Shown one piece after another: positions 1 through 64,000 of a DNA stretch of 64,000 bases (the stretch's first letter is position 1; each line of letters begins with the position of its first letter). The notes under the pieces are model-generated. The model was given only the letters and a program-made list of their open reading frames with translations. It ran no database searches and had not been told where the DNA came from. The stretch spans positions 12,381 through 76,380 of the forward strand of contig JACPLB010000004.1 in assembly GCA_016186705.1 (NCBI GenBank). The letters run 5' to 3'. The stretch is from Candidatus Kaiserbacteria bacterium (GTDB lineage: Bacteria > Patescibacteriota > Minisyncoccia > Phycocordibacterales > JABMNX01). The translations under genes and the position numbers were made by a program.

Positions 1-180
1 GACAAACTTCGGGAGTATTGCCTCAATGACGTGAAGATAACAAAGGACATTTACGATTTTGTCCGCGCACACGGATTCATCCGTTTCAAGGACGTCTCCG
101 AAATGAAGGAGGTAAAGCTCGACGCGTCAGAATGGGAAGCTGAAAAAAACGTTTCGATGACCCGCTCTCTCCCCTTTTGA
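1..180 (+). CDS. 3' end (partial) of a DEDDy-type 3'-5' exonuclease domain protein; the ORF runs in from beyond the window and ends at TGA 178-180
   Basis: Frame-1 translation ...LREYCLNDVKITKDIYDFVRAHGF... resembles the Exo III motif (Y-x3-D) of DnaQ/RNase D/PolA-type exonucleases. The fragment holds only 59 codons. Confidence 0.35.
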   Translation, partial: DKLREYCLNDVKITKDIYDFVRAHGFIRFKDVSEMKEVKLDASEWEAEKNVSMTRSLPF

Positions 181-184
181 ACTC

Positions 185-1012
185 CTAGGCGAGAGCGGCG
201 AAAATCAGGAGCGCGAGAATAACCCTATATACAACAAACACATTGAGTGTGTGATTCTTGAGGTAGAGCACCATAAAATGTATCGCAAAAAAACCAGTCA
301 CGAGCGCAGTAAAAGCGCCTATAAAAAGAGGTACCCCGAGTTCAATAAGGGCGCCACTTGAGCCGAGTTCAAGCAGTTTCTTCATGCCGGAGCCGAATAT
401 AATCGGGAAACCAAGTATAAACCCGAATCGCGTTGCTTCAACACGGGAGAGCCCCAGAAGGAGACCTCCCGCGATACTCGACCCTGACCGCGACATCCCC
501 GGGATGAGCGCGAGCGTTTGAAACATTCCTATCCAAAATCCGCGCCGCACGTTCAATTCACGATGACCTGTGGAAAGTCGCTCTGCAACCCAGAAAAGAG
601 CGGCTCCGAAAAGGAGCATCCATGCAACGAGCTCCGCACTTCGAAACGACGTTTGCATCACATCTTCAAGCAAGAGCCCGAAGATTACCGCCGGAACGGT
701 GCCGAGAGCGAGCGCACCAATGAATATTTTGTCTTTTGAGGAAATGTCGGAGCCTCGCACCCAGTTAAACGCGGCGTGTGCCATATCCAGAAATTCGCGC
801 CGAAAATAAATGAGAATGGCGATTGACGTCGCGAGCTGGAGCACCGCGTCCACGGAGAGACCGAACTCGGTCGGAAGTCCGAGCACTTCGCGGGCGATAA
901 TGAGGTGGCCTGAAGAAGAAATGGGAAGGAATTCCGTCAGCCCCTGTACCGCGCCAAGAATAAGTCCCGAAATAATGTCCATATCTATCGCATTATGCAA
1001 AATATGATACAC
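185..1012 (-). CDS. uppP: Undecaprenyl-diphosphate phosphatase (BacA/UppP)
   Basis: 275-aa polytopic membrane protein with the characteristic motifs ...LPISSSGHL... and ...PGMSRSGSSI..., and the typical length. Confidence 0.9.
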   Translation of the reverse strand: MYHILHNAIDMDIISGLILGAVQGLTEFLPISSSGHLIIAREVLGLPTEFGLSVDAVLQLATSIAILIYFRREFLDMAHAAFNWVRGSDISSKDKIFIGALALGTVPAVIFGLLLEDVMQTSFRSAELVAWMLLFGAALFWVAERLSTGHRELNVRRGFWIGMFQTLALIPGMSRSGSSIAGGLLLGLSRVEATRFGFILGFPIIFGSGMKKLLELGSSGALIELGVPLFIGAFTALVTGFFAIHFMVLYLKNHTLNVFVVYRVILALLIFAALA

Positions 1013-1042
1013 TAATCATACCTTAGATAACCCTAAAAACAC

Positions 1043-1762
1043 ATGGAAGGAGGCAAAAAATTTACCATCCCCGTAGCAATCGTCATTGCGGGAGCGTTAA
1101 TTGCCGGAGCGCTCTACATGACAAACCGCCCGGAGACGCAAGCGCCGCAAGGAACGATAAGCGGGCGTCCTCAAGTCTCTCCCGTCTCTTCCGACGACCA
1201 TATTCTTGGCAATCCAAACGCAAAAGTCGTCGTCGTCGAGTACTCGGATTTCGAGTGCCCGTTCTGTAAAAATTTTCACAGCGTCATGCACAGTATCATT
1301 AACGAATACGGGGCGCGGGGCGACGTTGCGTGGGTATACCGTCACTTCCCGATAGCCCAGCTTCACTCAAAAGCGCAAAAAGAAGCCGAGGCGTCGGAGT
1401 GCGCGGCGGAGCTCGGAGGCAATGAGGGATTTTGGAACTACGCAGACCGTCTGTTTCAGATAACGCCTTCAAACAATGGCCTTGACCTTGCTCAACTTCC
1501 GAGAATTGCTACAGATGTTGGGCTAGACGCAGCCGCGTTTCAGTCCTGCCTCGACAGCGGACGGTACGCGGAAAAAGTGGAACGACAGCTCAAAGAAGTC
1601 ATTGCCGCAGGTGGACGAGGTACTCCACACAATGTCGTTATTGTGGGCACGGAACAGGCGCCTATAGAAGGTGCACAGCCCCTTGAGGCGATGCGGCGCG
1701 TTATTGAAACCCTCCTTAATGGCTCCGGGCACGAGGGGGTGCCTATCGTACCGACGCTTTAA
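1043..1762 (+). CDS. DsbA-family thioredoxin-fold thiol:disulfide oxidoreductase, membrane-anchored
   Basis: N-terminal TM helix, CPFC active-site motif (EYSDFECPFCKNFH) and DsbA-like length. Confidence 0.8.
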   Translation: MEGGKKFTIPVAIVIAGALIAGALYMTNRPETQAPQGTISGRPQVSPVSSDDHILGNPNAKVVVVEYSDFECPFCKNFHSVMHSIINEYGARGDVAWVYRHFPIAQLHSKAQKEAEASECAAELGGNEGFWNYADRLFQITPSNNGLDLAQLPRIATDVGLDAAAFQSCLDSGRYAEKVERQLKEVIAAGGRGTPHNVVIVGTEQAPIEGAQPLEAMRRVIETLLNGSGHEGVPIVPTL

Positions 1763-1826
1763 AACGGCTTTGTTGAGGCACAAAAAACGCCACATCTATG
1801 TGGGTTATTTACGTGCGATGCCGATG

Positions 1827-2642
1827 TTACTCTCCCACAAGTCCGAGACGGTAAATATCAAAAGAGTTCTCCCCCTCAAACATGTCTGAAGGGTTCGGAA
1901 GGTACAGTCGGCGGCGGGTAATTTCTTTCGTCGCATCATTAATGAGCTTGCGGAAGAGAACGAATTCTTCCGCACAGTCTTCAAAATTGATGATGTATCG
2001 GCGCATCTGGGACGAGCCGTCTTTGTTTCTTGATTTTTTGCATTCGTACACGACAAACCGCCGCACTGGTTTTTTAAACGCTTCACGGACGGTGTAATAG
2101 TTAAACATTGCCTGGAGTATGAAGAGTGTTTTCCCTCTCCCGTAGGAGCTCCATGAATCAACGAACTTGTGGTCAATGATGTCAATCGCATTTTGGTCAA
2201 TGCGAGATTGGACAACGAGGTCGGACACGGCTTTGAGCGGAAGCGGAAGCCCTTTTATCTTCGCGAGCGCGTTTATTTCAACTCCAAGCACTTTATGGCG
2301 AGGTGGACGAGCAAGGTAAAATGAAATCGCCTGCTGGTATCCGCGCTCCATACCCGCCCGCTTCATTTTTTTTGCCCGTTTTGACTGCGCTTTCCCAAAA
2401 TTAATCTCAATATCCTGTATGTTTTTAAGGTAGTTAAGTCCAGAAAGAATTGCTTCTTCTTTTGCCACTCCCTTATAAAAATGTTCAAGTGCCACGTGCC
2501 CCGCCCTGCCAATAAAGGACGACGGCGAGGATGGAGTATCGTAGACCCCTTCAACATAGCGTTTGTACCACGCCAAGGGATTCCGCAGAAACGCCATAAG
2601 GGACGAGTAGCTCCAGTGCTCGATGGGAGGTTTCCGTTTCAT
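1827..2642 (-). CDS. PD-(D/E)XK nuclease superfamily protein (Cas4/RecB-like PDDEXK_1 fold, no Fe-S Cys cluster)
   Basis: Begins MKRKPPIEHWSYSSLMAFLRNPLAWYKRYVEG (typical N-terminus of PDDEXK_1 nucleases); IDIIDHK (D-x-K) and QAMFNYY (QxxxY) motifs. The ATG at 2642 was confirmed in the sequence; the ORF track extends further upstream, but that extension carries no start codon with matching features. Confidence 0.6.
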   Translation of the reverse strand: MKRKPPIEHWSYSSLMAFLRNPLAWYKRYVEGVYDTPSSPSSFIGRAGHVALEHFYKGVAKEEAILSGLNYLKNIQDIEINFGKAQSKRAKKMKRAGMERGYQQAISFYLARPPRHKVLGVEINALAKIKGLPLPLKAVSDLVVQSRIDQNAIDIIDHKFVDSWSSYGRGKTLFILQAMFNYYTVREAFKKPVRRFVVYECKKSRNKDGSSQMRRYIINFEDCAEEFVLFRKLINDATKEITRRRLYLPNPSDMFEGENSFDIYRLGLVGE

Positions 2643-2694
2643 TACGCAAAGTATATCCCATGAGATACAGCAGCGAAATGCCGTTTTCTTTCGG

Positions 2695-2734
2695 ACACCT
2701 ATTCTAATGTTCTTAAGAACATTAGAATAGGTGT
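2695..2734. repeat. 40-bp perfect palindrome acacctattctaatgttctt|aagaacattagaataggtgt
   Basis: Each half is the exact reverse complement of the other, checked base by base. It lies between the rpoD stop (2836) and the nuclease ATG (2642). No adjacent T-run, so it is not a classical intrinsic terminator. Confidence 0.9.
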
Positions 2735-2835
2735 AAGCGGACATGTAAACTGACACAGCCGGCTCTCTTGACCTCCTTTTGTTTAGTGAGTTAAAACTAA
2801 AATCTAAAACCTGACAGCTACAAGCTACAAGCCGT

Positions 2836-4107
2836 TTAATAGTTCTTAAGCTGGCTCGCGCGTTCGTGCTGGCGGATTTTCTCAAGTGCCTTTGCTTCAA
2901 TCTGACGGATGCGTTCGCGCGTGACGCCAAATTCCTTCCCCACCTCCTCGAGCGTGTGGTAGATGCCGCTCTCGAGCCCGTGCCTCATTTCAAGAATTTT
3001 CCGCTCTTTCGGAGAAAGTTCGTCAAGAATCTCCCGCACCTGGTCCGCGAGAATGCGGCGTGCGGAGAGCTGGTCAGGCGAGAGAATTTTATCGTCTGGG
3101 ATAAAATCGCCGAGCGTGGATTTATCATCCCCTTCGTCGCCCACGGGACTTTCAAGCGAGACGGTGTCCTGGTTGATTTTTTCAATATTGTGGATTTTTT
3201 CTACGTCAAGCCCCATCTCCGCGGCAATTTCTTCCGGAAGCGGGTCACGCCCGAGGTCCTGGCTCAACTGACGTACTTTCTGCTTATATTTCGCAATCGT
3301 CTCAACCATGTGAACCGGGATGCGAATCGTGCGCGATTGGTCGGCAAGCGCACGCGTAATCGCCTGCCGAATCCACCACGTCGCGTAGGTTGAGAACTTA
3401 TAGCCCTTTGTGTAATCAAACTTATCAACCGCCTTGAAAAGTCCGATGTTCCCCTCCTGGATGAGATCAAGGAGCGTCAAATCAGGGCTCCGCCCGACAT
3501 ACTTTTTCGCAATGGAGACAACGAGACGCAGGTTTGCGCGGGCGAGAAGATTCACCGCCTCCTGGTCGCCTTCGGTAATGCGCTTTGCAAGTTCGCGCTC
3601 CTGCACACCCGTCAGAAGCGGGTATTGTCCGATTTCCCGCAAATACATCTGAATCGAGTCGTACCCTCCGTCCTGCCGTCGATACAGATTTTTCTTGTCG
3701 AGCATGTCCTCTTCGGTTCCGCTTTCAAGAAGCCCTCCGCCCTCAAGCACATCAATGCTTGCGGTGTTGAAACGTTCGTACATATCTTCAAGAAAAAGGA
3801 AATCTTCCTCAATGTGCGGGAACTCTTTGAGAATCTGGTAGTACGTGACGTACCCGCGCTCACGTCCGCGCGCGAGGAGCTGCTCGGCTTTTTGTTCCCG
3901 TGCTTTGCTTTTCCTACCCGAAAGTCCTTTCTCCGAGACTGTCGGTGATTTTTGCATCGACTTCTTCACACCCTTTCGAAGAGTTCTCACTATCGGACCT
4001 TTTTTCTTCGTAGGTTCTCTTTTTTGCCACGCGCGCTTCTTCTTCGGTCTCCGTACCGTTTTCTTGACGCGAACATTTTTAACCGCCTTTTTCCTTTTAC
4101 TTCTCAT
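2836..4107 (-). CDS. rpoD: RNA polymerase sigma-70 factor RpoD, with a Lys/Arg-rich N-terminal extension
   Basis: Regions 2-4 are recognisable ([40 protein letters not shown]; C-terminal [23 protein letters not shown]). It follows dnaG in the classic operon. Confidence 0.95.
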
Positions 4108-4133
4108 ACTAAAACAGTGTTACACGTATAATG

Positions 4134-5861
4134 CTATGCGCCAAGAAATAATTTGAGTTTCTCGGCTATCTCCTTACTTTTTGTGAGTAGCCGGGACGAT
4201 GTCTCCCTATCCTCTCCGGTCTCGGCTTTGCGAAGCGCCGCAATTGTTTCTTCAAGTTCTTTTTGCGTCTCGCGATACGAAAGATAGCGAAGCAAGTCGT
4301 CCACGTCTTCTTTTAGCAAATGTTCTTCTTCATAGAGAAGTTCCGTTTTAAATATATACTGCTCTTTTTCCTTCTCCGCTTTCACACGGAGACTCTCCAG
4401 CGCTTTTTCTCCAATCGCGTTCTTCAGGGCATCCTTGAGAGTCGGAATATCGATGATGGGCTTTTTAAGAGACTCTTGCCAAAGTATGATATGAACGAGT
4501 TTATTTTCGGGAGTGTCACGCGGAGGTATCTTTTCCTTTTTACCTTCTCCGACACGAGATGTCGGCTCCCTAAGTTCATTCCTCAGACGCTCCATACTTG
4601 CTTTAATGACATCTTCGGAGACTCCGACTTCCCGCGCGACCAGCTGTATGAAGTGTTCCCGGTCAATGGCGCTTTTAATTTCAGCAAGAAACGGCAGGAC
4701 TTTTTTCTCCACCTCAAGTTTAAATTTCCTGTCATCGTAGCCGAAGGTCCGCAACTGCGCGAGAGAGAACTCAACAATATGCACCGATTTTTTTATCGCT
4801 TCCTTCCACTTCCGCGGGTCGGCACGCACAAGCTCCGCAGGGTCAACACCCAAAGGGAGGGCGGCAATTTTTACGTCCATACCGAGAGAGAGCGCGAGTG
4901 ACGCACTTCGACCCGCGGACGCGACACCCGCTCTGTCCGCGTCAAACGCCATGACGATATTTTTCGACAGCCGGTTGAGAAGCGTGAGCTGTTCTCTCGT
5001 GAGCGCGGTTCCCGAGACGCCGACCGTATTCGGATAGCCCGCCTGGTGAGCGAGGACAACATCCATCTGTCCCTCAACAAGTATTGAAAAATTGAATTTC
5101 TTAATCGCTCCTTTGGCAATGTCGTACCCGTAGAGAATCCGCGATTTGTTGTACAAGGGTGTCTCGGGGCTATTGATATACTTTGCCGGTACGACGCCGT
5201 CTTTACCCGAGACTTCGGGAAAAATCCTCCCTGAAAAGGCGACAGTGCGTCCCGCACTGTCGCGGATTGGGAACATAATTCTTCCGCGGAACGTGTCGTA
5301 ATGGCGCGCGCCTTCCTTGTGTTCCGCTTTTTTTATCAAACCAGCGTCAAGGAGCTCACGCTCCCCATAGCCGTCTTTCTTCAGATGGTCGTAGAGGTTC
5401 CTCCATTCAGACTCCGCGTAACCGATGGAAAATCGGAGCATTGTCTCATCGCTCACTCCCCGCCCTTGTAAGTACAGCATGACATCTGGATGTCTTTTTA
5501 TTTCATGCCGGTAGAACGCGTCTGCCTTCTTCAGCATGTCGTAGAGCCGCTCGCGCTTGTCACGGGTGTCTTTACTTTCACGCACAAGTTCCACGCCGGC
5601 CTTCTCGGCGAGAATCTTCAGCGCCCCGCTAAAGTCAACTCCTTCCATTTTTTCAACGAACGTGAATATATCTCCGCCCTGGCTTGTCGAGAAACAGTAG
5701 TACATATCGCGCTCCGGCGAAACGAAAAACGACGGAGTTTTTTCGTTGCTAAACGGCGAAAGTCCTTTGTAATTCTTGCCCGCCTTATGAAGCTTCACGT
5801 ACGAAGAAACGACGTCGATAATGCCCAGCCGTTCTTTTATTTGCTCGACAGGTGATGACAT
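4134..5861 (-). CDS. dnaG: DNA primase DnaG
   Basis: N-terminal CHC2 zinc-finger region (...YYCFSTSQGGDIFTF...), Toprim domain (LVEGQMDVV) and position upstream of rpoD. Confidence 0.9.
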   Translation of the reverse strand: MSSPVEQIKERLGIIDVVSSYVKLHKAGKNYKGLSPFSNEKTPSFFVSPERDMYYCFSTSQGGDIFTFVEKMEGVDFSGALKILAEKAGVELVRESKDTRDKRERLYDMLKKADAFYRHEIKRHPDVMLYLQGRGVSDETMLRFSIGYAESEWRNLYDHLKKDGYGERELLDAGLIKKAEHKEGARHYDTFRGRIMFPIRDSAGRTVAFSGRIFPEVSGKDGVVPAKYINSPETPLYNKSRILYGYDIAKGAIKKFNFSILVEGQMDVVLAHQAGYPNTVGVSGTALTREQLTLLNRLSKNIVMAFDADRAGVASAGRSASLALSLGMDVKIAALPLGVDPAELVRADPRKWKEAIKKSVHIVEFSLAQLRTFGYDDRKFKLEVEKKVLPFLAEIKSAIDREHFIQLVAREVGVSEDVIKASMERLRNELREPTSRVGEGKKEKIPPRDTPENKLVHIILWQESLKKPIIDIPTLKDALKNAIGEKALESLRVKAEKEKEQYIFKTELLYEEEHLLKEDVDDLLRYLSYRETQKELEETIAALRKAETGEDRETSSRLLTKSKEIAEKLKLFLGA

Positions 5862-5985
5862 AAGAAGTTTTATGATATCTCCGCCCCGCAGGTAGAGTAG
5901 CGGAAGCGAGGTTCTGAACTGTCGCGGTTCCGCACGAGGGAGTATATGTTATATAGTAGTGCGCAAAGAATTTTGCGCAAACGCA

Positions 5986-8900
5986 TTACCCCTCTGCCTC
6001 CGATGCTGCTTTTATTTCTTCCTGAAGTTTCTTGATGAGTTCTTCTTTCGGGCTTCCTTTAAAACCGGTCCCCGCAGGAATTAAGCGCCCAATGATGACG
6101 TTCTCCTTGAGTCCCTTGAGTTTGTCGACGCTCCCGCGCACTGCCGCGTTAATGAGAATGCGGGTCGTATTTTGAAACGAAGCCGCTGAAAGGAAACTTT
6201 TCCGAGAGAGGGACACTTCGGTAATACCCAACACAAGCGGTTCTGCAACAGCAGGGGTCTTTCCTGCGTCTTTCAAACGCTTGTTTTCCTCCAAAAGTTC
6301 CGCCTCTTCGACGACATCTCCCACGGCGTACGAAGAATCCTCCTGACTCTTTATCTTTCGACGAGAGAACATCTGCTTGACAATGACTTCAATGTGCTTT
6401 CGCGAGATAGTAACCCCTTGAAGCTCGTAAATCTTTGTCGCTTCGTTAATTATATACGCTTGCGCTATTTCTTTGCCGGCATACTTGAAAAGCTCAGCGA
6501 TATTGACAGAGCCGTCAGTCATAAATTGGCCTTTCTTGACGGAGTCCCCCTCTACAACTGTGGGTGTTCGCAGGAAATGGACGGGGTACTCAGTGTCCTT
6601 CTTTTTCGCGCTTTTCCCACCTTCGTCGGGTACAAGCACGATGACTTTCTCTTTGCCTTCTTGGCGAATGTCCGTCACCGTACCCGAGAGATGGGCAACT
6701 ATTGCGGCGTTCTTCGGCATGCGTTTTTCAAAGACTTCTTCAACGCGAGGCAAACCGTGTGTAATGTCTCCGCCCGCCGACGCAATACCTCCCGCATGAA
6801 ACGTGCGCATTGTAAGCTGGGTTCCGGGCTCGCCAATCGCTTGCGCGGCAATAGTTCCGACAGCCTCACCGATGTCAACAATTTCGCTCTTTGACATATC
6901 AGTGCCATAACAGGTGCGGCATATGCCGTGCGCCGTCTTGCACGTCATTGGAGAGCGCACAAATACTTCTTCAGCCCCGCCTTCTTCAATCTCTCGTGCC
7001 TCTTTCTGTAAAATAAGGTCACCTCTTTTATAGAGCACCGCGCCCTTTTTATCTTTTACCGATTCCGCAAGGTAGCGACCGACAATGTCGCGAGCGATTG
7101 AAACCTGGATGCCGGACGCGCTCTGTCTTGTAATTCGAACGCTTTCTTTTGTTTTACAATCGTCCTCGGAGATAATGGCGTCTTGTGCAACGTCAAAAAG
7201 CCGCCGCGTAAGGTATCCCGCTTTTGCGGTCTGAAGCGCGGTGTCGGTCAATCCCTTCCTTGAGCCGTGAGTCGTAATGAAATATTCAATCGGCGAGAGC
7301 CCTTCTTTCATTGACGCGATAATCGGGAATTCGATTGTCTCTCCCCGAGGGTTCTGGATAAGTCCCTTCATGCCCGCCATTTGATTAAGCTGACTTACGG
7401 AACCCCGGGCGCCGGAGATGAGCATGTCATGAACAGACCCCTTTGAGTCCAAAGACGCCGGAAGGAGCGCTTCAATCTTGTTTTTTGCTTCAAGCCATAT
7501 CCCGACAGACATGCGATGCCGCTCCCCTCGTGAAAGCAGTCCTTCATTATATTGGGAAATGATGTCGGCGTTTTTCTTTTTCGCTTCGGCAACAATCTCT
7601 TTTTTCTCTTTGGGAATGACCAGGTCAGAGAGACTCCATGTAATACCCGAGGAGGTCGCGTATTTGAAGCCGAATTCTTTTATCTTATTGAGAATATCGG
7701 GAATCTGCGCAAGCCCGTACCGTTCAATCAGACTGTCGACAAGTTTTGCCATTTTCTTGTTCGTCATTTCATCATTGATAAACGGATAGTCGCTCGGCAG
7801 AACGCTGTTAAAAAGCAACCGCCCGACGGACGTTTCAAAAACGCTTCCTTTGAATCCCTTGTATTTTTTACTGTCCGTTGGAAGCACTTTTACGCGCGCC
7901 CGAAATCCAACTTCCCCGAAATCATACGCCGTAATGGCGCTATTCGGAGTAGAAAAATGCTTGCCTTCTCCACGTTCTCCAGAGACTATTTTCGTCATCC
8001 AGTAGCATCCGAGAATGATGTCTTGCCGAGGATTCGTTACCACTTCGCCGCTTCCGGGCTTGAGTACGTTGTGATTCGCGGACATGATTTTTTCCGCTTC
8101 AAGCTGTGCCTCTTCCGAGAGCGGCACGTGCACTGCCATTTGGTCGCCGTCAAAGTCAGCGTTGAACGCGGAGCAGACAAGAGGATGAATCTGAATGGCG
8201 TTTCCTTCAATGAGAATCGGCCGAAACGCCTGGATGCCCTGGCGGTGCAAGGTCGGGGCGCGGTTGAGAAGTACGTGTTTGTCCTGAATGACTTCTTCAA
8301 GGATTGCCCAGACTTCAGGAATGCCGTCGTCAATCAAACGCCCCGCACCCCTGATGTTGTACGCGAGTTCTTTTTCAAGAAGTTTGGAGATAACGAACGG
8401 GCGGAAAAGTTCAAGCGCCATATGTTTTGGCAATCCGCATTCGTCAAGTTTCAGGTGCGGGCCGACGACAATGACGGAACGTCCGGAATAATCGACTCGT
8501 TTCCCCAAAAGGTTTCCGCGGAAATATCCCTGTTTCCCCTTTAGGTAATCGGAAAGCGACTTGAGCGGACGACGTTGTGATTGGCTCATCGCGGAAAAGG
8601 CGGTATTGCCATGCCGTATTGAATTATCCAAAAGCGCGTCAACCGCCTCCTGGAGAATTCTCTTTTCATTGCGCAAAATGACGTCAGGCGCCTGGATATC
8701 CTTGAGTTTCTTCAAGCGATTGTTTCGATTGATGACCCTCCGGTATAGGTCGTTGACGTCGGATGATGCATGGCGACCTCCTTCGAGCGCAACCATTGGC
8801 CGGAGCATGGGCGGAATAACCGGAAGGCGCACGAGAAACATCCATTCCGGACGCACTTTTGCGCGTATCATTGAGGAGATGAGAGAGAGGCGTTTGTTGA

Positions 8901-9651
8901 GTTTCACCTTCTCCACCGCGCCCGCTTTTTCTTTTTGTTCTTCAAGCGTCTTTGCGAGTTTCCCGAGGTCAAGATTCTTAAACAAATTGTAAATTGCTTC
9001 GGCGCCGATTTCCGCTTCAAAGAGGCCCCCAAATCTCACCGAAAAAGTGTGATATGCGACTTCGTCAAGGACACCCCCCTCGGTAACACTTTCAATGTCA
9101 CGTTTTGTCTGTACTAAAAGCTCTTTGAGTTTCGTCTTTGTCTTTGAATCGGTTGCCGCTTTTACTTTCGTTTTATACTCGGTATCGAGCTCTTTGAGAA
9201 GCCGGGTCTTTTCCTCTCGGCTGACTTTTGTAATGATGTAGCCGGCAAAGTAGATGACCTTCTCAATCTCGCCCGCCGAGAGCCCAAGAATGAGCGCGAT
9301 ACGCGACGGAATACTGCGGAGAAACCAGATGTGCGACACCGGCGTCGCAAGTTCAATGTGCCCCATTCGGTCGCGGCGAACAATTGAGCGCGTCACTTCG
9401 ACTCCGCATTTCTCGCAGACGATGCCTTTAAAGCGAATTCCACGGTACTTTCCGCAGTAACATTCAAAATCCTTCTCGGGACCAAAAATCTTTTCGTCAA
9501 AGAGACCGTTTTTCTCGGCTCGCTGGGTGCGATAATTGATAGTCTCGGGCTTTGTCACTTCTCCGTGCGACCAATCCAAAATCCGCTCAGGAGACGCGAG
9601 TTTAAGCGTAATCATGTCAAAATACTGGTTTGTGTGGGAGTCCCTCTTCAT
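5986..9651 (-). CDS. rpoC: DNA-directed RNA polymerase subunit beta' (RpoC)
   Basis: Conserved LASPERILDWSHGEVTKPETINYRT, zinc-binding CxxC...CxxC, NADFDGDQM catalytic motif. The ATG at 9651 lies 1 nt after the rpoB TAA; the ORF-track start at 9693 would overlap rpoB. Confidence 0.95.
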   Translation of the reverse strand: MKRDSHTNQYFDMITLKLASPERILDWSHGEVTKPETINYRTQRAEKNGLFDEKIFGPEKDFECYCGKYRGIRFKGIVCEKCGVEVTRSIVRRDRMGHIELATPVSHIWFLRSIPSRIALILGLSAGEIEKVIYFAGYIITKVSREEKTRLLKELDTEYKTKVKAATDSKTKTKLKELLVQTKRDIESVTEGGVLDEVAYHTFSVRFGGLFEAEIGAEAIYNLFKNLDLGKLAKTLEEQKEKAGAVEKVKLNKRLSLISSMIRAKVRPEWMFLVRLPVIPPMLRPMVALEGGRHASSDVNDLYRRVINRNNRLKKLKDIQAPDVILRNEKRILQEAVDALLDNSIRHGNTAFSAMSQSQRRPLKSLSDYLKGKQGYFRGNLLGKRVDYSGRSVIVVGPHLKLDECGLPKHMALELFRPFVISKLLEKELAYNIRGAGRLIDDGIPEVWAILEEVIQDKHVLLNRAPTLHRQGIQAFRPILIEGNAIQIHPLVCSAFNADFDGDQMAVHVPLSEEAQLEAEKIMSANHNVLKPGSGEVVTNPRQDIILGCYWMTKIVSGERGEGKHFSTPNSAITAYDFGEVGFRARVKVLPTDSKKYKGFKGSVFETSVGRLLFNSVLPSDYPFINDEMTNKKMAKLVDSLIERYGLAQIPDILNKIKEFGFKYATSSGITWSLSDLVIPKEKKEIVAEAKKKNADIISQYNEGLLSRGERHRMSVGIWLEAKNKIEALLPASLDSKGSVHDMLISGARGSVSQLNQMAGMKGLIQNPRGETIEFPIIASMKEGLSPIEYFITTHGSRKGLTDTALQTAKAGYLTRRLFDVAQDAIISEDDCKTKESVRITRQSASGIQVSIARDIVGRYLAESVKDKKGAVLYKRGDLILQKEAREIEEGGAEEVFVRSPMTCKTAHGICRTCYGTDMSKSEIVDIGEAVGTIAAQAIGEPGTQLTMRTFHAGGIASAGGDITHGLPRVEEVFEKRMPKNAAIVAHLSGTVTDIRQEGKEKVIVLVPDEGGKSAKKKDTEYPVHFLRTPTVVEGDSVKKGQFMTDGSVNIAELFKYAGKEIAQAYIINEATKIYELQGVTISRKHIEVIVKQMFSRRKIKSQEDSSYAVGDVVEEAELLEENKRLKDAGKTPAVAEPLVLGITEVSLSRKSFLSAASFQNTTRILINAAVRGSVDKLKGLKENVIIGRLIPAGTGFKGSPKEELIKKLQEEIKAASEAEG

Positions 9652-9652
9652 G

Positions 9653-12600
9653 TTATTCTTCGCGTCCGTTATCGTTTTTAAGTTCAATATCAAGAGAAAG
9701 CCCGCGCAAGTGTTTGAGAAGCACGCTAAACGACGCCGGTGTGTGCGGGTGACTGATGCGCTCCGCTTTCACAATCGAATCAAAAGCCGCGGAACGTCCG
9801 ATAATATCGTCTGATTTGATGGTGAGTATTTCCCGAAGCGTGTACGCAACGCCGTACCCGAGGAGCGCCCAGACTTCCATCTCACCGAACCGCTGTCCGC
9901 CAGCTTGCGCTTTTCCGCCAAGGGGCTGCTGCGTAATCAAGGAGTACGGACCGATGGAGCGCATGTGGATCTTGTCTTCAACCATATGGTGAAGTTTGAG
10001 AATATACATGTAGCCGACGGCAATATTCTGACTGAATGATTCCCCAGTACGGCCGTCATACAGTTTGATTTTTCCATCTTTACTGAAACCAGCACTCTCG
10101 AGTTCTTTTTCGATTTCTTCTCCCGTCGCGCCGGCAAATGGAGGGACAATCGCCTGGTACTTAAGCGTGTGCGCCGCAAGCCCGAGGTGCATTTCGAGAA
10201 TTTGCCCGAGGTTCATGCGGCTCGGAACGCCAAGCGGCGTGAGAATGACGTCAATCGGCTCCCCGTCTTCAGAATACGGCATGTCCGCTTCGGGCAAGAT
10301 GCGCGAAATGACTCCTTTGTTGCCGTGCCGCCCCGCCATTTTATCTCCGACTGATACGTTCCGCAGTTGCGCCACTTCAACATGGATGCGCTTAATGATG
10401 CCGGAATCAAGATCATCTCCATTGTCGCGTGAAAATACCTTTATACCGACGACACGACCGCGCTTGCCTCCCTCGACGCGAAGCGATGTGTCTTTCACAT
10501 CTTTCGCCTTCTCGCCGAAAATCGAACGCAAGAGGCGTTCTTCCGGGGTAAGTTGTGTTTCCCCTTTTGGCGTTACTTTCCCCACCAATATGTCTCCCGG
10601 ACGGACTTCCGCGCCGATGCGAACGATACCGTCTTCATCGAGATTTCTGAGTTTCGCTTCTCCAACGTTCGGTATGTCGTGCGTCGTTACCTCGGGACCG
10701 AGTTTCGTATCACGAACGCTCACGCTGAATTCCTCCACGTGGATGCTCGTAAACTTGCTGTCTTTCACCAACCGTTCAGAAATGATGATTGCGTCCTCGT
10801 AGTTCGCTCCCGACCATGACATGAAGGCGACTCGGACATTCTGCCCCAATGCGACTTGTCCTCGGTCGCTTGATGAATTATCCGCAAGGAGCGCCCCCTT
10901 TTTAACTTTGTCTCCGACAGAGACAGTTGGCCGATGATGAAAGACTGAAAAATCATTTGTCCGGAGGAAATTCACGAGCGGGTACTCTTTCTTCTCACCC
11001 TTGGTGTTTTTAACGATAATCTTTCGCGCATCAACATATGTTACTTCTCCGGCGTCTTTCGCAAAGACTAGCCTGCCGGAATCACGAGCGACATGTGTTT
11101 CAATGCCGGTCGCAACGAGAGGCGCCTGCGGAATGATGCACGGTGTCGCCTGTTTTTGCATGTTTGAGCCCATGAGTGCCCGGTTCGCGTCATCGTGCTC
11201 AAGAAACGGAATCATAGACGGCGCAATGGAGAACGCCTGATTTGTGGCAACGTCAATAAATTCAATTTCCTCGCGCGCTACCATTGTCGGCTCTCCAGCG
11301 ACACGAACCTCTACCGTCGCTTCGCGTATAACCCCGTTTTCATCATACGGTGTCGCGGCGTGCGCGATTTTCCGGCGTTCTTCTTCAAGGGCGTTGAGGT
11401 GCACGATTTCACCGGTAACCTTTCCATCTTTTACTTTCACATACGGAGTTTCAATAATTCCAAATTCGTTAATCCGCGCGTGTGTCGCGAGGTGAAGGAT
11501 AAGACCGATGTTCGGACCTTCCGGCGTATGAATCGGACAGAGACGCCCATAATGGCTCGGGTGTACGTCGCGCACTTCAAAGCCAGCGCGCTCGCGCGTC
11601 AGCCCTCCCGGTCCGAGCGCTGAAAGCGTTCGAAGATGTTCTATCTCGGAGAGAATATTCTGCTGTCCCATGAACTGGGAGAGCTGGTTTGTCGTAAAGA
11701 ATTCCTTGATTGCGGCCTGGAACGGACGAGGATTGATGAACTGTATTGGAAGCGTCGTTTCCGCCTCGACGGTGGACATGCGGTCTTGGATATTTCGCTT
11801 CATGCGAGACATACCAACCCGAATCTTCTGCTGAAGAAGCTCGCCGATATAGCGCACGCGGCGAAAACCGAGGTGGTCAATGTCGTCCGCAATCGCTCCT
11901 TGCGTGTTATTCAGCGTAATGATGTTTGAGACAATAAGCACGATATCGTCAAGCGAAATCGTGCGCCGTTCAAGCTCCCGCGCGTCAACCGACATGCCGA
12001 AGCGCTGGTTAAAATGCCGGCGGCCAACTTTTGAGAGGTCGTATCTTTCCTTACTGAAAATTGACGCAATGTGGTCTTTGGCATTCTGTGCTGTCGCCAA
12101 ATCCCCGTCTCGCAAACGTCTATGAATTTCTATAAACGCTCCGTCAACCGTTGTCGCAATATCTTTCCCAAGAGTGGTTTCGAGAACTTTCTTGGCGTTG
12201 GAGTTCTGTTTAAAAAGGTCGAACATGTCCTTGTCGAACGTCGCTCCCATGATGCGCAAGAGTGACGTGACTGGGAATTTTCGCTTGCGGTCAATTTTTA
12301 CATAAACAGCCCCATCAGCTTCGCTTTCAATCTCAACCCATGCCCCGCGAGCCGGTATAATCTTCGCGCCAAAATACTGTTTGCCCCGAAGCTCTTTTGT
12401 GCCGAAAAAGACGCCGAATGAGCGGGCGAGTTGAGGGACAATGACCCGCTCAACACCATTAATGATGAACGTGCCGTGGTCAGTCATCATGGGGAAATCA
12501 GCAAGGAAAATCTCCTGTTCTTTCGAACCGCCGATTGTTTTATTTTTTAACGTTACCGTTGCCCGAAGCGGCGCTTCATAGGTAAGCATATTTTTCTTGA

Positions 12601-12826
12601 CGATATACTCATTATGCTTCGGTTCGCCAAGCTCTATTTTTGAAAATTCAAGGTCGAATTTTTTTTCAGAATAATCCTTAATTGGTGAAAACTCTTTGAA
12701 AATTTCTTTAATGCCTTCTTTGACAAGCCACTCAAAAGAGCCAAGTTGCGCCTCGATAAAATGAGGGTATTCGACGGGCGATTCTTTGAATCGACCGAAT
12801 ACTTTCTTTTCTTGTTTGTGTAGCAT
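9653..12826 (-). CDS. rpoB: DNA-directed RNA polymerase subunit beta (RpoB)
   Basis: 1057-aa protein with canonical rpoB blocks (GEMEVWALLGYGVAYTLRE, rifampicin-cluster region); sits immediately upstream of rpoC. Confidence 0.95.
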   Translation of the reverse strand: MLHKQEKKVFGRFKESPVEYPHFIEAQLGSFEWLVKEGIKEIFKEFSPIKDYSEKKFDLEFSKIELGEPKHNEYIVKKNMLTYEAPLRATVTLKNKTIGGSKEQEIFLADFPMMTDHGTFIINGVERVIVPQLARSFGVFFGTKELRGKQYFGAKIIPARGAWVEIESEADGAVYVKIDRKRKFPVTSLLRIMGATFDKDMFDLFKQNSNAKKVLETTLGKDIATTVDGAFIEIHRRLRDGDLATAQNAKDHIASIFSKERYDLSKVGRRHFNQRFGMSVDARELERRTISLDDIVLIVSNIITLNNTQGAIADDIDHLGFRRVRYIGELLQQKIRVGMSRMKRNIQDRMSTVEAETTLPIQFINPRPFQAAIKEFFTTNQLSQFMGQQNILSEIEHLRTLSALGPGGLTRERAGFEVRDVHPSHYGRLCPIHTPEGPNIGLILHLATHARINEFGIIETPYVKVKDGKVTGEIVHLNALEEERRKIAHAATPYDENGVIREATVEVRVAGEPTMVAREEIEFIDVATNQAFSIAPSMIPFLEHDDANRALMGSNMQKQATPCIIPQAPLVATGIETHVARDSGRLVFAKDAGEVTYVDARKIIVKNTKGEKKEYPLVNFLRTNDFSVFHHRPTVSVGDKVKKGALLADNSSSDRGQVALGQNVRVAFMSWSGANYEDAIIISERLVKDSKFTSIHVEEFSVSVRDTKLGPEVTTHDIPNVGEAKLRNLDEDGIVRIGAEVRPGDILVGKVTPKGETQLTPEERLLRSIFGEKAKDVKDTSLRVEGGKRGRVVGIKVFSRDNGDDLDSGIIKRIHVEVAQLRNVSVGDKMAGRHGNKGVISRILPEADMPYSEDGEPIDVILTPLGVPSRMNLGQILEMHLGLAAHTLKYQAIVPPFAGATGEEIEKELESAGFSKDGKIKLYDGRTGESFSQNIAVGYMYILKLHHMVEDKIHMRSIGPYSLITQQPLGGKAQAGGQRFGEMEVWALLGYGVAYTLREILTIKSDDIIGRSAAFDSIVKAERISHPHTPASFSVLLKHLRGLSLDIELKNDNGREE

Positions 12827-13094
12827 TGGAAAAAAGAAATTACAACACGAAGATAGACTTCATCGCTGAAGTTTATCTCGATGACGCAGACAATGTATTA
12901 AGTTGAACTATAAAACATGCGTACTAATATGCCCTTAGTACTTAGTACGACACTTATTGTATGAAAACGGGCTTCCGTTACTCAATCTTTCGGTACAAAG
13001 TATCCAAACAAGTGTACGCGAAAGGACGTTTATTGTCAAGAACCCTCCTATGTATACCTGTGTATATCAAATTGTCCGGACTTTTTTCAAATAC

Positions 13095-13739
13095 CTATGA
13101 GGATTTTTTCTTTTTCCACTCCTCAATATTCTTATGATGCCCCGAAAGCAGTACTTTCGGAACGCGATACTTCTTTCTTTTATGCACAAACACTTCGGGA
13201 CGCGTGTACACTTCCCTTCCGCTTACGCGCTCTTCCTCAAGCGACTCGAATGTGCCGAGCACTCCGGGAATCTGGCGAGATATCACGTCAATGAGAACCG
13301 CCGCGGGCAACTCCCCGCCGGTAAGCACGTACGGCCCGATTGAAATACTCTTTGCCTTCAGGATGCGCGCCACCCGCGCATCAATGCCCTCATAGTGTCC
13401 GCACAAAAAGACAATGTGCCTGTATTTCTTCGCGTATGCCCGCGCCCGCGCATTGGTAAATAAGTTACCTCCAGGAGAAAAGAAGATAACAAGGGCGTCC
13501 TTCTTTCCCCGGAGCGCATTTTCCGCCGCTTTTAAGAGCGATTCCGCTTCAAGCACCATTCCCGGACCCCCGCCGTACGGTTTTCGGTCAACGCGGCGAT
13601 GCTTATCCTTGGTGAAATCTCGTGGATTATAGAAAGTCACCGATATTTTCTTATCCCGCCGAGCCCGTCCGATAATTGAGGAATTTATGTACGCCTCAAT
13701 GCTTTCGGGAAAAAGTGTGATGATGTGAAAATGAGTCAT
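13095..13739 (-). CDS. trmD: tRNA (guanine37-N1)-methyltransferase TrmD
   Basis: MTHFHIITLFPE..., SPOUT-fold motifs (YGGGPGMV, FLCGHYEGID), in an rpsP/KH/trmD neighbourhood. Confidence 0.9.
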   Translation of the reverse strand: MTHFHIITLFPESIEAYINSSIIGRARRDKKISVTFYNPRDFTKDKHRRVDRKPYGGGPGMVLEAESLLKAAENALRGKKDALVIFFSPGGNLFTNARARAYAKKYRHIVFLCGHYEGIDARVARILKAKSISIGPYVLTGGELPAAVLIDVISRQIPGVLGTFESLEEERVSGREVYTRPEVFVHKRKKYRVPKVLLSGHHKNIEEWKKKKSS

Positions 13740-13846
13740 TGATCAGGGTTTAGTCTGTAGCTGTTAGCTTATAGAAAAATGATAAAACGCACAACATCGC
13801 GGAAAACCGCGAAGTTGTGAACTAAACCTTAACGTTCAGGGTTACC

Positions 13847-14170
13847 TTACAGCTTCAAATTTTCCATCACCTCATCAACTGATTTTGTTGTGTCGCGCGA
13901 AGACGCATCTCGCCTGCCTTCTCCTCCCGCCGGTTCATTTATTTTAAGATTGACACGGGCGTCATTCTTCATGCCGACGACGCGAAGGAGCGTGCGGATT
14001 GCCTTTGCGGTGTTACCCGAGCGTCCGATGATTTTTCCCATGTCATCCGGATGTACGTCGAGCGTCAAAAGCACCCCCATCTCGTCAACGACGCGATTAA
14101 TTTTTACGTTGTCAGGATTATCGACGAGCATCTTCACAACATACTCCAGAAATTCTCTGTCTCGTTCCAT
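13847..14170 (-). CDS. KH-domain RNA-binding protein (YlqC/KhpA-like, UPF0109)
   Basis: KIIGRSGNTAKAIRTL GxxG KH motif; small (107 aa); lies between rpsP and trmD as in many bacteria. Confidence 0.75.
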   Translation of the reverse strand: MERDREFLEYVVKMLVDNPDNVKINRVVDEMGVLLTLDVHPDDMGKIIGRSGNTAKAIRTLLRVVGMKNDARVNLKINEPAGGEGRRDASSRDTTKSVDEVMENLKL

Positions 14171-14330
14171 ACGTCTGTACCGCTAGTCTGTTAATACATC
14201 TCGAACGGGAAGTCCGATATGCCATCTTCTACTATGTGAAAATAAAATTACTCCGTCAACCCCCGTGAATGGAGAGCTTTTGTGGAGAAGGTGCGGAAAA
14301 CCGTACAAGTTAAAAGTACCCGCAGAATGT

Positions 14331-14783
14331 TTATTTTTTCACCTCTTTCTCTTTTTCAGCTGTTTGAATACTTTCCCGTGGAGACTCCGCGGTCTCTACC
14401 GGTTTTTGTTCTTTCTCTGAAACGCTTTCCGTCGAAGCGGCCACCGTAGATGTTTCTGCCATTTCTCCGGCTTTTATTACCGTTTTCGCCATATCATTCC
14501 CCTTCACAACGGGGGACTTCCGAGGCAGAACATTGATTTTCTTTCCTTCAATAATCTTTTGGCTTACCAAGAGATTGTGAACCGTATCGGATACCTGAGC
14601 ACCTTTCCCCATCCAATGCACAATACGCTCGCCTTCAAGTGAAAGGGTATTGAGGCGCGGATTGTAATTGCCGAGTACTTCAATGGATTTTCCTGCCTGT
14701 GGCCCGCGTGCATGTTCCGTAACGATAACGCGGTACGATGGGTCATTCTTCCGCCCGATTCGTGCCAGTCTGATTTTTAACAT
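14331..14783 (-). CDS. rpsP: 30S ribosomal protein S16, with a C-terminal low-complexity extension
   Basis: MLKIRLARIGRKNDPSYRVIV matches the S16 N-terminus. The ATG at 14783 was verified; the ORF track began 12 codons upstream. Confidence 0.9.
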   Translation of the reverse strand: MLKIRLARIGRKNDPSYRVIVTEHARGPQAGKSIEVLGNYNPRLNTLSLEGERIVHWMGKGAQVSDTVHNLLVSQKIIEGKKINVLPRKSPVVKGNDMAKTVIKAGEMAETSTVAASTESVSEKEQKPVETAESPRESIQTAEKEKEVKK

Positions 14784-14854
14784 GAGCATAAATGTACCAG
14801 AACTCCGCTGTAGCGTCAATAAAGCGTCACCGTGCTATACTCTCTCCTACATTC

Positions 14855-16825
14855 ATGAAGGCAAAAAAGGGAAGCGAACCGAAAAAAAAGAGACACGAGC
14901 GGACGCGAACGGAAGGAATTATCAGCGTTACTTCGCGCGGAGTGGGATATCTCCCCGTTGAGGGGTTTGAGGAGGATATTGAAATCCCGAGAGAACTTCT
15001 CAATACGGCTCTCAATCGGGATACCGTTGAGGTGCTCATTCATCCAAAACGACAGGGGGTGCGAGCGCAAGGAGAAGTTGTGCGCGTCATCTCGCGCGCA
15101 CGCACGGAGTTTGTCGGAGTGCTCAAAGAAGAAAACGGTTTTTACTATCTTGTCCCCGACGACCGGCGCATGTACGCTGACATCCTGATACCGAAAACGG
15201 CAGAGGACTCCGAGAAACGTACCTCTGGAGACGTAAAAGTATTGGTTCGTCTGGTTAAATGGGACGACCCTCGAAAAGACCCTGAAGGGAAAATCCTCAA
15301 GGTTATCGGAAAAAAAGGCGAACACGAGACGGAAATGCAGGCAATCGTCCTTGCGCACAATTTTGACACTGACTTTCCGACGGAAGTTGAAAAAGAAGCC
15401 GAACAGATTAAAAAACAGAAAATAGTGAGTGCGGAAGAAGCCGCGAAACGAAGAGATATGCGCGCCGTCACAACGTTTACCATAGACCCCGCGAACGCGA
15501 AAGATTTTGACGATGCCCTTTCGATACGGAGCATCGATGAGAACACGACAGAAGTCGGCATTCACATCGCTGACGTTACACATTATGTTCGCCCGAGAAG
15601 CGCGATTGATAAAGAGGCACAGGAGCGCGGCACGTCCATTTACCTTGTTGACCGCACCATTCAAATGCTTCCGGAAGCACTCTCAAACGACGTGTGCAGT
15701 CTTAACCCAAATGAAGACAAGCTCACATTTTCAGCGATTTTTGAGCTTGATAGAGACGGCACTGTGAAAAAACGCTGGTTTGGACGAACCGTCATCAATT
15801 CTAACAAGCGTTTCACCTATGAAGAGGCGCAAAAATCGCTTGACTTGGGAAATGGGCCATTTTCGAATGAATTAAAGATTCTTGAAGTCCTCGCGCGGAA
15901 ACTCCGCGGAAAGCGGTTCAGAGAGGGGTCTATCGCCTTTGAAACGGATGAGGTGGTGTTTGAACTTGACGAGCGCAACAGACCGACCGGCGTCAAGGTA
16001 AAAGAGCGGCTTGAGACGATGCTTTTGATTGAGGATTTCATGCTCCTCGCGAATCGCGAGGTTGCAAAATTTTTGTACGACCACTCTACAAAACATGGCG
16101 TTCGCGACACAGTCCTGATTTACCGTATCCATGATGTACCCGATGAAGATAAAATCGAAGAGCTTGCCGTATTTCTGCGCGCCATAGGGTACGATTTGAA
16201 AGTCCGTAAGGGCATGGTGGACTCAAAAGACATCAACCGCCTCCTTAAGGACATCAAGGGAAAACCGGAAGAGCGCCTTATTCAGACCGCGACCATTCGT
16301 TCAATGGCAAAGGCGATTTATTCAACGAAAAATATCGGGCATTTTTCACTTTCCTTCCGATACTACACTCACTTTACTTCCCCCATCAGGCGCTATCCGG
16401 ACATGATGGTGCATCGTATTCTGGGAAGCCATCTCGATAACTCAAAAATACCGGAGTCCGAGCTTAACGTATACCGGCGGCTCGCGATTGAATCATCCCA
16501 ACGCGAAGTTGAAGCGGCTTCGGCAGAGCGTGATTCAATAAAATACAAGCAGGTGGAGTACATGAAGAACCATATCGGTGAAGTATTTGACGGTGTCATT
16601 ACCGGAGTTACGGATTTCGGCGTGTTTGTGGAAGAAACAAAAACAAAAGCCGAGGGTATGATTCGCTTGCGTGATTTGGCGGACGATTATTATATGTTTG
16701 AGAAAAAGAAATACGCGCTCGTGGGGAAAAAAAAGAAAAAGGTCTATCAGCTTGGTGATACGTTGAAAATAAAGCTCATTGAAGCAAACCTCGACCAGAA
16801 GACCATTACTTGGAAACCTGCATAA
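14855..16825 (+). CDS. rnr: Ribonuclease R (RNB-family 3'-5' exoribonuclease with C-terminal S1 domain)
   Basis: N-terminal cold-shock-like region, RNB domain (...IDPANAKDFDDALS...), C-terminal S1 (GEVFDGVITGVTDFGVFVE). The ATG at 14855 is preferred because the start at 14792 would lie 8 nt from the divergent rpsP start. Confidence 0.85.
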   Translation: MKAKKGSEPKKKRHERTRTEGIISVTSRGVGYLPVEGFEEDIEIPRELLNTALNRDTVEVLIHPKRQGVRAQGEVVRVISRARTEFVGVLKEENGFYYLVPDDRRMYADILIPKTAEDSEKRTSGDVKVLVRLVKWDDPRKDPEGKILKVIGKKGEHETEMQAIVLAHNFDTDFPTEVEKEAEQIKKQKIVSAEEAAKRRDMRAVTTFTIDPANAKDFDDALSIRSIDENTTEVGIHIADVTHYVRPRSAIDKEAQERGTSIYLVDRTIQMLPEALSNDVCSLNPNEDKLTFSAIFELDRDGTVKKRWFGRTVINSNKRFTYEEAQKSLDLGNGPFSNELKILEVLARKLRGKRFREGSIAFETDEVVFELDERNRPTGVKVKERLETMLLIEDFMLLANREVAKFLYDHSTKHGVRDTVLIYRIHDVPDEDKIEELAVFLRAIGYDLKVRKGMVDSKDINRLLKDIKGKPEERLIQTATIRSMAKAIYSTKNIGHFSLSFRYYTHFTSPIRRYPDMMVHRILGSHLDNSKIPESELNVYRRLAIESSQREVEAASAERDSIKYKQVEYMKNHIGEVFDGVITGVTDFGVFVEETKTKAEGMIRLRDLADDYYMFEKKKYALVGKKKKKVYQLGDTLKIKLIEANLDQKTITWKPA

Positions 16826-16938
16826 AACAGCTTTTAGTTTTTAGGTTCTAGCTTTTAGGGTACGCTCCGACCCATCAAGTCCATCTGCGTCAAATAATAC
16901 TGCTTTGTAATTCCCGTCTTTCATAGCACTTCTGTTGC

Positions 16939-17385
16939 TTATTGACCAGCCCGCAGGAAATCTATTAATTTACGAGTTCCTTCTCGCGGGTATACATTTT
17001 CCATTTTTTTAATCTCATTCAGTCCAAGCCAGACAATATGATACTGATTTTGCTCGTTCATTCTTTCTTTTTCGGGACCACTTATCTCTGGAATACCAGA
17101 GTGTGCCTCAATCAAGAAGTAGTGTTCATCTCGATTCCCTTTGTGGGTAGTAATATGAGAAGGAATACTAAGATTTTTTATAGAGAAAATGAACTTATAC
17201 TTTATAACATCCAGATTCAATTCCTCCTTTACCTCTCTTGCAAGGGCCATTTCTACTTCTTCTCCCTCGTCAGCTCCTCCGCCAGGAAATATATAATAAT
17301 CCCGGTCTGGTTTTATACGCCTTATCAACAAGATTTTGTCGCCTTGCAAAATCACTGCTGAAGCTCTCTGTCTTCTACTTTCCAT
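16939..17385 (-). CDS. NUDIX hydrolase
   Basis: Nudix box GGGADEGEEVEMALAREVKEELNL (Gx5Ex7REUxEExGU); 148 aa. Confidence 0.8.
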   Translation of the reverse strand: MESRRQRASAVILQGDKILLIRRIKPDRDYYIFPGGGADEGEEVEMALAREVKEELNLDVIKYKFIFSIKNLSIPSHITTHKGNRDEHYFLIEAHSGIPEISGPEKERMNEQNQYHIVWLGLNEIKKMENVYPREGTRKLIDFLRAGQ

Positions 17386-17392
17386 GGCACTT

Positions 17393-17962
17393 CTACGCCT
17401 TTTTACCTATCCTATGCAACTTTCTATCTTCTAATTTCCTGCACTCTCTATTTATTCTTCTTTCATTTTCATCTAAGCTCGATAAACCATATTTCTTTCT
17501 TCTCTTATCTACATTTCTTTTATTTTTGATTGGGAATGACTTAAATTCTTCTTTTTCGCTCTTTCTGGTAAATTGTGTTCCGAAAACTTGTGGTTTCTTC
17601 TCATGAACTAAAATTCTGTCAGTTAAATAAGCGATATCGGCCGGGTTTATTTCTTTTTTATCCTTTTTGTATATTTCGTTTAGCGTCGCTAAAACTTTTT
17701 TCTGAAACCTCAAATCGTGATCTGCGTGCTGAATTAGAAGCCAAGCTCCATGAGATGCTTTCTTGCCTACTAAAGATATCATCGGAAAACCATATTGTTT
17801 CATAACTCTTTTTAGCCACGTCGTATTCCTCTTATCAACTCTCTTGTCCCATCTAACTTTTCCAGCAATAAATCGTTTCCGCATCATTTGATCTATTCTG
17901 ACTCGCCCTAAAATATCTCTTGCTAATTTTTTGTTAATCATTGTTCTTATGACCCATGACAC
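17393..17962 (-). CDS. Hypothetical basic protein (unknown function) between two NUDIX genes
   Basis: 189-aa ORF, Lys/Arg-rich, central conserved-looking block ...GKKASHGAWLLIQHADHDLRFQKK... The family is not recognised; it lies in AT-rich DNA. Confidence 0.4.
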   Translation of the reverse strand: MSWVIRTMINKKLARDILGRVRIDQMMRKRFIAGKVRWDKRVDKRNTTWLKRVMKQYGFPMISLVGKKASHGAWLLIQHADHDLRFQKKVLATLNEIYKKDKKEINPADIAYLTDRILVHEKKPQVFGTQFTRKSEKEEFKSFPIKNKRNVDKRRKKYGLSSLDENERRINRECRKLEDRKLHRIGKKA

Positions 17963-17965
17963 TTC

Positions 17966-18409
17966 TTATTCTTCTTTCTGTTTCCATACAGATATAACGT
18001 TTTTAGCATACTCAGAAATTTGCGGTAAGTCATTTGAAGGAAACCACATGGCTTCTAAAATTTCACCTTTATCTATCTCGAACTTTTCATTCTCACTTCT
18101 GGCTTTAAAAACTGTGACTCGGTCTCGTTTATATTCACTCGTGGTTAAAAACTCACCAATCCGATTCAACTCTTCAACATTAATTCCAACTTCCTCTTTA
18201 ACTTCCCTTTTTATTGCATCTTCTAAAGTTTCTCCTGTGTGAATTCCCCCTCCGGGAAATGTCCAGAATTTGTGACCATACGTGTTCCTGATCATTAAAA
18301 TTTTACTATTGTGTTGTATGACACATTTCACTCCTCTGGTTTTTGGACGAAAGATAAACCAGTATAAGCGCTGAATGGGGTTGACGAGTTTATATATTAT
18401 CTTTTTCAT
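17966..18409 (-). CDS. NUDIX hydrolase (second copy)
   Basis: Nudix box GGGIHTGETLEDAIKREVKEEVGI; 147 aa. Confidence 0.8.
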   Translation of the reverse strand: MKKIIYKLVNPIQRLYWFIFRPKTRGVKCVIQHNSKILMIRNTYGHKFWTFPGGGIHTGETLEDAIKREVKEEVGINVEELNRIGEFLTTSEYKRDRVTVFKARSENEKFEIDKGEILEAMWFPSNDLPQISEYAKNVISVWKQKEE

Positions 18410-18995
18410 AATTTGTTACATTCTGGACTAATTCTGGAAATTCCTCCCCAAGAAAATGTCCCCGGTCTGAAAATTCAACGACTTTTGCGCTCGGCAAGGA
18501 TACTTTATACTTCCCTGCCGCAGAAAACGGCACAACGTCGTCATCGTGAGAGTGGTAGATAACAATGTCTTTTGTTTGTTTTTCAATATTTGATAAGTCT
18601 TTCGGTAACTCAAACCAACCTGGTTCCCCGAAACAGCCAGCGACAAGATGAAGCGAGAGAATGCGACGAGGAAATGTGTTCTCCGAAAGATATTTCGCAA
18701 GAAAGTTTGCGCCAAGCGAGTGTCCTATTAAAACAACTTCATTGTCAAAAAACTGGAAATGTCGCTCAAACCATATTTTCCATTCGTTGTATTTCGCGTT
18801 TTGTTTTGACGGCATCTGGATGGAGAGTACCTGAAAATCGTCGCCGAGCCGCTCGGAGAGAGTTTTCGACCAACGCTTCGGCGCTTCTCCGCGCGGGTCG
18901 ACGATGACATCGGTCGTCTTAAGGTACGTCAGGTACTCTTCGTAGGTGCTCCACCCTTCTCCGCCGTGTATGTAAATAACCTGAAGTTTATTCAT
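18390..18995 (-). CDS. Alpha/beta-fold serine hydrolase (YdeN-like)
   Basis: MNKLQVIYIHGG..., nucleophile elbow GHSLGA, Asp/His downstream (HSHDDDVVP, GHF). The ATG at 18995 was verified. The 3' end overlaps the second NUDIX gene by 20 nt. Confidence 0.7.
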   Translation of the reverse strand: MNKLQVIYIHGGEGWSTYEEYLTYLKTTDVIVDPRGEAPKRWSKTLSERLGDDFQVLSIQMPSKQNAKYNEWKIWFERHFQFFDNEVVLIGHSLGANFLAKYLSENTFPRRILSLHLVAGCFGEPGWFELPKDLSNIEKQTKDIVIYHSHDDDVVPFSAAGKYKVSLPSAKVVEFSDRGHFLGEEFPELVQNVTNYEKDNI

Positions 18996-18996
18996 T

Positions 18997-21240
18997 CTAC
19001 TTGGCGACCTGTACCGCCTCTTCAAATTTAACCGACAACAATTTTGACATACCGTCCGACCCCATGGTGACACCGTAAAGCACTCCCGCGATAGACATTG
19101 TTTCCCGGTTATGCGTAATCAAGATTAACTGCGTTTTTTTGGCAAGGTCTTTTACCATCGCGCTGTACTTACGCGAATTTGCCTCGTCAAGCGCCGCATC
19201 CGTCTCGTCGAGTACTAGAAAAGGAGGTGGGTTAACTTGCGACATCGCGAAGAGAAGCGCGATTGAGGTAAGCGCCCGCTCCCCTCCTGAGAGCATCTGA
19301 AGCCCTTTGATTTTCTTCCGGGGGAGCGACACGAGGATGTCTATTCCCGTTTCCACTTCTTCATTTCCGTTTTCGGACAGGGTTTCGTCGCCCTGCTCCT
19401 CAATTTCAAAGTCCGTGTGTTTCTCTTTTTTCTGTTCAAATACCTTAAGTGACGCAGTTCCTCCTCCAAAAAGAAGCGCAAAAAAATGCTGAAATTCTTT
19501 GTTAATTTTTTTGACTCCTTCTTCAAATTTAACGGCGAGCTTCTCATCAAGCTCTGCAATGAGGCGTTTCAGAGTCTCCGCAGACCGTTCAAGGTCGGCA
19601 ACTTCTTTTTCAAGAAATTGGTCGCGTTCATGCACTTCCTGATATTCTTTCAGCACGTCGTCCCCCGAACCTCCTCCGAATTCCTCGACGCGAATTTTGA
19701 TTTTCTCGATTGCGCGTCTCCGCTCCTCCTGTTTTTCTCGTGCCTCTTGAAGCACTTCTTCATTTGCAATACCAACTGACGAGTACCCCAAGATGTCCCG
19801 TCCCGCGAGCGCCGCACCCTCTTCCATATCTCGCCTGAATTCCTCTTCTACATGCCGCAATATCTTTTCGTCGCGCAAAAGGCCGTCAAGGACCCCTTCA
19901 ACCTTGCTCTTTTCCGTAGTGATGCGAAACACGTCTCGCTCGGCGTCCCTGCCTTCATCTTTTGAAAGTTCGATTTCTTCCTGAAGTTTTTTATATACAC
20001 GTGCAGTTTCTTTTTCCTTCTCTTCGACATCTCTAAATCGGACATCAAGTCCGGACTTCTCGGCTTTCAGCTTTTCCACCGGAGCGGTATCTTCACGAGA
20101 AGTGCCTTCTTGTGAATACTTATGAATAAAAGAAACAAGGAGTGTCCTGATTTTTTTAAACCCCTCTTTCACAGCCGATATGGCGGCGCTTCTTTCCGCT
20201 TCATCAAGCGCTCTTTCAATATCGCCTGCAAGAGCCCGGGCATCGGAGAGCGGAATACCAACTTCTCTACTCCGGGTAGGGTGCTTTTCCGCAAATGAAA
20301 TTTGACCTTCAAGGCGGCCTATCTCTCGTGAGAGTTCTTCGCGCTCCGAACGTATTAGAGAGAGTTTTTTCTCCGCATCAAGAATTTCCTTCCCGCGATT
20401 ATTCGGCGTTGTCGCTTTCTCAAGGACAGCACGAGCCTTTTTCAATTCATTCTCAAGTTGCAAGAGTGCCGTGCGCGGTTTCTCTCTTTTCGACTCAATA
20501 TCCTTTCTGGTATACGTGATGTACAGTTCCTCCCGTTTAAGATATTCACGCAAAAGCTTCTTCAGTTCCCCGCGAAGCCGTTCCGATTTCTCGAGCTTTT
20601 CGACTTGCTTCTTCAGGAAGCGCACGTGCGGAGCAATTTCCTTCCGAAGAGAAGCGACGTGTGCGACATTTTCGGCGGTGTGCTCAAGCTTACGCTGGCT
20701 CTCTTTTTTCTTGTACTGAAAAATTTTAAGACCGAGGGCGTCTTCTATCATCTCCCGACGTTCCCTAATGCTCGCAGAGAGCAAAACATCGGCTTCCCCC
20801 TGCGAAATAATATGATGCCCCGTTGAGCCGATATTCGCATGTGCAAGGAGCTCTACGATGTCTTTCAAGCGCACCCGAGTTCCGTTTATCAGGTAGTCAT
20901 TGATGCCATCACGATATACCACGCGTTCAATCACCACTTCGTCAAAATCAATGTCAAAAAGCCGTGATTCGCCAACCGGAAAATTATTAAAAGTCGCTTT
21001 CACTGAAGCCCGATTGGCTCGTGGGGCCGACTGCGACCCGCCCCACATAAGGTCTTCTCCGCGCTTCCCGCGCATAGATTTAAAGGACTGTTCACCTAAG
21101 ACAAATCTGAACGCTTCCGCGATATTTGATTTCCCCGAGCCATTCGGACCGACGATTCCGGCAATCGGTGACGCAAACGAAAGCTCGCTCTTTTTCGCAA
21201 ATGATTTAAACCCCGAAAGTTCAATTCCTTTGAGATACAT
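18997..21240 (-). CDS. smc: SMC-family chromosome-segregation ATPase, unusually short (747 aa) with no recognisable hinge
   Basis: N-terminal Walker A (GPNGSGKSN), long coiled-coil middle, C-terminal ABC signature LSGGERALTSIALLFA and Walker B LVLDETDAALD. Confidence 0.8.
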   Translation of the reverse strand: MYLKGIELSGFKSFAKKSELSFASPIAGIVGPNGSGKSNIAEAFRFVLGEQSFKSMRGKRGEDLMWGGSQSAPRANRASVKATFNNFPVGESRLFDIDFDEVVIERVVYRDGINDYLINGTRVRLKDIVELLAHANIGSTGHHIISQGEADVLLSASIRERREMIEDALGLKIFQYKKKESQRKLEHTAENVAHVASLRKEIAPHVRFLKKQVEKLEKSERLRGELKKLLREYLKREELYITYTRKDIESKREKPRTALLQLENELKKARAVLEKATTPNNRGKEILDAEKKLSLIRSEREELSREIGRLEGQISFAEKHPTRSREVGIPLSDARALAGDIERALDEAERSAAISAVKEGFKKIRTLLVSFIHKYSQEGTSREDTAPVEKLKAEKSGLDVRFRDVEEKEKETARVYKKLQEEIELSKDEGRDAERDVFRITTEKSKVEGVLDGLLRDEKILRHVEEEFRRDMEEGAALAGRDILGYSSVGIANEEVLQEAREKQEERRRAIEKIKIRVEEFGGGSGDDVLKEYQEVHERDQFLEKEVADLERSAETLKRLIAELDEKLAVKFEEGVKKINKEFQHFFALLFGGGTASLKVFEQKKEKHTDFEIEEQGDETLSENGNEEVETGIDILVSLPRKKIKGLQMLSGGERALTSIALLFAMSQVNPPPFLVLDETDAALDEANSRKYSAMVKDLAKKTQLILITHNRETMSIAGVLYGVTMGSDGMSKLLSVKFEEAVQVAK

Positions 21241-21301
21241 GAGATATAGCTTACAGCTTTTAGCTTAGAGCTTCCAGTCAAGATTTCCCGTTTGGTTTCG
21301 C

Positions 21302-21994
21302 TTACCACCCCTTCACTTTAAGCGCGTTCTGTGCCGCCTCTTGTTCCGCTTCTTGTTTTGAAGACCCTTTTCCTGACGCAACAAGTTCCGCGTTCAGATA
21401 CACGCCAACGACGAATTCTTTGTTGTGGTCAGGTCCTTTCTCCTCAATAAGCTCGTATCGCGGAGTAATACCCGTATTTTCCTGGGCTCTTTCCTGAAAA
21501 TTGCTTTTCGCGTCCTGCCAGAGACGTTGGGAGACAATGTCTTCAGTCAAGTCAAACAAGCTGTCTGCAATGAATTTTTGCGCCGCGTCATACCCTTGGT
21601 CGAGATAGAGTGCCCCGACAATTGATTCAAACGTGTTCGCGAGGATATATTGACGGGCGCGTCCCGTATCCTGTGCTTCACCCTTTGAAAGAAGGAGGTA
21701 GTCATTTATGCCAAGTTTGAGCGATGCATCTCCGAGCGTATTTGTATTAACGAGCGCAGCGCGGTACGCAGTTAAATCTCCTTCAGTCTTTTCGGGATAT
21801 TTCTTGAAGAGGAAATCAGTTACGGCAAGTTCAAGAACCGCGTCCCCGAGAAATTCGAGCCGCTCATTATGCTCGAGTCCCGTTTCTTTGTGTTCATTAA
21901 TGTACGAGCGGTGCGTAAACGCCTGCCGGAGGAGGTTCTTGTCGTTGAATGAGACGCCGAGCGTCGCTTCAAAATCTGAAATAGTGCGTTCCAT
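21302..21994 (-). CDS. rnc: Ribonuclease III
   Basis: RNase III signature ERLEFLGDAVLELAV, C-terminal dsRBD. Confidence 0.9.
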   Translation of the reverse strand: MERTISDFEATLGVSFNDKNLLRQAFTHRSYINEHKETGLEHNERLEFLGDAVLELAVTDFLFKKYPEKTEGDLTAYRAALVNTNTLGDASLKLGINDYLLLSKGEAQDTGRARQYILANTFESIVGALYLDQGYDAAQKFIADSLFDLTEDIVSQRLWQDAKSNFQERAQENTGITPRYELIEEKGPDHNKEFVVGVYLNAELVASGKGSSKQEAEQEAAQNALKVKGW

Positions 21995-21999
21995 ATGGG

Positions 22000-22911
22000 T
22001 TATGCGTCTTTTTTTACCAATTGGTTAATCGCGTTTGTAATCACCGGAAGAATGTCGTCATAGAAATTAAGGTCAAGAATACTTGAGAGTTTGAACCACT
22101 TCGCGTCGTCAAGCCCGCCCTTACCCTCCGGAAGCGCGATATCTTTAAACGGAGCCTTGGCAAGGTAGTAGATAACCTGTTTGCGTATTTTCCCTTTCTC
22201 CGGCTGAGTCGCCACATACTCGTTCATGCCGAGTTTTTCACCTACATCGACATCAAGACCGAGTTCTTCCTTAATTCCGCGCCTGATACCCTTTTTGATT
22301 TCTTCATTCTCTTGTATATGCCCTTTCGAGAGCGTCCAGTGACCGAACACGTCGTGCACCAACGCAAGGTACGTTTCATTTTTGTCCACAGAATACACGA
22401 CTGCACCGCCGAGACGTTCAATCGGCATATCTTCATACGCGATTTCCTTTCGCCTTTTTTTCTTGGAGACCTCGTTCTTTCCCGGTTCGCCAAGCTCTTT
22501 ATACACCGCACCTAATACACCGTTTACAAATCGACCGCTGTTATCGCCGCCGAATGTTTTTGCGAGCTCAATAGCTTCGTTGATAGCGACTTTTGCGGGG
22601 ACTTCCTCGCGGTCTGCAAACAGGAGTTCGGCGAGTCCAAGGCGGAGAATATTCCTATCTACGACTGATATCTTTTCAATCGGCCATTCCGGCGCTGCTT
22701 TTTCGATAATATCGTCAATGTCGGGCTGTTTCGCGATGACAGTGTTGAGAAGCTGTCTCATAAATGAAACGTCGCTCACACCAGGAGCGAATTCCTTAAC
22801 GTTTCGCGACAGCACTTCTTCAAGGTCGGTCTTCTTGTTTTTTACACTGTCAAAATCGTACTCAAAGAGAGTTTGAAGAACAATACTTCTCGACAAGTGC
22901 CTGTTTGCCAT
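22000..22911 (-). CDS. nusB: NusB-domain / NUDIX-hydrolase fusion protein
   Basis: Residues 1-140 match NusB (RHLSRSIVLQTLFEYDF, DRNILRLGLAELLF, VAINEAIELAKTFGGDNSGRFVNGVLGAV). A Lys-rich linker follows. Residues ~160-303 are a NUDIX domain with box GHIQENEEIKKGIRRGIKEELGL. Confidence 0.8.
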   Translation of the reverse strand: MANRHLSRSIVLQTLFEYDFDSVKNKKTDLEEVLSRNVKEFAPGVSDVSFMRQLLNTVIAKQPDIDDIIEKAAPEWPIEKISVVDRNILRLGLAELLFADREEVPAKVAINEAIELAKTFGGDNSGRFVNGVLGAVYKELGEPGKNEVSKKKRRKEIAYEDMPIERLGGAVVYSVDKNETYLALVHDVFGHWTLSKGHIQENEEIKKGIRRGIKEELGLDVDVGEKLGMNEYVATQPEKGKIRKQVIYYLAKAPFKDIALPEGKGGLDDAKWFKLSSILDLNFYDDILPVITNAINQLVKKDA

Positions 22912-22961
22912 ATGAAAATAAAACTGTAAAAGAACTCTCTAATCGAACACGTCTCAAAAAA

Positions 22962-23264
22962 TTATTTCTTTGAGAGTCCTTCAGGGGAAAGCGGCTTCAC
23001 TTCTTCCGTTTCCGCCTCCGTCTTCCGCGATTCCTCCGCACTGCGTCCGCGCTCCTTCGCTTTCTGCTTCTCCGCCTTCTTAGCCGCCTTCAAGGCAACG
23101 TCAATGACCAAGCGGCCGCGATAGTGCCCGCACTCCGAACACATACGATGACGAAGGTGCTTTGCGCCGCAATGTGAGCACGTCGAAACACGCGGCTCTT
23201 CGAGTCCGTGATGACTCCGGCGATTGCCGGTGTGCGACCTATTGCTTCGCATTCGTACTGTCAT
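22962..23264 (-). CDS. rpmF: 50S ribosomal protein L32 with a ~40-aa charged C-terminal extension
   Basis: RRSHHGL...CSHCGAKHLRHRMCSECGHYRGRLV matches L32 (zinc-ribbon form). It is 100 aa against the usual ~57. Confidence 0.85.
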   Translation of the reverse strand: MTVRMRSNRSHTGNRRSHHGLEEPRVSTCSHCGAKHLRHRMCSECGHYRGRLVIDVALKAAKKAEKQKAKERGRSAEESRKTEAETEEVKPLSPEGLSKK

Positions 23265-23383
23265 ACCCGATGATTATACAAATTCCTCTCTAAAAAGCAA
23301 CAGAATGTTGCGCGTGAAAGACGTGGAAACTAAAAGGCGACGCTTTCGCGCCGCCCTCCCTGTTTGAACACCGGAAATTTTTC

Positions 23384-23698
23384 TTACGCTGCCCTGGACT
23401 GAAGCCTGAGCGAGCTCCGGAGTCTGTGTTCTATCCTGTTCGATATGACGTCAATGTCCTCTCGGACGAGAGAGAAACGTTTGCAGGCACCCTTAGGCGT
23501 CCAGCAATTAAGGGAACACTGACCGTTCTCCGAGCGTGAGCAAAATGCACAAATAGTGCCCTTGGGCACTTTTTTTGTACCCCCCGCCGACAGAATGTCG
23601 AGAATCTCCTCCGGTTTTTCGTACGTTAGTGCGACAAGTTGGTCATCCCCCCGATAGAAAGGATTGCCGTTTGTCTTCCTTGAAGGCACGTCATCCAT
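23384..23698 (-). CDS. DUF177/YceD-like protein (possibly N-terminally shortened)
   Basis: Conserved position directly upstream of rpmF. C-terminal Cys pattern CAFCSRSENGQCSLNC resembles the YceD CxxC..G.C..LN.C region. No in-frame ATG/GTG/TTG exists upstream of 23698 before the rnhB stop. Confidence 0.5.
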   Translation of the reverse strand: MDDVPSRKTNGNPFYRGDDQLVALTYEKPEEILDILSAGGTKKVPKGTICAFCSRSENGQCSLNCWTPKGACKRFSLVREDIDVISNRIEHRLRSSLRLQSRAA

Positions 23699-23770
23699 TG
23701 TAGACCCCCACAGGTTAGAAGTTGCGACAGAACAAAACCTTCTACAGAGTAACGCTAAACATGCCCGTTG

Positions 23771-24349
23771 TCAAATCTTCAAAAAACTTTTCCTGTGGAG
23801 AACGCACGAGCCGTGCACGCGGAGACGTGCGTAGTGTTTTCTGGTTCCGTACCCCTTATGCGCGTCAAAGCCGTAGTGGGGATATTTCTTTCCAAGTGTC
23901 GACATTTTTCTATCGCGTGTGACTTTCGCGATAATAGACGCAAGCGCTATTACATGCTCTTTTTCATCCCCTTTTACAATCGTTCTCTGGTATACAAATC
24001 TTTGCGGCGCCGCAAGCCCCCCATCAAGAAGAACGAGACATGTGCGTGGATTAATACCTAACCTGGCAATGGAGCGATGGAGAGCGCGCCGTATCGCATA
24101 CATAATCCCCTTTTCATCAATGACGCGGCTGCTTACCGACGAAGTGGTATAGTGTACTTTTCTCATCTTCCGTATTCGGGAAAACCACAGATTCCTCTGT
24201 TTCGGCGTAAGCTTCTTTGAATCCTTTACTCCTTTGAAATGCCTCCTGCCAAGCGTCCGAGGAATGCAGACTGCCCCCACCGTCACAGGACCTGCAATCG
24301 GGCCGCGCCCGACTTCATCTATGCCGATAATATAGCGGTGCGTTTTCAT
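23771..24349 (-). CDS. rnhB: Ribonuclease HII
   Basis: MKTHRYIIGIDEVGRGPIAGPV (RNase HII DEDD N-terminal motif). The ATG at 24349 was verified; the ORF-track start was an upstream TTG. Confidence 0.9.
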   Translation of the reverse strand: MKTHRYIIGIDEVGRGPIAGPVTVGAVCIPRTLGRRHFKGVKDSKKLTPKQRNLWFSRIRKMRKVHYTTSSVSSRVIDEKGIMYAIRRALHRSIARLGINPRTCLVLLDGGLAAPQRFVYQRTIVKGDEKEHVIALASIIAKVTRDRKMSTLGKKYPHYGFDAHKGYGTRKHYARLRVHGSCVLHRKSFLKI

Positions 24350-24439
24350 TTTCGTTTGACGCTTATTGTATAACAAAGTCGCACGAACATCATCGTGTTC
24401 GGGAATGATATACTGAAGGCATTACATTTTATTGAACAT

Positions 24440-27400
24440 ATGACCAGAAAGTTCATACATCTCCACACTCATTCTCATTTCTCCCTTCTCCAGGCGCTTC
24501 CGAAAATACCGGAGCTTGTTGCGGCGGCAAAAAAAGACGGGATGACGGCGCTTGCTCTTACTGACAACGGAAATCTCTACGGCGCGATCCAGTTCTATAA
24601 AAGATGCAGGGACGAGGGCGTAAAGCCGATTATTGGCATTGACGCGTACGTCGCGGCGCGCACGCGCCGCGATAAGGAGGCACGGGTTGATAATCGCTCC
24701 GCGCGGCTTGTTCTTCTCGCAAAAAACGAACGGGGTTATCGGAATCTGATACAGCTTGTTACGAAATCTTTCTTAGAGGGATTTTATTACAAACCGCGCA
24801 TTGACCGCGAGCTCATTGAATCATACAAAGACAATCTTATTGCTATTATCCCGTCGTTTTCCGGAGAAACATCGCATGCGCTCAAAAACAACAATGCAAA
24901 AAAGGCGCAGGAAGCGCTTCTGTGGTACCAGAGCGTATTCGGAACGAATCTTTTCTTGGAAATTACCCATCATCCGGAAATTGAAGGCCATGAGGAGCTC
25001 ATGGAAAAAATAAAGAAACTTTCAGAGGAGTGCGAGATTCCTCTTGTCGCAGCACATGATGTGTACTACATCAATACCGAAGACCGTCTGGCGCGCGAGA
25101 CAATGCAGAAGATTCAAACCGGGACAGAGCTTACCGAAGAGAGAGAACACAGCAAAGACGATTTCTCTTTTATTTCACAAGAGAGGGCGCTTGAGTACTT
25201 TAAGGATACCCCTGAAGCACTTTTAAATACCGTAAACATTGCGGGAATGTGCGATATAAAGCTGAAACTCGGCACATGGGTGTTCCCTGAAGTTGACACG
25301 GCCGGACATACGACGCATGACGACGCGCTGAGAGAACTTGCCGAGAGCGGCATCAAGCGGCGAGGACTCAAAAAAACAAAAGAAATAACGGAACGGCTTG
25401 AGTATGAGCTCGGCATTATTAAAGCAAAAGGGTACGCGCCGTATTTTCTTGTTGTGGCAGACCTCCTCAATTACGCCCACAAAAAAGAGATTCTTACGAC
25501 AATCCGCGGTTCGGTGGCGGGGTCATTAGTTACTTACCTCTCCGGAATTACCACTGTCAATCCTCTCGAGTACAAACTTCCGTTTGAACGATTCCTGAAT
25601 CCGGAACGGCCGTCGGCACCCGATATCGACATGGACTTTGCCGACAATCGCCGAGACGAAGTCATCCAGTACGCAAAAGAAAAGTACGGCGAGGATAAGG
25701 TTGCCCAAATCGGCACATTCGGAACGATGATGGCGCGCGGTGTCGTGCGCGATGTTGCGCGCGCGCTCGGACACGCGTATGCTCTCGGCGACCGAATCGC
25801 AAAGCTCATTCCTTTCGGCTCTCAAGGGTTTCCCATGACTATCAAGCGGGCGTTTGAGCTTATCCCCGAACTCAAGGAGCTGTACCAAAAGGAAAAAGAG
25901 GTAAAGGAGGTCATCGACCTTGGAAAAAAAATAGAGGGTAGAGCGCGGCATATTTCCATCCATGCCGCCGGAGTCGTTATTGCTCCCCGCCCACTCACTG
26001 ATTTTGTCCCCCTTCAGTACGACCCGAAAGGAGGAAAAATTATCACGCAGTACGACATGCACGCCGTTGAAGACGCGGGGCTCTTGAAATTCGATTTCCT
26101 CGGGCTTAAAAACCTTGCCATCCTCGCTGATGTGGTAGAGCGCGTAAAGGCAATTTATAACATTGACATCGATATCGAACGCATACCGTTTGACGACAAA
26201 AAAACATTCGAAATGCTCGCGCGCGGAGAGACGATGGGGCTTTTTCAGCTCAACGGTTCCGGTATGACACACTTCCTTAAGGAACTGAAACCGACGTCAA
26301 TCTATGACATTAACGCGATGGTGGCGCTCTATCGGCCAGGACCGATGGAGTCCATTCCGTCATACATTGAGCGAAAGCATAATCCAAAGCTTGTTGATTA
26401 TCTCGACCCCCGCATGAAAGACATCCTTTCCCAGTCCTATGGCGTTATTACGTACCAGGACGACGTGCTTCTCATCGCAATTCACATTGCGGGCTACTCG
26501 TGGCTCGCGGCAGACACGCTCCGGAAAGCCATGGGGAAAAAGATTCCCGCAGTGATGGAAGCGGAAAAGGAAAAACTCATTAAGGGTGCCATTGAGCACG
26601 GTATGACGGAAGAGAAAGCGGAGAGACTGTGGAAACTTATTGAGCCGTTCGCGGCATACGGATTCAATAAAGCCCACGCTGCAAGTTACGGACGTGTCGC
26701 GTATCAGACCGCGTACATGAAAGCGCATTACCCCGTCGAGTACATGTCGGCAGTGCTCTCGGCGGATTCCGGCGATGTCGAGAAGATTTCGGAATCAATT
26801 ATCGAGTGTGTACGCATGGGAATTGATGTGCTCCCGCCTGACATTAACGAAAGCTTCGGATATTTTTCCGTCGTTCCCGCGAAAAATCCAAAAAATGTGA
26901 AAATTCGTTTCGGACTCTATTCCATCAAGAATTTCGGTGAAGGAATCGCTCAAAGCATTATTGACGAGAGAAAGAAAAATGGGGCATATGCCTCAATTGC
27001 CAACTTCCTTGAACGCGCGCAGAACAAGAATCTGAATCGAAAGACGCTTGAAGCGCTTATCAAGTCAGGAGCACTTGACCAGTTTGAGGAGCGCGGAGCA
27101 ATGCTTCAGAGCATTGAATCGCTTCTTGCCTACTCGCGGGAGTCCGGCGAAACACGCGGCAACCAAGACTCTCTTTTCGGTGAAGCGGGCGAGAGACATG
27201 ATACGCTCACACTCCCCAAAACAGAGCCTGTGGATCTCTCGCAGAAGCTTATGTGGGAAAAGGAACTGCTTGGCCTCTATGTGTCCGGACATCCTCTTCA
27301 GAAATTCAAACATATGCTTGAAAAGCAGCGCGACATTGAAAAGACTAAAAAAGAACTTCGAGAAGGCATGCCCGCAGTCGTATACGGAATTATTGAGGAG

Positions 27401-27610
27401 GCGCGACCAATTCTGACCAAGAAAGGAGAGCAAATGTCATTTGTGCGAATTGCCGATTTCAGCGGAAACATAGAAGTTGTTATATTCCCAAAGCTTTACG
27501 CACAGCACAAAGAATTCCTTTCTCCCGAAAAATGTATCGGGGTCAAAGGGCGGCTCTCCGCACGAAACGGCGAAGTCGGCATTGTCGCGGAAGCTCTGAA
27601 AGCATTGTGA
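24440..27610 (+). CDS. dnaE: DNA polymerase III alpha subunit (DnaE), compact form
   Basis: PHP domain at the N-terminus (MTRKFIHLHTHSHFS), polymerase core motifs (GLLKFDFLGL, SGHPL), OB-fold C-terminus. The ATG at 24440 is preferred over the upstream GTG at 24395 on N-terminal homology. Confidence 0.9.
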   Translation: MTRKFIHLHTHSHFSLLQALPKIPELVAAAKKDGMTALALTDNGNLYGAIQFYKRCRDEGVKPIIGIDAYVAARTRRDKEARVDNRSARLVLLAKNERGYRNLIQLVTKSFLEGFYYKPRIDRELIESYKDNLIAIIPSFSGETSHALKNNNAKKAQEALLWYQSVFGTNLFLEITHHPEIEGHEELMEKIKKLSEECEIPLVAAHDVYYINTEDRLARETMQKIQTGTELTEEREHSKDDFSFISQERALEYFKDTPEALLNTVNIAGMCDIKLKLGTWVFPEVDTAGHTTHDDALRELAESGIKRRGLKKTKEITERLEYELGIIKAKGYAPYFLVVADLLNYAHKKEILTTIRGSVAGSLVTYLSGITTVNPLEYKLPFERFLNPERPSAPDIDMDFADNRRDEVIQYAKEKYGEDKVAQIGTFGTMMARGVVRDVARALGHAYALGDRIAKLIPFGSQGFPMTIKRAFELIPELKELYQKEKEVKEVIDLGKKIEGRARHISIHAAGVVIAPRPLTDFVPLQYDPKGGKIITQYDMHAVEDAGLLKFDFLGLKNLAILADVVERVKAIYNIDIDIERIPFDDKKTFEMLARGETMGLFQLNGSGMTHFLKELKPTSIYDINAMVALYRPGPMESIPSYIERKHNPKLVDYLDPRMKDILSQSYGVITYQDDVLLIAIHIAGYSWLAADTLRKAMGKKIPAVMEAEKEKLIKGAIEHGMTEEKAERLWKLIEPFAAYGFNKAHAASYGRVAYQTAYMKAHYPVEYMSAVLSADSGDVEKISESIIECVRMGIDVLPPDINESFGYFSVVPAKNPKNVKIRFGLYSIKNFGEGIAQSIIDERKKNGAYASIANFLERAQNKNLNRKTLEALIKSGALDQFEERGAMLQSIESLLAYSRESGETRGNQDSLFGEAGERHDTLTLPKTEPVDLSQKLMWEKELLGLYVSGHPLQKFKHMLEKQRDIEKTKKELREGMPAVVYGIIEEARPILTKKGEQMSFVRIADFSGNIEVVIFPKLYAQHKEFLSPEKCIGVKGRLSARNGEVGIVAEALKAL

Positions 27611-27688
27611 AAAGATAATTGCATGATTGCAAGATGACCGGCATTATGGAATATTTAAAAACATTGAAGAAGGTAGTATAGTCCTATA

Positions 27689-28924
27689 ATGAATAAAAAT
27701 ACGCCTCAAGAACTCCAGGACCACGACCACCGCAAAATCGGGAAGGAACTTGACCTTTTCACGTTCTCCGACCTTGTGGGTTCGGGGCTTCCACTGTGGA
27801 CTCCACGCGGAACGCTCATCCGGCAAGAACTTGACCGTTATGTATGGGAACTTCGCGCGCGCTATGGTTATGAACGCGTCACCATCCCTCACATTACAAA
27901 GCGAGACCTCTATGAAACATCGGGGCATTGGGGAAAGTTTGGAGATGATTTGTTCAAATTTTCTTCGCGAGAAGGGCGCGAGTACGCACTCAAGCCAATG
28001 AACTGTCCACATCACACGCAGATATTTGCGCGCCGACCGATGAGTTATCGTGAGATGCCGCAAAGATACGCCGAAACAACGATGGTATACCGAGACGAGC
28101 AATCCGGAGAACTCGGAGGATTGACGCGCGTCCTATCGATTACTCAAGACGATAGCCATGTTTTCTGCAGGACACCCCAGATAAAAGAAGAGTTTATGCA
28201 CATTTGGGATATTGTTGACACGTTTTACCGAACATTCGGTTTTACTCTCAATGTACGGCTTTCTTTCCATAACCCGAACACCCCTGAAAAATATATAGGG
28301 ACTCCGGAGGTGTGGAAAAATGCTGAGAATGCGCTCCGCGAGATAGCGAGGGAGCGCGGCGCAGATTCTATTGAAGTGTTGGGAGAGGCGGCATTATATG
28401 GTCCAAAACTTGATTTCATGGCAACCGACTCAATTGGAAGAAAGCACCAAGTCGCAACCATTCAACTCGACCTTAATCTTCCAGAGCGTTTTGACCTGAC
28501 GTGCATAAACGAACGAGGAGAGCGAGAGCGTATAGCCATCATTCACAGCGCCATTATGGGATCTATTGAGAGATTTACCGCCGTTTTGCTAGAGCATCTT
28601 AAAGGAGCCTTTCCGCTCTGGCTCTCGCCGGTGCAGGTCGTGGTTCTTCCTATCACCGAAAAACACATCGGGTATGCGCGCGAAGTCACAGAGGCACTGA
28701 AGAGCAAGAGACTCCGTGTTGACATTGACGACAGTTCGGAGACGCTTGGGAAAAAAATACGTTTAGTTAAACTAGAGAAAACTCCTTATTTCGTGGTTAT
28801 CGGGGACGAAGAAGTGGAGAGTAAACGAGTGACGCTTGAGAGCCGCGATAGCGGTAAGATAGGCGCAATCGCCCTTGACGCACTCATTGAACGGCTTGCG
28901 GCAGAAGTTGAATCAAAAAAATAA
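27689..28924 (+). CDS. thrS: Threonyl-tRNA synthetase, catalytic plus anticodon-binding domains only (no N-terminal TGS/editing domains)
   Basis: Begins at the class II catalytic core (HRKIGKELDLF...; motif 2/3 regions; HSAIMGSIERF). The C-terminal anticodon-binding domain is present. It is 411 aa against ~640 for canonical bacterial ThrRS. Confidence 0.85.
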   Translation: MNKNTPQELQDHDHRKIGKELDLFTFSDLVGSGLPLWTPRGTLIRQELDRYVWELRARYGYERVTIPHITKRDLYETSGHWGKFGDDLFKFSSREGREYALKPMNCPHHTQIFARRPMSYREMPQRYAETTMVYRDEQSGELGGLTRVLSITQDDSHVFCRTPQIKEEFMHIWDIVDTFYRTFGFTLNVRLSFHNPNTPEKYIGTPEVWKNAENALREIARERGADSIEVLGEAALYGPKLDFMATDSIGRKHQVATIQLDLNLPERFDLTCINERGERERIAIIHSAIMGSIERFTAVLLEHLKGAFPLWLSPVQVVVLPITEKHIGYAREVTEALKSKRLRVDIDDSSETLGKKIRLVKLEKTPYFVVIGDEEVESKRVTLESRDSGKIGAIALDALIERLAAEVESKK

Positions 28925-28929
28925 CACCG

Positions 28930-30348
28930 CTAAGTTCTCCTCCTCTCTCGCGCGTACTCCACGGCGCGCAGGAGTGCCATCTTCGCGCTCGTGTGTTGCG
29001 TGAGATAATTCTGGTCAATGCCTGTTGAGAGAATATGAATCAGTCGCTCAATATCTTTGTTGTTCCACCTTTCAAAACTATCTTCAATAGACTCGTCGCT
29101 CAATGTCTCATTCTCGCCGATGCGGCGGCAGTAGAGACGGTCAAGTTCGCAGAGCATGCGCACCAACACTTCCGGCATGTCCTGCTTCTCTGCTTTATAC
29201 GCCTGCATGATGTCGAGCACCCGATTGGTATCTCCATGAACGACAGCTTTAATCAACTGGGCGGACGAAGATTCTCCTGTTTCCGTTCTTGTTTCTTTCC
29301 CTTCAACACCCGCCCGTAGCGCACCGAGCGTGGGAGCAGGACGCGAAACAAAAGTCTCCCTTTCCGAAACGGCACTATTCACGTTTGATGAACGTTTCAG
29401 TTCAAGTCGAGGCGAAGTGCCGTCAGGTCCGGTTTCGAGTATCAGCGTGTCGCTTGCGTAAGACATTCCCTTATCTGGAGCACCATTTTCGAGCGGAGAG
29501 GTGAGCATGTCGGATAGTGCATTGTCAAAGCTGTCGTTATTGTCAGGGACATATTCAGCATGCTTCTCCTCATGTACTCGGACTGTTTCTCCCGCACTAA
29601 ACACATGCTTTAAAGTATAGAAAAGCTTTGCACCGAACTTTCGAGTAAGTAAAAGGTATGCCAAAAAACCGCTCCAGAGCATGAGCACAAGCCAGTAAAG
29701 ACCCGTAACAATCGGGCCCGCTTTAAAGCCGGTATACGGAATCTGGCTTAAGGTAATAAACGCAAGCGGCTGTTCGGAAACTCCCGGAAGAGAATCTACA
29801 GAGACGCTCGGGGCATTAAGACCTCCCGCTCCGCCGGTGCCTCCCGGGCCGCCGGACGAACCGCTATCACCGGAACTGTCGCCTCCTGAATCCCCTCCTC
29901 CGTCACCTGCATCGCCCGCATCTCCTGCATCACCTGCGTCGCCTCCTGCGTCGCCGCTACCTCCACCTGCGCCTCCAGAGCCGCCACTACCTCCACCAGG
30001 AGCACCCGCGCCGGAATCACCGGAAGAGTCGCCTCCCCCATCACCTGCTCCTGCACCGTCGCCGGCAGAGTCTCCTCCAGAGTCCCCTCCTGAGTCACCA
30101 CCTGAATCTCCTCCTGAATCCCCTCCAGAGTCACCGCCGGAATCTCCACCCGAATCACCCTGAGCAAATACATGATTGATGCTGAAACCAATCGGCTTGT
30201 GATTTTGAATTAATTTATAGTCAGGGGTTGTGTGAAAAAAAGAAAAAAAGAAAACAACAGAAGAAATGGAAACGGCAACAATCTTACGAAGGAATCGTCT
30301 CATGAGCAATGAAATGTTTTTTTGAGTTTTTTTAATATGCTGAGACAT
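28930..30348 (-). CDS. Bitopic membrane protein: signal peptide, Gly/Asp/Ser-repeat (GDSGG)n extracellular region, an LPXTG-like IPYTG motif followed by a TM helix and basic residues, then a ~250-aa cytoplasmic domain
   Basis: N-terminal hydrophobic signal (…VAVSISSVVFFFSFF…AQ), more than 25 GDSGG/GDAGD repeats, ...QIPYTGFKAGPIVTGLYWLVLMLWSGFLAYLLLTRKFG..., long C-terminal soluble domain. The ATG at 30348 was verified. Confidence 0.6.
   Translation of the reverse strand: MSQHIKKTQKNISLLMRRFLRKIVAVSISSVVFFFSFFHTTPDYKLIQNHKPIGFSINHVFAQGDSGGDSGGDSGGDSGGDSGGDSGGDSGGDSAGDGAGAGDGGGDSSGDSGAGAPGGGSGGSGGAGGGSGDAGGDAGDAGDAGDAGDGGGDSGGDSSGDSGSSGGPGGTGGAGGLNAPSVSVDSLPGVSEQPLAFITLSQIPYTGFKAGPIVTGLYWLVLMLWSGFLAYLLLTRKFGAKLFYTLKHVFSAGETVRVHEEKHAEYVPDNNDSFDNALSDMLTSPLENGAPDKGMSYASDTLILETGPDGTSPRLELKRSSNVNSAVSERETFVSRPAPTLGALRAGVEGKETRTETGESSSAQLIKAVVHGDTNRVLDIMQAYKAEKQDMPEVLVRMLCELDRLYCRRIGENETLSDESIEDSFERWNNKDIERLIHILSTGIDQNYLTQHTSAKMALLRAVEYARERRRT
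29820..30170. repeat. Tandem 15-nt coding repeats (e.g. gagtcaccacctgaatctcctcc, minus-strand GDSGG units) inside the gene above
   Basis: Visible 15-bp periodicity in the sequence. The opposite-strand ORF (29837..30163, P/E/S-rich) is the mirror reading of the same repeats. Confidence 0.75.
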
Positions 30349-30360
30349 ATTATTTGTATA

Positions 30361-30403
30361 AAAAGTGTTGGAACACGGCTCACACGCGAGCCGCGTTCCA
30401 CAC
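30361..30403 (-). terminator. Rho-independent terminator after the sortase/lipoprotein operon
   Basis: Minus-strand RNA gives GUGUGGAACGCGGCUC-GCGUGU-GAGCCGUGUUCCAACAC followed by UUUUUA. This is an inverted repeat with one mismatch. Confidence 0.5.
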
Positions 30404-30420
30404 TTTAAGCGATGCCGTCG

Positions 30421-31032
30421 CTAGCTTTGCGGCGGCACCTTTGTGTTCAACCGAGTCGCGGGGTATTTCGGTTTCCCCTGCGAATCGATGTCTTCGCCCG
30501 GCTTGGTGAAATATTTTTCGCTCGGATTATTGTACTCGAGTTTCACCCCCGGCTTTGAAGACCAGATCTTGACGAAGTGTTTGCTCGTCAGAGCGTCTTG
30601 CGACACCCAGAGCGTCCCTTCGCCATTGTGCGTCCGGAGGACGGGATTTATTTCCCCGTTTTGCGAGGATGTTTCTTCGCGCTTCGTGACTTCGCCAGTC
30701 TTCGTGGTGCCGAAAAGCACGACGCGCATATTCGGCTTGAGTCCCCGAAGCCCCACGGTAATGGGAAATTCGCCGACGTGGAGCGCCCCTTCCTTGTAGA
30801 GACTTTGACGAATATCGTCCCTGCTGTTGCTGCTCCCCCAAACCATGCCTTGGGCTGGTCCGACGTTCTGCCAGACGCAGAGCTTATAGGCGATGAAACC
30901 CTCGCGAGCCTCACCTTGAGAACATTTGTCGGCACGTACGATAGAATCAACCGCCGTCGCGCATGCACCGAGGGTGAGCAATCCCGCCAGAAGTACGCTG
31001 AAGAGCGGTGTCAGGTTGAGGACACGCTTCAT
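30421..31032 (-). CDS. Lipoprotein of unknown function (lipobox LTLGAC)
   Basis: MKRVLNLTPLFSVLLAGLLTLGACATAV has signal peptidase II features. The ATG at 31032 was verified and forms an ATGA overlap with the upstream gene. Confidence 0.6.
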   Translation of the reverse strand: MKRVLNLTPLFSVLLAGLLTLGACATAVDSIVRADKCSQGEAREGFIAYKLCVWQNVGPAQGMVWGSSNSRDDIRQSLYKEGALHVGEFPITVGLRGLKPNMRVVLFGTTKTGEVTKREETSSQNGEINPVLRTHNGEGTLWVSQDALTSKHFVKIWSSKPGVKLEYNNPSEKYFTKPGEDIDSQGKPKYPATRLNTKVPPQS

Positions 31033-31688
31033 GACGCTCCTCCTGTCTTTGCCGTCCTCAGCGCCCAATTCACGCAACGCTCGGGTTTCACGAGGATGTA
31101 CTTAACGTTCTCGTGAACGAAAACGTACTCGCGCGTTGACGCCCCCTCTTGGAAAGCGACTTCAACACAGCGTTTGAGCTTTTTCTTTTTGTCCTTGCCG
31201 CCACGTCCGTAGACCATGACGTCAAGTGTGTCCCCCTTCTTAAGCGAGCCGCTTGTGCCGCTGTCTGCCTTCGCGAGCTCGAGAAGTTTCTTTGCCACCT
31301 CATCGGGAAGCTTCATTTCTTTCTTGATGAGGTCCATCGCGTCAGAGAGGCCTTCCGGGTCCTTATTTGTCGGGTCGAACCACGGATCGTGCCCGTAGCT
31401 CTTCCAGACGAACGGACAGGATTGCGGTTTCTCCGCGCCGGGTGTCGTGACTGTTTTGACCGCACTGTCCGAAAACTCGACAGGCGGCGGTCCGTCTTTA
31501 CCCGACGGAAGGTGTTCCGTCGAGGCGGAACGCCACGGTTGCGCGTCCCCTTTGCCGTTAACCGAGAAGTCTGGGCAATTGCCGACGCATGTGCCGGCAA
31601 CGGAATTGTTGCCGGCGAACGAACACGCGCCAAGCGTGAACGAAGCCGCAACCATGAAAGCAAGCGCTTTCAGAGTACTCTGGACCAT
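31029..31688 (-). CDS. Lipoprotein of unknown function (lipobox FTLGAC)
   Basis: MVQSTLKALAFMVAASFTLGACSF...; Cys-containing N-terminal region (CVGNCPDF), Lys-rich C-terminus. Confidence 0.6.
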   Translation of the reverse strand: MVQSTLKALAFMVAASFTLGACSFAGNNSVAGTCVGNCPDFSVNGKGDAQPWRSASTEHLPSGKDGPPPVEFSDSAVKTVTTPGAEKPQSCPFVWKSYGHDPWFDPTNKDPEGLSDAMDLIKKEMKLPDEVAKKLLELAKADSGTSGSLKKGDTLDVMVYGRGGKDKKKKLKRCVEVAFQEGASTREYVFVHENVKYILVKPERCVNWALRTAKTGGAS

Positions 31689-31780
31689 TGTGATGTCCTT
31701 TCTTGTCTGTTGGGTTGGCCAGGTTACGTGTTAAAGAACTAACGAACACTCCCTACTTAGAGAGTTATCTGCTAACGAAA

Positions 31781-32437
31781 TTATATCGCAAGCACATAAC
31801 TCCCCGCGTAATCCGCTTCAACCACGTACCGTTCGCTCTCCGCGCCGAACGAATTGCAGGTTGAGAGCGTCAGTTTTCTCACACCGCGCCGGATGTCAAC
31901 CTTAATCTCGTCTGCTTCCGCAAGCGTTACGCTCGTAACGCGATACACATATCGTGTATTCTCTGAGTCAACAAATATCTCGTCTCTGTACGCAAGTTTG
32001 CCGAGATTGTTAAATGTTTGATAATTTTTGTTTATAACGTTCGGCAGAAAGCTCGAGTGCCCAAAGAGGAAAATGTTCGCGTCCTCTTCTAACGTTCCTG
32101 TACCCGGGTAATGCACCGCTCCACGGCTCAGTGCCCGGTCAAGCACTTCAATGTCGCGGCTTTCGGGATTTTCAACACGAGCGTCTATGCCAACTTTCGG
32201 GATCGTAATCCGAACAGGCTCTCCTAATTCCCCATGTTGCACAACCTCGGATGTTTCGGCATACGCGCTTGTTACCGGCGTGTGTGCGGATGTAGGAGTG
32301 TACTCGGGAACAAATCCAATCAAGAAGAGAATTAAGAATGACAAAAAGAACATGAGCAGAAATAAATACAGGAACTCCCACTTCTGCTTAAACAGAATAG
32401 TCGCGTGTGTTGTGAAGCTAGAGCCGTTACGTATCAT
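31781..32437 (-). CDS. Sortase-family transpeptidase
   Basis: N-terminal TM anchor; catalytic His (LFGHSS), TLSTC cysteine motif (TLxTC) and conserved Arg downstream. Confidence 0.8.
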   Translation of the reverse strand: MIRNGSSFTTHATILFKQKWEFLYLFLLMFFLSFLILFLIGFVPEYTPTSAHTPVTSAYAETSEVVQHGELGEPVRITIPKVGIDARVENPESRDIEVLDRALSRGAVHYPGTGTLEEDANIFLFGHSSFLPNVINKNYQTFNNLGKLAYRDEIFVDSENTRYVYRVTSVTLAEADEIKVDIRRGVRKLTLSTCNSFGAESERYVVEADYAGSYVLAI

Positions 32438-32551
32438 GTCTCTGGGCTGTACCTTTGTACACTACGTTTGTAGATTTGTCAAATTGCGAGTTTTCTTCTT
32501 TTTACTACCTACACGATATCATAGACGACACGTTGACATTTTTATTTTCAT

Positions 32552-33586
32552 GTGCTACACCTATCGGGTATGAATCATCCGGGAGAACAAGTAAAAGAAA
32601 TCGCCATCCGCAGCTTGGCGGTAGTTGGCTTTCTCGCCGTACTCTCTCTCGGGCTCTGGGGAACGGTTCAAGTCGTCAGATTGACGCCAGCCATCTTTTC
32701 TTCCCTTGCAGCTGTTACGACAACGCTCACATCGGTGTTCATCCCCCGGCATGAGGAAATTACTATCAATACTCCGGATTCTCTTATCCTTACCGGCAAT
32801 GTTTTTGAATTGACGTGGTCCTACCGCAACAAGCCTGTGAACGTTCTGTACACGTTCAGCTACGCATGCGAGGAAGGATTTTCTTTTGAACTGTCAAACA
32901 ACGGCGGGGTGTATGAAGCGGTACCGTGCGATGCTCCGTTCTCTTTTACAAGCGATACCGACGTGCTCCGTCTTATTCCCCTCTCAAAGGACAAGAGACT
33001 CATCGAAGTACCGGTAATTATTTCTTCGGTGCGCGAGAGCGGAGATATTGCGGCGTCGCGGGAGCTCACGTTAACCATTGCTAACGAATTCTCTTCCGAA
33101 AGCGGCTCAACGAAAAGTACAGGGGCGGGACAGGCTGCTTCTGTTGCCGCAGGAGAACGCACTGACACGATTTTTCCCATCACTGACAGCAGGACGACAT
33201 CAAATCCGCTCGGAGAGCCGGATCTTACTGTGAGCGCTCTAAGAATCGGCATTATCAATAGTGAAAACGAGTTTGTGCCGGCAGATTCAGTACGCGTGAG
33301 TGACCGCGCTGCCGTTCGATTTGAAGTAAGCAATATTGGCACAAAAACATCTGACAACTGGACTTTTAACGCCGTACTCCCGACATTTCCCATGCATATT
33401 TTCCATTCAACGTCCCAACAGACACTCGCGCCGGGAGAGAGAATTGAATTTACGCTTGGATTTGACCAACTCAACAAAAACCTCTCCGAAGGAGTTGTGA
33501 CGATTAACGTCGACCCGACATACAGCATCAAGGAAGCCAGTGAAGAGAACAATGTTAGGCAAATAACCTTTGTGATTTCCAAATAA
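32552..33586 (+). CDS. Membrane-anchored surface protein with a C-terminal CARDB-like domain
   Basis: N-terminal TM (AVVGFLAVLSLGLWG). The C-terminus reads PDLTVSALRIG...VRFEVSNIGTKTSDNWTFNAVL...LAPGERIEFT...TINVDPTYSIKEASEENNV, the CARDB pattern. A GTG at 32552 or the ATG at 32570 could be the start. Confidence 0.6.
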   Translation: MLHLSGMNHPGEQVKEIAIRSLAVVGFLAVLSLGLWGTVQVVRLTPAIFSSLAAVTTTLTSVFIPRHEEITINTPDSLILTGNVFELTWSYRNKPVNVLYTFSYACEEGFSFELSNNGGVYEAVPCDAPFSFTSDTDVLRLIPLSKDKRLIEVPVIISSVRESGDIAASRELTLTIANEFSSESGSTKSTGAGQAASVAAGERTDTIFPITDSRTTSNPLGEPDLTVSALRIGIINSENEFVPADSVRVSDRAAVRFEVSNIGTKTSDNWTFNAVLPTFPMHIFHSTSQQTLAPGERIEFTLGFDQLNKNLSEGVVTINVDPTYSIKEASEENNVRQITFVISK

Positions 33587-33602
33587 GGCGCGATTTTCTG
33601 CT

Positions 33603-35696
33603 TTAAATATCGAGATTCGCTTGCTTCGCGTTTGACTGGATGAACGACTTACGTGACGCGACGTCGGTTCCCATAAGAGTGTCGAAGATAGTATTCGCTT
33701 CCTCGGCGTCTTCTATCGTTACCCGCTTCAAGACGCGGCGCGCCGGATCCATGGTCGTCTCCCACAGCTCTTCAGGATTCATCTCGCCAAGCCCTTTGTA
33801 TCGCTGGATATGAGTCCGAGGCGCCGTTGTTTTCTTTTCGACATCAGCGCTGTCGCCAGTATCCTCTTCAACTTCTACGCCGCTTGAAACCTCGTCAATG
33901 GGGAGCTCTTCTTTTCCGAGAAGTTTTATTTTATCGTCATCGGAGTACGCGTAAAATACCTCTCGTCCCTTTTTAATTTTATAGAGTGGCGGCTGAGCGA
34001 TATACAGATACCCTCCGTCAATAACAGGACGAAAGTAACGATAAAAAAGAGTGAGGAGAAGGGTACGGATGTGCGCGCCGTCGACATCCGCGTCCGTAGC
34101 GATAATAACTTTATGATATCGAAGTTTTGTAATATCAAATGTGTCGCCGATGGCAGTGCCAAGCGCGACAACCAAAGCTTTTATCTCGTTTGACGAGAGC
34201 ATTTTGTCGAGACGTGCACGCTCAACATTGAGAATTTTCCCGCGGAGCGGGAGAATTGCTTGTGTGCGACGGTCCCGCCCCTGTTTTGATGAGCCGCCGG
34301 CGGAATCCCCCTCGACAATGAAAAGTTCCGATTCTTCGGCGCTTTTCGTCTGACAATCCGCGAGTTTGCCGGGAAGCGTCATGCCGTCAAGAGCGCCCTT
34401 GCGCAATACGCTGTCTTTTGCCGCCTTCGCCGCCTTTCGCGCCTTGAGAGCGAGTACTGCCTTTGCGAGAATCATTTTTGCGTCATCCGGATGCTCTTCA
34501 AGAAATGCCCCAAATGCTTCGCTAAAGACGCTCTCGACTGCGCCGCGCGCCTCGACGCTTCCCAGTTTCCCCTTCGTTTGACCTTCAAATTGGATCTCCG
34601 CCATTTTTATCAACACAACCGCGGTCAGCCCTTCAAGCACGTCTTCTCCGGTAAACGCTTCCCCGTTACCTTTTGCTCCGCCATTTCTTTTCGTGTAGCT
34701 GTTGAGAGTGCGGGTAAGCGCGGTTTTAAAGCCGGTGACATGTGTGCCCCCTTCCGCATTATAGACATTGTTTGCAAACGCAGAGATTCGTGAAGATATA
34801 TCGTCAACGTATTGGAGAGCAATTTCAACGGAAACGCCGTCCGCTTCTTTCTCAATGTAAAAAATATTTTTATGAACCGGTTTCTGGTGCCGATTTTGAA
34901 ACTTTACGAGCGAGAGAAGCCCTCCTTCAAAATAAAACGACATTGACGGACATTCAATGTCAAGGGCTTTAAGGAAGAGGGTATTGTCTTCATCAAAGGT
35001 CTTCTCTGATGCGCGTATATCAAGAATTGTGATGCGCAGTCCCTTGACGAGATACGCTTGCTGGCGAAAGTGGGAGATTATTTTATTCCAGTCAAAAATA
35101 ATTTCCTTGAAAACCGCAGGGTCCGGCTCAAAAGTAATGACGGTTCCGGTTTTATCTGACGCTTTTACTTTTTTGACTTTCGCTTTGGTTTTTCCGCCGT
35201 CAGCATACTCTTGCAGATACATACCGCCGTCCCGATGTACAATCGCTTTCACGTGCTTTGAGAGCGCGTTCACCACGGAAACACCGACTCCGTGAAGACC
35301 TCCGGAAACTTTATATCCTTCTCCGCCGAATTTCGCGCCGGAGTGGAGCGTCGTCATCACCGTCTCAAGCGCCGACACTTTTGTTTTCTTGTGCGTGTCA
35401 ACCGGAATGCCGCGCCCATTGTCGGCAACGCGAACCCGATTTCCCTGAAGAAGCGCGACTTCAATATGATTGGCAAATCCTCCCATCGCCTCGTCCCGAG
35501 AATTGTCAAATACTTCCCACACGAGATGATGCAAGCCATCGAGACCGGTTGTCCCGATGTACATGCCGGGGCGTCTACGGACGGCTTCAAGCCCCTCAAG
35601 CACCGTAATGTCCTCGGCTTTGTAACTGCCTTTATTTTTCACTTTATTTTTCGTAAGAGTGCTCTTTTTTGCTTTCTTTTCAGCCATTTTTTGCAA
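33603..35696 (-). CDS. gyrB: DNA gyrase subunit B (type IIA topoisomerase ATPase subunit)
   Basis: GHKL ATPase motifs (EVFDNSRDEA, DNGRGIP, GLHGVG), Toprim (EGDSAGGS) and C-terminal tail. Confidence 0.9.
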   Translation of the reverse strand: MQKMAEKKAKKSTLTKNKVKNKGSYKAEDITVLEGLEAVRRRPGMYIGTTGLDGLHHLVWEVFDNSRDEAMGGFANHIEVALLQGNRVRVADNGRGIPVDTHKKTKVSALETVMTTLHSGAKFGGEGYKVSGGLHGVGVSVVNALSKHVKAIVHRDGGMYLQEYADGGKTKAKVKKVKASDKTGTVITFEPDPAVFKEIIFDWNKIISHFRQQAYLVKGLRITILDIRASEKTFDEDNTLFLKALDIECPSMSFYFEGGLLSLVKFQNRHQKPVHKNIFYIEKEADGVSVEIALQYVDDISSRISAFANNVYNAEGGTHVTGFKTALTRTLNSYTKRNGGAKGNGEAFTGEDVLEGLTAVVLIKMAEIQFEGQTKGKLGSVEARGAVESVFSEAFGAFLEEHPDDAKMILAKAVLALKARKAAKAAKDSVLRKGALDGMTLPGKLADCQTKSAEESELFIVEGDSAGGSSKQGRDRRTQAILPLRGKILNVERARLDKMLSSNEIKALVVALGTAIGDTFDITKLRYHKVIIATDADVDGAHIRTLLLTLFYRYFRPVIDGGYLYIAQPPLYKIKKGREVFYAYSDDDKIKLLGKEELPIDEVSSGVEVEEDTGDSADVEKKTTAPRTHIQRYKGLGEMNPEELWETTMDPARRVLKRVTIEDAEEANTIFDTLMGTDVASRKSFIQSNAKQANLDI

Positions 35697-35830
35697 AAAA
35701 ATTAAAAAGAGGAGGGTGTCCTCAGTGCTCTAAGTATAACAAAAAACACACCCGAAATAAAGGAGTTTTGCTTGCCTGTTTCGGCAGACAGGTGAATTGA
35801 GGAAGTCAAAATAGCTATGTTTAAAGCCGT

Positions 35831-35856
35831 GAAAAACGCCACATACCGCCTGTGGC
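35831..35856 (-). terminator. Rho-independent terminator downstream of pheST
   Basis: Minus-strand RNA gives GCCACAGGCGGUAUGUGGC hairpin (6-bp stem) followed by GUUUUU, 27 nt after the pheT stop. Confidence 0.5.
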
Positions 35857-35882
35857 ATTTTTATCCCCCGCTCACTCCGCGC

Positions 35883-38216
35883 TTATCGGACTTCAAACCC
35901 TTTGTTTTGATGAAGCGACGTAGTTACGCTCTCCATAATTTCATTTACTTCCTTGTCGGAAAGTGTCTTTTCACTGGATTGAAATACCAACTGAAACGCG
36001 TAAGAGACGCGCTTGTCTTTCTTGTATTCGTCAAAAAACGATATGCGTACGAGAAGATTCCCCGCATGCTCTTTTATGCGGCTTTCAAGTTCCTGTGCAT
36101 CCACTTCTTCAGGCGCCCATACGGCAATGTCCCGAAGGACAAACGGGTAGATCGAGAATGGGCGGTACGAGAAGCCTTCGTGCTCAAAAATGTCTTCATA
36201 AAACGTCGGTTCGGGAAGTGCGTCGAGCACTACGTCAAGATTACACTCACATACACCGCCTGACCATACGCCTCCTAAGACAATCCCGAGTTCTGATGAG
36301 AGAGCTTGTACGGCTTTTTCCGCATTTTCTTTTGCGCTCGAGCCGATACATAGAGCTGTATATTCTTTCAGGTGCTCCGTACTGCCCTTAAAAATCTTGC
36401 CGATTTCAAATAAGTTAACGTCGTTTACGCCGAAGAGCGGCAGATTTTTTTGATTGCGCGCAATACCCTCTTCCACTCCGTAGTGCAATCCATCGCGCAG
36501 AAATGATTTATCGCCGGCAAGCGGGTTTTCAATTTCTATCTGCCCAAAATTCCTCATTGAGTACGTATACACTTCTGTAAAGCCCCTGTCAGTAAGAAAG
36601 CGGCGAATTTTTTCTGCGTAATAGAAACTCTTGTTTATGTCCGGCTGTATGCTGTTTTGTTCCGGAATCAGAGCGGGAATATTTTGATACCCGTAGATTC
36701 TCCCGATTTCTTCAATAAGGTCTTCTTTAACACGCACGTCCAAACGCTCAAATGGAATCTTAACGACATAGCGTTTTTTGTTGTCGGTCATCCGGCGGTA
36801 ACCGATAATGTCTTTATATTGCTTTGAATCTGATATTTTCTCTTCAACGACCATCCCCTGCTCGCGAGCGGCGTGTATCATGTTCTCTTCGCCGATATAT
36901 AACGCACAGTGGTCGACTCCTTCGGGCACTGCGGTGCCTTTCATGTATCCCACTGTCTCGTATCGTACAGCTCCCGTTTTGCTATTAAAGAAAATGAGGT
37001 CTCCTGGCTGGATATCTGAAGCACCAACGGGCATCCCGTATGCATACTGGTCAATTGATACACTCGGTAGCGCAACGCCGCCCTCAACAAAAAGATAATT
37101 GGTAAATGAGGAACAGCTGAATTGTTTTCCGTTGTCATATCGAATTGCCCCAATCGGCGTATATGGTATGCCCTTCAGAGAGGGGGCGAGCGAAAGCACT
37201 TTTTCAATCGGAGAGACCTTTTCATAAACATATCCAAGAGAAGTGAGTGTCTTTTCAATTTCTTTTGCTGTGATTGACGCACCAAGGAGTTGATTTACTT
37301 CGCTAAGCGACATTCCGACTTTATACTGCATGGTCATCCGTTTCGGATACGCATCAACGTATCCCTCGACGTCCCCTCCCGCGATTTCAAGTATGAGATT
37401 TACCGCTTCGGTAATGCCGTAGTAGGCAAGCTCCGGCGCAAGCTCGTTTTCAAAACGTATTGACGCGTCGGTGCGAATTTCAAAATGGCGCGACGTTTTG
37501 CGGATGCTTGTCGGATTAAAGTTCGCCGACTCAATAATAATATCTTCCGTTTTTTCATCAATGTCGGCTGTAACACCTCCCTTTACCCCGGCGATGCCGA
37601 GAGGAAGACCGGAGTGTCCGTCAGCAATAAGGAGATGGTCGGGAGAGAGTGTGTGCTCTTCCCCGGAAAGCAGAGTTATCGTCTCTCCCTTCTTTGCGCT
37701 GCGGACAATAATATGCATTCCATTTTCCTCCGCGAGCTTCCGCGCGTCAAACGCGTGGAGGGGTTGACCAAGAGAAAACATAACATAATTAGTCGCATCA
37801 ACGACATTGTTGATGGATTTTTGACCAATACTTAGAAGTCTCTCTTGAAGCCATTGCGGAGATGGAGCAATGCGCGCACCGCGGATAACCCCAGCCATGT
37901 AGCGGCGGCACATGAGCGGGTTTTCAACGGAGACCGAGAGCGTGCGTGACAAAGGAAGCTGTTTTTCCTTTTCGCGCATCACATCTTGCTTAAGCGGCAT
38001 GTTTAAAAGTACGGAGAGTTCTCGCGCAACACCGAGATGCGACAGACAGTCGTGTGTTCGATTCGGCAGAATGTCTATATCAAAGATAGTATCATCTCCG
38101 ATCTTCTCTACATGCTCCACTTCAAAAGCATGGAACGTGAGCGTGTCCGCGACCATCTCGGGAGACGGGAGTTCTTTTTCAAAATACGATTGCAGCCAGC
38201 GATAACTTGCTTTCAT
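35883..38216 (-). CDS. pheT: Phenylalanyl-tRNA synthetase beta subunit carrying a ~150-aa NlpC/P60-like insertion in the B5 domain
   Basis: B3/4, B5 (…LGYVYEKV // YVVKIPFERLDVRVKEDLIEEIGRIYGYQNIP) and C-terminal domains align with PheT. Residues ~341-495 instead read ...GKQFSCSSFTNYLF...GDLIFF...HCALYIGEENMIHAA..., matching NlpC/P60 Cys and His/His motifs. Confidence 0.9.
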   Translation of the reverse strand: MKASYRWLQSYFEKELPSPEMVADTLTFHAFEVEHVEKIGDDTIFDIDILPNRTHDCLSHLGVARELSVLLNMPLKQDVMREKEKQLPLSRTLSVSVENPLMCRRYMAGVIRGARIAPSPQWLQERLLSIGQKSINNVVDATNYVMFSLGQPLHAFDARKLAEENGMHIIVRSAKKGETITLLSGEEHTLSPDHLLIADGHSGLPLGIAGVKGGVTADIDEKTEDIIIESANFNPTSIRKTSRHFEIRTDASIRFENELAPELAYYGITEAVNLILEIAGGDVEGYVDAYPKRMTMQYKVGMSLSEVNQLLGASITAKEIEKTLTSLGYVYEKVSPIEKVLSLAPSLKGIPYTPIGAIRYDNGKQFSCSSFTNYLFVEGGVALPSVSIDQYAYGMPVGASDIQPGDLIFFNSKTGAVRYETVGYMKGTAVPEGVDHCALYIGEENMIHAAREQGMVVEEKISDSKQYKDIIGYRRMTDNKKRYVVKIPFERLDVRVKEDLIEEIGRIYGYQNIPALIPEQNSIQPDINKSFYYAEKIRRFLTDRGFTEVYTYSMRNFGQIEIENPLAGDKSFLRDGLHYGVEEGIARNQKNLPLFGVNDVNLFEIGKIFKGSTEHLKEYTALCIGSSAKENAEKAVQALSSELGIVLGGVWSGGVCECNLDVVLDALPEPTFYEDIFEHEGFSYRPFSIYPFVLRDIAVWAPEEVDAQELESRIKEHAGNLLVRISFFDEYKKDKRVSYAFQLVFQSSEKTLSDKEVNEIMESVTTSLHQNKGFEVR

Positions 38217-38222
38217 AAAAAA

Positions 38223-38981
38223 TCAGAATTGATTTATAAATCGCAAATCACCCGTATGGAAAAGTCGAGCGTCATCGATGCCGTATTTCAGCATGCCGAG
38301 CCGTTCAATGCCGGCGCCGAACGCGAATCCTTTCCACTCCCGTGGGTTAATTCCCGCGGATTCAAGGACTTTCGGATGCACCATGCCTGCCCCCATGATT
38401 TCAATCCATTTCCCCGAAAGGCGTTCCGGCGCATTCGTACCCGTTAAGCGCATGTCAACTTCAACTCCCGGCTCGACAAACGGGAAATAGCTCGGACGGA
38501 ACCTGATTTCAACGGCGCTTCTGAAGAACTTCTCGAAGAAAATTTTGAGTGTGCCGCGGAGGTGCGCGAGCGCGACATCCTTCCCCACCATAAGTCCTTC
38601 CAGTTGGTAAAACTGGGCTTCATGCGTCATGTCGGTTGCTTCGTGCCGATATACTTTCCCCGGTGCGATAATCCGAAAGGGCGGTGTGTGGGATTCCATA
38701 TAACGAATCTGTACGGGAGACGTATGCGTCCGGAGGAGGTGCTTTGCGCTGTGCGGCTTGAGCCAGAAAGTATCCCACATGTCGCGCGACGGATGGTCGG
38801 CGGGAATATTGAGGGCGTTAAAATTGTAGTGTTCGGTTTCAACTTCCGGTCCCTCCGCGAGCGCAAAGCCCATATCGTAAAAAATCGCGTTGATTTCGCG
38901 AATCATTCTTGTTATCGGATGAATGTGCTCCTTGGAAGAAGACGAGGTATTCTGCGTCGCCATAGGCATGATTATACGCAA
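38223..38981 (-). CDS. pheS: Phenylalanyl-tRNA synthetase alpha subunit (short, no N-terminal coiled-coil)
   Basis: Class II motifs (NIPADHPSRDMWDTF; FRPSYFPFVEPGVEVD; GAGMVHPKVL). It is 252 aa against ~330-350 for typical PheS. The start among M1/M5/M7 is ambiguous. Confidence 0.9.
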   Translation of the reverse strand: MRIIMPMATQNTSSSSKEHIHPITRMIREINAIFYDMGFALAEGPEVETEHYNFNALNIPADHPSRDMWDTFWLKPHSAKHLLRTHTSPVQIRYMESHTPPFRIIAPGKVYRHEATDMTHEAQFYQLEGLMVGKDVALAHLRGTLKIFFEKFFRSAVEIRFRPSYFPFVEPGVEVDMRLTGTNAPERLSGKWIEIMGAGMVHPKVLESAGINPREWKGFAFGAGIERLGMLKYGIDDARLFHTGDLRFINQF

Positions 38982-39003
38982 AAATAAGCCGCGACAAAAG
39001 GCG

Positions 39004-39882
39004 CTACAGCGCGACTCTGAATAAACGTTCCTCTCCCGTTATGAAAATAGCGTCTCCGAGAACGCGCACTCGAGCATCTTTCCCAAGGTAGAGCGGTTTT
39101 ATATTTCTTGGAATACGCGGGTCAATCTCGGTAACGTGAATTCCTTCAGGCGTTTTTATGACAACGAGTTCGTTTGAGTTCGGATAGAAATCAAAGAAAT
39201 CTATCGAAGTCTTGTTAATGCGAATCTCCTTGTCGCATCGGAGTCCTTCGCAAAAGTATGAGGGAGCATTCCCTCTATCGCTTACCCAGCGCGCGAATAC
39301 GCCGTCCCCCTCCCGCCACAAAACGATGTCTCCTTTCTTTTTTATATCCGTTATACGCCTCCCTTGCGTTGAGGTGGCGAAAATGCCCGGTATATCGTAG
39401 AGAGAAATACTCGTTGCTGTCGTGCTTGTAGCAAAAAGCGCCTGTATAGAAACGTATTCCTGATTCCCTACACTTCCATTTCTCTCCGCACTCACGGGAA
39501 GAATGTCTTCAAGAGGAACCTCCTGCGGAAGAATGAACGCTGACGCCTCAACGACATGCTGAGGCTTTACTTCAAGCACCTTCTCCCACTTGAGGAACCC
39601 GTCTTTCTCAACCGCAACGTGGTACACGCGAGGGGTGAGGTCCTGAAGAAAAAATCCGTTTTTGAGGATACTCGCTCTCTTTATGAATTTCCCGTTTAAG
39701 AAGAGACGCGCTCCCGGTTCATTGAGACCGATGTAAATGCCTCCGGTTTTGACGATGGTAAAATGTTCCCCCACTCGATAGCCGGCGGAGTAGAGTACTG
39801 TCACGGGAACAAGCACCACAAAGAGAAGTATGAGAAGCACCAAGTACGTTCTCCTGACATTTTTAGAAAGCGGTTTCATCAC
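39004..39882 (-). CDS. Membrane-anchored protein with a PEGA-like domain
   Basis: N-terminal TM (YLVLLILLFVVLVPVTVLY); segment GARLFLNGKFIKRAS...LTPRVYHVAVEKDGFLKWEKVLEV resembles PEGA repeats. Confidence 0.45.
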   Translation of the reverse strand: MMKPLSKNVRRTYLVLLILLFVVLVPVTVLYSAGYRVGEHFTIVKTGGIYIGLNEPGARLFLNGKFIKRASILKNGFFLQDLTPRVYHVAVEKDGFLKWEKVLEVKPQHVVEASAFILPQEVPLEDILPVSAERNGSVGNQEYVSIQALFATSTTATSISLYDIPGIFATSTQGRRITDIKKKGDIVLWREGDGVFARWVSDRGNAPSYFCEGLRCDKEIRINKTSIDFFDFYPNSNELVVIKTPEGIHVTEIDPRIPRNIKPLYLGKDARVRVLGDAIFITGEERLFRVAL

Positions 39883-40043
39883 AGACTACTATACCCCGTG
39901 AGATACATGACGCCAAACGGGCGCAGGTACTTTTTTATTGGCGATTCAACACAGGTTCAATACCTCGGGACTTGCCCCGCATTTTGCGGGGATTGCCCCG
40001 ATAAACCTTTACTATGCTATCCCGCCTGGCACGCCTTGAAATG

Positions 40044-41600
40044 TCAGTCTGCCAAAGACTTCGTGTATTTGGGAGTCACCCAAAAACCCATGTACTTTCC
40101 GAACATGAGCCGTGTCTGAGCGTCAAGACCCGGAATGGCGCTGAATACTATCATGGTAACGGGTACGAGTATCCATTGTGCCAGCATCCCGATATATTTT
40201 GTTCGGGCGTGATGCGCCGGTCGTTTTGGAAGGAGCGCGGTTGATATGATTGCGGAGACAATCAATCCGCCCATGGCGAGTGTGAGAAATGTCCGCGCGA
40301 CAATAGGAAGATTGTACGAAAGAATGGTCGTGCTGAATTCGCGTCCGCCGACGAGAAGCGGGAGCCAGCCGAGCGAGAAGAGTACTATCGGATGAGTCGC
40401 GAGCGACCAGAATCCTTCAATTTGCACCCACGCAAGGCGCAACTTCTTGAAAAAAGGAAATTTTTTGTTTTTTATCGAGTGATAGAGAATGTACGGAACG
40501 TTTTCAACGCCGTACGTCCAGCGCCTATTTTGCCTATAGATGTTTTTAAACGTCTGCCATGTTGTCTTGGCAAGATTCGCGTCCATTGAGACTGGGTACG
40601 AAATCGGCACCACGCGGTAATCCCCGTTGTGCGCGAAAAGCAGATTCCAATAAATGCGCGAGTCTTCGCTTACCATGTTGCGTTGCCAATAGCCGACTTC
40701 ATGGAGTGCCTTGAAACTAACCGCGTGCGACGAGAACGTGGCAAGTTTCTCCGGACGTTCCTGCTGTATCATCTGCCAAAATGTGCCTGACGTCGCGGCA
40801 ACTCTTGAAAATGACGGGGCTTCCCAAATATTGTTGTTGTAGAGCGGCACCGGCTGATATGACGCCTTATGGGGCTCTTCCGTGGTTAAGAAATACCACA
40901 TGAGGCATTCAAAATACTGCGGATAGACTATCGTGTCTATGTCAAATGCAGAAACAATCACGTCTTCGTAGGAAATGCCTTGAGGGTCAAGAATTCTGAC
41001 GCGAGCCGTTTCCGCCGCATGTGCGATATTCGACCCCTTGCCGGCTGTGTCGCCGGGAATATCTTTCGGGTGAACGGAGATGAGCATATGCCCAAATATC
41101 GGGTTGAATTTCTCAACAAGGCGCTCCGCAATGCGCCGTGCTTCATTCCCTGCTCTTTCTTCCGGAGCAAGAACGACAATCATGCGTTTTCTATTTCCAT
41201 TGACCTCTGAAAGCGCTTTGACTGTGCCGCGTACCGTCTCATAATTTTCTCTGTCATACGGGAGGAGCACAAGGTGCCAGAGGTAGTCGTGCTTCAATCG
41301 AGAGAGTAGGAGCGTCCAGTCGGTCTTTATATTATGGGTAAGGCGTCTCCAATTGTGCCGCACGTGAATGGAAAGGTACACGGTTTTCAGAAGCCAAAAC
41401 AAGGAAAAAGCAATAATGAGGTATGCCGCTGTCGCGGGAGCAAAGAACGAGAGGAAGACGACCCCGCCGAGAGTGAGCCAGGAAAGAAATCCGGGGAAAA
41501 TCTCAAAGAGGCGGTATACAATGCGGTCTGTGCCGTGTAACTCGTGTGCTTTCCCGACATGAAAATCGTGCGGCAGATACAGTTCCCCTGTTTTCTCCAT
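40044..41600 (-). CDS. Family-2 glycosyltransferase, polytopic membrane (processive synthase-like)
   Basis: D,D,D,QxxRW architecture (…SAFDIDT…, …EDSRIYWN…, QNRRWTYG) flanked by multiple TM helices. Confidence 0.8.
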   Translation of the reverse strand: MEKTGELYLPHDFHVGKAHELHGTDRIVYRLFEIFPGFLSWLTLGGVVFLSFFAPATAAYLIIAFSLFWLLKTVYLSIHVRHNWRRLTHNIKTDWTLLLSRLKHDYLWHLVLLPYDRENYETVRGTVKALSEVNGNRKRMIVVLAPEERAGNEARRIAERLVEKFNPIFGHMLISVHPKDIPGDTAGKGSNIAHAAETARVRILDPQGISYEDVIVSAFDIDTIVYPQYFECLMWYFLTTEEPHKASYQPVPLYNNNIWEAPSFSRVAATSGTFWQMIQQERPEKLATFSSHAVSFKALHEVGYWQRNMVSEDSRIYWNLLFAHNGDYRVVPISYPVSMDANLAKTTWQTFKNIYRQNRRWTYGVENVPYILYHSIKNKKFPFFKKLRLAWVQIEGFWSLATHPIVLFSLGWLPLLVGGREFSTTILSYNLPIVARTFLTLAMGGLIVSAIISTALLPKRPAHHARTKYIGMLAQWILVPVTMIVFSAIPGLDAQTRLMFGKYMGFWVTPKYTKSLAD

Positions 41601-41602
41601 GA

Positions 41603-41675
41603 GCCACCCGTCGGATTCGAACCGACGACCTACGGTTTACAAAACCGTTGCTCTACCAACTGAGCTAGGGTGGCG
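41603..41675 (-). tRNA. tRNA-Thr (anticodon UGU), CCA not encoded
   Basis: Reverse complement GCCACCCTAGCTCAGTTGGTAGAGCAACGGTTTTGTAAACCGTAGGTCGTCGGTTCGAATCCGACGGGTGGCT folds into a cloverleaf (7-bp acceptor, D arm GCTC/GAGC, anticodon stem ACGGT/ACCGT, loop TTTGTAA, T arm GTCGG/CCGAC). Confidence 0.8.
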
Positions 41676-41788
41676 TTACGCAGTTTTTAGCTGTTAGCTT
41701 TTAGCTTATATGGCTTAAGGTTATAGGACGTTAGGTGACAAGGATACGATTTTTCTTGAGTGCTCCTCTGCGCTCTGCAACCGTGCGC

Positions 41789-42181
41789 TTATTCTATAGC
41801 ATCTCTTGAAGGATTTTCAAGGTTGCGTTTGTGCTCTGAAACTTTTCTTAGAAATTCAGATTGGGTAACTCCTTTTTGTATATCCCGTTTGCCTCTCAAG
41901 TATTCAAGGAGCCGAATGACTCTTTTTTCTACCGCTTTAAGTACGCTGAGCATAAAGAGCGCGAGGCGATGCGCAACAGTATGATACATCCGTGCAAAAG
42001 CAAGGTGTCCGAACACCGGCATGCGTGTGCGTACATACGTTTGAACGCGACGTACAAATTCATCAAGACGTGCGCGTTGAATGTTGAAGAGCCGTGTTTC
42101 CTGTTGTATCTCCCACATACGGAAACCGACAAGTGAAACGACCCCTATGAGTGAAAAGAAGAAGATGCCCACGCTGAACAT
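41789..42181 (-). CDS. Hypothetical small membrane protein
   Basis: N-terminal TM (VGIFFFSLIGVVSLVGF), no recognisable family, coding-like composition. Confidence 0.3.
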   Translation of the reverse strand: MFSVGIFFFSLIGVVSLVGFRMWEIQQETRLFNIQRARLDEFVRRVQTYVRTRMPVFGHLAFARMYHTVAHRLALFMLSVLKAVEKRVIRLLEYLRGKRDIQKGVTQSEFLRKVSEHKRNLENPSRDAIE

Positions 42182-42193
42182 ACGCTGTTTAAT

Positions 42194-42667
42194 TTATAGA
42201 CTATAGCGGGAAAAGTGGGAAATTTTTATCCGTTCGCCGAATTTCTGCGTTGCTGATTCTATCAGGTCGTTTACCGTCAGATGTGGGTCTTTAATAAACT
42301 GCTGTGTAAGGAGCGCTTGGCCTTTGCTTTCTTCACCTGTCTCTTCCGGAGGCAGGGCCGCTACCTGCATCGCGATATCACGCGCGAGCGCCACGAACTC
42401 ATCGTTCTTCGCGACAAAATCAGTCTCGCATGAAAGCACGACAAGCGCTCCGACCTTCTTGGTGGTGTGGATGTACGCTTCAACAACGCCGGAGTTGAGC
42501 TCGCGATTTGATTTCTTTGCGGCGATATCGCCTCCTTTTTTGCGCAAGAGCACTTTTGCTTTCTCCATGTCTCCGTCCGCCTCCTCAAGCGCCGCCTTGC
42601 ACTGCATGACTGACACCCCAGTCAAGTCTCGCAGTGATTTAATCTGGTCCATTGTTGCCATGGTCAC
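42194..42667 (-). CDS. tsf: Elongation factor Ts (short form)
   Basis: N-terminal UBA-like motif (IKSLRDLTGVSVMQCKAALEEADGDMEKAKVLLRKKG); lies downstream of rpsB. Confidence 0.85.
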   Translation of the reverse strand: MTMATMDQIKSLRDLTGVSVMQCKAALEEADGDMEKAKVLLRKKGGDIAAKKSNRELNSGVVEAYIHTTKKVGALVVLSCETDFVAKNDEFVALARDIAMQVAALPPEETGEESKGQALLTQQFIKDPHLTVNDLIESATQKFGERIKISHFSRYSL

Positions 42668-42688
42668 TGTACAGAGAGAACACTACTA

Positions 42689-43450
42689 TTATTTTTCAGT
42701 TTCGTCTTTCTTTTCGAGAGCCGCACGCGGCACTGCCTTGTGTTTTTTATAGGCATCCGCGAGTGCATGCGTAAAAAAACCGATGCTTTGTGTTCCCGCA
42801 TCATTGGCAAAAATAGGATATTCCGCCGACCCAACATCGCAGTCGGAGTTCATGAGGGCAATGACCGGAATGTTCCTTTTTTTCGCTTCTTCAACGGGAA
42901 TGTGCTCGCGTTTTGTGTCTATCACAAAGAGCGCCGCCGGCAACTCTTTCATCGGAGTCAGACCTCCGAACGCGGCTTCAAGGGACGCGATTTCTCTGCC
43001 TAAAAGTAACTGCTCGCGTTTTGTGTATTTCCGCGCAAGTTCACCCTTTTCTCTTTCGCCAATGAGGGTTTCAAGGCGAGCGATACGTTTTTTAATTTCA
43101 TCAAAGTTAGTCAGAGTGCCGCCAATCCAGCGTCCGGCGACGTACGGCATATCAAGCGAGAGAGCGGTGTTTTTTACCATGTCCCGCGCTTCATTTTTCC
43201 CGGTAACAAAAAGAACCTGTTTTCCTTCTTTCGCGAGCGAAATGATGAATTCAATCGCCTCTTGAAGAAGCTTCTCCGTTTTTTCAAGGTCAAAGATTTC
43301 AACCTTATCCTTTACTCCAAAAATATACGGCTGTGCCGTCGGATGGCGCCGTGCTTTGCTGTACGCGAAATGCGCGCCTGCTTCAAACATGCGCTGAATG
43401 GTGCCGCTCCCGCTCATTTTTATTCCTGTGTCCATATCAATAGTACCCAA
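42689..43450 (-). CDS. rpsB: 30S ribosomal protein S2
   Basis: MLEAGAHFGH-like N-terminus (MFEAGAHFAYSKARRHP) and conserved rpsB-tsf order. Confidence 0.9.
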   Translation of the reverse strand: MGTIDMDTGIKMSGSGTIQRMFEAGAHFAYSKARRHPTAQPYIFGVKDKVEIFDLEKTEKLLQEAIEFIISLAKEGKQVLFVTGKNEARDMVKNTALSLDMPYVAGRWIGGTLTNFDEIKKRIARLETLIGEREKGELARKYTKREQLLLGREIASLEAAFGGLTPMKELPAALFVIDTKREHIPVEEAKKRNIPVIALMNSDCDVGSAEYPIFANDAGTQSIGFFTHALADAYKKHKAVPRAALEKKDETEK

Positions 43451-43494
43451 AGAGTTTAGCAGAAACGAGATGCTTCTGCAATATGATTTAAATG

Positions 43495-44466
43495 TCAGTT
43501 GCGAGTCTCCGCTTCCTCAAACGAAGTGAGAATCGTGGAGATGTCGCCTTCCAAGACACGACTAATGTTTGACCATGATTTCTTGAGGCGATGGTCGGTA
43601 ATGCGGTCTTGCGGAAAATTATACGTGCGGATTTTTTCCGAGCGGTCGGCGGTTTTTACCTGTTCGCGGCGCGCTTCCGTAGTTCGAGACATCTCTTTTT
43701 CCGCTTCAGCCTGCTCTAATTTCGCCTCCAAAATCGCAAGTGCCTTTTCGCGATTCTGCTTTTGACTTCGCTCGGATGTACACCTAACGTCAATGCCGGT
43801 AGGCCGGTGAATCACGCGCACCGCCGTTTCTACCTTATTCACGTTTTGTCCGCCCGCCCCGCCCGAACGCGAGAACTCAATGTCAATGTCGGCCGGATTA
43901 ATCTTAACTTTCTGCTTTTTCCGGATCGGGAGAATGACAATTGACGCCGTTGAGGTGTGTATGCGTCCGGATTTCTCCGTCTGGGGAATTCTCTGTACCC
44001 GATGCACGCCGGTTTCATGCCGAAGTTTTCGGAAAATATCTTTGCCCTTTATTTCCATTGACGCTTCTTTGTATCCATGGAGAGCGCTTTTTGATTCACT
44101 TAACACGCGCGGACTCCATCCTTCCATTTCCGCGTATCGTTTATACATTAAGAAGAGCTCTTCGGCAAAAAGTGCCGCTTCTTCTCCGCCCGCACCGGCG
44201 CGAACTTCGAGCACCACTTCGTTTGGAAACCGCTCTTCTTCCACGTCTGCTTTCGCGATTCGCTCCATTTCGCGTACAAGCTCTTCCTGCTGTTTTTTGA
44301 TTGACTGCAATTCTTCTTCCGCGAGATTTTTCATTGACGGGTCTTTTGACATAAGGTCGAGCATCTTCACCTCTTCTTCCCGCACACGCTCAAATTGCTC
44401 CACCAAAAAAGCGGTTTTTCTATTCTCGCGATAATCTTTAAGAGAGTCTTCGTGCATAGGATACAA
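43495..44466 (-). CDS. prfA: Peptide chain release factor 1
   Basis: GGQ motif ([25 protein letters not shown]) and the RF1-type tripeptide region RVQRIPQTE (PxT, not SPF). Confidence 0.8.
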
Positions 44467-44502
44467 CGCCCCGGCATCAAAGCAAAAGCTGAAAAGACGG
44501 AG

Positions 44503-44781
44503 TTATTTTTTTGCCCGTGGCGCTTTCTTTGCCGCAGCAGCTTTTTCGCGCGCCTTGAATTTCTCCACGCGACCCGCAGTGTCCATTATTTTTTCTTTGC
44601 CGGTATAGAACGGATGCGACGCGCTTGAGATTTCAACACTAAAGAGCGGGTATTCTTTGCCGTCAGTCCATTTTCCCGTCTCTTTCGTCTCTACCGTTGA
44701 GCCAATGAGAAAACGTTCCCCGCTCGAGTTGTCGTGGAATATGACTTTTCTATAATTTTCGGGATGAATACCTTTTTTCAT
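44503..44781 (-). CDS. rpmE: 50S ribosomal protein L31 (type B, no Zn-binding cysteines)
   Basis: [13 protein letters not shown]... N-terminus. The ATG at 44781 was verified; the ORF track began 26 codons upstream. Confidence 0.85.
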
Positions 44782-44894
44782 CTTCAGAAGAATATCAGAG
44801 AAATCAGGGGTTTGCAATTTTACGTGAGGCGGAATAAGATGACGAAAGCCTTGTAACAATCATCGTTTTTTTGTTTTTTACGTGGAGACGGACA

Positions 44895-45134
44895 ATGACA
44901 CAGGCATCAACCTTAATTGCCAACCTAGGACACGATGTTACTGTAGGACACTTCGTCCAGCTGAAGGAGCCTTCCAAAGACTCGACGGGATACGTTGACT
45001 TGCACAAAGGACAAGAGGGAATGGTCGTAAGCATCGATGCGACTGATAAAACCGCCCTCATTCGAATCCGAATGCAGGGCAGAATGAGTCACATGTACGT
45101 GCACGTTCCCCTGCAAAAATTATGCGCTTCTTGA
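44895..45134 (+). CDS. Hypothetical small protein (79 aa)
   Basis: SD-like GGAGA 6 nt upstream of the ATG at 44895. It is followed by a clear intrinsic terminator on the same strand. Confidence 0.4.
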   Translation: MTQASTLIANLGHDVTVGHFVQLKEPSKDSTGYVDLHKGQEGMVVSIDATDKTALIRIRMQGRMSHMYVHVPLQKLCAS

Positions 45135-45169
45135 CCAAGATTGGAAGCACATTTAAAAAATACACGTTC

Positions 45170-45199
45170 CCCCGCGCTCCGGCGCGGGGTCTTCGTTTT
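45170..45199 (+). terminator. Intrinsic terminator (likely bidirectional)
   Basis: CCCCGCGC-tccg-GCGCGGGG followed by TCTTCGTTTT on the plus strand. The reverse complement also follows the stop of the minus-strand gene that ends at 45198. Confidence 0.6.
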
Positions 45200-46589
45200 A
45201 GGCACTCTCAAGAACATTAATCAGTCCTTGGTATTTCCCCGCAAGTTCCATCACTTCGTCGCCGTAAAACGCATATGCTGGTTTCGTAGCATTCGTCCAT
45301 CCGGCAAAATAGCGAAGTGCCGCAAGCCGCTCGGATGAAAACGTTCCCCTGTCCGCTCCGTTATCCATCATGAGGAGTGCCGAGGCGATAAACGCCGTCC
45401 GCGGCTCCCATGGGTTTGGCGGATTTTGTCCGCTTGTTTTCGCGATGCGCGCCTCATAGAGCACCCATGTTGACGGAATAAACTGCGCGGGACCCATCGC
45501 GCCGCCGTAACCATAGGACGGTGGGCATGAGACGACTTGTCCATACGGGTTAATGCGGAGTTTTTCGGCAATACCGATGAAAATATCAACATCTCGGTCA
45601 GGTTTCATGACACCCTTGAAAACCCTTCCGGTATTAACCCCTTTGCCATCGCCTTTACTCGGCTCATTCGTCAGAACGCATTGTCCGACATTTTCTCCAA
45701 GATTTGATTCTTCCGCAATGACGCCGAGAATGACCGCCGGACGCACGCCCGTGATTGAAGACGCCTCAAGCGCGTACTTGTATGCCTCCGCAAACGGAAT
45801 GGCGGCAGTGCCGCGGAGCGTAAAGAGCTCCGCCTGAATTTCACCCGCCGAACGCTGCTTATCGTGGATAAGCCCCTGATACGCCGCTTCCTGGCCTTTT
45901 GTCGCCGTGAGGATTCTTTGTTTTTCGCGCTCTTGAGCTTCTATTTTCTGTTTTTCAAGCTCTTGAATCTTCCTCAGCTCTTCCTCGGCGGCACGGCGAT
46001 TTTCAAGCGCCTCTTTTTGCGCGTGTGTATCCGCTTTCGTAAGCTCAATTTCCCTGAATGAAACGTTAAGTCCGGCTTTTATGGCGTCAAAGTTATCGAG
46101 GTCCTGAAAGAAATCGGAGAGGTCCTGATTGCCCAAAATCACCTCCGCGAGAGAATAGTCGTCAATCTCATTTGTTCGGCGAATGAGCTGGGCGAGCGAT
46201 GATTTCTCGCGCAGGAGCTTCTGGTCAAGACTGCCGATAGTCTCTTGTTTTCCGCTGATATCCTGGGATATCCTCCTGATTTCAAGTTCGCGGGCGCGAA
46301 TGGAGAGTTTCGCCTTTTCGATGCCCGCGTCAAGAATCGCGACGTCGCGCTCCAAAGACACCCGCTCTTTCTGCTTGCCCTCAAGAAGAACCCTCTGCGC
46401 TTCGATTTCTTTTTCAATTTCCGCAAGTTCGGCTTCAAGCTGGGCGCGGCGTTGTGCTACCTGCTCGTCCGGTGACGTTTGGGCATAAAGAAGCAACGGC
46501 GCCGCTCCAACAAAAAGCAAAAGTGCGAGAATAAACGCGACAAGAAAAGCCTGTGGGCGTTGTACCGTCATTATGATGTAGTATAACAA
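45198..46589 (-). CDS. Secreted/membrane-anchored coiled-coil protein with a C-terminal lytic-transglycosylase-like (lysozyme-fold) domain
   Basis: N-terminal signal/TM, ~250-aa heptad-rich region (QRRAQLEAELAEIEKEIEAQ...), C-terminal ...AVILGVIAEESNLGEN... resembling an SLT catalytic Glu-Ser motif. Architecture is reminiscent of PcsB/EnvC-type divisome hydrolase regulators. Confidence 0.55.
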   Translation of the reverse strand: MLYYIIMTVQRPQAFLVAFILALLLFVGAAPLLLYAQTSPDEQVAQRRAQLEAELAEIEKEIEAQRVLLEGKQKERVSLERDVAILDAGIEKAKLSIRARELEIRRISQDISGKQETIGSLDQKLLREKSSLAQLIRRTNEIDDYSLAEVILGNQDLSDFFQDLDNFDAIKAGLNVSFREIELTKADTHAQKEALENRRAAEEELRKIQELEKQKIEAQEREKQRILTATKGQEAAYQGLIHDKQRSAGEIQAELFTLRGTAAIPFAEAYKYALEASSITGVRPAVILGVIAEESNLGENVGQCVLTNEPSKGDGKGVNTGRVFKGVMKPDRDVDIFIGIAEKLRINPYGQVVSCPPSYGYGGAMGPAQFIPSTWVLYEARIAKTSGQNPPNPWEPRTAFIASALLMMDNGADRGTFSSERLAALRYFAGWTNATKPAYAFYGDEVMELAGKYQGLINVLESA

Positions 46590-46627
46590 AACCTTTTCGA
46601 GGTGATGAATGAAAAGCTATTTTCTAC

Positions 46628-47320
46628 CTACTTTTTCTCCTTTTTCTCAATTTTTTGCTCAGCCGGAGAAACAGGCGCGTCAGCGGAAGACTCCGTCTCT
46701 TCTTCCTGTTTTCCTTTCTTTTCCACTTCAATATCCTCAATGGAAACCGGCTCCGGTACGATTTCCTCCTCTTCCTTCACTTCGTTGACAAGCGCGACTA
46801 CTTCGTCCGGGGTGCTTAATAAAACCACGCGTGCCGGAATCACGATGTCTTTTACAAAAATTTTACTTTCAAACGTAACGAGCGGAGACACGTCAACTTC
46901 AATGTGCCGCGGCAAATCTTTCGGAAGTACTTCAATTTTGATGTCATGAAGAACCTTGACGAGCACCCCACCTAATTCCTTTACTGCGGGCGAGACGCCG
47001 ATAAATTCAAGCGGTACTTCAACCGTCACTTTCTTGCCTTTTTCCATGACGTAAAAATCGGCATGCCGCGGTTCGCCCGTTATCGGGTCAAAGTCCACAT
47101 CGTAAATGAGGGCTTCTTTTGAAATACCGTCGCCCTTAAGTTCAATGACGGTTGACTCTCCGGCATTCCGCCAGATTTTCTTAAACGTATGAGTCTCAAC
47201 GGCGATGGGAGTCGATGTCTCCTTGGGACCATAAAATACCGCCGGCATTTCTTTGCCTTTTCGGAGTTCTTTAAGGGACTTTTTTCCCTTCCGTATCCGC
47301 ACCGCAAGTGTCTCTGTCAT
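46628..47320 (-). CDS. rplY: 50S ribosomal protein L25 / general stress protein Ctc, with an acidic/Lys-rich C-terminal tail
   Basis: MTETLAVRIRKGKKSLKELRKGKEMPAVFYG... The start at 47320 was verified by reading atgacagagaca on the minus strand. Confidence 0.85.
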   Translation of the reverse strand: MTETLAVRIRKGKKSLKELRKGKEMPAVFYGPKETSTPIAVETHTFKKIWRNAGESTVIELKGDGISKEALIYDVDFDPITGEPRHADFYVMEKGKKVTVEVPLEFIGVSPAVKELGGVLVKVLHDIKIEVLPKDLPRHIEVDVSPLVTFESKIFVKDIVIPARVVLLSTPDEVVALVNEVKEEEEIVPEPVSIEDIEVEKKGKQEEETESSADAPVSPAEQKIEKKEKK

Positions 47321-47418
47321 AGCGCTCAAGTATACGTGTTTTATGGATAAAATCAACAGAGAGCTTGCGGAACAAAGCAATTACCGGGATACTACAGTAA
47401 GAAAAGGAGGCGTCAGTT

Positions 47419-47619
47419 ATGAACATGAATGAGCGGGTGCAGATAGAAATTGCTCAAGAAAAGCGGGCCAACAAACAAAGTGATGTTGAAGCGGCAGCTG
47501 GATGGGTCATTTGGACAATTATCTATGTTTTGATCCTCCTGTGGGGAATCGTTATAACCATAACAACAGGAAGCTGGGAAGATTTTGGGAACAAAAATGC
47601 CGTTAACCCAAAAACCTAA
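47419..47619 (+). CDS. Small membrane protein (66 aa)
   Basis: Strong SD AAGGAGG 8 nt upstream of the ATG, one TM helix (WVIWTIIYVLILLWGIVITI), own terminator downstream. Confidence 0.5.
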   Translation: MNMNERVQIEIAQEKRANKQSDVEAAAGWVIWTIIYVLILLWGIVITITTGSWEDFGNKNAVNPKT

Positions 47620-47649
47620 TGAACCCCAGCTTCAACGTAAAAAACTTTC

Positions 47650-47678
47650 GCGGCCCGGTTGGGTCGCATTTTGTTTTT
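47650..47678 (+). terminator. Intrinsic terminator after the 66-aa gene
   Basis: GCGGCCC-ggtt-GGGTCGC hairpin followed by ATTTTGTTTTT. The T-run overlaps the stop codon of the convergent dehydrogenase gene. Confidence 0.55.
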
Positions 47679-48645
47679 ACCCAATAGTATGTTCCGGCTT
47701 CTTTCCGGAGAGAAAATCAACAATGCTCTCCGCGGCAATGTCAGCCATCTTTCCTCGTGTTTCTTCCGTCGCGGACGCGATATGCGGAGTTACGACGACA
47801 TTTTCAAGCTCGGAGAGTCCCGGAGCGAGTGCCGGTTCGTTTTCAAACACGTCAAGCGCCGCCCCTTTGATGACATTATTCCGAAGTGCTTCAACGAGAG
47901 CTTTTTCGTCAATAACCGGACCGCGAGAGGAATTAATGAGGTACGCGGTTTTTTTCATCATAGACAAGCGTTCTTTGTTTATCAAATGGCGAGTTGATTC
48001 AAGGAGCGGCACATGCACCGTTACAACGTCGGCAACGCGGAGCACTTCGTCAACAGTAGATTTGAATTCCGCCCCATATTCTTTTTCAAACGCTTCGTTT
48101 TTCTTGATGTCGTAATAACACAATGTCATTCCCAAACCGCGCGACGCGATATGCCCGACACGCGCTCCGATGCGGCCTGTACCGAGGATTCCGAGCGTCT
48201 TTCCTTTGAGGTCGGTACCGAGAAGCATCAACGGCGCCCACCCGTCATATTTCCGCGCGCGCATAAATCGGTCTCCTTCGGCAATGCGCGAAGTAATAGA
48301 AAGCATAAGGGCAATCGTGTGTTCCGCGACGGTATCGGTGAGCACGTCCGGCGTGTTCGTCACGGTAATGCCGCGCGCCCGCGCTTCTTTCATGTCTATG
48401 TTGTCGTATCCGACGGCGTAGTTCGCAAAAATCTTCGCGTTCGGTGCCGCATCAAAGACGTCTCCATCAACTGTGTCGGTAAGAAGGCACAGAATCGCGT
48501 CGTATGAGTCTTTTTGAAGCTTAGCGATAAGTTCATCTTTCGTGAGTACTCCGTCTTTCTCACTTACAACAACGCTGTAGCCGGCACGCTGAAGCAGTGT
48601 AATGCCTGATTCCGGAATTTTTCTGGTCACATACACTTTTTTCAT
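47677..48645 (-). CDS. D-isomer-specific 2-hydroxyacid dehydrogenase (glycerate/hydroxypyruvate/phosphoglycerate dehydrogenase family)
   Basis: NAD-binding GILGTGRIGARVG, catalytic Arg/Glu/His region (…SRGPVIDEKAL…, …TPHIASAT…). Confidence 0.8.
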   Translation of the reverse strand: MKKVYVTRKIPESGITLLQRAGYSVVVSEKDGVLTKDELIAKLQKDSYDAILCLLTDTVDGDVFDAAPNAKIFANYAVGYDNIDMKEARARGITVTNTPDVLTDTVAEHTIALMLSITSRIAEGDRFMRARKYDGWAPLMLLGTDLKGKTLGILGTGRIGARVGHIASRGLGMTLCYYDIKKNEAFEKEYGAEFKSTVDEVLRVADVVTVHVPLLESTRHLINKERLSMMKKTAYLINSSRGPVIDEKALVEALRNNVIKGAALDVFENEPALAPGLSELENVVVTPHIASATEETRGKMADIAAESIVDFLSGKKPEHTIG

Positions 48646-48663
48646 ACGCTCTCGTAAGCTACA

Positions 48664-49545
48664 TTACATATTATTAAAAAGACGCAACCGTTTCTCAACG
48701 ACTTTTGCCATATTTTCAACCCCTTTTTTCATGAGCCGATACGGCGCGATTTCGTCTTTGTCGTTCTCAAGCCCCCGTTCAATGCCTTCGCGATACGCAA
48801 GGCGAACCTCGGTATTGATATGAATAACGGAGATGCCCGCTGCAATTGCTTTTTTAAAGTCGTCATCCGGAATACCGGAGCCTCCATGAAGCACGAGCGG
48901 GATATTTGCCGCGGCACGAAGCGCCTTGATTCTTTCGATATTAAGGTGCGGATTTTTCGCGTGCTTCAGCATGCCGTGGATATTGCCGACCGCCGGCGCG
49001 ACCAAATCAACGCCAGTTTCTTTGACATATTGCGCCACTTCCTCCGGTTTTGTCAGCATATTTTCTCCGACTGAAACGCCCGCGGGGAGTTCGTTCAGGA
49101 GTTTTGATGAAGTGCCGATAAAACCGATCTCTCCTTCAATAAGAACGCTTTGCTCTCGGTTCATGGATTCTTTTTTGGCGTATGCAACTATTTTTTTCGT
49201 CTCCTGTATGTTCTCCTCAAACGGCAATTTTGTACCGTCAAAAATAACGGCATCATACCCGGTGTCAATCGCCTCTTTCGCTTTCTTGAGAGAATAGGTA
49301 TGGTCGGCGTTAATGAATATCGGGTAGTCAAATTCTTCCCGCAAGCTTTTCACCATCGCAACCGCCTGCTTTTGACCGATAAATTCTCTTTCTCCTTCGG
49401 ACGTACCGATGATGACCGGCACATTGAGCTTTCTCGCAGTGTCAAAGACGGCGCGAAGCGCCTCGGAATCGGAAATATTAAAGTGTCCGATGGCGACCTT
49501 TCGCGACTCGGCGTCTTTAATGCACTCTCGAAGCGTCTTTGCCAT
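48664..49545 (-). CDS. fba: Class II fructose-bisphosphate aldolase
   Basis: MAKTLRECIKDAESRKVAIGHFNISD..., Zn-binding His motifs (INADH, LHGGSG). The ATG at 49545 was verified; the ORF track extended 90 codons upstream with no similarity. Confidence 0.85.
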   Translation of the reverse strand: MAKTLRECIKDAESRKVAIGHFNISDSEALRAVFDTARKLNVPVIIGTSEGEREFIGQKQAVAMVKSLREEFDYPIFINADHTYSLKKAKEAIDTGYDAVIFDGTKLPFEENIQETKKIVAYAKKESMNREQSVLIEGEIGFIGTSSKLLNELPAGVSVGENMLTKPEEVAQYVKETGVDLVAPAVGNIHGMLKHAKNPHLNIERIKALRAAANIPLVLHGGSGIPDDDFKKAIAAGISVIHINTEVRLAYREGIERGLENDKDEIAPYRLMKKGVENMAKVVEKRLRLFNNM

Positions 49546-49582
49546 ACACACATAGTAACATGGCGTGGTAAGATGTGTTGAT

Positions 49583-50575
49583 ATGAAAGGGCTTGATTTT
49601 ATCGCCATAGGAGATATCACGACGGACGCGTTCATTCGGCTCAAAGACGCGCGGGTGAATTGCGATATTAACGATGAAAATTGCCAGCTGTGCGTTGATT
49701 TCGGAGCGAAGATTCCGTACGAATCAGTCACGGAAGTCCCGGCGGTTGGCAACAGCCCGAACGCCGCCGTCTCCGCACACAGACTTGGTCTCTCTTCGGC
49801 AATCGTTACTTCCATGGGAGACGACCCTAACGGGAAGAAGATGCTTAAGCGGCTCGAGAAAGAGAGCGTTGAGACGGAATTTGTTACTGTTGAAAAAGGA
49901 AAAGAATCAAACTATCACTATGTACTCCTCTACGAACACGAGCGGACGATTCTCGTCAAACACGAGGAGTACGCCTACCGGCTTCCCGAATTTGTAACGC
50001 CGCCGAAGTGGTTGTACCTTTCTTCTCTCGGCGAAAACTCGCTCCCGTACCATCATGCCATCGCGGAGTATATAAAAAACAATTCGGGCGTGAAACTTGC
50101 GTTTCAGCCGGGCACGTTTCAGATTAAACTCGGCACGGATGCTCTTAAAGATATTTACCAAGTCTCCGAGCTTTTCTTTTGCAACAAAGACGAATCGCGC
50201 ATGATTCTTAAAAGCGATTCGGACGACATAAAAGCGTTACTTTTGGGAATGCATGCCCTTGGTCCAAAGATGGTTGTCATTACGGACGGGCGTAAGGGAG
50301 CGTTCGCTTATGATGGAACGAATTTCTTACATGTGCCGATGTATCCAGACCCGAAACCGCCCGTTGATCGGACCGGCGCCGGCGACTCGTTCTCGTCAAC
50401 CGTGACGGCGATGCTCGCCTCAGGAATGCCTCTCTCCGACGCGCTCCTGCGAGGACCAGTAAACTCAATGTCAGTCGTTCAATACATCGGGGCACAGGAA
50501 GGGCTCCTCTCCCGCGACAAAATTGAAGAGTATCTCGCGAAAGCGCCAAAAGACTACAAAGCAGAAAGATTCTAA
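49583..50575 (+). CDS. PfkB-family carbohydrate kinase
   Basis: N-terminal GD-rich motif (IAIGDITTDAF) and C-terminal signature DRTGAGDSFSSTV (DTxGAGD). The ATG at 49583 was verified. Confidence 0.8.
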   Translation: MKGLDFIAIGDITTDAFIRLKDARVNCDINDENCQLCVDFGAKIPYESVTEVPAVGNSPNAAVSAHRLGLSSAIVTSMGDDPNGKKMLKRLEKESVETEFVTVEKGKESNYHYVLLYEHERTILVKHEEYAYRLPEFVTPPKWLYLSSLGENSLPYHHAIAEYIKNNSGVKLAFQPGTFQIKLGTDALKDIYQVSELFFCNKDESRMILKSDSDDIKALLLGMHALGPKMVVITDGRKGAFAYDGTNFLHVPMYPDPKPPVDRTGAGDSFSSTVTAMLASGMPLSDALLRGPVNSMSVVQYIGAQEGLLSRDKIEEYLAKAPKDYKAERF

Positions 50576-50652
50576 AATATCTTTGAAATAAGCCATGAAA
50601 AAACGCACCACCTACATGGGGCGTTTTCCTTTGTAGGTACTTACATAGAAGA

Positions 50653-50681
50653 TTGACAAAACTTTTATTTTATGTTACATT
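50653..50681 (+). promoter_or_regulatory. Sigma-70-like promoter TTGACA-17nt-TACATT
   Basis: TTGACA at 50653-50658 and TACATT at 50676-50681 with exact 17-nt spacing, ~45 nt upstream of the small gene at 50725. Confidence 0.45.
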
Positions 50682-50724
50682 GCATACAGAATCACCAGCC
50701 AGAGACCACAAGGAGGTATTGGCC

Positions 50725-50949
50725 ATGGTAGCAACAGTTCGAGATGTAGGCAGTGCGTTGGTTATCACTGTAGTCTTTGCCGTCACAGGTATTGTCGTTA
50801 CCTACGCGCTCGGGCATATCTGGTTTGGGCCCTTCGATCTCTCCCCCAATACCACCGCCGAGGGTTTGAGTGTCGTTGGAGGGTTGATGGGAGGCGGACT
50901 TCTAGGGACCCTCGTCTGGTGGCTCTTGAAAAATCACGACGGGAAATGA
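50725..50949 (+). CDS. Small two-TM membrane protein (74 aa)
   Basis: SD AGGAGG 8 nt upstream of the ATG, two hydrophobic helices, promoter upstream and terminator downstream. Confidence 0.5.
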   Translation: MVATVRDVGSALVITVVFAVTGIVVTYALGHIWFGPFDLSPNTTAEGLSVVGGLMGGGLLGTLVWWLLKNHDGK

Positions 50950-50966
50950 GGAAGAGAACAAAGGTA

Positions 50967-51006
50967 ACGGCGGAGCTATGTTCCAAGCTCCGCCGTTAAA
51001 GTTTTT
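50967..51006 (+). terminator. Intrinsic terminator (likely bidirectional with cfa)
   Basis: CGGCGGAGC-tatgttccaa-GCTCCGCCG followed by TTAAAGTTTTT. Confidence 0.55.
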
Positions 51007-51021
51007 AATATTGAGCGTAAT

Positions 51022-52131
51022 TTACCTCACTGATTGATACCCGCCTCGGACTCCTTTTTTTGAGAGTACAATTTGCCAGAGCTGATTTTTCCGCGAACGG
51101 AACGACCCCGCGGACGCGAGAAGATAGTATGTCCACATGCGGTAGAACCGCTCTCCGTATTTCTTTTTAAGTTCCGGCCACGCAATATCAAAATTTTTAA
51201 ACCACGCCATAAGCGTCTTGTCGTAATCAGCTCCGAAATTGTGCCAGTCCTCCATTACAAATACTCCCTCAATGGACTTCCCTATTTGCTTCACGGACGG
51301 CAACATGCCTCCGGGAAAAATATACTTTTCAATCCATGGGTCGGTCGTCCATACCGAACGATTGCTTCCGATAGTGTGAAGCAGAAACAATCCGCCGTCT
51401 TTTAGATTCTGACGCATAACTTTCATATACTCGCGATAATTTTTATAGCCGACATGCTCAAACATCCCAAGAGACACGATGTGGTCAAATTGCTCGTTAA
51501 CGTCCCGGTAGTCGGAGAGACGTATGTCAACCGAAAGCCCCTTTGTATTCTCTTCCGCGAGTTTCTTTTGCTCTTTTGAAACGGTAATGCCGACGACTTC
51601 CGCTCCGTATTTCTCCGCGGCAAACTTTGCGAAACTTCCCCATCCGCACCCGACGTCAAGAACTCGCTGACCCCTCTGTACGTTGAGTTTTCTGCAGACT
51701 AAATCAAGTTTCGCCTCCTGCGCTTCATTAAGGGTTATCGCGTCTTTCCAATACCCGCTCGTGTACACCATCCGCGTATCAAGCATCCGCATATAGAGGT
51801 CGTTGCCGACATCGTAATGCCTTTCGCCGACTCTGAAAGCCCGGGAGGTACTTTGGAGGTTAAGCAATCGGGCTCGTGCAATATGCAACAGAAGCGGTAG
51901 TGTAATGAGCTTCCGGTTAAGCTCTACCGAAAATATTCTGTCAAAAAATGCGTCAAGTTCCTTGGCGTCCCACCATTCGTCCATGTAGCTTTCCCCGAGC
52001 TCAAGCGAGCCGCCGGCAAACACGCGGCGATAAAATCGTTCGTCATGAACTTGTATATCCCACGGATTTTTCCCATTTATCTCAACACTCGCAATGGCAA
52101 GGAGTTCTTGCGCTTTCTTCTTTGAAGACAT
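51022..52131 (-). CDS. cfa: Cyclopropane-fatty-acyl-phospholipid synthase family SAM-dependent methyltransferase
   Basis: SAM motif VLDVGCGWGSFAKFAAEKYGAEVVGITVS and the CMAS-family C-terminal region. Confidence 0.8.
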   Translation of the reverse strand: MSSKKKAQELLAIASVEINGKNPWDIQVHDERFYRRVFAGGSLELGESYMDEWWDAKELDAFFDRIFSVELNRKLITLPLLLHIARARLLNLQSTSRAFRVGERHYDVGNDLYMRMLDTRMVYTSGYWKDAITLNEAQEAKLDLVCRKLNVQRGQRVLDVGCGWGSFAKFAAEKYGAEVVGITVSKEQKKLAEENTKGLSVDIRLSDYRDVNEQFDHIVSLGMFEHVGYKNYREYMKVMRQNLKDGGLFLLHTIGSNRSVWTTDPWIEKYIFPGGMLPSVKQIGKSIEGVFVMEDWHNFGADYDKTLMAWFKNFDIAWPELKKKYGERFYRMWTYYLLASAGSFRSRKNQLWQIVLSKKGVRGGYQSVR

Positions 52132-52137
52132 ATCTGC

Positions 52138-53136
52138 TTACGGACCTTTTCGCTGTATGACTCTTTTAACCGCGTCTTTGATGTGGGGGACTCCCATGCC
52201 GTAGTGCTCAACAAGTTCGTCCGGCTCGCCGGACTGCCCGAATGAGTCGTTGACGCCGACAAACTCAATTGGTACGGGATATTTTTGCGCGAGCACTTCC
52301 GCGACTGCTGAGCCCATGCCGCCCATAATCTGATGTTCCTCAATGGTAACCACCGCGTCGCTTTGTTGTGCGCACCGTACGACCGCTTCTTTATCCATCG
52401 GTTTTATGGTGTGGTTATTGAGTACGAGAACTCTAATACCCTCTTCGCTGAGCTCCTTCGCCGCAACGAGTGCTTTATAGAGGAGGGGTCCGCACGCGAC
52501 AATCGTCGCTTCTGGTTTTTTTGCTTTCCATACAAGTTCCGCCTTTCCGATTTCAAACGGGGAATTTTTCGTGGTAAAAACCGGCGTATTAGAGCGCGCA
52601 AATCGCAGGTACACCGGACCATTAATACTAACCGAAGCGATAGTTGCTTTCCTCGCTTCTTCAACGTCAGACGGATAGACAACCGTCATGTTCGGTTGAA
52701 CGCGCATGAGCGCGATGTCTTCAAGCTGTTGGTGCGTCGCGCCGTCGGGACCCACCGAAACACCCGCGTGCATGCCGCAGATTTTGACGGGCAGATTATT
52801 GAGGGATATGGTCGTCCGGATTTGCTCATTGTTCCGTCCCGGCGAGAATGCCGCGTATGAGGTAATAAAGGGGATTTTTCCGTAATTTGCCAATCCCGCT
52901 CCCACGGTCGCGAGATTTTGCTCCGCAACGCCGAGTTCTATGTATCGTTCAGGAAATTTCTCCTGAAACCACAGGGCGCGCGTTGACTCGGCAAGGTCGG
53001 CGCAGAGAACCACCACCCGCTCGTCTTTCTCTCCCGCCTCAACAACGCCTTTTCCGAATCCATCGCGCGTTGACGCACTCTCAAGCTTTTCTAAACCAAA
53101 CCAGTGTTCTACAATTTTTGCGTCTTTCTGTATCAT
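52138..53136 (-). CDS. Transketolase, C-terminal (pyrimidine-binding plus C-terminal domain) subunit
   Basis: …ELGVAEQNLATVGAGLANYGKIPF… and …GPDGATHQQLEDIALMR…, typical of the C-terminal half of split transketolases. Confidence 0.9.
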   Translation of the reverse strand: MIQKDAKIVEHWFGLEKLESASTRDGFGKGVVEAGEKDERVVVLCADLAESTRALWFQEKFPERYIELGVAEQNLATVGAGLANYGKIPFITSYAAFSPGRNNEQIRTTISLNNLPVKICGMHAGVSVGPDGATHQQLEDIALMRVQPNMTVVYPSDVEEARKATIASVSINGPVYLRFARSNTPVFTTKNSPFEIGKAELVWKAKKPEATIVACGPLLYKALVAAKELSEEGIRVLVLNNHTIKPMDKEAVVRCAQQSDAVVTIEEHQIMGGMGSAVAEVLAQKYPVPIEFVGVNDSFGQSGEPDELVEHYGMGVPHIKDAVKRVIQRKGP

Positions 53137-53294
53137 GTATTTTCGTTTAAATGAGGATTACTGTCTGGAAGGGACTTCGCAGGTCTCGCGGGTATGGTGT
53201 CCCGCCTCTCGCGGGATGAGCGAGACCGAGACTTGAGAGCGGGCTCTCGCCGGGAGCCCGACTCGTACCCTGAAGAGAGTATTCCGAGCCTCAA
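53137..53294. other. GC-rich, highly self-complementary 158-nt spacer between the two transketolase subunit genes (candidate structured RNA or regulatory element)
   Basis: Nested inverted repeats ggtctcgc...gcgagacc, cccgc-ctct-gcggg and cgggctc-tcgccgg-gagcccg; local GC is far above that of the flanking genes. Confidence 0.35.
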
Positions 53295-54155
53295 TCATAA
53301 GTCCCCGCATGTTATTTTCCCCCCGAGTGTGCGAAGCTCCGAGAGAAATCGCTTTGCTTCCTCCGGCTTCGGCGGCTTCCCGTGCCAGGTATAGTCAAAT
53401 TCAATCTCTTTAATTCCTTTTCCCGGAATCGTATGAGCAATGATGACTGTCGGCTTTTCATAAATCGCTTTTGCTTCTTCAACGGCGTCAACAAACGCTT
53501 CAATGTTGTGCCCGTCAACTTCAAGGACGTGCCAATTGAACGCCTCGTACTTGTCTTTGAGGGGTTCAAGAGGCATCACGTCTTCCGTCATGCCGTTTAT
53601 CTGGATGTTGTTTCGGTCAATGACCGCCGTCAGATTTGAGAGCTTGTTTTTCCCCGCAAACATCGCGGACTCCCACGTGTTCCCCGCCTCCTGCTCGCCG
53701 TCTGACATGAGGCAATAGACGCGGAAGGTTTTTTTGTCCATCCGTGCGCCATAGGCGATGCCCGCCGCTTGCCCCAACCCTGAACCCAAAGGGCCGGATG
53801 TCGTTTCAACCCCCGGAAGTCTCTCCCGCTCCGGATGCCCTTGGAGCCGCGAGCCAAACTTTCGGAGTGTCTTTGTTTCTTTTATGGGGAAATACCCCGC
53901 GTGCGCCATCGCGGCGTAGCGGATGGGCGTGATGTGTCCGTTTGAGAGAATCAGGCGGTCACGCTTTTCCCAGAAGGGGTTTTTCGGATTGTGGTTGAGA
54001 ATATGAAAATAAAAAGCGGTGAAGATATCCGCCATACCCAAGGGACCCGCGGTGTGTCCCGAACCGGCTTCCGTGAGCATTTCAATCAAAGTCGTGCGAA
54101 TTTCATTTGCCTTCACCTCAAGTTCACAGACTTTTGATTCGCTGATGTTTGCCAT
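53295..54155 (-). CDS. Transketolase, N-terminal (thiamine-diphosphate-binding) subunit
   Basis: …GSGHTAGPLGMADI…, …GHPE…, GDGEQEAGNTWE (TPP-binding GDG motif). The ATG at 54155 was verified. Confidence 0.9.
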   Translation of the reverse strand: MANISESKVCELEVKANEIRTTLIEMLTEAGSGHTAGPLGMADIFTAFYFHILNHNPKNPFWEKRDRLILSNGHITPIRYAAMAHAGYFPIKETKTLRKFGSRLQGHPERERLPGVETTSGPLGSGLGQAAGIAYGARMDKKTFRVYCLMSDGEQEAGNTWESAMFAGKNKLSNLTAVIDRNNIQINGMTEDVMPLEPLKDKYEAFNWHVLEVDGHNIEAFVDAVEEAKAIYEKPTVIIAHTIPGKGIKEIEFDYTWHGKPPKPEEAKRFLSELRTLGGKITCGDL

Positions 54156-54156
54156 G

Positions 54157-54348
54157 TTACTCCCCGAGAATCGTTGTGAGCCGCTCCGTAATGCTCTCGG
54201 CAAGGTCTTTGTGCTTCGTCGTCTCCGCGAAAAGCTTGAGCGCCGAACGCGCTTCTGTGTCCCTAAACGAAAGAATGAGCTTGTCGGGGGCAAGGTCCGG
54301 GTATTTGTCGGACTGGAATTGACCTCTGTTGTTTATGTGTTTTGCCAT
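54157..54348 (-). CDS. Hypothetical small protein (63 aa) immediately upstream of the transketolase genes
   Basis: Compact ORF whose TAA lies 1 nt before the transketolase ATG; no family recognised. Confidence 0.3.
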   Translation of the reverse strand: MAKHINNRGQFQSDKYPDLAPDKLILSFRDTEARSALKLFAETTKHKDLAESITERLTTILGE

Positions 54349-54351
54349 ACG

Positions 54352-55053
54352 TTATGAAAGGTGCGCAAATGTTGTAATCGTTCGACCAATATCCGTGCTT
54401 GTAAAGATGGCTGAACCGGACACGAGCCGCGTCGCGCCCGCGCGGACGAGCGCGGGCGCCGTTTCCATATTTACTCCGCCGTCAACGCTTATTATAAGGT
54501 GCGGGTGGAGGTGCCGCAAACTCTTGATTTTTTCGAGTACTCGTTTGTCAAACGGCTGTCCTTGGTAGCCGATTTTTTCAATGCCCATAAGCTGTACGAA
54601 ATCAATGTCGTGGATGTAGGGCTCAAGCGTCTCATTCGGCGTCGCGGTAGAAAGCGCGAGTCCGCGTTCAGTATGACAGATTCCCTCTTCGCTTTCGCGT
54701 GAGCACTCTTTCTCAATGCGTGAAATAATGTCGTGAATACTGTTCGTGCTCTCAATGTGAATGATAATCCGCCGTACTTGAAGAGCCATCCACTCCTGAA
54801 CAACTTTTTCCGGACGAGCAACCATCAAATCAACCTCGTATTCAATCTCGTCCCAGTACGGCAGACTTCCCTGTCGCACGCAGTCTTGAAATTCTTTTGT
54901 GCCAGAAGCGGTATACGGCCAGCTTTTCTCCGGCACGAATTCCCCGTCCATGACGTCAATTTGGACAAGCGGCACGAGCCCTTTTACCCGCGCAACTTTT
55001 CCGCGCAAGTCCTTAAGATTCTCTGGCATAATTGCCGGAATTATTTCGACCAT
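54352..55053 (-). CDS. rpe: Ribulose-phosphate 3-epimerase (TIM-barrel)
   Basis: …IPAIMPENL…VQIDVMDGEFVP… and …ISVDGGVN…, resembling RPE metal-binding and phosphate-binding motifs, in a pentose-phosphate gene cluster. Confidence 0.7.
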   Translation of the reverse strand: MVEIIPAIMPENLKDLRGKVARVKGLVPLVQIDVMDGEFVPEKSWPYTASGTKEFQDCVRQGSLPYWDEIEYEVDLMVARPEKVVQEWMALQVRRIIIHIESTNSIHDIISRIEKECSRESEEGICHTERGLALSTATPNETLEPYIHDIDFVQLMGIEKIGYQGQPFDKRVLEKIKSLRHLHPHLIISVDGGVNMETAPALVRAGATRLVSGSAIFTSTDIGRTITTFAHLS

Positions 55054-55055
55054 AG

Positions 55056-55514
55056 TTATCTGAAATTATCTTTTTCAATGCGAGATATTTTTTCAAGCCT
55101 TCGTACATGCCGCTCTTCCCCGCTAAAAGGAGTTGTGAGAAAAATTTTGACAATGTTTTTTATTTCTTCAATCGACATAACGTCAGCAGCAATGGTGATA
55201 ACATTGATATCGTCGTTTACCCGCGCGTGCCGTGCGGACTCGGGCGAGTACGCGATTGTCGCTCGCACACTTTTTACTTTATTGGCAACGACATCCATCC
55301 CTATGCCGGAACCGCAGAGAAAAACTCCCCGATATTCGAGAGGGTTCTCGGCGACCTTGAGCGCCCCATTATACGCAAAATCAGGGTAGTCATCATGTGG
55401 GTCGTGTGTGGACGCGCCCATGTCGCCGATGTCATACCCTCCCTCTTCTAGATGTTTCTTAAGCGCTTCTTTGAGTGTAAAACCGCGATGGTCTGCCGCG
55501 AGTATGACTTTCAT
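55056..55514 (-). CDS. rpiB: Ribose-5-phosphate isomerase B
   Basis: MKVILAADHRGFTLKEALKKHLEEGGYDIGDMG... and a C-terminal Cys-containing RpiB/LacAB fold. Confidence 0.85.
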   Translation of the reverse strand: MKVILAADHRGFTLKEALKKHLEEGGYDIGDMGASTHDPHDDYPDFAYNGALKVAENPLEYRGVFLCGSGIGMDVVANKVKSVRATIAYSPESARHARVNDDINVITIAADVMSIEEIKNIVKIFLTTPFSGEERHVRRLEKISRIEKDNFR

Positions 55515-55519
55515 TTCGT

Positions 55520-56542
55520 TTAGAGATAGTTGGCTGATATTTCAACGTGCTCTAGGAGCGCATTCGCGTACCCCATTTCGTTGTCGTACCACGAGAGCAC
55601 TTTGACGAGATTTTCCCCGACGACTCGCGTAAACGAGAGGTCTGCAATGGACGCGTAGGGACTGCCGATAATATCAGATGAGACAATCGGCTCGGTGGTA
55701 ACTGAAAAGACTCTTTTCCAACGGACTTCTTTTGACGCTTTTGTGAGAATGTCATTTATCTCTTCCGCCGTAACAGCGCGTTTCGCGATAAATGTCACAT
55801 CAACAATTGAGCCCACAACGACCGGCACGCGAATCGCGATGCCGTCAAACTTTCCTTCCAAAGACGTTATCGCTTTCGTCGTCGCAATGGCGGCGCCGGT
55901 TGTTGACGGAATAATGTTGTGCGCCGCCGCCCTCCCCTTCCTGAAGTCCTTCGTCGCTGGTCCGTCCACAAGACTCTGGGACGCAGTATAGCCGTGCACG
56001 GTATTAAGAAGCGCCTTTTCAATGCCAACTGCCTCGTCAAGAATCTGCATGAGAGGACTTCCGGCGTTTGTTGTGCACGATGCGTTTGAACTGATATCGC
56101 ATACTTTGAGTTTTTCTTCGTTCACCCCTATCAATACTGTCGCGCCGACAATGCCCTGTGGAGGCGCGTCTTTTACCGGAGCTGAGATAACGACACGTTT
56201 TGCGCCCGCATCAAGATGCACCTTAGATTTTTCATAACTGTCAAAGACACCGGTTGATTCAAGAACAATGTCTATGCCAAGTTTTTTCCATGGAAGCTTT
56301 GACGGGTCGCGTTCTTGCAGAAACGTAACATTCCGTCCGTTCACAACAAGTGCGCCCTTCTCTGTGTGTATGTCAAAATCACTTTTACCATACACGGAAT
56401 CATACTGGAGTAAGTATGCAAGATTCTCTAGATTCCCGAGATCGTTTATCGCGACGACTTCTATCGCTGTGCTCCCCTCGGCAAGCTTAAAAAACGCTCT
56501 CCCGATTCTTCCGAACCCGTTAATCGCAATCTTCTTTTTCAT
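55520..56542 (-). CDS. gap: Glyceraldehyde-3-phosphate dehydrogenase
   Basis: MKKKIAINGFGRIGR..., catalytic SNASCTTN motif, 340 aa. Confidence 0.9.
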   Translation of the reverse strand: MKKKIAINGFGRIGRAFFKLAEGSTAIEVVAINDLGNLENLAYLLQYDSVYGKSDFDIHTEKGALVVNGRNVTFLQERDPSKLPWKKLGIDIVLESTGVFDSYEKSKVHLDAGAKRVVISAPVKDAPPQGIVGATVLIGVNEEKLKVCDISSNASCTTNAGSPLMQILDEAVGIEKALLNTVHGYTASQSLVDGPATKDFRKGRAAAHNIIPSTTGAAIATTKAITSLEGKFDGIAIRVPVVVGSIVDVTFIAKRAVTAEEINDILTKASKEVRWKRVFSVTTEPIVSSDIIGSPYASIADLSFTRVVGENLVKVLSWYDNEMGYANALLEHVEISANYL

Positions 56543-56688
56543 ATAATCTTTATTATATCATTTTCTTGAAATATTCGATGTATACTTGCTTATCCTCAAA
56601 AACTTGACAAAGTCTTTAAACCTTAGAGATTAAGGAGAAAAAGGTATATAGTCAAAACAGTATTAAAATATATCGTTTTTCAGAGTCT

Positions 56689-57645
56689 ATGACAGTGTTA
56701 AGGAACAAGAATAAAAGCGGACAAGATATTGTTTACGGATGGGGCAAATGGAGTTCCAAAGATTCTAGGGACCCTCTTCCTGACTTTAGTAATGATTTTT
56801 GGATTAAATTAAAGCCTGTAAAGCGTAAGGTTGAAAATCTAAAAGAGGAATTATTGCTTTACGCCGAGAAATTCAGGGAAATCTTAAAGAAAAGATACAT
56901 TTTTGTCCTGATGAGCGGAGGTCTTGACGGGGAGATTATTGCAAGAACATTTCTGGAGTTAAAAATCCCCTTTACGGCCTTTATATGCGAGTTTACTGAC
57001 TTTTCAAATAAGCACGATATAGATTATGCGAAAAGATTCTGCGACAAGTTCAATGTTGACAAGTACATCTACAGAATGAACAGCGCGGAATTTTATGAAG
57101 AGATTGTTAAAACCCAAAGAAAGGGTGTTATCTTTAATATTTTGGTTGTCCACCAGGTGTATGAAATAGCGTCTTACATCATCAAATCATTGAATGGCTA
57201 TTGCATAAGCACTTTGGGATCCTCTGTTTCATCGTCCACAATAATCAGCCATAATAAGGGAGATCATTTTTTTCATTTTCTCTCGGACAGCTACAAGCTA
57301 AGAACTTTGCTGAGAGGCTTTTATGACCATTTCACCAGCAGTGAGCTGTTACTGGCAAATATCGGCGATGAAATAGCACTAAAAAATTATAAAAAGATAA
57401 CTAATAATGAGGAGGCGATAGAATTGAGAAATAAAATTTATTCTCATTACTACCCTGATTTAGAAAAACGCCCGAAGTATCACGGCTGGGAACATGAAAA
57501 AAGAATACAGTTCATATTCAGAAAAAGGGTTAGGGATGTTTATCCACTGCTTTATCCAGAACACAGGTTTCAGGAATTTAAATTAGGCTACGAACGCGCT
57601 CTTGAATTATTGGGACGAAAAACAATCAAAGATGGAGACAATTGA
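56689..57645 (+). CDS. PP-loop (adenine-nucleotide alpha-hydrolase) ATP-pyrophosphatase family protein of unknown specificity
   Basis: …RYIFVLMSGGLDGEIIARTF… matches the SGGxD(S/G) PP-loop of the QueC/Asn-synthetase/TilS/argininosuccinate-synthase superfamily. The gene and its flanks are markedly AT-rich relative to neighbours. Confidence 0.5.
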   Translation: MTVLRNKNKSGQDIVYGWGKWSSKDSRDPLPDFSNDFWIKLKPVKRKVENLKEELLLYAEKFREILKKRYIFVLMSGGLDGEIIARTFLELKIPFTAFICEFTDFSNKHDIDYAKRFCDKFNVDKYIYRMNSAEFYEEIVKTQRKGVIFNILVVHQVYEIASYIIKSLNGYCISTLGSSVSSSTIISHNKGDHFFHFLSDSYKLRTLLRGFYDHFTSSELLLANIGDEIALKNYKKITNNEEAIELRNKIYSHYYPDLEKRPKYHGWEHEKRIQFIFRKRVRDVYPLLYPEHRFQEFKLGYERALELLGRKTIKDGDN

Positions 57646-57841
57646 CAAAACCGACAAATCTCCGATTCCGCGCTGCAACTACTGCGGCGAATGGAAATGG
57701 GACAAAGGGCTCACCACAAAAGATATAATCCACAGTGTCAAGGATTTAAAAACTGGAGAATGCCAAATCGTCAAGTCTATTTTTACCGTTTGTAAAGACA
57801 GGCAATGCGGGGAATGCCTTGAATTGGCTTACAAATACTAA
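57632..57841 (+). CDS. Small Cys-rich (CxxC...C...C...CxxC) protein, Zn-ribbon-like
   Basis: METIDKTDKSPIPRCNYCGEWKWDKG...CQIVKSIFTVCKDRQCGEC... It overlaps the 3' end of the PP-loop gene. An alternative start at 57602 is possible. Confidence 0.35.
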   Translation: METIDKTDKSPIPRCNYCGEWKWDKGLTTKDIIHSVKDLKTGECQIVKSIFTVCKDRQCGECLELAYKY

Positions 57842-57900
57842 ACAAGGTTTCGTAGAGGTTTTTAAAAACGACGTTTTTAGACTCTTAATCTATCTAAAAA

Positions 57901-58854
57901 TTACACGACCTGAACAAGAGTAGATACCCCATTTCCGCCTGACGGACCTGTAGAACCAGAGGAACCTCCGGGACTTCCACCGGCTCCGCCACCTCCCCCT
58001 GCTCCTCCCGCAACAGATACGGAACCGCTGTTTGATAAAGTGCCTTTATAAAGTAATATAACACGTCCACCTCCTGCCCCGCCGCCGCCATTGCCGCCAC
58101 CGCCTCCCTGACAATCTCCCCCTCCGCTTGCGTTTTCTCCGTTACCTCCCCCTCCGCCGTCTCCTCCGATAGCAGAAATGATACCACTTGCGCCTATTGT
58201 CAGATTGCCTCCAACAATAAGAATTAATGCACCTCCTCTTGCCGTTGAGCCTGCACCTCCCGAACCGCCCTGACCAACTGTGCAACCAGATTCTGGTCCT
58301 CCACCTCCTCCGGCGGCGCCATTGCCTCCCGCACCTCCTGTTCCCCCTCCTCCGGCAGTGCCAGCACTTCCTCCTCCACCGCCTCCAGTCTGGTCTGTAA
58401 CTCCACTTGCTCCGCTTGCCGCGCCTGGCTGCGCTGATCGGTATTTTGAAAAAGTTCCCGTTGGAACTCCCGTGGTCGGCTGATTTGATTCGCTTGGAAA
58501 TAAAGTGTCCGCCGCTGCTCCGTTATTTGCTCCGGGGTCGACAAACCGCGAGACATCAATATCTTCTGCAGTATAAGATACCCCCAAGCCGTTCATGTGC
58601 AATGTCCCGTTGATGGTGCAATTTCCCTTCACGTAAATCAACATGGCTGCGCACGCAGAGCCGGAAGTTAAATTTACTCCGGAATTGATTATCAGAGAAT
58701 TATAATTTTTTAGAGCGACATTGCTTACAGGTGCGATTGTTGTATTCGTGGAAATCGTCACATCACCGTCACTGCCATCCCCAAAATAATTTTCTATCGA
58801 ACCCCCACCGGCGGCGCCGAGGAGTGTTTTGAATGACGTTCCAAAGGGAGACAT
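57901..58854 (-). CDS. Glycine-rich repeat protein (N-terminal ~150-aa domain plus long GGxGG/GGNG solenoid-like repeats), no signal peptide
   Basis: …IENYFGDGSDGDVTISTNTTI… N-terminal domain, then >150 aa of Gly-rich repeats separated by short hydrophobic beta-like blocks (ALILIVGGNLTIG…, RVILLYKGTLSN…). Confidence 0.55.
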   Translation of the reverse strand: MSPFGTSFKTLLGAAGGGSIENYFGDGSDGDVTISTNTTIAPVSNVALKNYNSLIINSGVNLTSGSACAAMLIYVKGNCTINGTLHMNGLGVSYTAEDIDVSRFVDPGANNGAAADTLFPSESNQPTTGVPTGTFSKYRSAQPGAASGASGVTDQTGGGGGGSAGTAGGGGTGGAGGNGAAGGGGGPESGCTVGQGGSGGAGSTARGGALILIVGGNLTIGASGIISAIGGDGGGGGNGENASGGGDCQGGGGGNGGGGAGGGRVILLYKGTLSNSGSVSVAGGAGGGGGAGGSPGGSSGSTGPSGGNGVSTLVQVV

Positions 58855-58873
58855 GGGAGATCTGTAAAGTTAT

Positions 58874-59233
58874 CTAGCTCATATTGAGACCTGCGGCAAA
58901 TCCATACCAAATGGTACCGCCGTCTATCGTAACAAAAGTGAGGATGTCAACGCCGGCGGCAGTCAAGGTTGGGGCTGTTCCTCCTGCCCAATCAACTGAC
59001 GCCGGCCAGTTGACCGTTTGCGACCCGCCGTTTGTGAGAATAAGGGTAAAACTTCCTGCCGTGCCCGACGCGGGAGCGCCGGAAAAAGTAAACGTTGTGG
59101 TAGACGTGTCTATTGTTCCTGTAACAACATTTCCGAGGGCAATATTAATATCTTGAGTACCGCCTCCGATTGAACCAATTGCATTTACGCTCTCGGCGCG
59201 CACAATGATTGGAGATGTAAACTTAATTGCCAT
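58874..59233 (-). CDS. Hypothetical Thr/Gly-rich beta-strand protein
   Basis: MAIKFTSPIIVRAES...TFTFSGAPASGTAGSFTLILTNGG...TIWYGFAAGLNMS. An earlier ATG at 59254 is also possible. It is co-directional with and tightly spaced to its neighbours. Confidence 0.4.
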   Translation of the reverse strand: MAIKFTSPIIVRAESVNAIGSIGGGTQDINIALGNVVTGTIDTSTTTFTFSGAPASGTAGSFTLILTNGGSQTVNWPASVDWAGGTAPTLTAAGVDILTFVTIDGGTIWYGFAAGLNMS

Positions 59234-59489
59234 AGTATAAATCCTTTTTATCAATACTTAAAACCTCTTCTCCTTTTTTGTTATACAATTTTAATTCTGA
59301 GTCGCTCTCAACAACCTTGAAATATTTAAGCATCTTAATGTCGAGTGTTTCTTTTTTATTGAAGAAACTAAGGTACGGGGCAAGAATGTTTCCAAGAACA
59401 AAAGAAACCGATCCAAAAAGCAGAATTTTTAAAAAGTTTCTTCTTTCTCCCGAGATGGGTGGTATATTCTTACGTTTTCCTGTCTCCAT
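59223..59489 (-). CDS. Small protein with a twin-arginine (Tat) signal peptide
   Basis: …SGERRNFLKILLFGSVSFVLGNILA… matches S/T-R-R-x-F-L-K followed by an h-region and AxA-like site. The mature part is ~55 aa. It lies directly downstream of tatA. Confidence 0.5.
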   Translation of the reverse strand: METGKRKNIPPISGERRNFLKILLFGSVSFVLGNILAPYLSFFNKKETLDIKMLKYFKVVESDSELKLYNKKGEEVLSIDKKDLYYGN

Positions 59490-59538
59490 ACGTATGTACT
59501 TACGCGTTCAAGTCAGCAAAGCAGACTCTCGCCAACAC

Positions 59539-59730
59539 CTATTGATGGGACGGTGTGTCTGAATTTTTATCATCTGCCAGCTCCGTTTCAATTTCTTTTT
59601 TCCCTTTTTTGAATTCCCCACTGAATCTTCCTAAACTGCGGGCAAATTCCGTTATCTTCTTGCCGCCAAAAAACAAAATGCCAATGGCAAGTACGATAAT
59701 TAAGATTTCCGGCAATCCAAGTCCAAACAT
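59539..59730 (-). CDS. tatA: Sec-independent protein translocase TatA/E
   Basis: MFGLGLPEILIIVLAIGILFFGGKKITEFARSLG is the canonical TatA TM plus amphipathic helix. Confidence 0.85.
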   Translation of the reverse strand: MFGLGLPEILIIVLAIGILFFGGKKITEFARSLGRFSGEFKKGKKEIETELADDKNSDTPSHQ

Positions 59731-59740
59731 ATATTAAGTG

Positions 59741-60490
59741 TTATTTACTGATAATAATTCCGACCAAATATAAAGTGACAAGGGGCAGGGACAAGAATGC
59801 CATTGAGACTCCGCTTCCATCCGGTGTTATGATGGCGGAAAATAGTAAAAATGATATGAGTGCGTACCGCCACTGTTTTTTCCAGAAATGTTCGGGCGTT
59901 AATCCTATGCGGCTTAAGAGAAACATAAACACCGGCAATAAAAATGATACGCCAGTGACAATAACGATTGAAAAGACAAGACTGATGAATTCGGGTACGG
60001 AGAAGAGCAAGGTGGCTCCGATTGCTGATGCATAGGTATACAGAAAAGAGAGCGTCGGCGGAATAATAACAGTGTAAGCAAAAAATGCTCCGAGAAGAAA
60101 CAAAAGCATTGACGGAAAGAGTGTCATGCTCAATAATTTCCGTTCATGAAGATGTAGTGCCGGTATCATATAAGTGGTTATTTTGTACAAAAAATACGGG
60201 AGTGTGAGAAGCAGTGACAATAGTGTGGCAATCAGCGCCTGTGATACAAATGCGCTTATGGGGTTGGTAACCACAAGCTCAACATTGTCAGGCATCAGAT
60301 CATTCTTCATCTTCTCAAAAAGAATTGCTGAAAAAGACTGCTTGTCCGGGACGGGAAACGGGAACAAAATACCGCCGATTTTGACATTCGTAAACCCGAA
60401 GAAAAAGAAAAAGGCGGAAAGTAAAAGAATGCTGATGCCCAAGTGAAGTATGGCGCTTCTCAGTGTGCGCCATTCAGTTGCGAATGCCAT
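59741..60490 (-). CDS. tatC: Sec-independent protein translocase TatC
   Basis: Six-TM protein with the TatC signature …LTPEHFWKKQWRYALISFLLFSAIITPDGSGVSMAFLSLP…. Confidence 0.85.
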   Translation of the reverse strand: MAFATEWRTLRSAILHLGISILLLSAFFFFFGFTNVKIGGILFPFPVPDKQSFSAILFEKMKNDLMPDNVELVVTNPISAFVSQALIATLLSLLLTLPYFLYKITTYMIPALHLHERKLLSMTLFPSMLLFLLGAFFAYTVIIPPTLSFLYTYASAIGATLLFSVPEFISLVFSIVIVTGVSFLLPVFMFLLSRIGLTPEHFWKKQWRYALISFLLFSAIITPDGSGVSMAFLSLPLVTLYLVGIIISK

Positions 60491-60652
60491 ACATGCTTGC
60501 TTAAAGCAGATTGCGCAAATCCCCGCACACGGCAGGGGTGTTAATTATTGCATTGTTTCGCATCTGTGAATATATTATACGACAGCGATAGCCCCTTTTC
60601 CAAACAACGAAGTGTGGATAAGACGCAACTGCTGTATTATCGGTTTATATAT

Positions 60653-60994
60653 TTAGACCTCTTTTTTCCAAAATTGATGTAGTATCTTGCACGGTTCAAT
60701 AATGCGAGGGTCTCTCACCGTATAATACATATTTCTTCCATCCCGCCGCACCTTTACTAGATAATGTGCGCGGAGGATGGCTAAATGCTGGGAAAGGTTT
60801 GCTTTGCGAATCTTAAGGGCCTTTCGGAGTTCTTCAACTGTTAATTCCCTCTTTTTAAGAATATTTAGAATTTCAAGGCGTTTATGATTGGCTAAAATTC
60901 TGTAAATTAAGGCGTTCCTTTCGTACGTTTCTTGCGGAAATGGAGAAAGGTGTTTTATGGCACGTATACTGTTTCGTTTTTTTGCTTTTTTCAT
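60653..60994 (-). CDS. ArsR/SmtB-family HTH transcriptional regulator
   Basis: …LANHKRLEILNILKKRELTVEELRKALKIRKANLSQHLAILRAHYLVKVRRDGRNMYY… (winged HTH of the ArsR family). Confidence 0.8.
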   Translation of the reverse strand: MKKAKKRNSIRAIKHLSPFPQETYERNALIYRILANHKRLEILNILKKRELTVEELRKALKIRKANLSQHLAILRAHYLVKVRRDGRNMYYTVRDPRIIEPCKILHQFWKKEV

Positions 60995-61006
60995 ATCATT
61001 GCTTCA

Positions 61007-61531
61007 TTACGCCTTATTGCGGACAAAAAGGAATGCCAGCAATCCGCCGAGAAAGAAGCTGAGGAGGGAAAGAAACAAAGTGTTTCCGAAGGAGGAGCCC
61101 TCCCCTTTGAGAATCTCAAGAGGGAACGTTACTTCTGTTAGCGCTTCTTCATCTCTCTGAAATCGGACGGAAACAGTGTATATCCCTTCTTCCGGAAACG
61201 TGTAGAGCACTCCGATCGGGCCGAATTCAGGGCGATGAATGCCGCTTGCAAAGACGGTCCTCTTTTCTTTTTCGATACGAAGCCATACGTCGGAGAATTC
61301 TATCGGTACTCCGCTCTTCTCGTCATATATGGCGAAGTCAAGACGCATGGACTCGCCGGAAGCGATCGTTGGGGGGTCGTAGGCGATATCAACTTGGTAA
61401 CCGTCTACGACCTCTTCATACGATTGTCCAAAACCATGTCCAAAAGCTATGAATGGAAGTGTGAACAAAAACACTGCGACAAAAACGGAGACGTGGTAAC
61501 GAAAACATACTGTATGCACTAGGGAAAACAT
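61007..61531 (-). CDS. Secreted, C-terminally membrane-anchored protein with a predicted N-terminal His after signal cleavage (possible metal-binding Ig-like domain)
   Basis: Signal peptide MFSLVHTVCFRYHVSVFVAVFLFTLPFIAFG|HGFGQ..., beta-rich middle, C-terminal TM (LFLSLLSFFLGGLLAFLFV). The ATG at 61531 was verified. It lies next to the ArsR regulator. Confidence 0.45.
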   Translation of the reverse strand: MFSLVHTVCFRYHVSVFVAVFLFTLPFIAFGHGFGQSYEEVVDGYQVDIAYDPPTIASGESMRLDFAIYDEKSGVPIEFSDVWLRIEKEKRTVFASGIHRPEFGPIGVLYTFPEEGIYTVSVRFQRDEEALTEVTFPLEILKGEGSSFGNTLFLSLLSFFLGGLLAFLFVRNKA

Positions 61532-61618
61532 TTCTAGAAAATTATTGTGTACAGTATACCACAATGAAACAAGCGCCTCCTTTACATGAGATGTACCCTC
61601 TCTAGAACGCAGGTGTCT

Positions 61619-62752
61619 TTATTGAGATTCAGTTGTCGTTGCGGTTTCTTCTGTACTCGACGGAGTCGAGCTTTCAGGAGAGGCGTTTTCAGAATCAAGA
61701 GTGGTTTCCGTTGTTGTTGCAGATTCGTCTGAAACCGGGGTCGTTGATGCGGTTGAAGTAATTCCGGTGCCGACAATTACAGTGCGCTCCGCAGTGCCGG
61801 TATTCCCCGCCTGGTCGGTCGCGCTGTAGGTAATGATATGCGTTCCGTCAGATGACGTATCGACATTGACATTCGTTACATCTGCACCGTTGACTTTAAA
61901 GTGAATGCCGAGATTGTCACTTACATTGTCCGTTACGACTGCTCCAAGGTCAACGTATGATGAGCCGACAGAAATTTCCGCAGGATTATTTCCGTTAACG
62001 GTGATGACCGGCGGCGCGGTATCTGAAGAAGAAGTCACAGTCGAAGCGGTTTGGGTATCGCTCTCGGCAAGCAATTCTCGCACCGCCTCCTCTACAATCT
62101 GCCTTATCTCTTCTCTGCTTGGGGCGGGAGGTGTCGTTGCTACCGCCTCCTCTTGAGGAGGGACTTCGGCGACATGGGGAGGAGAAACTCCCGCCGCGAC
62201 TGGCGGTTTCTCTTCAGAGATAACCGGGACATATCCTTCGAAAATTTCCTCTTTCGGGCTTAACAGCTTCCCAACAAGACCGGAGTATTCCGTCGTTGCG
62301 ATTTTCTGCGTCACCCCCTTATTTCTCTCTACCGTCTGCGCTTCCCTAAAATACGAGAGTTTCGCATCGACAACTTGTCCGAGCTGTTCTGCAACATATC
62401 GCCCTAAGTCACGCCTCCCAAGCGCTACCTTTGACACAGTGAGCACTTCTTTTACCGTGTCGTTTTTCCAGACGTAATCTTTAACGGCAATCGTATTGTA
62501 CGTGTATGTAACATAGTATGAAGTATTGTCTTCTTCAACCGAGACGACCCGGAGCTCCGGATCAAAGGTGTCTATATTCGCAGAGACAATAAAACTATTG
62601 TCAACTGAACGCACAATTGTTTGACTTGAGAGAACCGCGTCGCGGGCGTCAGGACTTGCCGCAAATGCCGCGCCGGCGCCGAGGAAAATAACCCCAAATA
62701 TAATTGGAACCGCGTTATGGTATGTAATGAAATGTATAAGCTTCTGAAGCAT
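61619..62752 (-). CDS. Secreted protein with an Ig-like (HYR/DUF5011-like) domain and Ser/Thr-rich C-terminus
   Basis: Signal peptide (…IIFGVIFLGAGAAFAAS); …DNLGIHFKVNGADVTNVNVDTSSDGTHIITYSATDQAGNTGTAERTVIV…; C-terminal TSTASTTPVSDESATTTETT low-complexity tail. Confidence 0.55.
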   Translation of the reverse strand: MLQKLIHFITYHNAVPIIFGVIFLGAGAAFAASPDARDAVLSSQTIVRSVDNSFIVSANIDTFDPELRVVSVEEDNTSYYVTYTYNTIAVKDYVWKNDTVKEVLTVSKVALGRRDLGRYVAEQLGQVVDAKLSYFREAQTVERNKGVTQKIATTEYSGLVGKLLSPKEEIFEGYVPVISEEKPPVAAGVSPPHVAEVPPQEEAVATTPPAPSREEIRQIVEEAVRELLAESDTQTASTVTSSSDTAPPVITVNGNNPAEISVGSSYVDLGAVVTDNVSDNLGIHFKVNGADVTNVNVDTSSDGTHIITYSATDQAGNTGTAERTVIVGTGITSTASTTPVSDESATTTETTLDSENASPESSTPSSTEETATTTESQ

Positions 62753-62820
62753 GTATTACAACATCTTCATTATATAATACTAGTAGAGAACACCCAAAAT
62801 GTCTCAATATACTATATACA

Positions 62821-63063
62821 CTATTCAAGAAAACCCCCGCAACTAACGAAAAGAAGGGTGTTTTTATTGTTTTGTATGTGACTCCCTAGGACGCACGCGT
62901 TATCACGGGCACTCTCTGCGACAGTGATTGCTCTTGTGGAATAGACTGATTTGATAATCAAGCTATATAAGAGGGACGAGACGCCGATGACGCCAAGGAC
63001 AAACAAAGAAATGATTTTGAATTCCCTTGATATTTTCATGTTAAGACATATATATCTTATCAT
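62821..63063 (-). CDS. Possible small membrane protein (weak)
   Basis: One TM (IISLFVLGVIGVSSLLYSLII); AT-rich region; no further support. Confidence 0.2.
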   Translation of the reverse strand: MIRYICLNMKISREFKIISLFVLGVIGVSSLLYSLIIKSVYSTRAITVAESARDNACVLGSHIQNNKNTLLFVSCGGFLE

Positions 63064-63157
63064 AAGGCACGGCGTGATTGCATATGTCGTTATACACCTA
63101 TACCTTTATGGATATTCATCTTACCGTGAATATAAATCTGCCGTATCGAGTTTTATC

Positions 63158-63973
63158 TTATATTCTTCTTAATTTGACTGTTTTTATGCAGTGTTCAAAA
63201 CTGCCTGTTATTTCAATCTTTAAGGGTAAAAACAGCCCTTCAGCGACAAGATTGGCGTATGTCTTGCTTGGTGTTACAAAGAGTCTTTTCGAAATTTCAT
63301 CACGAAGAAATTCTTTTCGGTCTTTTTTGTCAAGAAATGCTGGTGTCCCTACGACTTTCAACGTAAGCTCACCTACAAGTGTGTCCGAAAGAGCAATCTC
63401 TCGAGCTTCCCCGCGATAATCTTTTACATATCGGGAAAGTTCACTCATAACTCGTTCGAATTCTTCTCGGAGAAATGTCGCACCGAGAAATTTAATAAAA
63501 TCAAAGTTCTTCCGTCCGAGCAACTCAAACGTGATCGGATTCCCGCACGCGCATTTGGTATTTAGGAAGCGAACGGCGTCTCCGGTTGCATACCGGTTGA
63601 CATACACCGACGGACCGAGATGGTACGAGACAAGGAGCTCCCCGACACCGTCACTGTCGAGATTGACATTCTCGAGAGTCACCCTTCCGTGCGGGTGATA
63701 CTGATTCCTCAAAAGATAGCCGCATGGCTTCCCGGATATGCAGCCGATTTCCGCTGAAGCATAGTGATTTTCTAGTGTGGCATTTGGAAGTTTGTGTCTC
63801 AAGAAAGATTCTTGCACCTCGCTCAATGCTTCGCCAGAGAAACTTACCGCGCGTATATCACGCAATATTTTGGTATCGTGAATAAAAGAAAGCGCGCGAA
63901 CCACAAAAGAAGGAAAGCCGCACAACCCTTCCGGTTTAAAATCACGAAAAATATCATTGAGGTCGGGGCGCAA
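63158..63973 (-). CDS. PaaK/coenzyme-F390-synthetase-like adenylate-forming enzyme, C-terminal portion (N-terminus probably beyond the window edge)
   Basis: …VSFSGEAL…, …YASAEIGCIS…, C-terminal regulatory-domain-like region. The ORF approaches the window boundary, so the true start is uncertain. Confidence 0.45.
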   Translation of the reverse strand: MRPDLNDIFRDFKPEGLCGFPSFVVRALSFIHDTKILRDIRAVSFSGEALSEVQESFLRHKLPNATLENHYASAEIGCISGKPCGYLLRNQYHPHGRVTLENVNLDSDGVGELLVSYHLGPSVYVNRYATGDAVRFLNTKCACGNPITFELLGRKNFDFIKFLGATFLREEFERVMSELSRYVKDYRGEAREIALSDTLVGELTLKVVGTPAFLDKKDRKEFLRDEISKRLFVTPSKTYANLVAEGLFLPLKIEITGSFEHCIKTVKLRRI

Positions 63974-64000
63974 ATCTCGACTGTCTACGGCAAGTACCGT

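Follow-up and report, generated by a model that had tools for sequence, protein, structure and literature searches.

An orphan perfect palindrome downstream of rpoD in Candidatus Kaiserbacteria is probably an operator of a small ArsR/SmtB-fold regulator conserved across Patescibacteria

What is a perfect 40-bp palindrome doing between rpoD and a nuclease gene? The window, a 64-kb stretch of DNA whose proteins are NCBI entries MBI2618174-MBI2618230 (Candidatus Kaiserbacteria, 91-kb contig), carries at 2695-2734 the sequence ACACCTATTCTAATGTTCTT|AAGAACATTAGAATAGGTGT, two 20-nt arms with 100% complementarity and 0 nt between them. A first-pass annotation had described an exact 20+20 inverted repeat without spacer, located it ~100 nt past the rpoD stop and ~50 nt before the nuclease ATG, and judged it not expected by chance. 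All of this held: the distances are 101 nt and 52 nt, with all genes on the minus strand, and we calculate that 64 kb should hold about 64000 x 4^-20, or ~6e-8, perfect 20+20 palindromes by chance. Block-shuffled controls (~650 kb) contained no perfect palindrome with arms of 15 nt or longer. A half-site search at up to 3 mismatches matched the two arms alone in the 64-kb window, and 100 shuffles yielded none. The locus contains the following features.

1827..2642, minus strand: PD-(D/E)XK nuclease gene, 271 aa (Pfam PF12705, E=4e-11; MBI2618175.1), with its ATG at 2642.
2650..2655, minus strand: -10 element of the nuclease gene, TATACT, 7 nt before the ATG at 2642; leaderless mRNA.
2695..2734, unstranded: 40-bp perfect palindrome, a conserved core plus a 6-bp complementary extension on each side.
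2701..2728, unstranded: 28-bp core ATTCTAATGTTCTTAAGAACATTAGAAT, equal to ATTCTAATGTT-CTTAAG-AACATTAGAAT; putative binding site of an ArsR-type regulator.
2701..2706, minus strand: TAGAAT hexamer toward the nuclease gene, a -10 at the regulator locus L228 and a candidate -10 in the window.
2722..2751, plus strand: candidate outward promoter, TTAGAA (2722-2727), an 18-nt spacer and TAAACT (2746-2751), antisense to the rpoD 3' end; speculative.
2743..2748, plus strand: ATG followed directly by TAA, a possible remnant of a small divergent gene still present in L009.
2836..4107, minus strand: rpoD, 423 aa (Pfam sigma-70 regions 1.1 to 4; MBI2618176.1), last gene of the dnaG-rpoD pair.
4134-5861, minus strand: dnaG.

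One proposal of the first-pass annotation was an operator for a dimeric repressor that controls the nuclease gene. The operator part has the better comparative support, in that elsewhere the core brackets a co-varying ArsR/SmtB-type gene; control of the nuclease gains no such support, the gene having its own promoter. Nuclease orthologues are ~70% identical across Paceibacterota (hundreds of entries). Of 51 distinct orthologous loci, 45 carry a TAnnnT hexamer 4-11 nt ahead of the ATG, compared with 31 of 435 in a random-position control. The gap measures 6-7 nt in 36 of those 45 loci, and 28 carry a TGn extension. Most Paceibacterota relatives (loci L001-L086) have the form (TGn)TATACT at this distance of 6-7 nt. 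The conserved hexamer implies that the nuclease gene is transcribed from its own promoter as a leaderless mRNA. The palindrome, centred 72.5 nt upstream of the nuclease start, lies outside this conserved promoter.

The spacer between rpoD and the nuclease gene is highly variable in content and measures 193 nt in the window versus 12-75 nt in many relatives, so that the window holds an expanded, lineage-specific region. When orthologous regions downstream of rpoD were compared, as the first-pass annotation had suggested, many proved to lack any hairpin, the rpoD end lying only 10-40 nt before the nuclease -10. The closest locus by nuclease identity (L001, 81%) has a 73-nt spacer without the palindrome, and L009, whose RpoD is 94% identical, has a half-site only. 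An inversion relative to L001 (CGGCTCTCTT...TTTTGTTT) found no support in the alignment, and an insertion with target-site duplication was rejected, the direct repeats in the spacer (CTTAAGAAC twice, AAACGGC twice) being too short and weak. The spacer also contains a strong Shine-Dalgarno-like AAAGGAGGT (2777-2785, minus strand) with no start codon at a usable distance. The short tandem repeat recorded in the first pass is present at 2816-2832 (2.4 copies of a 7-nt unit, TRF score 34); it lies ~82 nt from the palindrome, not 70, and has no evident significance. Downstream of rpoD in another relative (L003:1990-2140), 18-nt arms (CCAAGGTTCAACCTCGG...) ~95 nt apart surround a canonical bidirectional terminator, with a second inverted repeat nested inside as well.

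Copies of the half-site were searched in sequence collections. The exact 20-nt arm had 0 matches in genome contigs or metagenome contigs. The central 18-mer, AATGTTCTTAAGAACATT, had at least 120 exact matches in metagenome contigs, which shows that the palindrome is not unique to the window; the exact-arm search came up empty because the outer 6 nt vary across the family. The matches listed include 63 distinct 28-bp-core sites, on host contigs of 28 to 59% GC, and about half of the matches carry ATTC(T/C) and (A/G)GAAT flanks, ATTCY...RGAAT not having been part of the 18-mer search pattern. The family core follows the pattern ATT[C/G][T/C]AATGTTCTTAAGAACATT[A/G][C/G]AAT. A search with a 17-mer arm in viral contigs gave 21 matches, which we attribute to chance because none forms a full site.

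The family is conserved at its centre and variable outside it. The copy in L177 differs from that in the window only in the outer 3-4 nt of each arm. Complementarity at positions 15-20 from the centre is 92, 80, 75, 64, 51 and 53%, reaching a background of ~25% by position 24. Beyond the core the bases vary while the arms stay complementary, leaving a covarying stem of 4-8 bp in family members. The two central bases also vary (TA, TG, CA, GC), with the arms kept. The 64-kb window holds one copy of the family site, and 590 kb of related loci hold none.

The occurrence of the same core at about 60 unrelated loci in other genomes, among the matches listed, counts against the earlier idea of a locus-specific site. 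Among these matches neither a nuclease gene nor rpoD adjoins any other site, and the suggested recognition site for the neighbouring nuclease found no support; nor did a processing site or the joined ends of an excised inverted-repeat element. Several sites are orphans: the genes on either side converge, canonical terminators lie close by and no ORF points outward. The tRNA and Rfam searches around orphan sites returned nothing adjacent.

The 5' ends that face the sites point to a regulator gene. Seven of 40 genes whose 5' end faces a site match Pfam ArsR/MarR-type winged-helix HTH families, and no ArsR/MarR-type HTH occurs among the most-shared families listed for the 52 genes whose 3' end faces one. 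In a tblastn search with a 92-aa family protein, ~20 loci had the regulator next to the site. For each complete regulator gene examined, an upstream site lies within ~115 nt of the ATG, its centre 17-103 nt away. A second copy encodes the end of the regulator itself: GTT CTA ATG TTC TTA AGA ACA TTA GAA TAA reads VLMFLRTLE*. In L169 this copy instead lies just past the stop codon and the C-terminus is altered; the downstream copy therefore appears to be kept for its own sake. Flanking sites were also present at four of four regulator loci found through the protein and not through the DNA pattern (L228, L229/L230, L231 and L232). Seven regulator genes have an upstream site identical to the window core, which for that reason should be a high-affinity site.

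The gene order Mur ligase, regulator, rsmI-like TP_methylase is kept in distant lineages (L228:852-3152, L229:8657-10956 and L134:5666-7952), and such conserved synteny implies that the regulator gene is vertically inherited. Some genomes carry several sites within a few kb (L090, L231, L232); in L090, a 14.5-kb metagenome locus, a pair of paralogous regulators and six sites fall within L090:2533-13070, some of the sites being of type ATGTTCTTAAGAACAT and the others of type ACATTCTGCAGAATGT. The regulator gene is present in another Kaiserbacteria assembly (L228), and MCR4281154.1 is a Kaiserbacteria member of the family. The 64-kb window itself contains no gene of this subfamily. The only relative there is a canonical 113-aa ArsR/SmtB regulator (60653-60994, minus strand; MBI2618230.1), which belongs to another subfamily, is 31% identical, and has no family palindrome near its gene. 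The window palindrome reads PILMFLRTLE* on both strands, with no gene body adjoining. A coding sequence running through the palindrome, in a frame open from an upstream ATG, was rejected: homologues begin MKRK, and Pfam coverage starts at residue 9.

Regulator and site also change together, as the following variants illustrate.

Standard regulator: helix INFKTASEHIRRL, C-terminus ...FLRTLE*; site AATGTTCTTAAGAACATT.
L163: helix VDFRTAGEHMHKL, C-terminus ...FCRTLE*; AACGTTCTGCAGAACGTT in both sites.
L231 and L232: helix SQHITRL, C-terminus ...FCRTLE*; TAGTTCTGCAGAAC in three sites each.
L229: helix AAHVQKL; site AATTCTNGAGAATT.
L087 paralogue: C-terminus ...FIKSFQT; bracketed by two copies of a different 28-bp palindrome, ATCCTTAAATACTGGAGTATTTAAGGAT.
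L090 second paralogue: C-terminus ...FIKSFQS; ACATTCTGCAGAATGT sites.

Where the site centre is CTGCAG in place of CTTAAG, the C-terminus has Cys in place of Leu (FLRTLE* to FCRTLE*). These sequences indicate that the C-terminal sequence of the regulator is dictated by the DNA site.

At 90% identity the regulator family forms at least 787 to 971 clusters. Every one is 88-100 aa long, and members that are named by their source are called Patescibacteria winged-helix or ArsR-family proteins. Pfam HTH_5 matches the regulator with a best E=7e-11, and HTH_24 and HTH_20 match as well; the NCBIfam ArsR/SmtB model scores 53 bits, just below its cut-off of 55. Using phmmer, ArsR-family PDB chains were matched at E=9e-8. 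An AlphaFold model of the regulator (pLDDT 89.6) has the topology a1-a2-a3-aR-b1-b2-a5, and Foldseek aligned it to CadC, CzrA, HlyU, SmtB, PagR and NolR with TM scores of 0.86-0.89. The predicted structure is thus that of the ArsR/SmtB winged-helix fold. Members of the ArsR/SmtB family bind 12-2-12 inverted repeats at or within the genes they regulate (PMC8790569). Positions 2702-2727 of the window form a 12-2-12 inverted repeat, TTCTAATGTTCT-TA-AGAACATTAGAA.

At regulator loci the site coincides with promoter elements. In L228 the right half of the site carries TAGAAT, 8 nt short of the regulator ATG, and the 3' copy places TAGAAT 10 nt before the ATG of the rsmI-like gene; at these distances, the site in L228 itself supplies the -10 of the leaderless promoters. 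In L126, L179, L091 and L098 an edge motif of the site, TTGGAA or TTAGAA, lies 17-18 nt from a -10, and that -10 is 5-7 nt before the ATG. The site abuts an extended -10 of the TGnTATAAT type in L231 and L232, and TTGACA-17-TATCAT in L135. In all loci with a discernible -10, the site is centred 22-61 nt upstream of the ATG and overlaps the -35 or the -10, a position that, judged from the promoter motifs, is typical of a repressor. This autoregulation-type placement was examined in other genomes.

Linkage of site and regulator, their co-variation and the overlap with promoters together suggest that the palindrome is probably an orphan, consensus-perfect operator of an 88-97 aa ArsR/SmtB-fold regulator conserved across Patescibacteria. 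The regulator would bind the 12-2-12 core at 2702-2727 as a dimer or a pair of dimers. Where the regulator itself is encoded, binding would repress the regulator gene and the next gene (autorepression), as expected from the overlap of the site with the -35 or -10 of leaderless promoters. In the window, the bound protein would cover the two outward-facing hexamers inside the site, TAGAAT and TTAGAA. The first could drive a minus-strand transcript that begins near 2693 and enters the nuclease gene after a 51-nt leader; the second, as TTAGAA-N18-TAAACT, could act as a plus-strand promoter antisense to the rpoD end. The bound protein might also stop dnaG-rpoD read-through into the nuclease gene, a block on read-through from rpoD that either the protein or a hairpin could impose. 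The sequences show that the site belongs to the family, that the family is linked to the regulator gene and co-varies with its product, and where sites lie at regulator promoters; binding itself, whether it represses or activates, and any consequence for the nuclease gene or rpoD are inferred.

Several observations count against an operator. No gene of the regulator subfamily lies in the 64-kb window, the palindrome is centred outside the nuclease promoter, and no other site in the set adjoins a nuclease gene or rpoD. Complementarity continues past the core with variable bases, which a double-stranded DNA operator does not need, and several orphan sites have convergent genes on both sides and hence no promoter that they could control. 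The additional 6 bp paired on each side may have arisen under selection for a hairpin, or the palindrome may have grown outward by template switching, a process proposed elsewhere to perfect and expand inverted repeats (PMC5941160; PMC13100816). Readings of the palindrome as a terminator, a relic, a recombination site, a REP-like repeat or an artefact all rank below the operator.

The best placed of these is a relic or decoy, a reading that we consider unlikely: the site would have belonged to a small divergent gene since lost, and might still bind the regulator without regulatory consequence. The expanded spacer described above would suit such a loss. On the plus strand beyond the site, an AGGTG-like motif is followed by ATG TAA; L009 has in the same place a 59-aa membrane ORF preceded by GAACATTAGAGTACGAGGTG, though only a half-site; and L017 has a centre-deleted look-alike, ACTATTCCAATAT|ATATTGGAATAGT, at the position equivalent to the window palindrome. 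From these three observations, the site may once have served a divergent gene that was then lost. The similarity to L009 reaches p of only about 0.01-0.03, however, which makes the homology a weak lead, and all 40 positions of the palindrome are perfect, whereas an unselected relic should decay, as it has in L009. The arms of the L017 palindrome match the outer family core (CTATTCCAAT) and the central GTTCTTAAGAAC is absent; it may derive from the family by loss of the centre or represent a separate type of site. Its two copies (L017:1904-1945 and L017:2856-2879) bracket a GNAT acetyltransferase gene.

Less probable again is that the main role is played by an RNA hairpin at the 3' end of dnaG-rpoD, which would terminate transcription in a non-canonical way, stop 3' exonucleases or insulate the leaderless nuclease promoter against read-through; such a role could coexist with protein binding. 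As RNA, the palindrome folds into an 18-bp stem with a UUAA loop at -25.5 kcal/mol, which is stronger than any other local hairpin in the intergenic gaps scanned in the window, and the region has a folding z of -4.5. The position just past the rpoD stop fits, and other long hairpins occur 3' of rpoD in L086, L013, L007, L021 and L079. In related genomes, perfect palindromes number 22 in 11.9 kb of convergent intergenic sequence versus 3 in 11.8 kb of divergent sequence. The covarying stem retained past the core, and the AAAAC and GTTTTGT that flank the downstream copy at the L087 paralogue, point the same way. As the first-pass annotation had remarked, however, this is not a standard intrinsic terminator: no T-run follows on either strand, the terminator scan made no call, and the stem is AT-rich, with 7 of 20 pairs being G-C. 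Rfam had no match at the window palindrome. Many relatives have no hairpin at all between the rpoD end and the nuclease -10. Nor does a terminator explain 28-bp conservation across 28-59% GC, the pairing with a regulator or the co-variation with the recognition helix. A generic hairpin terminator was demoted as the main reading for this reason: the class pattern is real, but the sequence conservation is left unexplained.

More doubtful still is a broader proposal, in which such palindromes are dual-purpose modules special to the ultra-compact genomes of Patescibacteria, each combining an operator for a phylum-wide master regulator, a leaderless -35 or -10 on both strands and a transcript-ending hairpin or roadblock. 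If this were true, orphan copies between convergent genes would be regulator-gated terminators or insulators, and the site would constrain the regulator C-terminus, as in the change from FLRTLE* to FCRTLE*.

A site-specific recombination site, dif/Xer-like with an 11-6-11 layout, or the boundary of a mobile gene cassette is very improbable. The core can be read as 11-6-11 (28 bp), and two copies flank the regulator gene, a 183-aa gene in L166 and, in variant form, the GNAT gene in L017. Against this, a dif site is found once on each replicon, at the terminus, alongside a cognate Xer recombinase, which is not the pattern found here; L090 alone packs its six sites of two types into 14.5 kb. No recombinase is among the most-shared Pfam families listed for neighbouring genes, the regulator gene is vertically inherited in conserved synteny, and full symmetry that includes the spacer would leave the reaction directionless.

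We give equally little credence to a selfish palindrome dispersed in the manner of REP or MITE elements, or to an assembly artefact: the core is indeed dispersed over many unrelated loci, which the first-pass annotation would have taken as the mark of a REP-like repeat, and a fold-back chimera would yield perfect symmetry, but low copy number (one in 64 kb, none in 590 kb of related loci), together with the tie to a regulator gene fits a regulon-type operator pattern, the exact 20-nt arm is absent from genome and metagenome collections, the flanks are inverted complements and not direct repeats, so that there is no target-site duplication, and the same core occurs in dozens of independent assemblies, with both flanks in the window running into unique genes. 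A LexA/SOS box, TGTTC-N4-GAACA, was also considered for the operator and rejected, since the ArsR link is direct and neither a lexA nor a recA context turned up.

Other palindromes are frequent in these genomes. About 60 perfect palindromes were found in 590 kb of related loci, and spacer-free forms make up 10 of 21 with arms of 15 nt or longer versus 6 of 103 with arms of 9-11 nt. This excess contrasts with the 4-bp spacer preferred in bacteria overall, according to a survey of 118,019 genomes (PMC13155455). Spacer-free perfect palindromes of 30-50 bp are common in intergenic regions of Kaiserbacteria/Paceibacterota, and some cores are shared between genomes, for example GATATGATATATCATATC, ATTCGCGCGAAT and CCGGCTCGCGCATGCGCGAGCCGG. 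The shared-core palindromes may be operators of other regulators and not plain terminators. At L060:1094-1141, a 23+2+23 palindrome between divergent genes has GGTATAC(T) on both strands and by this token appears to duplicate a -10 in both directions. The positions are given below.

Long spacer-free palindromes: L009:3918-3992, L013:907-956, L017:1904-1945, L034:5138-5171.
Long spacer-free palindromes, continued: L086:1262-1297, L060:1094-1141, L065:3804-3852.
Shared-core palindromes: L048:3790-3830 with L086:1262-1297; L054:2386-2454 and L054:2873-2900 with L071:2705-2734; L035:1823-1846 with L047:3832-3855.

Patescibacteria (CPR) are uncultivated, with tiny genomes and few recognisable regulators. 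Returning to the operator reading, site and protein would form an uncharacterised regulator-operator pair of the ArsR/SmtB kind. Pairing a near-universal small ArsR-fold protein computationally with its DNA site would allow regulons to be predicted in organisms that cannot be grown. An operator that overlaps the stop codon of its own regulator would be a DNA-level constraint that moulds a protein terminus. For the window locus itself the consequence is modest, a candidate effect on the nuclease gene or rpoD.

How does this pair compare with known systems? REP/BIME elements are likewise extragenic palindromes with a conserved core at unrelated loci; the family described here differs in its very low copy number, the lack of a RAYT transposase and its fixed positions around one regulator gene. 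Intrinsic and bidirectional terminators likewise place a strong hairpin just 3' of a gene, many family members adjoin gene 3' ends, and the palindrome, being symmetric, folds identically in transcripts of either strand. Unlike terminators, it has no U-tract and an AT-rich stem, and its apical sequence, which a phylum-level group conserves throughout, is linked with a DNA-binding protein. In the MraZ-rsmH arrangement, a gene for a small autoregulated DNA-binding protein lies by Mur ligase genes, precedes a 16S rRNA methyltransferase gene and heads the division/cell-wall cluster. The likeness to the regulator-rsmI-like locus is a positional analogy only, as the fold is unrelated and a palindrome takes the place of direct repeats.

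The closest parallels are the SmtB/ArsR systems. The associated protein has the same fold as SmtB, CzrA, CadC, AzuR, HlyU and NolR, and a copy of the site lies over the -35 or -10 of the regulator's own promoter, as autorepression predicts. The operators share the 12-2-12 form and half-sites of the TGTTC/GAACA type (PMC8790569). Classical sites read TGAACA-nn-TGTTCA, whereas here the inner half-sites are reversed, TGTTCT-TA-AGAACA. Unlike its SmtB/ArsR relatives, the regulator is minimal (~90 aa) with no obvious metal-binding motif, its palindromes are perfect and extend past the contacted core, and a second operator copy sits within its own last codons and stop.

Follow-up and report, generated by a model that had tools for sequence, protein, structure and literature searches.

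Sortase signals are defined as C-terminal, with the remnant left after cleavage regarded as disposable, and P, T and G of the pentapeptide are the positions read by sortases. Such a signal is tripartite, consisting of the motif, a transmembrane (TM) helix and a basic cluster (PMC3237569). The concept of a dedicated sortase with a single adjacent target has been described (PMC3237569), and more than half of the genomes of the candidate phyla radiation (CPR) encode a sortase (PMC6744442). In the literature on sortases in CPR, Parcubacteria or Patescibacteria, on IPYTG or PYTG and on internal LPXTG signals, we found no description of the family presented here, and no model in Pfam or NCBIfam covers it. 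Within the window, i.e. the whole stretch of 64,000 nucleotides analysed, one gene on the minus strand (28930..30348) encodes a protein, hereafter the PYTG protein, whose sorting signal is not at the extreme C-terminus, against the defining position of LPXTG signals.

The open reading frame is a real gene, its start codon being common to homologue P0001, and it encodes 472 aa predicted to form a bitopic protein with N-out/C-in topology. The leader occupies residues 1–38, with a basic n-region followed by a 16-residue hydrophobic core at residues 23–38 (30235..30282, minus strand, from direct sequence reading), in agreement with the signal peptide of an earlier note on this DNA. The signal-peptidase site is putative: a VFA/Q site is found at residues 60–63, directly ahead of the low-complexity region, and xFA/[QD] at this place is kept in P0001–P0009. 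N-terminal cleavage is uncertain, because the spacer from the hydrophobic core to the putative site is unusually long. A crude hydropathy test for an N-terminal export signal was passed by 82 of 112 full-length relatives. The low-complexity Gly/Asp/Ser/Ala ectodomain (residues 63–175; 29824..30162, minus strand) was delimited by TRF and lag identity. Beyond it lies the juxtamembrane element EQPLAFITLSQIPYTG (29728..29775, minus strand), which is conserved in the core alignment A1 and includes IPYTG at residues 203–207 (nt 29728–29742). The motif is followed by FKAGP, a hydrophobic helix and TRK. The candidate sortase cut, between T206 and G207, falls inside the stretch LSQIPYTGFKAG, the peptide form spanning the site being AFITLSQIPYTGFKAGP. 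A hydropathy scan places the TM helix at residues ~213–234 (29647..29712, minus strand), where AF2 predicts a helix at module residues 38–61. The cytoplasmic linker (residues 238–359; 29272..29637, minus strand) is mostly predicted to be disordered, with an AF2 pLDDT below 50, and has one conserved element, LETxxNGxSPRLELKR, in alignment A1. The C-terminal six-helix domain, predicted to be cytoplasmic, occupies 28933..29271 on the minus strand. The motif, hydrophobic helix, TRK and long C-terminal part read from this sequence before are all present, with 235 residues beyond TRK and 265 beyond the IPYTG motif.

The earlier note also described more than 25 GDSGG units encoded by near-perfect 15-nt repeats (29820–30170) that would be prone to slippage. 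Such repeats are absent. The true repeat unit is the tetrapeptide DSGG (12 nt), of which seven consecutive clean copies occupy residues 65–92 (about nt 30073–30156), followed by degenerate low-complexity sequence of G, D, S and A; over 112 aa, the composition is 56 G, 21 D, 20 S and 12 A. TRF reported periods of 12, 24 and 36 with 73–85% matches, and period 15 was absent. Nucleotide identity is 0.57 at lag 12 compared with 0.41 at lag 15, where the longest identical run is 5 nt because the copies differ in their synonymous codons. The repeat DNA is a poor slippage substrate, and its length should vary little.

A search with the family profile returned 1186 clusters (50% identity), of which 162 reached E ≤ 1e-30. 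The family is carried by 183 GTDB species representatives, all in Patescibacteria/Paceibacterota, and the closed genomes OZ244961.1 and CP174360.1 have the module. By profile match, the PYTG protein is a member of a large, undescribed family of Paceibacterota, within the CPR. The proteins are 260–1443 aa long, with the conserved module always in the C-terminal ~300 aa, and the ectodomains are highly variable and interchangeable, including CARDB, dockerin, SpaA-like and Ig domains or almost nothing. A reading in which the protein exists for the sake of its repeat ectodomain is not supported, family ectodomains being freely exchangeable and some only about 35 aa long.

We then compared the signal segment across the family. 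The L, S, Q, P, Y, T and G of LSQ.PYTG are invariant in the nine-sequence core alignment A1, and per-position conservation among 207 distinct segments is 100% for L, 94% for S, 93% for Q and 98% for Y. Of 154 fetched proteins, 146 have [IVL]PYTG together with a TM helix; the motif variants in the family are IPYTG (102), VPYTG (28) and LPYTG (9), and one member has ISYAG in place of IPYTG. A median of 283 residues (range about 218–420) follows the motif, and net charge in the family changes from −0.1 ahead of the motif to +1.8 beyond the TM helix, a positive-inside bias. Judged from its sequence conservation, the IPYTG motif is not due to chance. The earlier note had staked its reading on conservation of IPYTG in homologues; it is conserved, and so the reading survives. 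When the 64-kb window was scanned in six frames for xPxTG with a TM helix, the IPYTG protein was the sole candidate. Neither the window nor the related loci showed a second target, and a canonical C-terminal sorting signal was not found in 1.3 Mb of related loci (about ±10 kb per genome). A 48-aa profile of the signal segment (A3), searched against a set of 5.8 billion proteins for canonical C-terminal PYTG versions, gave no scored match.

The last ~112 residues are predicted by AF2 as a six-helix bundle with a pLDDT of 90.5 and a pTM of 0.83. Using Foldseek against the PDB, the top 47 matches are all clamp-loader subunits (TMq 0.74–0.78, rmsd 2.1–3.3 Å, probability 1.0), and the bundle superimposes on E. 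coli gamma/tau domain III at about 20% identity. At the sequence level, the match to PF12169 is weak (E = 7.5e-4 to 0.02; 15.1–19.7 bits versus a gathering cutoff of 24.4) and is seen in only 3 of 27 family members; the match to TIGR01128 is also weak (E = 0.003). Since a deeper profile of the C-terminal domain (A2) did not strengthen the gamma/tau match in the PDB, leaving it at E = 1.4, we claim fold similarity and not family membership. A dnaX gene for direct comparison was not found among the sequences searched.

A sortase gene and lipoprotein genes had been noticed next to the PYTG gene, and this is borne out. The sortase, membrane-anchored and of an unclassified clade, is encoded at 31781..32437 on the minus strand (PF04203, E = 1.6e-20, 73.5 bits); its catalytic domain covers about residues 60–218, including Cys194. 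Two lipobox proteins are encoded between it and the PYTG gene, both on the minus strand: the genes of lipoprotein A (31029..31688; lipobox FTLGAC) and lipoprotein B (30421..31032; lipobox LTLGAC) overlap by 4 nt (ATGA), and lipoprotein B lies in the variable slot between sortase and target. A terminator-like hairpin with a 14-bp stem and a T-run (30369..30400, minus strand) separates the lipoprotein B and PYTG genes, and Rfam gave no matches in 28000–33000. The fourth module member, an N-terminally anchored CARDB-domain protein (PF07705, E = 1.1e-6), is encoded at 32552..33586 on the plus strand. FGHSS, LTxxTC (LTLSTC) and R of the sortase show conservation of 95% or more among 59 orthologues, the catalytic His/Cys/Arg being kept. 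None of the NCBIfam sortase classes (A–F, GN) reaches its cutoff, the best being class D at 43 bits versus 165.

An orthologous sortase is found on the same strand in 60 loci. Sortase and target form one cassette in all loci with 0–2 genes between them, and in other loci this slot holds 0–2 secreted proteins or lipoproteins. Neither lipoprotein A nor lipoprotein B is significantly similar to the protein that fills this slot in locus L001, so the slot is variable. Wherever the upstream flank exceeds 3.7 kb (52 of 52 loci), the sortase is there, 0–3.6 kb upstream of the target on the same strand, as it is in 42 of 42 loci with more than 7.4 kb. The CARDB gene is upstream in 39 of 42, and the counts for housekeeping neighbours over the same loci are 39/42 for gyrB and 48/54 for thrS and dnaE, much of this linkage lying within a long housekeeping syntenic block that only few loci break. 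In three of them (L041, L042 and L045) the pair is kept despite the loss of housekeeping neighbours, and in L042 and L045 the CARDB gene moves with it; the L042 module is surrounded by TraG-like, FKBP, TGT, UvrB and UvrA genes. In the divergent members L084–L086, the sortase is immediately adjacent. As deduced from gene order, the module consists of the CARDB membrane protein, the sortase, 0–2 variable secreted proteins or lipoproteins and the PYTG protein.

We propose that the PYTG protein is probably a dedicated substrate of the neighbouring sortase, with a non-terminal sorting signal, in an envelope module of Paceibacterota. An internal LPXTG-class signal served by this sortase and followed by a real cytoplasmic domain, as the earlier note read it, has strong comparative support: the motif is invariant in the family, the sortase is found in all 52 informative loci, also where the module has moved to a different genomic context, and no other candidate substrate was seen in the window or in 1.3 Mb of related loci. 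The precursor would be exported via its N-terminal leader and retained in type I orientation by its one TM helix. The invariant LSQ[IV]PYTG would thus face outwards within a few residues of the membrane, precisely the position at which an N-terminally anchored sortase has its catalytic domain. The sortase would then cleave between Thr and Gly and move the variable ectodomain, which in this protein is only an acidic Gly/Asp/Ser thread, to the cell wall or another amine acceptor. The remnant, consisting of a new N-terminal Gly, the TM helix, the disordered linker and the collar-like domain, would remain membrane-bound. Such a cut would not set the cytoplasmic domain free, as previously envisaged: the TM helix lies after the T–G site, so the C-terminal part would keep it and the domain would stay anchored. 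Since it is the C-terminal module, not the ectodomain, that the family conserves, the cytoplasmic domain must serve a purpose in its own right. Because the collar fold is an oligomerisation module, this function would most likely be the clustering or positioning of precursors, or else their docking to a cytoplasmic partner, either ahead of processing or following it.

The protein may instead be a stable, uncleaved bitopic protein in which LSQIPYTG-LDLGP is a structural or protein-binding juxtamembrane motif, for example a scaffold or pseudo-substrate onto which the sortase or the CARDB protein docks, so that the protein links the surface to a cytoplasmic oligomeric platform. Conservation runs ~12 residues to each side of the pentapeptide (QPLAF..LSQ before, [LF][DE]xGP after), beyond the usual needs of a sortase; this is atypical of sortase substrates and could mean another role for the segment. 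A conserved, folded cytoplasmic domain makes obvious sense only if it is kept connected, and the ectodomain is nearly absent in family member P0009, which makes wall anchoring a weak reason for the system. The curated signal model TIGR01167 gave no match at E ≤ 1 in the NCBIfam scan, which also fits an uncleaved protein. However, an exact [LIV]PxTG is canonically spaced from a TM helix whose inner flank is basic, the invariant positions P, T and G are the very ones that sortases read, and every locus has a sortase that is catalytically intact by its conserved residues, with no alternative substrate seen. We therefore consider an uncleaved protein unlikely.

It is also conceivable that sortase processing is itself the signal, i.e. 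that acceptor (lipid II)-dependent cleavage alters the collar-like domain and couples envelope growth to a cytoplasmic process. The change could be in oligomerisation, in susceptibility to a site-2 protease or in the binding of a clamp loader or other AAA+ partner. What the family conserves is the cytoplasmic domain with its collar fold, the ectodomains are dispensable in sequence terms, and the PYTG gene is usually beside dnaE and near gyrB, all of which would suit such coupling. Yet the sequence link to gamma/tau is sub-threshold and was not improved by the deeper profile, the module persists in some loci that have lost dnaE and gyrB as neighbours, and neither a site-2 protease nor a partner was identified. 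With the reading wholly inferential, we regard it as quite unlikely. In its boldest form, a private sortase would cut the internal PYTG site, the stub, carrying a true collar homologue, would form a ring-like platform or dock the clamp loader of the replisome, and the module, near-universal in Paceibacterota, would couple wall anchoring (lipid II/growth) to chromosome replication; we give this little chance.

A phase-variable SD-repeat-like (MSCRAMM/Sdr-type) adhesin that varies by slippage, or an assembly or gene-fusion artefact, is almost certainly not the explanation: low-complexity DNA is assembly-prone and the ectodomain has weak matches to the SD-repeat regions of ClfB, SdrC and SdrD, but these are compositional only and, at 8–11 bits, far under the cutoffs of 999–2500 bits, the repeats are imperfect in the DNA, homologues without the repeat retain the C-terminal module, and the same fused architecture recurs in more than 1000 clusters, which come from independent assemblies, and in 183 species genomes, on which ground misassembly or gene fusion is rejected.

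Returning to the dedicated sortase substrate, what matters is a lineage-wide, mid-protein signal of the sortase type, in a protein whose most conserved part lies beyond the predicted cleavage site. If cleavage is confirmed, the notion of a sortase substrate would become wider, since predictors that require a C-terminal position miss such signals, and sortases would gain a possible role in transmembrane communication. The four-gene module, with its diagnostic motif and variable surface domains, offers a concrete, lineage-wide way into the cell envelope of the CPR, about which almost nothing is known, and a role of these domains in host or particle contact is likely. The C-terminal part adds a new domain family, a clamp-loader collar fold within a membrane protein, which is absent from Pfam and NCBIfam.

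Four known systems invite comparison. The staphylococcal Sdr/Clf MSCRAMMs likewise have an acidic Ser/Asp/Gly-rich spacer and run from a leader to a wall-anchoring signal, whereas the PYTG protein is without their ligand-binding A domain, the repeats in its gene are degenerate at the DNA level, and its relatives swap the spacer for unrelated domains. The class GN 'marine' sortase TIGR03784, paired with a vWFA/vault-like LPXTG target, similarly forms a cassette of one sortase and one neighbour across many species, and the pairing is recognisable in both cases by gene adjacency. However, the sortase described here is of another clade (22 bits versus a cutoff of 158) and from another phylum, and the PYTG targets share a C-terminal module instead of an ectodomain and have an internal signal. 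The clamp-loader collar (PF12169 and the C-terminal domains of delta, delta-prime and RFC) is, like the C-terminal domain here, a six-helix bundle of ~112 residues. Unlike gamma/tau, the PYTG protein has no AAA+ domains I and II, its collar-like domain coming after a TM helix and a disordered linker, and this domain has invariant residues of its own, LDxxYRxR and IDxSY. The LPXTG/sortase A type shares the N-terminal export leader, an [LIV]PxTG motif a few residues outside the TM helix, the basic residues that follow and the strict co-occurrence with a sortase carrying the His/Cys/Arg triad. In the PYTG family, by contrast, X is fixed as Tyr, conservation reaches LSQ upstream and [LF][DE]xGP downstream, and the signal is non-C-terminal, with 220–420 residues following it that include a conserved, folded cytoplasmic domain.

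The PYTG protein, a proposed sortase substrate of 472 aa, is encoded at 28930..30348 (-), an ORF with exactly the coordinates reported in the earlier note. Its basic N-terminus precedes a 16-residue hydrophobic core (residues 23-38) and a spacer ending VFA|QGD, followed by a Gly/Asp/Ser/Ala low-complexity region of 112 residues (residues 63-175) and a short conserved stretch, GGLNAPSVSVDSLPGVSEQPLAFITLSQIPYTG, that contains IPYTG (residues 203-207). Next come FKAGP, a hydrophobic helix at about residues 213-234 and TRK, and the protein continues for 235 further residues beyond TRK. The layout originally described, i.e. leader, repeat region, IPYTG, helix, TRK and a large C-terminal part, therefore holds in this ORF, whereas the details given for the repeats do not. 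When the entire 64-kb window was scanned in six frames, no plausible gene showed a second xPxTG with a hydrophobic helix after it. The PYTG protein is a real, non-trivial feature.

The repeats had been read as near-perfect, slippage-prone 15-nt units encoding GDSGG. The actual unit is the tetrapeptide DSGG (12 nt), of which 7 clean copies follow one another before the pattern degenerates into irregular G/D/S/A sequence. Tandem Repeats Finder returned periods of 12, 24 and 36 only, at 73–85% match, with none at 15, and DNA identity in the region falls from 0.57 at lag 12 to 0.41 at lag 15. At the latter lag the longest stretch of identity is just 5 nt, because synonymous codons differ between copies. 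The DSGG region is ordinary low-complexity coding sequence and no slippage hotspot. An antisense ORF of 108 aa (…ESPPESPPESPP…) at 29837-30163 (+) mirrors this repeat and was rejected as a gene, being simply its opposite strand.

Two lipobox proteins (30421..31032 and 31029..31688, both -) and a 218-aa sortase (31781..32437, -; PF04203, E=1.6e-20) lie upstream on the same strand, and a CARDB-domain membrane protein (32552..33586, +) is transcribed in the opposite direction. At one end this block is bordered by gyrB and pheT, at the other by thrS and dnaE. The lipoprotein genes share an ATGA overlap of stop and start (31029-31032), which suggests translational coupling; neither product resembles the single 475-aa lipoprotein in the corresponding slot of the related locus L001. 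Between the second lipoprotein gene and the PYTG gene start lies a strong terminator-like hairpin (30369-30400, -) with a 14-bp stem, 8 GC pairs and a T-run, so transcription of the PYTG gene may be separate from that of the sortase and lipoprotein genes, or controlled by read-through. In the pheT product (35883-38216, -), the beta subunit of phenylalanyl-tRNA synthetase, an NlpC/P60 domain of the cell-wall-hydrolase type (PF00877, 50.5 bits, residues 363-471) is inserted just before the B5 domain, and this pairing of domains was also recorded for pheT of loci L001, L003 and L084. The threonyl-tRNA synthetase (27689-28924, +) is short, at 411 aa, and has no tRNA_SAD editing domain; its orthologues in L001 and L003, of 584-594 aa, do have one.

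Close homologues share the motif, helix and C-terminal region (43–51% identity over the last 298 residues), and their ectodomains are wholly different; homologue P0009 has only ~35 residues from leader to motif and lacks the repeat altogether. A profile of the module (motif, helix, linker and C-terminal domain) searched against 1.84 billion representative proteins yielded 1186 clusters at E<=1e-3, of which 162 reach E<=1e-30, and the module forms the C-terminal ~300 residues in every case, in proteins of 260–1443 aa. An automatic motif-plus-helix scan found [IVL]PYTG then a helix, 220–420 residues from the C-terminus, in 146 of 154 fetched proteins, confirming the motif's conservation in homologues. 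The remaining eight comprise four fragments and one unrelated match, all five uninformative, two proteins with the motif that did not pass the hydropathy filter, and P0121, in which a degenerate ISYAG replaces IPYTG with the flanks retained (VYLSQISYAGIDLG), possibly a natural loss-of-signal variant. Among 207 distinct segments, in which P, T and G were demanded by the search pattern, conservation is 100% for L, 94% for S, 93% for Q, 98% for [IVL] and 98% for Y, and [LF][DE]xGP downstream is likewise conserved. The 25 residues that follow the helix have a net charge of +1.8, against -0.1 before the motif, which fits a predicted N-out/C-in topology. Long members have CARDB, dockerin, SpaA-like or Ig-like domains in the ectodomain, or no recognisable domain there. 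In P0006, P0012, P0016, P0026 and P0110, the linker from the helix to the C-terminal domain contains tandem VEPIYENVEPIYEHVEPI-type repeats (EPIYx), which recall tyrosine-phosphorylation or docking motifs; such linker repeats occur in many distant members and are absent from the window protein. No model in Pfam or NCBIfam covers any part of the module, and the PYTG family is a new protein family. With each GTDB species represented by one genome, the family was found in 183 species, and all of these are named as Patescibacteria, Paceibacterota, Kaiserbacteria, Nomurabacteria or similar. Homologue P0003 (L003, GCA_042576465.1) bears the label 'candidate division KSB1 bacterium', probably through a mistake in binning or annotation, because its locus is collinear with Paceibacterota loci (pheT-gyrB-CARDB-sortase-X-target-thrS-dnaE).

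ORFs were called in 83 loci and the window and searched with the window's proteins. Every locus that extends far enough upstream of the target (52/52 with >3.7 kb, 42/42 with >7.4 kb) has an orthologous sortase there (183–299 bits, iterated sortase profile), encoded on the target's strand and starting 0.7–3.6 kb upstream of the target start. In these loci gyrB is found in 39/42, upstream CARDB in 39/42, and thrS and dnaE in 48/54. Much of the linkage falls inside a long housekeeping syntenic block and would be weak evidence taken alone. In L041, L042 and L045, however, the housekeeping neighbours are gone and the sortase–target pair is retained; L042 (7194-11643) carries the sortase, a secreted protein, the target and a CARDB protein, in this order and on one strand, amid TraG/VirD4-like, FKBP, TGT, UvrB and UvrA genes. 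The four-gene module thus moves as a unit. In two of the most divergent members, only 100 nt and 2 nt separate the target from a sortase directly upstream of it. Between sortase and target, the loci encode 0–2 fast-evolving secreted proteins or lipoproteins.

The sortase has an N-terminal membrane anchor, and FGHSS, LTxxTC and the catalytic Arg are kept in at least 95% of 59 orthologues; it scores below the cutoff of every NCBIfam class, the best being class D (43 bits versus 165). The PYTG family has one copy per locus, and across 1.3 Mb of loci no real gene carries a canonical C-terminal PxT[GASN] signal. Elsewhere in the window, a small protein ending in a hydrophobic helix and RNKA (61007-61564, -), an anchor-like C-terminal tail with no LPXTG-type motif, adjoins a secreted protein (61619-62752, -) that has a bacterial surface Ig-like domain (PF16403). 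The gene at 57901-58854 (-) encodes a glycine-rich protein of 317 aa, which has GGxGG-type repeats and matches no Pfam model; its PESG-plus-hydrophobic hit in the motif scan was rejected as a sorting signal.

A dedicated sortase–substrate pair with a non-terminal sorting signal is the best-supported reading. The three-part signal of motif, helix and basic residues, placed at the external face of the membrane, is near-invariant across the family, and a membrane sortase, catalytically intact by its conserved residues, always accompanies the target, with no other substrates visible in the window or loci. The sortase would cleave between T and G and transfer the ectodomain to the wall, and a Gly-started membrane stub with a collar-like domain would persist. 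The main rival is that the element is an uncleaved docking motif and the protein a stable transmembrane scaffold. In its favour, conservation extends unusually far around the pentapeptide and the ectodomain is dispensable; the exact match to the residues read by sortases and the strict sortase linkage argue against it. The earlier interpretation is partly supported: sortase-dependent anchoring fits the pair, but the proposed release of the cytoplasmic domain does not, as T|G cleavage would leave that domain joined to the TM helix.

AlphaFold2 modelled the TM helix and C-terminal domain of the module confidently, joined by ~125 low-confidence residues. The last 123 residues alone, with 27 diverse sequences, gave a six-helix bundle (pLDDT 90.5, pTM 0.83), for which the top 47 PDB matches in Foldseek are all clamp-loader subunits. 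E. coli gamma/tau domain III ranks first (query-normalised TM 0.74–0.78, rmsd 2.1–3.3 Å, about 110–117 aligned columns at about 20% identity), followed by delta, delta-prime and RFC subunits. Sequence matches are sub-threshold, namely PF12169 (E=0.02 for the whole protein, 7.5e-4 for the domain), TIGR01128 (0.003), TIGR02397 (0.046) and PDB 1xxi (0.33), and a deeper profile brought no gain against clamp loaders; therefore, we state a specific fold resemblance of the predicted domain to the clamp-loader collar and claim no family membership. LDxxYRxR and IDxSY are invariant and peculiar to the PYTG family. As the module after the predicted cleavage site is under selection and the ectodomain is not, the cytoplasmic domain must have a function. 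The collar of the gamma complex is an oligomerisation domain. The most economical guess is that the cytoplasmic domain clusters or positions precursors; the most interesting is that it links processing to a partner in the cytoplasm, which could be the clamp loader.

Our literature search found no published description of a PYTG substrate family, a PYTG motif or internal sortase signals. The PYTG protein is of interest chiefly because its sorting signal is internal, because the four-gene envelope module is lineage-wide and because a membrane protein here carries a clamp-loader-like domain. Sortases are often encoded in CPR genomes (PMC6744442). C-terminal location and a match to TIGR01167 are two of the features that define the LPXTG signal, and the PYTG signal lacks both, and the window sortase fits none of the known NCBIfam classes. 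The PYTG system would nonetheless work like the LPXTG/sortase system, and it resembles the 'dedicated' sortase cassettes with one adjacent target described by Haft and Varghese (PMC3237569).

Follow-up and report, generated by a model that had tools for sequence, protein, structure and literature searches.

A stretch of 64,000 nucleotides from a contig of Candidatus Kaiserbacteria, a member of the CPR (hereafter the window), holds an AT-rich region that encodes a PP-loop enzyme (ORF-A) and an overlapping small cysteine-rich protein (ORF-B). A sequence-only reading of this DNA had proposed that the two genes might form a compact module for modification or defence. This raises the question of where the genes come from, to which enzymes ORF-A is related, and on what substrate the pair might act. 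The features of the region are as follows, with positions counted from the first nucleotide of the window.

56543-56688, plus strand: intergenic region upstream of ORF-A; local, outside the block common with the archaeon
56689-57645, plus strand: ORF-A, 318 aa; PP-loop ATP pyrophosphatase, AsnB-like and stand-alone; its family is uncurated and carried mostly by phages
56914-56934, plus strand: PP-loop motif SGGLDGE, residues 76-82 of ORF-A
57166-57479, plus strand: 314 nt without a single difference from the Woesearchaeota copy; part of the 89%-identical block
57632-57841, plus strand: ORF-B, 69 aa from ATG (alternatively 57602-57841, 79 aa from TTG); 14-nt overlap with ORF-A
57901-58854, minus strand: Gly-rich 317-aa phage fibre/adhesin-like protein, convergent to ORF-A/B
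58874-59254, minus strand: tail-fibre-like protein, 126 aa; essentially a phage tail-fibre C-terminal domain (PHROG tail-fibre families)
59223-59489, minus strand: 88-aa protein with twin-arginine signal (RRNFLK); TM_PetC match at 1.8e-6, below the cut-off
59539-59730, minus strand: tatA, flanking host gene (NCBIfam tatAE match)
59741-60490, minus strand: tatC, flanking host gene (NCBIfam TatC match)

A foreign block between gap and the tat genes

The four genes from ORF-A to the tail-fibre-like gene are flanked on one side by gap and by rpiB- and rpe-like genes, which we identified from their translations, and on the other side, where profile libraries were used, by tatAC, a gene for an ArsR-family regulator and a gene for an Ig-like surface protein. 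When compared within the window, the region is compositionally foreign. ORF-A has a GC content of 0.367 (mean 0.484, s.d. 0.047) and ranks third lowest among the 56 window genes of at least 100 aa, and the tetranucleotide distance of positions 56543-57841 (z=3.8) is second only to that of the region at 16.5-18.4 kb. The previously described sharp drop in GC holds for the general level (0.37 against 0.48), whereas the contrast with the Tat-operon DNA is weaker than stated, as the tat genes and the nearby ArsR gene are themselves rather low in GC (0.39-0.43).

The block of four genes was found in one other genome only, on a contig of Candidatus Woesearchaeota (DPANN; L001, CAYXIC010000008.1) that bears an archaeal rpoH-rpoB-rpoA-nusA operon. 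The same contig holds the only close homologues among 5.8 billion proteins searched, and it encodes the ORF-A/ORF-B pair with the same overlap. Since the block is 89% identical to its archaeal counterpart at the nucleotide level in ORF-A/B (blastn; 79% in the Gly-rich gene and 68% in the fibre gene) and absent from everything else searched, its horizontal acquisition, already suspected in the sequence-only reading, is supported, and the anomalous composition agrees with it. The homology starts at about position 56725, in codon 13 of ORF-A, the DNA further upstream not aligning, and it reaches to at least 59076 rather than ending at 57841 as was first assumed. The L001 contig stops short of the position of the 88-aa twin-arginine gene, and the comparison covers the cassette up to there; the 88-aa gene is co-directional with tatC-tatA upstream and with the fibre genes downstream.

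None of the four reading frames is disrupted in either genome. The two copies differ in that genes for Asp_Arg_Hydrox and 2OG-FeII_Oxy_3 proteins sit between the fibre and enzyme units of L001, both of which the window copy lacks. The TatC protein of the window is 27% identical to the TatC encoded next to the archaeal copy. When the 122 mismatches were permuted 20,000 times, the longest identical run was 46 nt on average and at most 125 nt, and the 314-nt identical tract is read as a likely trace of recombination or gene conversion that took place recently within a common gene pool. The archaeal contig is a co-assembly product with the cassette at its end, and it may represent a chimeric join with the cassette. 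If it is not chimeric, the block would point to very recent gene flow between CPR and DPANN, two radiations of ultra-small symbionts, involving genes that plausibly serve attachment.

Inspection of the flanks for attachment-site repeats, which had been suggested as a check, revealed no more direct repeats than expected by chance, and a tRNA was not found within 15 kb. Integrase, capsid or terminase genes were not recognised among the immediate neighbours of the cassette. As far as these neighbours show, and given also the housekeeping genes on both sides, a complete or integrated prophage was rejected. A promoter and terminator scan around the cassette gave little beyond one weak sigma-70-like site at 56624-56652, which is not evidence of function.

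The PP-loop enzyme and its family

The motif FVLMSGGLDGEII was found in the reading frame of ORF-A, which places the protein in the PP-loop superfamily, whose pyrophosphate-binding loop typically follows the first strand of a Rossmann-like fold. The family alignments show no variation at S76, G77, G78 and D80 and almost none at E82; the residue following the Asp is Gly in ORF-A versus Ser in the family consensus and Ser/Thr in the superfamily. The AlphaFold2 model is of moderate quality (pTM 0.70, pLDDT 62, residues 178-209 unmodelled), and every protein that it matches in fold at E<1e-3 is a PP-loop enzyme. Uncharacterised proteins of phages come closest to it in structure (TM 0.54-0.66); of the solved structures, those of AsnB, carbapenam and beta-lactam synthetases match best over the full length (TM 0.38-0.44).

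No curated family fits ORF-A in HMM searches, in agreement with the earlier statement that the protein has no recognisable family beyond its SGGxD loop. The Pfam Asn_synthase match (23.9 bits, cut-off 21) is confined to residues 73-141, that is, to the PP-loop part, and the AsnB model TIGR01536 scored 19.2 bits against a cut-off of 267.1, over profile positions 241-344 only. With 318 aa, no glutaminase domain and a score this far below the cut-off, a glutamine-hydrolysing AsnB was rejected. Among the PADLOC profiles only QueC matched (17.3 bits, profile positions 5-71 of 190), and tRNA_Me_trans reached E=0.15 in the Pfam scan. TilS, MnmA, TtcA, TtuA and ThiI were likewise rejected, as none gave a family-level score and close homologues of ORF-A occur in two genomes only. 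An Fe-S enzyme of the TtuA/Ncs6 type, for which three Fe-S cysteines are expected, was rejected since C118 is the sole cysteine conserved in the family. ORF-A did not, therefore, resolve to a housekeeping tRNA-modification enzyme in conserved synteny.

An exhaustive HMMER search recovered 506 cluster representatives at E<1e-3 (90 at E<1e-10), which are 25-35% identical to ORF-A over residues ~35-285. The family was defined by alignment A1 as proteins of ~260-320 aa that are alignable over these residues and share the motifs SGGxD.E, NxHD, A..FC and RxKxxGxE. ORF-A has every family motif (SGGxD.E, NxHD, C118, G177, E219, RxKxxGxE) and all nearly invariant positions, and it belongs to a large, uncurated family of AsnB-like PP-loop enzymes that stand alone and are mostly carried by phages. 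The newly defined family comprises at least 500 clusters at 50% identity, with no curated model or known function, and 227 IMG/VR stretches code for relatives. No close relative of ORF-A was found in IMG/VR in a single-protein scan, and 50,697 GenBank phage genomes yielded no tblastn match to ORF-A, to the Gly-rich protein or to P0011, a phage member of the family. Comparison with the archaeal copy indicates purifying selection on ORF-A (dN/dS 0.18). We found no paper on this family or on a fibre-linked PP-loop enzyme.

Other enzymes are repeatedly coupled to members of the family. At 77 viral PP-loop loci the most frequent neighbours were FA_desaturase-like (38), GNAT-like (30) and Asp_Arg_Hydrox (26) genes, with MCD-like and radical SAM genes also present, and on contig L004 FA_desaturase and AdoMet_dc genes adjoin the PP-loop gene. 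Fused members combine the PP-loop domain with Asp_Arg_Hydrox (P0063), GNAT (P0102, P0150) or methyltransferase domains (P0022). These fusions and conserved neighbourhoods show that the family works together with Asp/Arg-hydroxylase-type cupins, GNATs and methyltransferases. Cyanophages and pelagiphages abound in genes for 2OG-Fe(II) oxygenases and Asp/Asn beta-hydroxylases that have no assigned function (PMC3037559, PMC7029224), and Asp/Asn beta-hydroxylase is a pelagimyophage core gene of unknown role (PMC7029224). The PP-loop family offers a testable handle on these long-unexplained oxygenase gene sets of marine phages.

The small cysteine-rich gene and the fibre genes

ORF-B is a real gene that is translationally coupled to ORF-A. 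Synonymous differences from the archaeal copy outweigh non-synonymous ones (15 versus 7 over 69 codons, dN/dS 0.079), so the small frame is not non-coding. The gene and its overlap were thus correctly recognised from the sequence, while of the six cysteines proposed only five are conserved, C44 being replaced by Phe in the homologue. This sole homologue, P0003 on L001, is 93-94% identical and has the same position and the same overlap. The cysteines follow the pattern C15-x2-C18 ... C54-x4-C59-x2-C62, and the CxxC-type knuckles C15-x2-C18 and C59-x2-C62 as well as C54 are kept in both copies; Pfam, NCBIfam, PADLOC and PHROG profiles gave no family match, and the AlphaFold2 model was unusable (pLDDT 44). 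From its cysteine spacing ORF-B is a probable zinc-ribbon partner of ORF-A. Homologues beyond the two genomes were not found, including at the 77 IMG/VR PP-loop loci and on L003 and L004. Small Cys-rich ORFs adjoining family members are not enriched (2 of 40 adjacent versus 7 of 720 in the background), and a Cys-rich extension was fused to none of 159 family members. Pairing with a cysteine-rich partner, which had been taken as a known logic of such enzymes, is hence not a trait of the family.

The two convergent genes downstream have clear phage affinities, with the fibre/Gly-rich gene order conserved and homologues in phage tail clusters. The Gly-rich protein consists of a conserved N-terminal domain (FGDGSDG.VTI...NCTINGTLHM) followed by Gly-rich repeats; it matches phrog_13336 at 5e-9, is 83% identical to its L001 counterpart (dN/dS 0.13) and has homologues on 18 metagenome contigs. 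Its N-terminal domain was not found in IMG/VR. The 126-aa tail-fibre-like protein has PHROG tail-fibre matches down to 7e-14 and is ~50% identical (tblastn) to tail-fibre proteins from phages of Roseobacter and Microcystis; pN was 0.18 and pS 0.78 over 68 codons against L001. At least eight contigs have a fibre homologue of 189-680 aa directly before their Gly-rich homologue, and the window protein is much shorter than these. Neither a signal peptide nor further virion or secretion genes were found that would account for display of the fibre on the cell, and there is no template/variable-repeat pair of a diversity-generating retroelement within 55.5-60.6 kb.

P0005, second only to the archaeal protein in its closeness to ORF-A, is encoded within the tail module of a siphophage on contig L084, where tape-measure, DUF1833, NlpC/P60 and GpJ genes are found upstream. 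After GpJ follow a Gly-rich homologue (294 aa, 54-56% identical to the window protein), 2OG-FeII_Oxy_3, a 206-aa gene, the PP-loop gene and Asp_Arg_Hydrox, an enzyme set that is retained in the archaeal copy; pairwise identities of L084 proteins to the archaeal copy were 54% (2e-67), 33% (4e-49) and 35% (9e-41). On the T4-like contigs L003 and L105, family members lie between fibre genes and gp13. The fibre pair can do without the enzyme: a PP-loop gene was present at none of 17 other metagenomic loci with a Gly-rich homologue, many of them on short contigs, and a Gly-rich homologue at none of the 77 viral PP-loop loci. For this reason the link between enzyme and fibre is based on the ORF-A subclade (window, L001, L084 and perhaps L083), together with the position on the T4-like contigs.

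Possible function and comparison with known systems

Taken together, we cautiously favour, at somewhat better than even chances, a cassette derived from a phage tail-fibre module in which ORF-A and ORF-B modify the co-inherited fibre protein. The cassette of ~2.6 kb (56.7-59.25 kb) would stem from a tailed phage; it now sits between the housekeeping genes gap and tatAC of Candidatus Kaiserbacteria, with a closely related copy in Woesearchaeota, and comprises two convergent units, namely a fibre pair (tail-fibre C-terminal domain protein, then Gly-rich adhesin-like protein) and an enzyme unit of ORF-A and ORF-B. By analogy with its fold relatives, ORF-A may use ATP to adenylate a carboxylate, with subsequent attack by an amine yielding an amide, lactam or isopeptide. 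Its relatives would perform one step of a tailoring pathway whose other enzymes are a cupin of the Asp/Arg-hydroxylase type, a 2OG oxygenase of the P4H type, GNATs and methyltransferases, and ORF-B is probably a lineage-specific, zinc-binding accessory subunit. The likeliest substrate in this lineage would be the Gly-rich fibre protein, and, taking it as such, the pair might serve to mature a receptor-binding protein after its translation. A self-contained two-gene module does not hold in any case, since the pair travels with two phage fibre genes and relatives add an Asp/Arg-hydroxylase and a 2OG oxygenase.

A different role for a cassette of the same origin is possible, if rather unlikely: the family might consist of AMG-type phage enzymes that remodel the host envelope or a small molecule (aminolipid, lipid A or polyamine-like). 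Morons classically insert downstream of tail fibres, and the adjacency of fibre and enzyme may therefore be only physical. The Asp_Arg_Hydrox family includes the lipid hydroxylases LpxO and OlsC, OlsE resembles desaturases and OlsB is an acyltransferase of the GNAT type, which would fit the viral neighbours, the gene pair on L004 and the beta-hydroxylase in the pelagimyophage core. Against this, the ORF-A subclade has no lipid genes, the lipid metabolism of CPR and DPANN is very limited, and a cassette moving between domains kept its fibre genes with the enzyme. We give hardly any weight to a decaying, functionless prophage remnant or an assembly artefact, which the shortened fibre-domain protein, the missing oxygenases and the lack of recognised integrase, capsid and terminase genes nearby might suggest, but which is at odds with four intact frames under strong purifying selection since divergence and with bacterial housekeeping genes on both sides within one contig.

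The roles considered in the sequence-only reading fare no better. RiPP-like peptide modification or anti-phage defence, with ORF-B as substrate peptide or effector partner, would agree with the overlap retained in both copies, the very strong purifying selection on ORF-B, the weak QueC match and a weak match of 4 of 60 distant family members, not including ORF-A, to the lasso-type macrolactam cyclase model NF033561. We nevertheless regard it as very unlikely, because ORF-B is near-invariant over its full length without a leader/core pattern, its cysteine spacing is of the structural zinc-ribbon type, its homologues and fused extensions are missing from the other PP-loop loci examined, the QueC match covers the ATP loop only, and neither locus has a lasso B-protease, QatA/B/D or another defence gene. 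A lasso-peptide cyclase system and a QueC/Qat defence system were rejected on these grounds, and nothing points to defence. Scarcely plausible is a role in nucleic acid modification (a QueC-like 7-deazaguanine or TilS/MnmA/TtuA-like tRNA enzyme with ORF-B as zinc finger in trans): QueC and TtuA carry zinc-binding Cys clusters and QueC, TilS, MnmA, TtuA and LarE are among the weak matches, yet these are limited to the N-terminal ATP loop far below family cut-offs, the best full-length structural matches are AsnB-type, the single conserved cysteine leaves no Fe-S site, FolE, QueD, QueE or DpdA genes are not nearby, and ORF-A lacks synteny in relatives.

Within the favoured reading of a fibre-modifying cassette, a much bolder version can be formulated that we consider quite unlikely as a whole. 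It holds that CPR and DPANN episymbionts captured, and still exchange, a phage receptor-binding cassette with its own maturation enzyme and zinc-ribbon subunit as a surface attachment device, and that the PP-loop family and Asp/Arg-hydroxylases form an unrecognised phage-fibre modification system. If such a system exists, it would provide a function for the abundant hydroxylase genes of marine phages.

The earlier view that the pair is not a known system was borne out by comparison with the systems described so far. The C-terminal domains of AsnB, beta-lactam and carbapenam synthetases share the SGGxD PP-loop with ORF-A and, by analogy, the expected adenylation followed by amine attack. However, AsnB-type synthetases have ~500 aa with an N-terminal glutaminase, while ORF-A has ~300 aa and none, the structural similarity to them is limited, and the C-terminal motifs (RxKxxGxE and the conserved Cys118) are specific to the ORF-A family. 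Closer are the 'asparagine synthase-like' proteins of uncultured tailed phages (BFVD A0A6J5TAF3, A0A6J7WV94 and others; phrog_16728 region), which correspond to ORF-A in length, HMMER family and full-length fold but are only 17-35% identical, have no ORF-B-like partner and are mostly encoded in accessory-gene islands rather than beside a Gly-rich fibre gene. QueC/QatC resemble ORF-A in the PP-loop ATP-binding region. QueC depends on a Cys4 zinc site, whereas here the zinc-type cysteine pattern is found on a separate protein, without Qat partners or deazaguanine pathway genes. The order of a fibre-domain gene followed by a Gly-rich protein of ~300-400 aa, as in T-even gp37/gp38, recurs in phage-like contigs, and on the T4-like contig L003 a Gly-rich protein with a Pfam GP38 match precedes the PP-loop genes. 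The Gly-rich protein of the window has no Pfam GP38 match and no BLASTP similarity to the L003 protein, and its gp38 likeness is architectural and compositional only. Finally, the descriptions of the 2OG-Fe(II)/Asp-Asn beta-hydroxylase sets of marine myophages (PMC3037559, PMC7029224) mention neither a PP-loop partner nor a link to fibre genes, and the window copy lost, or never had, these oxygenases; the same enzyme families nevertheless recur beside, and fused to, the PP-loop family.

The cassette and its archaeal counterpart

The PP-loop gene (ORF-A) and the overlapping Cys-rich small gene (ORF-B) belong to what we consider a real, horizontally acquired and phage-derived fibre cassette. Both are convergent with a fibre-like gene and a glycine-rich (Gly-rich) gene, together termed the fibre pair.

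Cassette genes in the window
56689-57645, plus strand: ORF-A, 318 aa, contains SGGLDGE
57632-57841 (ATG start), plus strand: ORF-B, 69 aa (79 aa with a TTG further upstream as start), 14-nt overlap with ORF-A
57901-58854, minus strand: Gly-rich gene, 317 aa
58874-59254, minus strand: fibre-like gene, 126 aa

The sequence-only reading, an AT-rich pair of foreign composition, was confirmed by the two ORFs, the SGGLDGE motif, a GC content for ORF-A of 0.367 against 0.484 +/- 0.047 across the 56 window genes that encode 100 aa or more, and tetranucleotide usage, by which 56543-57841 ranks as the second most deviant region of the window (z 3.8). The drop in GC that it saw against the flanking Tat-operon DNA stood as far as the pair is AT-rich, but the tat genes are fairly AT-rich themselves. 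The window comes from a Candidatus Kaiserbacteria (CPR) contig, and the NCBI hypothetical protein HYW58_02110 is identical to the ORF-A product.

Searches of 5.8 billion proteins returned one homologue each, P0002 for ORF-A (87% identical) and P0003 for ORF-B (93-94%). Their genes lie side by side on L001 and overlap there by 14 nt as well. L001, a 17-kb Candidatus Woesearchaeota (DPANN) contig, also encodes rpoH (Rpb5_C), rpoB (with Rpb2_4/5 domains), rpoA and a nusA of archaeal type; it stems from a co-assembly and has the cassette at its end, so that a chimeric join, which would bear on the cross-domain sharing, is possible. By blastn, window and L001 match in three collinear segments.

Segments shared with L001 (window positions)
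56725-57845: 89.3% identity, ORF-A/B
57892-58794: 79% identity, Gly-rich gene
58875-59076: 68% identity, fibre-like gene, as far as the L001 contig end

Foreign DNA thus runs up to at least 59076 and does not end at 57841, as had been proposed, whereas horizontal acquisition itself is borne out by the block shared at 89.3% over ORF-A/B and by the compositional anomaly. Homology in the first segment begins within codon 13 of ORF-A and ends at the stop codon of ORF-B. Exactly between this stop codon and the Gly-rich gene, L001 carries Asp_Arg_Hydrox and 2OG-FeII_Oxy_3 genes (L001 11129-12409), where the window has only a 59-nt spacer. Between window and L001, dN/dS was 0.18 for ORF-A, 0.079 for ORF-B and 0.13 for the Gly-rich gene, and the fibre-like gene gave a pN of 0.18 with pS saturated; purifying selection acts on all four genes. 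Because of this selection ORF-B is accepted as a real gene, as suspected earlier; its six reported cysteines are present, and five are conserved in the homologue. The ORF-A/B block is a mosaic: 314 nt (window 57166-57479, L001 10448-10761) are perfectly identical, compared with a longest identical run of at most 125 nt in 20,000 random placements of the 122 mismatches. The tract suggests that recombination took place recently in a gene pool shared by both. It spans ORF-A residues ~160-264, where the family varies most and the structural model is least confident.

Phage relatives of the cassette

The closest relative of ORF-A apart from the archaeal copy, P0004, is encoded on a contig of 1.8 kb, where it is preceded by an ORF whose C-terminus is fibre-like. 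The second-closest, P0005 (E 1e-34), lies on the 48-kb siphophage contig L084 in a gene group directly 3' of a lambda-like tail module (TMP_2, DUF1833, NlpC/P60 and a 1321-aa GpJ), in the order 306-aa protein, 294-aa Gly-rich protein, 2OG-FeII_Oxy_3, 206-aa protein, PP-loop enzyme and Asp_Arg_Hydrox. Its Gly-rich protein shares 54-56% and its PP-loop enzyme 31-33% identity with those of window and L001, and its hydroxylase 35% with Asp_Arg_Hydrox of L001. Given this order and these identities, Gly-rich fibre protein, PP-loop enzyme, Asp/Arg-hydroxylase and 2OG oxygenase form a set that was passed on jointly from the tail module of a phage. On T4-like contigs, family members occur between fibre genes (Peptidase_S74, GP38-type Gly-rich protein) and gp13/gp14.

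In the window, the 126-aa protein has matches among tail-fibre PHROGs and to the C-terminal ends of fibre proteins from Roseobacter and Microcystis phages. On at least eight metagenomic contigs its homologues are encoded immediately upstream of Gly-rich homologues, which is also how the two genes follow each other on the minus strand in the window; no PP-loop gene was found among these loci, so the pair also occurs independently of the enzyme. Immediately 3' of Gly-rich homologues, metagenomic phage-like contigs also encode Cys-rich proteins (5-10 Cys in 98-207 aa; L091 2086-2382, L094 9350-9973, L096 7208-8322, L098 2488-3027) with no detectable relatedness to ORF-B, which may be fibre-assembly or metal-binding partners.

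Flanks of the cassette and a further deviant region

The cassette is flanked by housekeeping genes in the window. Attachment-site repeats, for which the sequence-only reading had suggested inspecting the flanks, were not found at its site, nor were a tRNA or an integrase. Both copies adjoin tatA/tatC (window 59539-60490, L001 8959-9798), on opposite sides and in opposite tatA/tatC order. The two TatC proteins share only 27% identity; that of the bacterial genome scores slightly better on the archaeal TatC model, and that of the archaeal genome better on the bacterial one. This adjacency may reflect coincidence, an insertion preference or a functional link.

Further features of the window
59223-59489, minus strand: 88-aa ORF between tatA and the fibre-like gene, overlapping the start of the latter; textbook twin-arginine signal GERRNFLK, TM_PetC match below threshold
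60653-60994: ArsR-family regulator
61619-62752, minus strand: 377-aa protein with bacterial surface Ig-like / HYR domain, a few genes past the tat operon
16939-18409: DUF6624 gene between two NUDIX hydrolase genes, then a serine-hydrolase gene

The genes for TatC, TatA, the 88-aa ORF, the fibre-like and the Gly-rich protein could form a single minus-strand operon. GC is below average throughout 59.2-61 kb. The region at 16939-18409 has the most deviant composition of the window (tetranucleotide z 4.2, gene GC 0.34-0.39) and may be another acquired island.

The PP-loop family and its possible function

Exhaustive HMMER searching across 1.84 billion representatives yielded 506 relatives of ORF-A at E<1e-3, of which 90 reached E<1e-10. 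Nearly all are 260-320 aa long and stand alone, and they can be aligned over residues ~35-285 with 25-35% identity. ORF-A carries every shared motif: SGGxD.E, NxHD, A..FC (Cys118), G177, E219 and RxKxxGxE. Pfam Asn_synthase recognises it above the threshold (23.9 bits, cut-off 21), though through residues 73-141 only, and NCBIfam, PHROGs and PADLOC gave sub-threshold PP-loop matches only. Against family members, the Asn_synthase, QueC, ATP_bind_3, NAD_synthase, TilS, MnmA and LarE models match the ATP loop only, far below cut-offs; the family is without a curated model.

The family is common in IMG/VR, with 227 relatives, for which 77 loci were fetched. Together with L001-L005, 35 of 82 loci contain at least two PP-loop paralogues, which suggests hetero-oligomers or successive steps. 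On two T4-like contigs (L003 8998-10834, L105 230-2012) tandem overlapping paralogues of ~340 and then ~270 aa lie just upstream of gp13. Recurrent neighbours in the viral loci are FA_desaturase-like (38 loci), GNAT-like (30), an unassigned ~207-aa family (29) and Asp_Arg_Hydrox (26), besides MCD-like and radical-SAM proteins, and PP-loop domains are fused to Asp_Arg_Hydrox (P0063), GNAT (P0102, P0150) and a methyltransferase (P0022). Because of these neighbours and fusions we infer that the enzyme carries out one step in a tailoring pathway of several enzymes; fusion and neighbourhood independently support its coupling to the Asp/Arg-hydroxylase.

No homologue of ORF-B occurs in any other PP-loop locus examined, small CxxC-rich ORFs show no enrichment beside members of the family (2/40 vs 7/720), and none of 159 members has a fused Cys-rich extension. 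ORF-B is an addition specific to this lineage. Its conserved C-x2-C ... C-x4-C-x2-C pattern suggests a zinc ribbon, and it might serve as a zinc-binding accessory or substrate-recruiting subunit.

Because of its AsnB-type fold, ORF-A would most likely adenylate a carboxylate with ATP for coupling to an amine, yielding an amide, lactam or isopeptide. We favour the Gly-rich fibre protein as its substrate, since the two were inherited together in all three of window, archaeon and phage L084, and since both units remained together through inter-domain transfer; the oxygenases would add maturation steps that the window copy lost or never had. In the main rival reading, the family acts on an envelope lipid or small molecule and adjoins fibre genes only because this region collects accessory genes; the desaturase, GNAT and hydroxylase neighbours found in the wider family speak for it. 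One such non-fibre, metabolic-island context is L004 2194-5648, where P0155 lies between an FA-desaturase-like gene, a 449-aa gene and an S-adenosylmethionine decarboxylase gene.

The suggestion of a defence, peptide-modification (RiPP) or nucleic-acid modification system failed on the defining features of each, as did the reading as a housekeeping tRNA-modification enzyme. Of the solved structures, AsnB, carbapenam synthetase and beta-lactam synthetase come closest to the AlphaFold model of ORF-A (13 sequences, pTM 0.70, pLDDT 62, core confident), at TM 0.38-0.44, followed by NAD synthetase, TtuA and LarE. The model fits uncharacterised proteins from uncultured tailed phages far better and over the full length (TM 0.54-0.66), and ORF-A belongs to a large undescribed viral PP-loop family.
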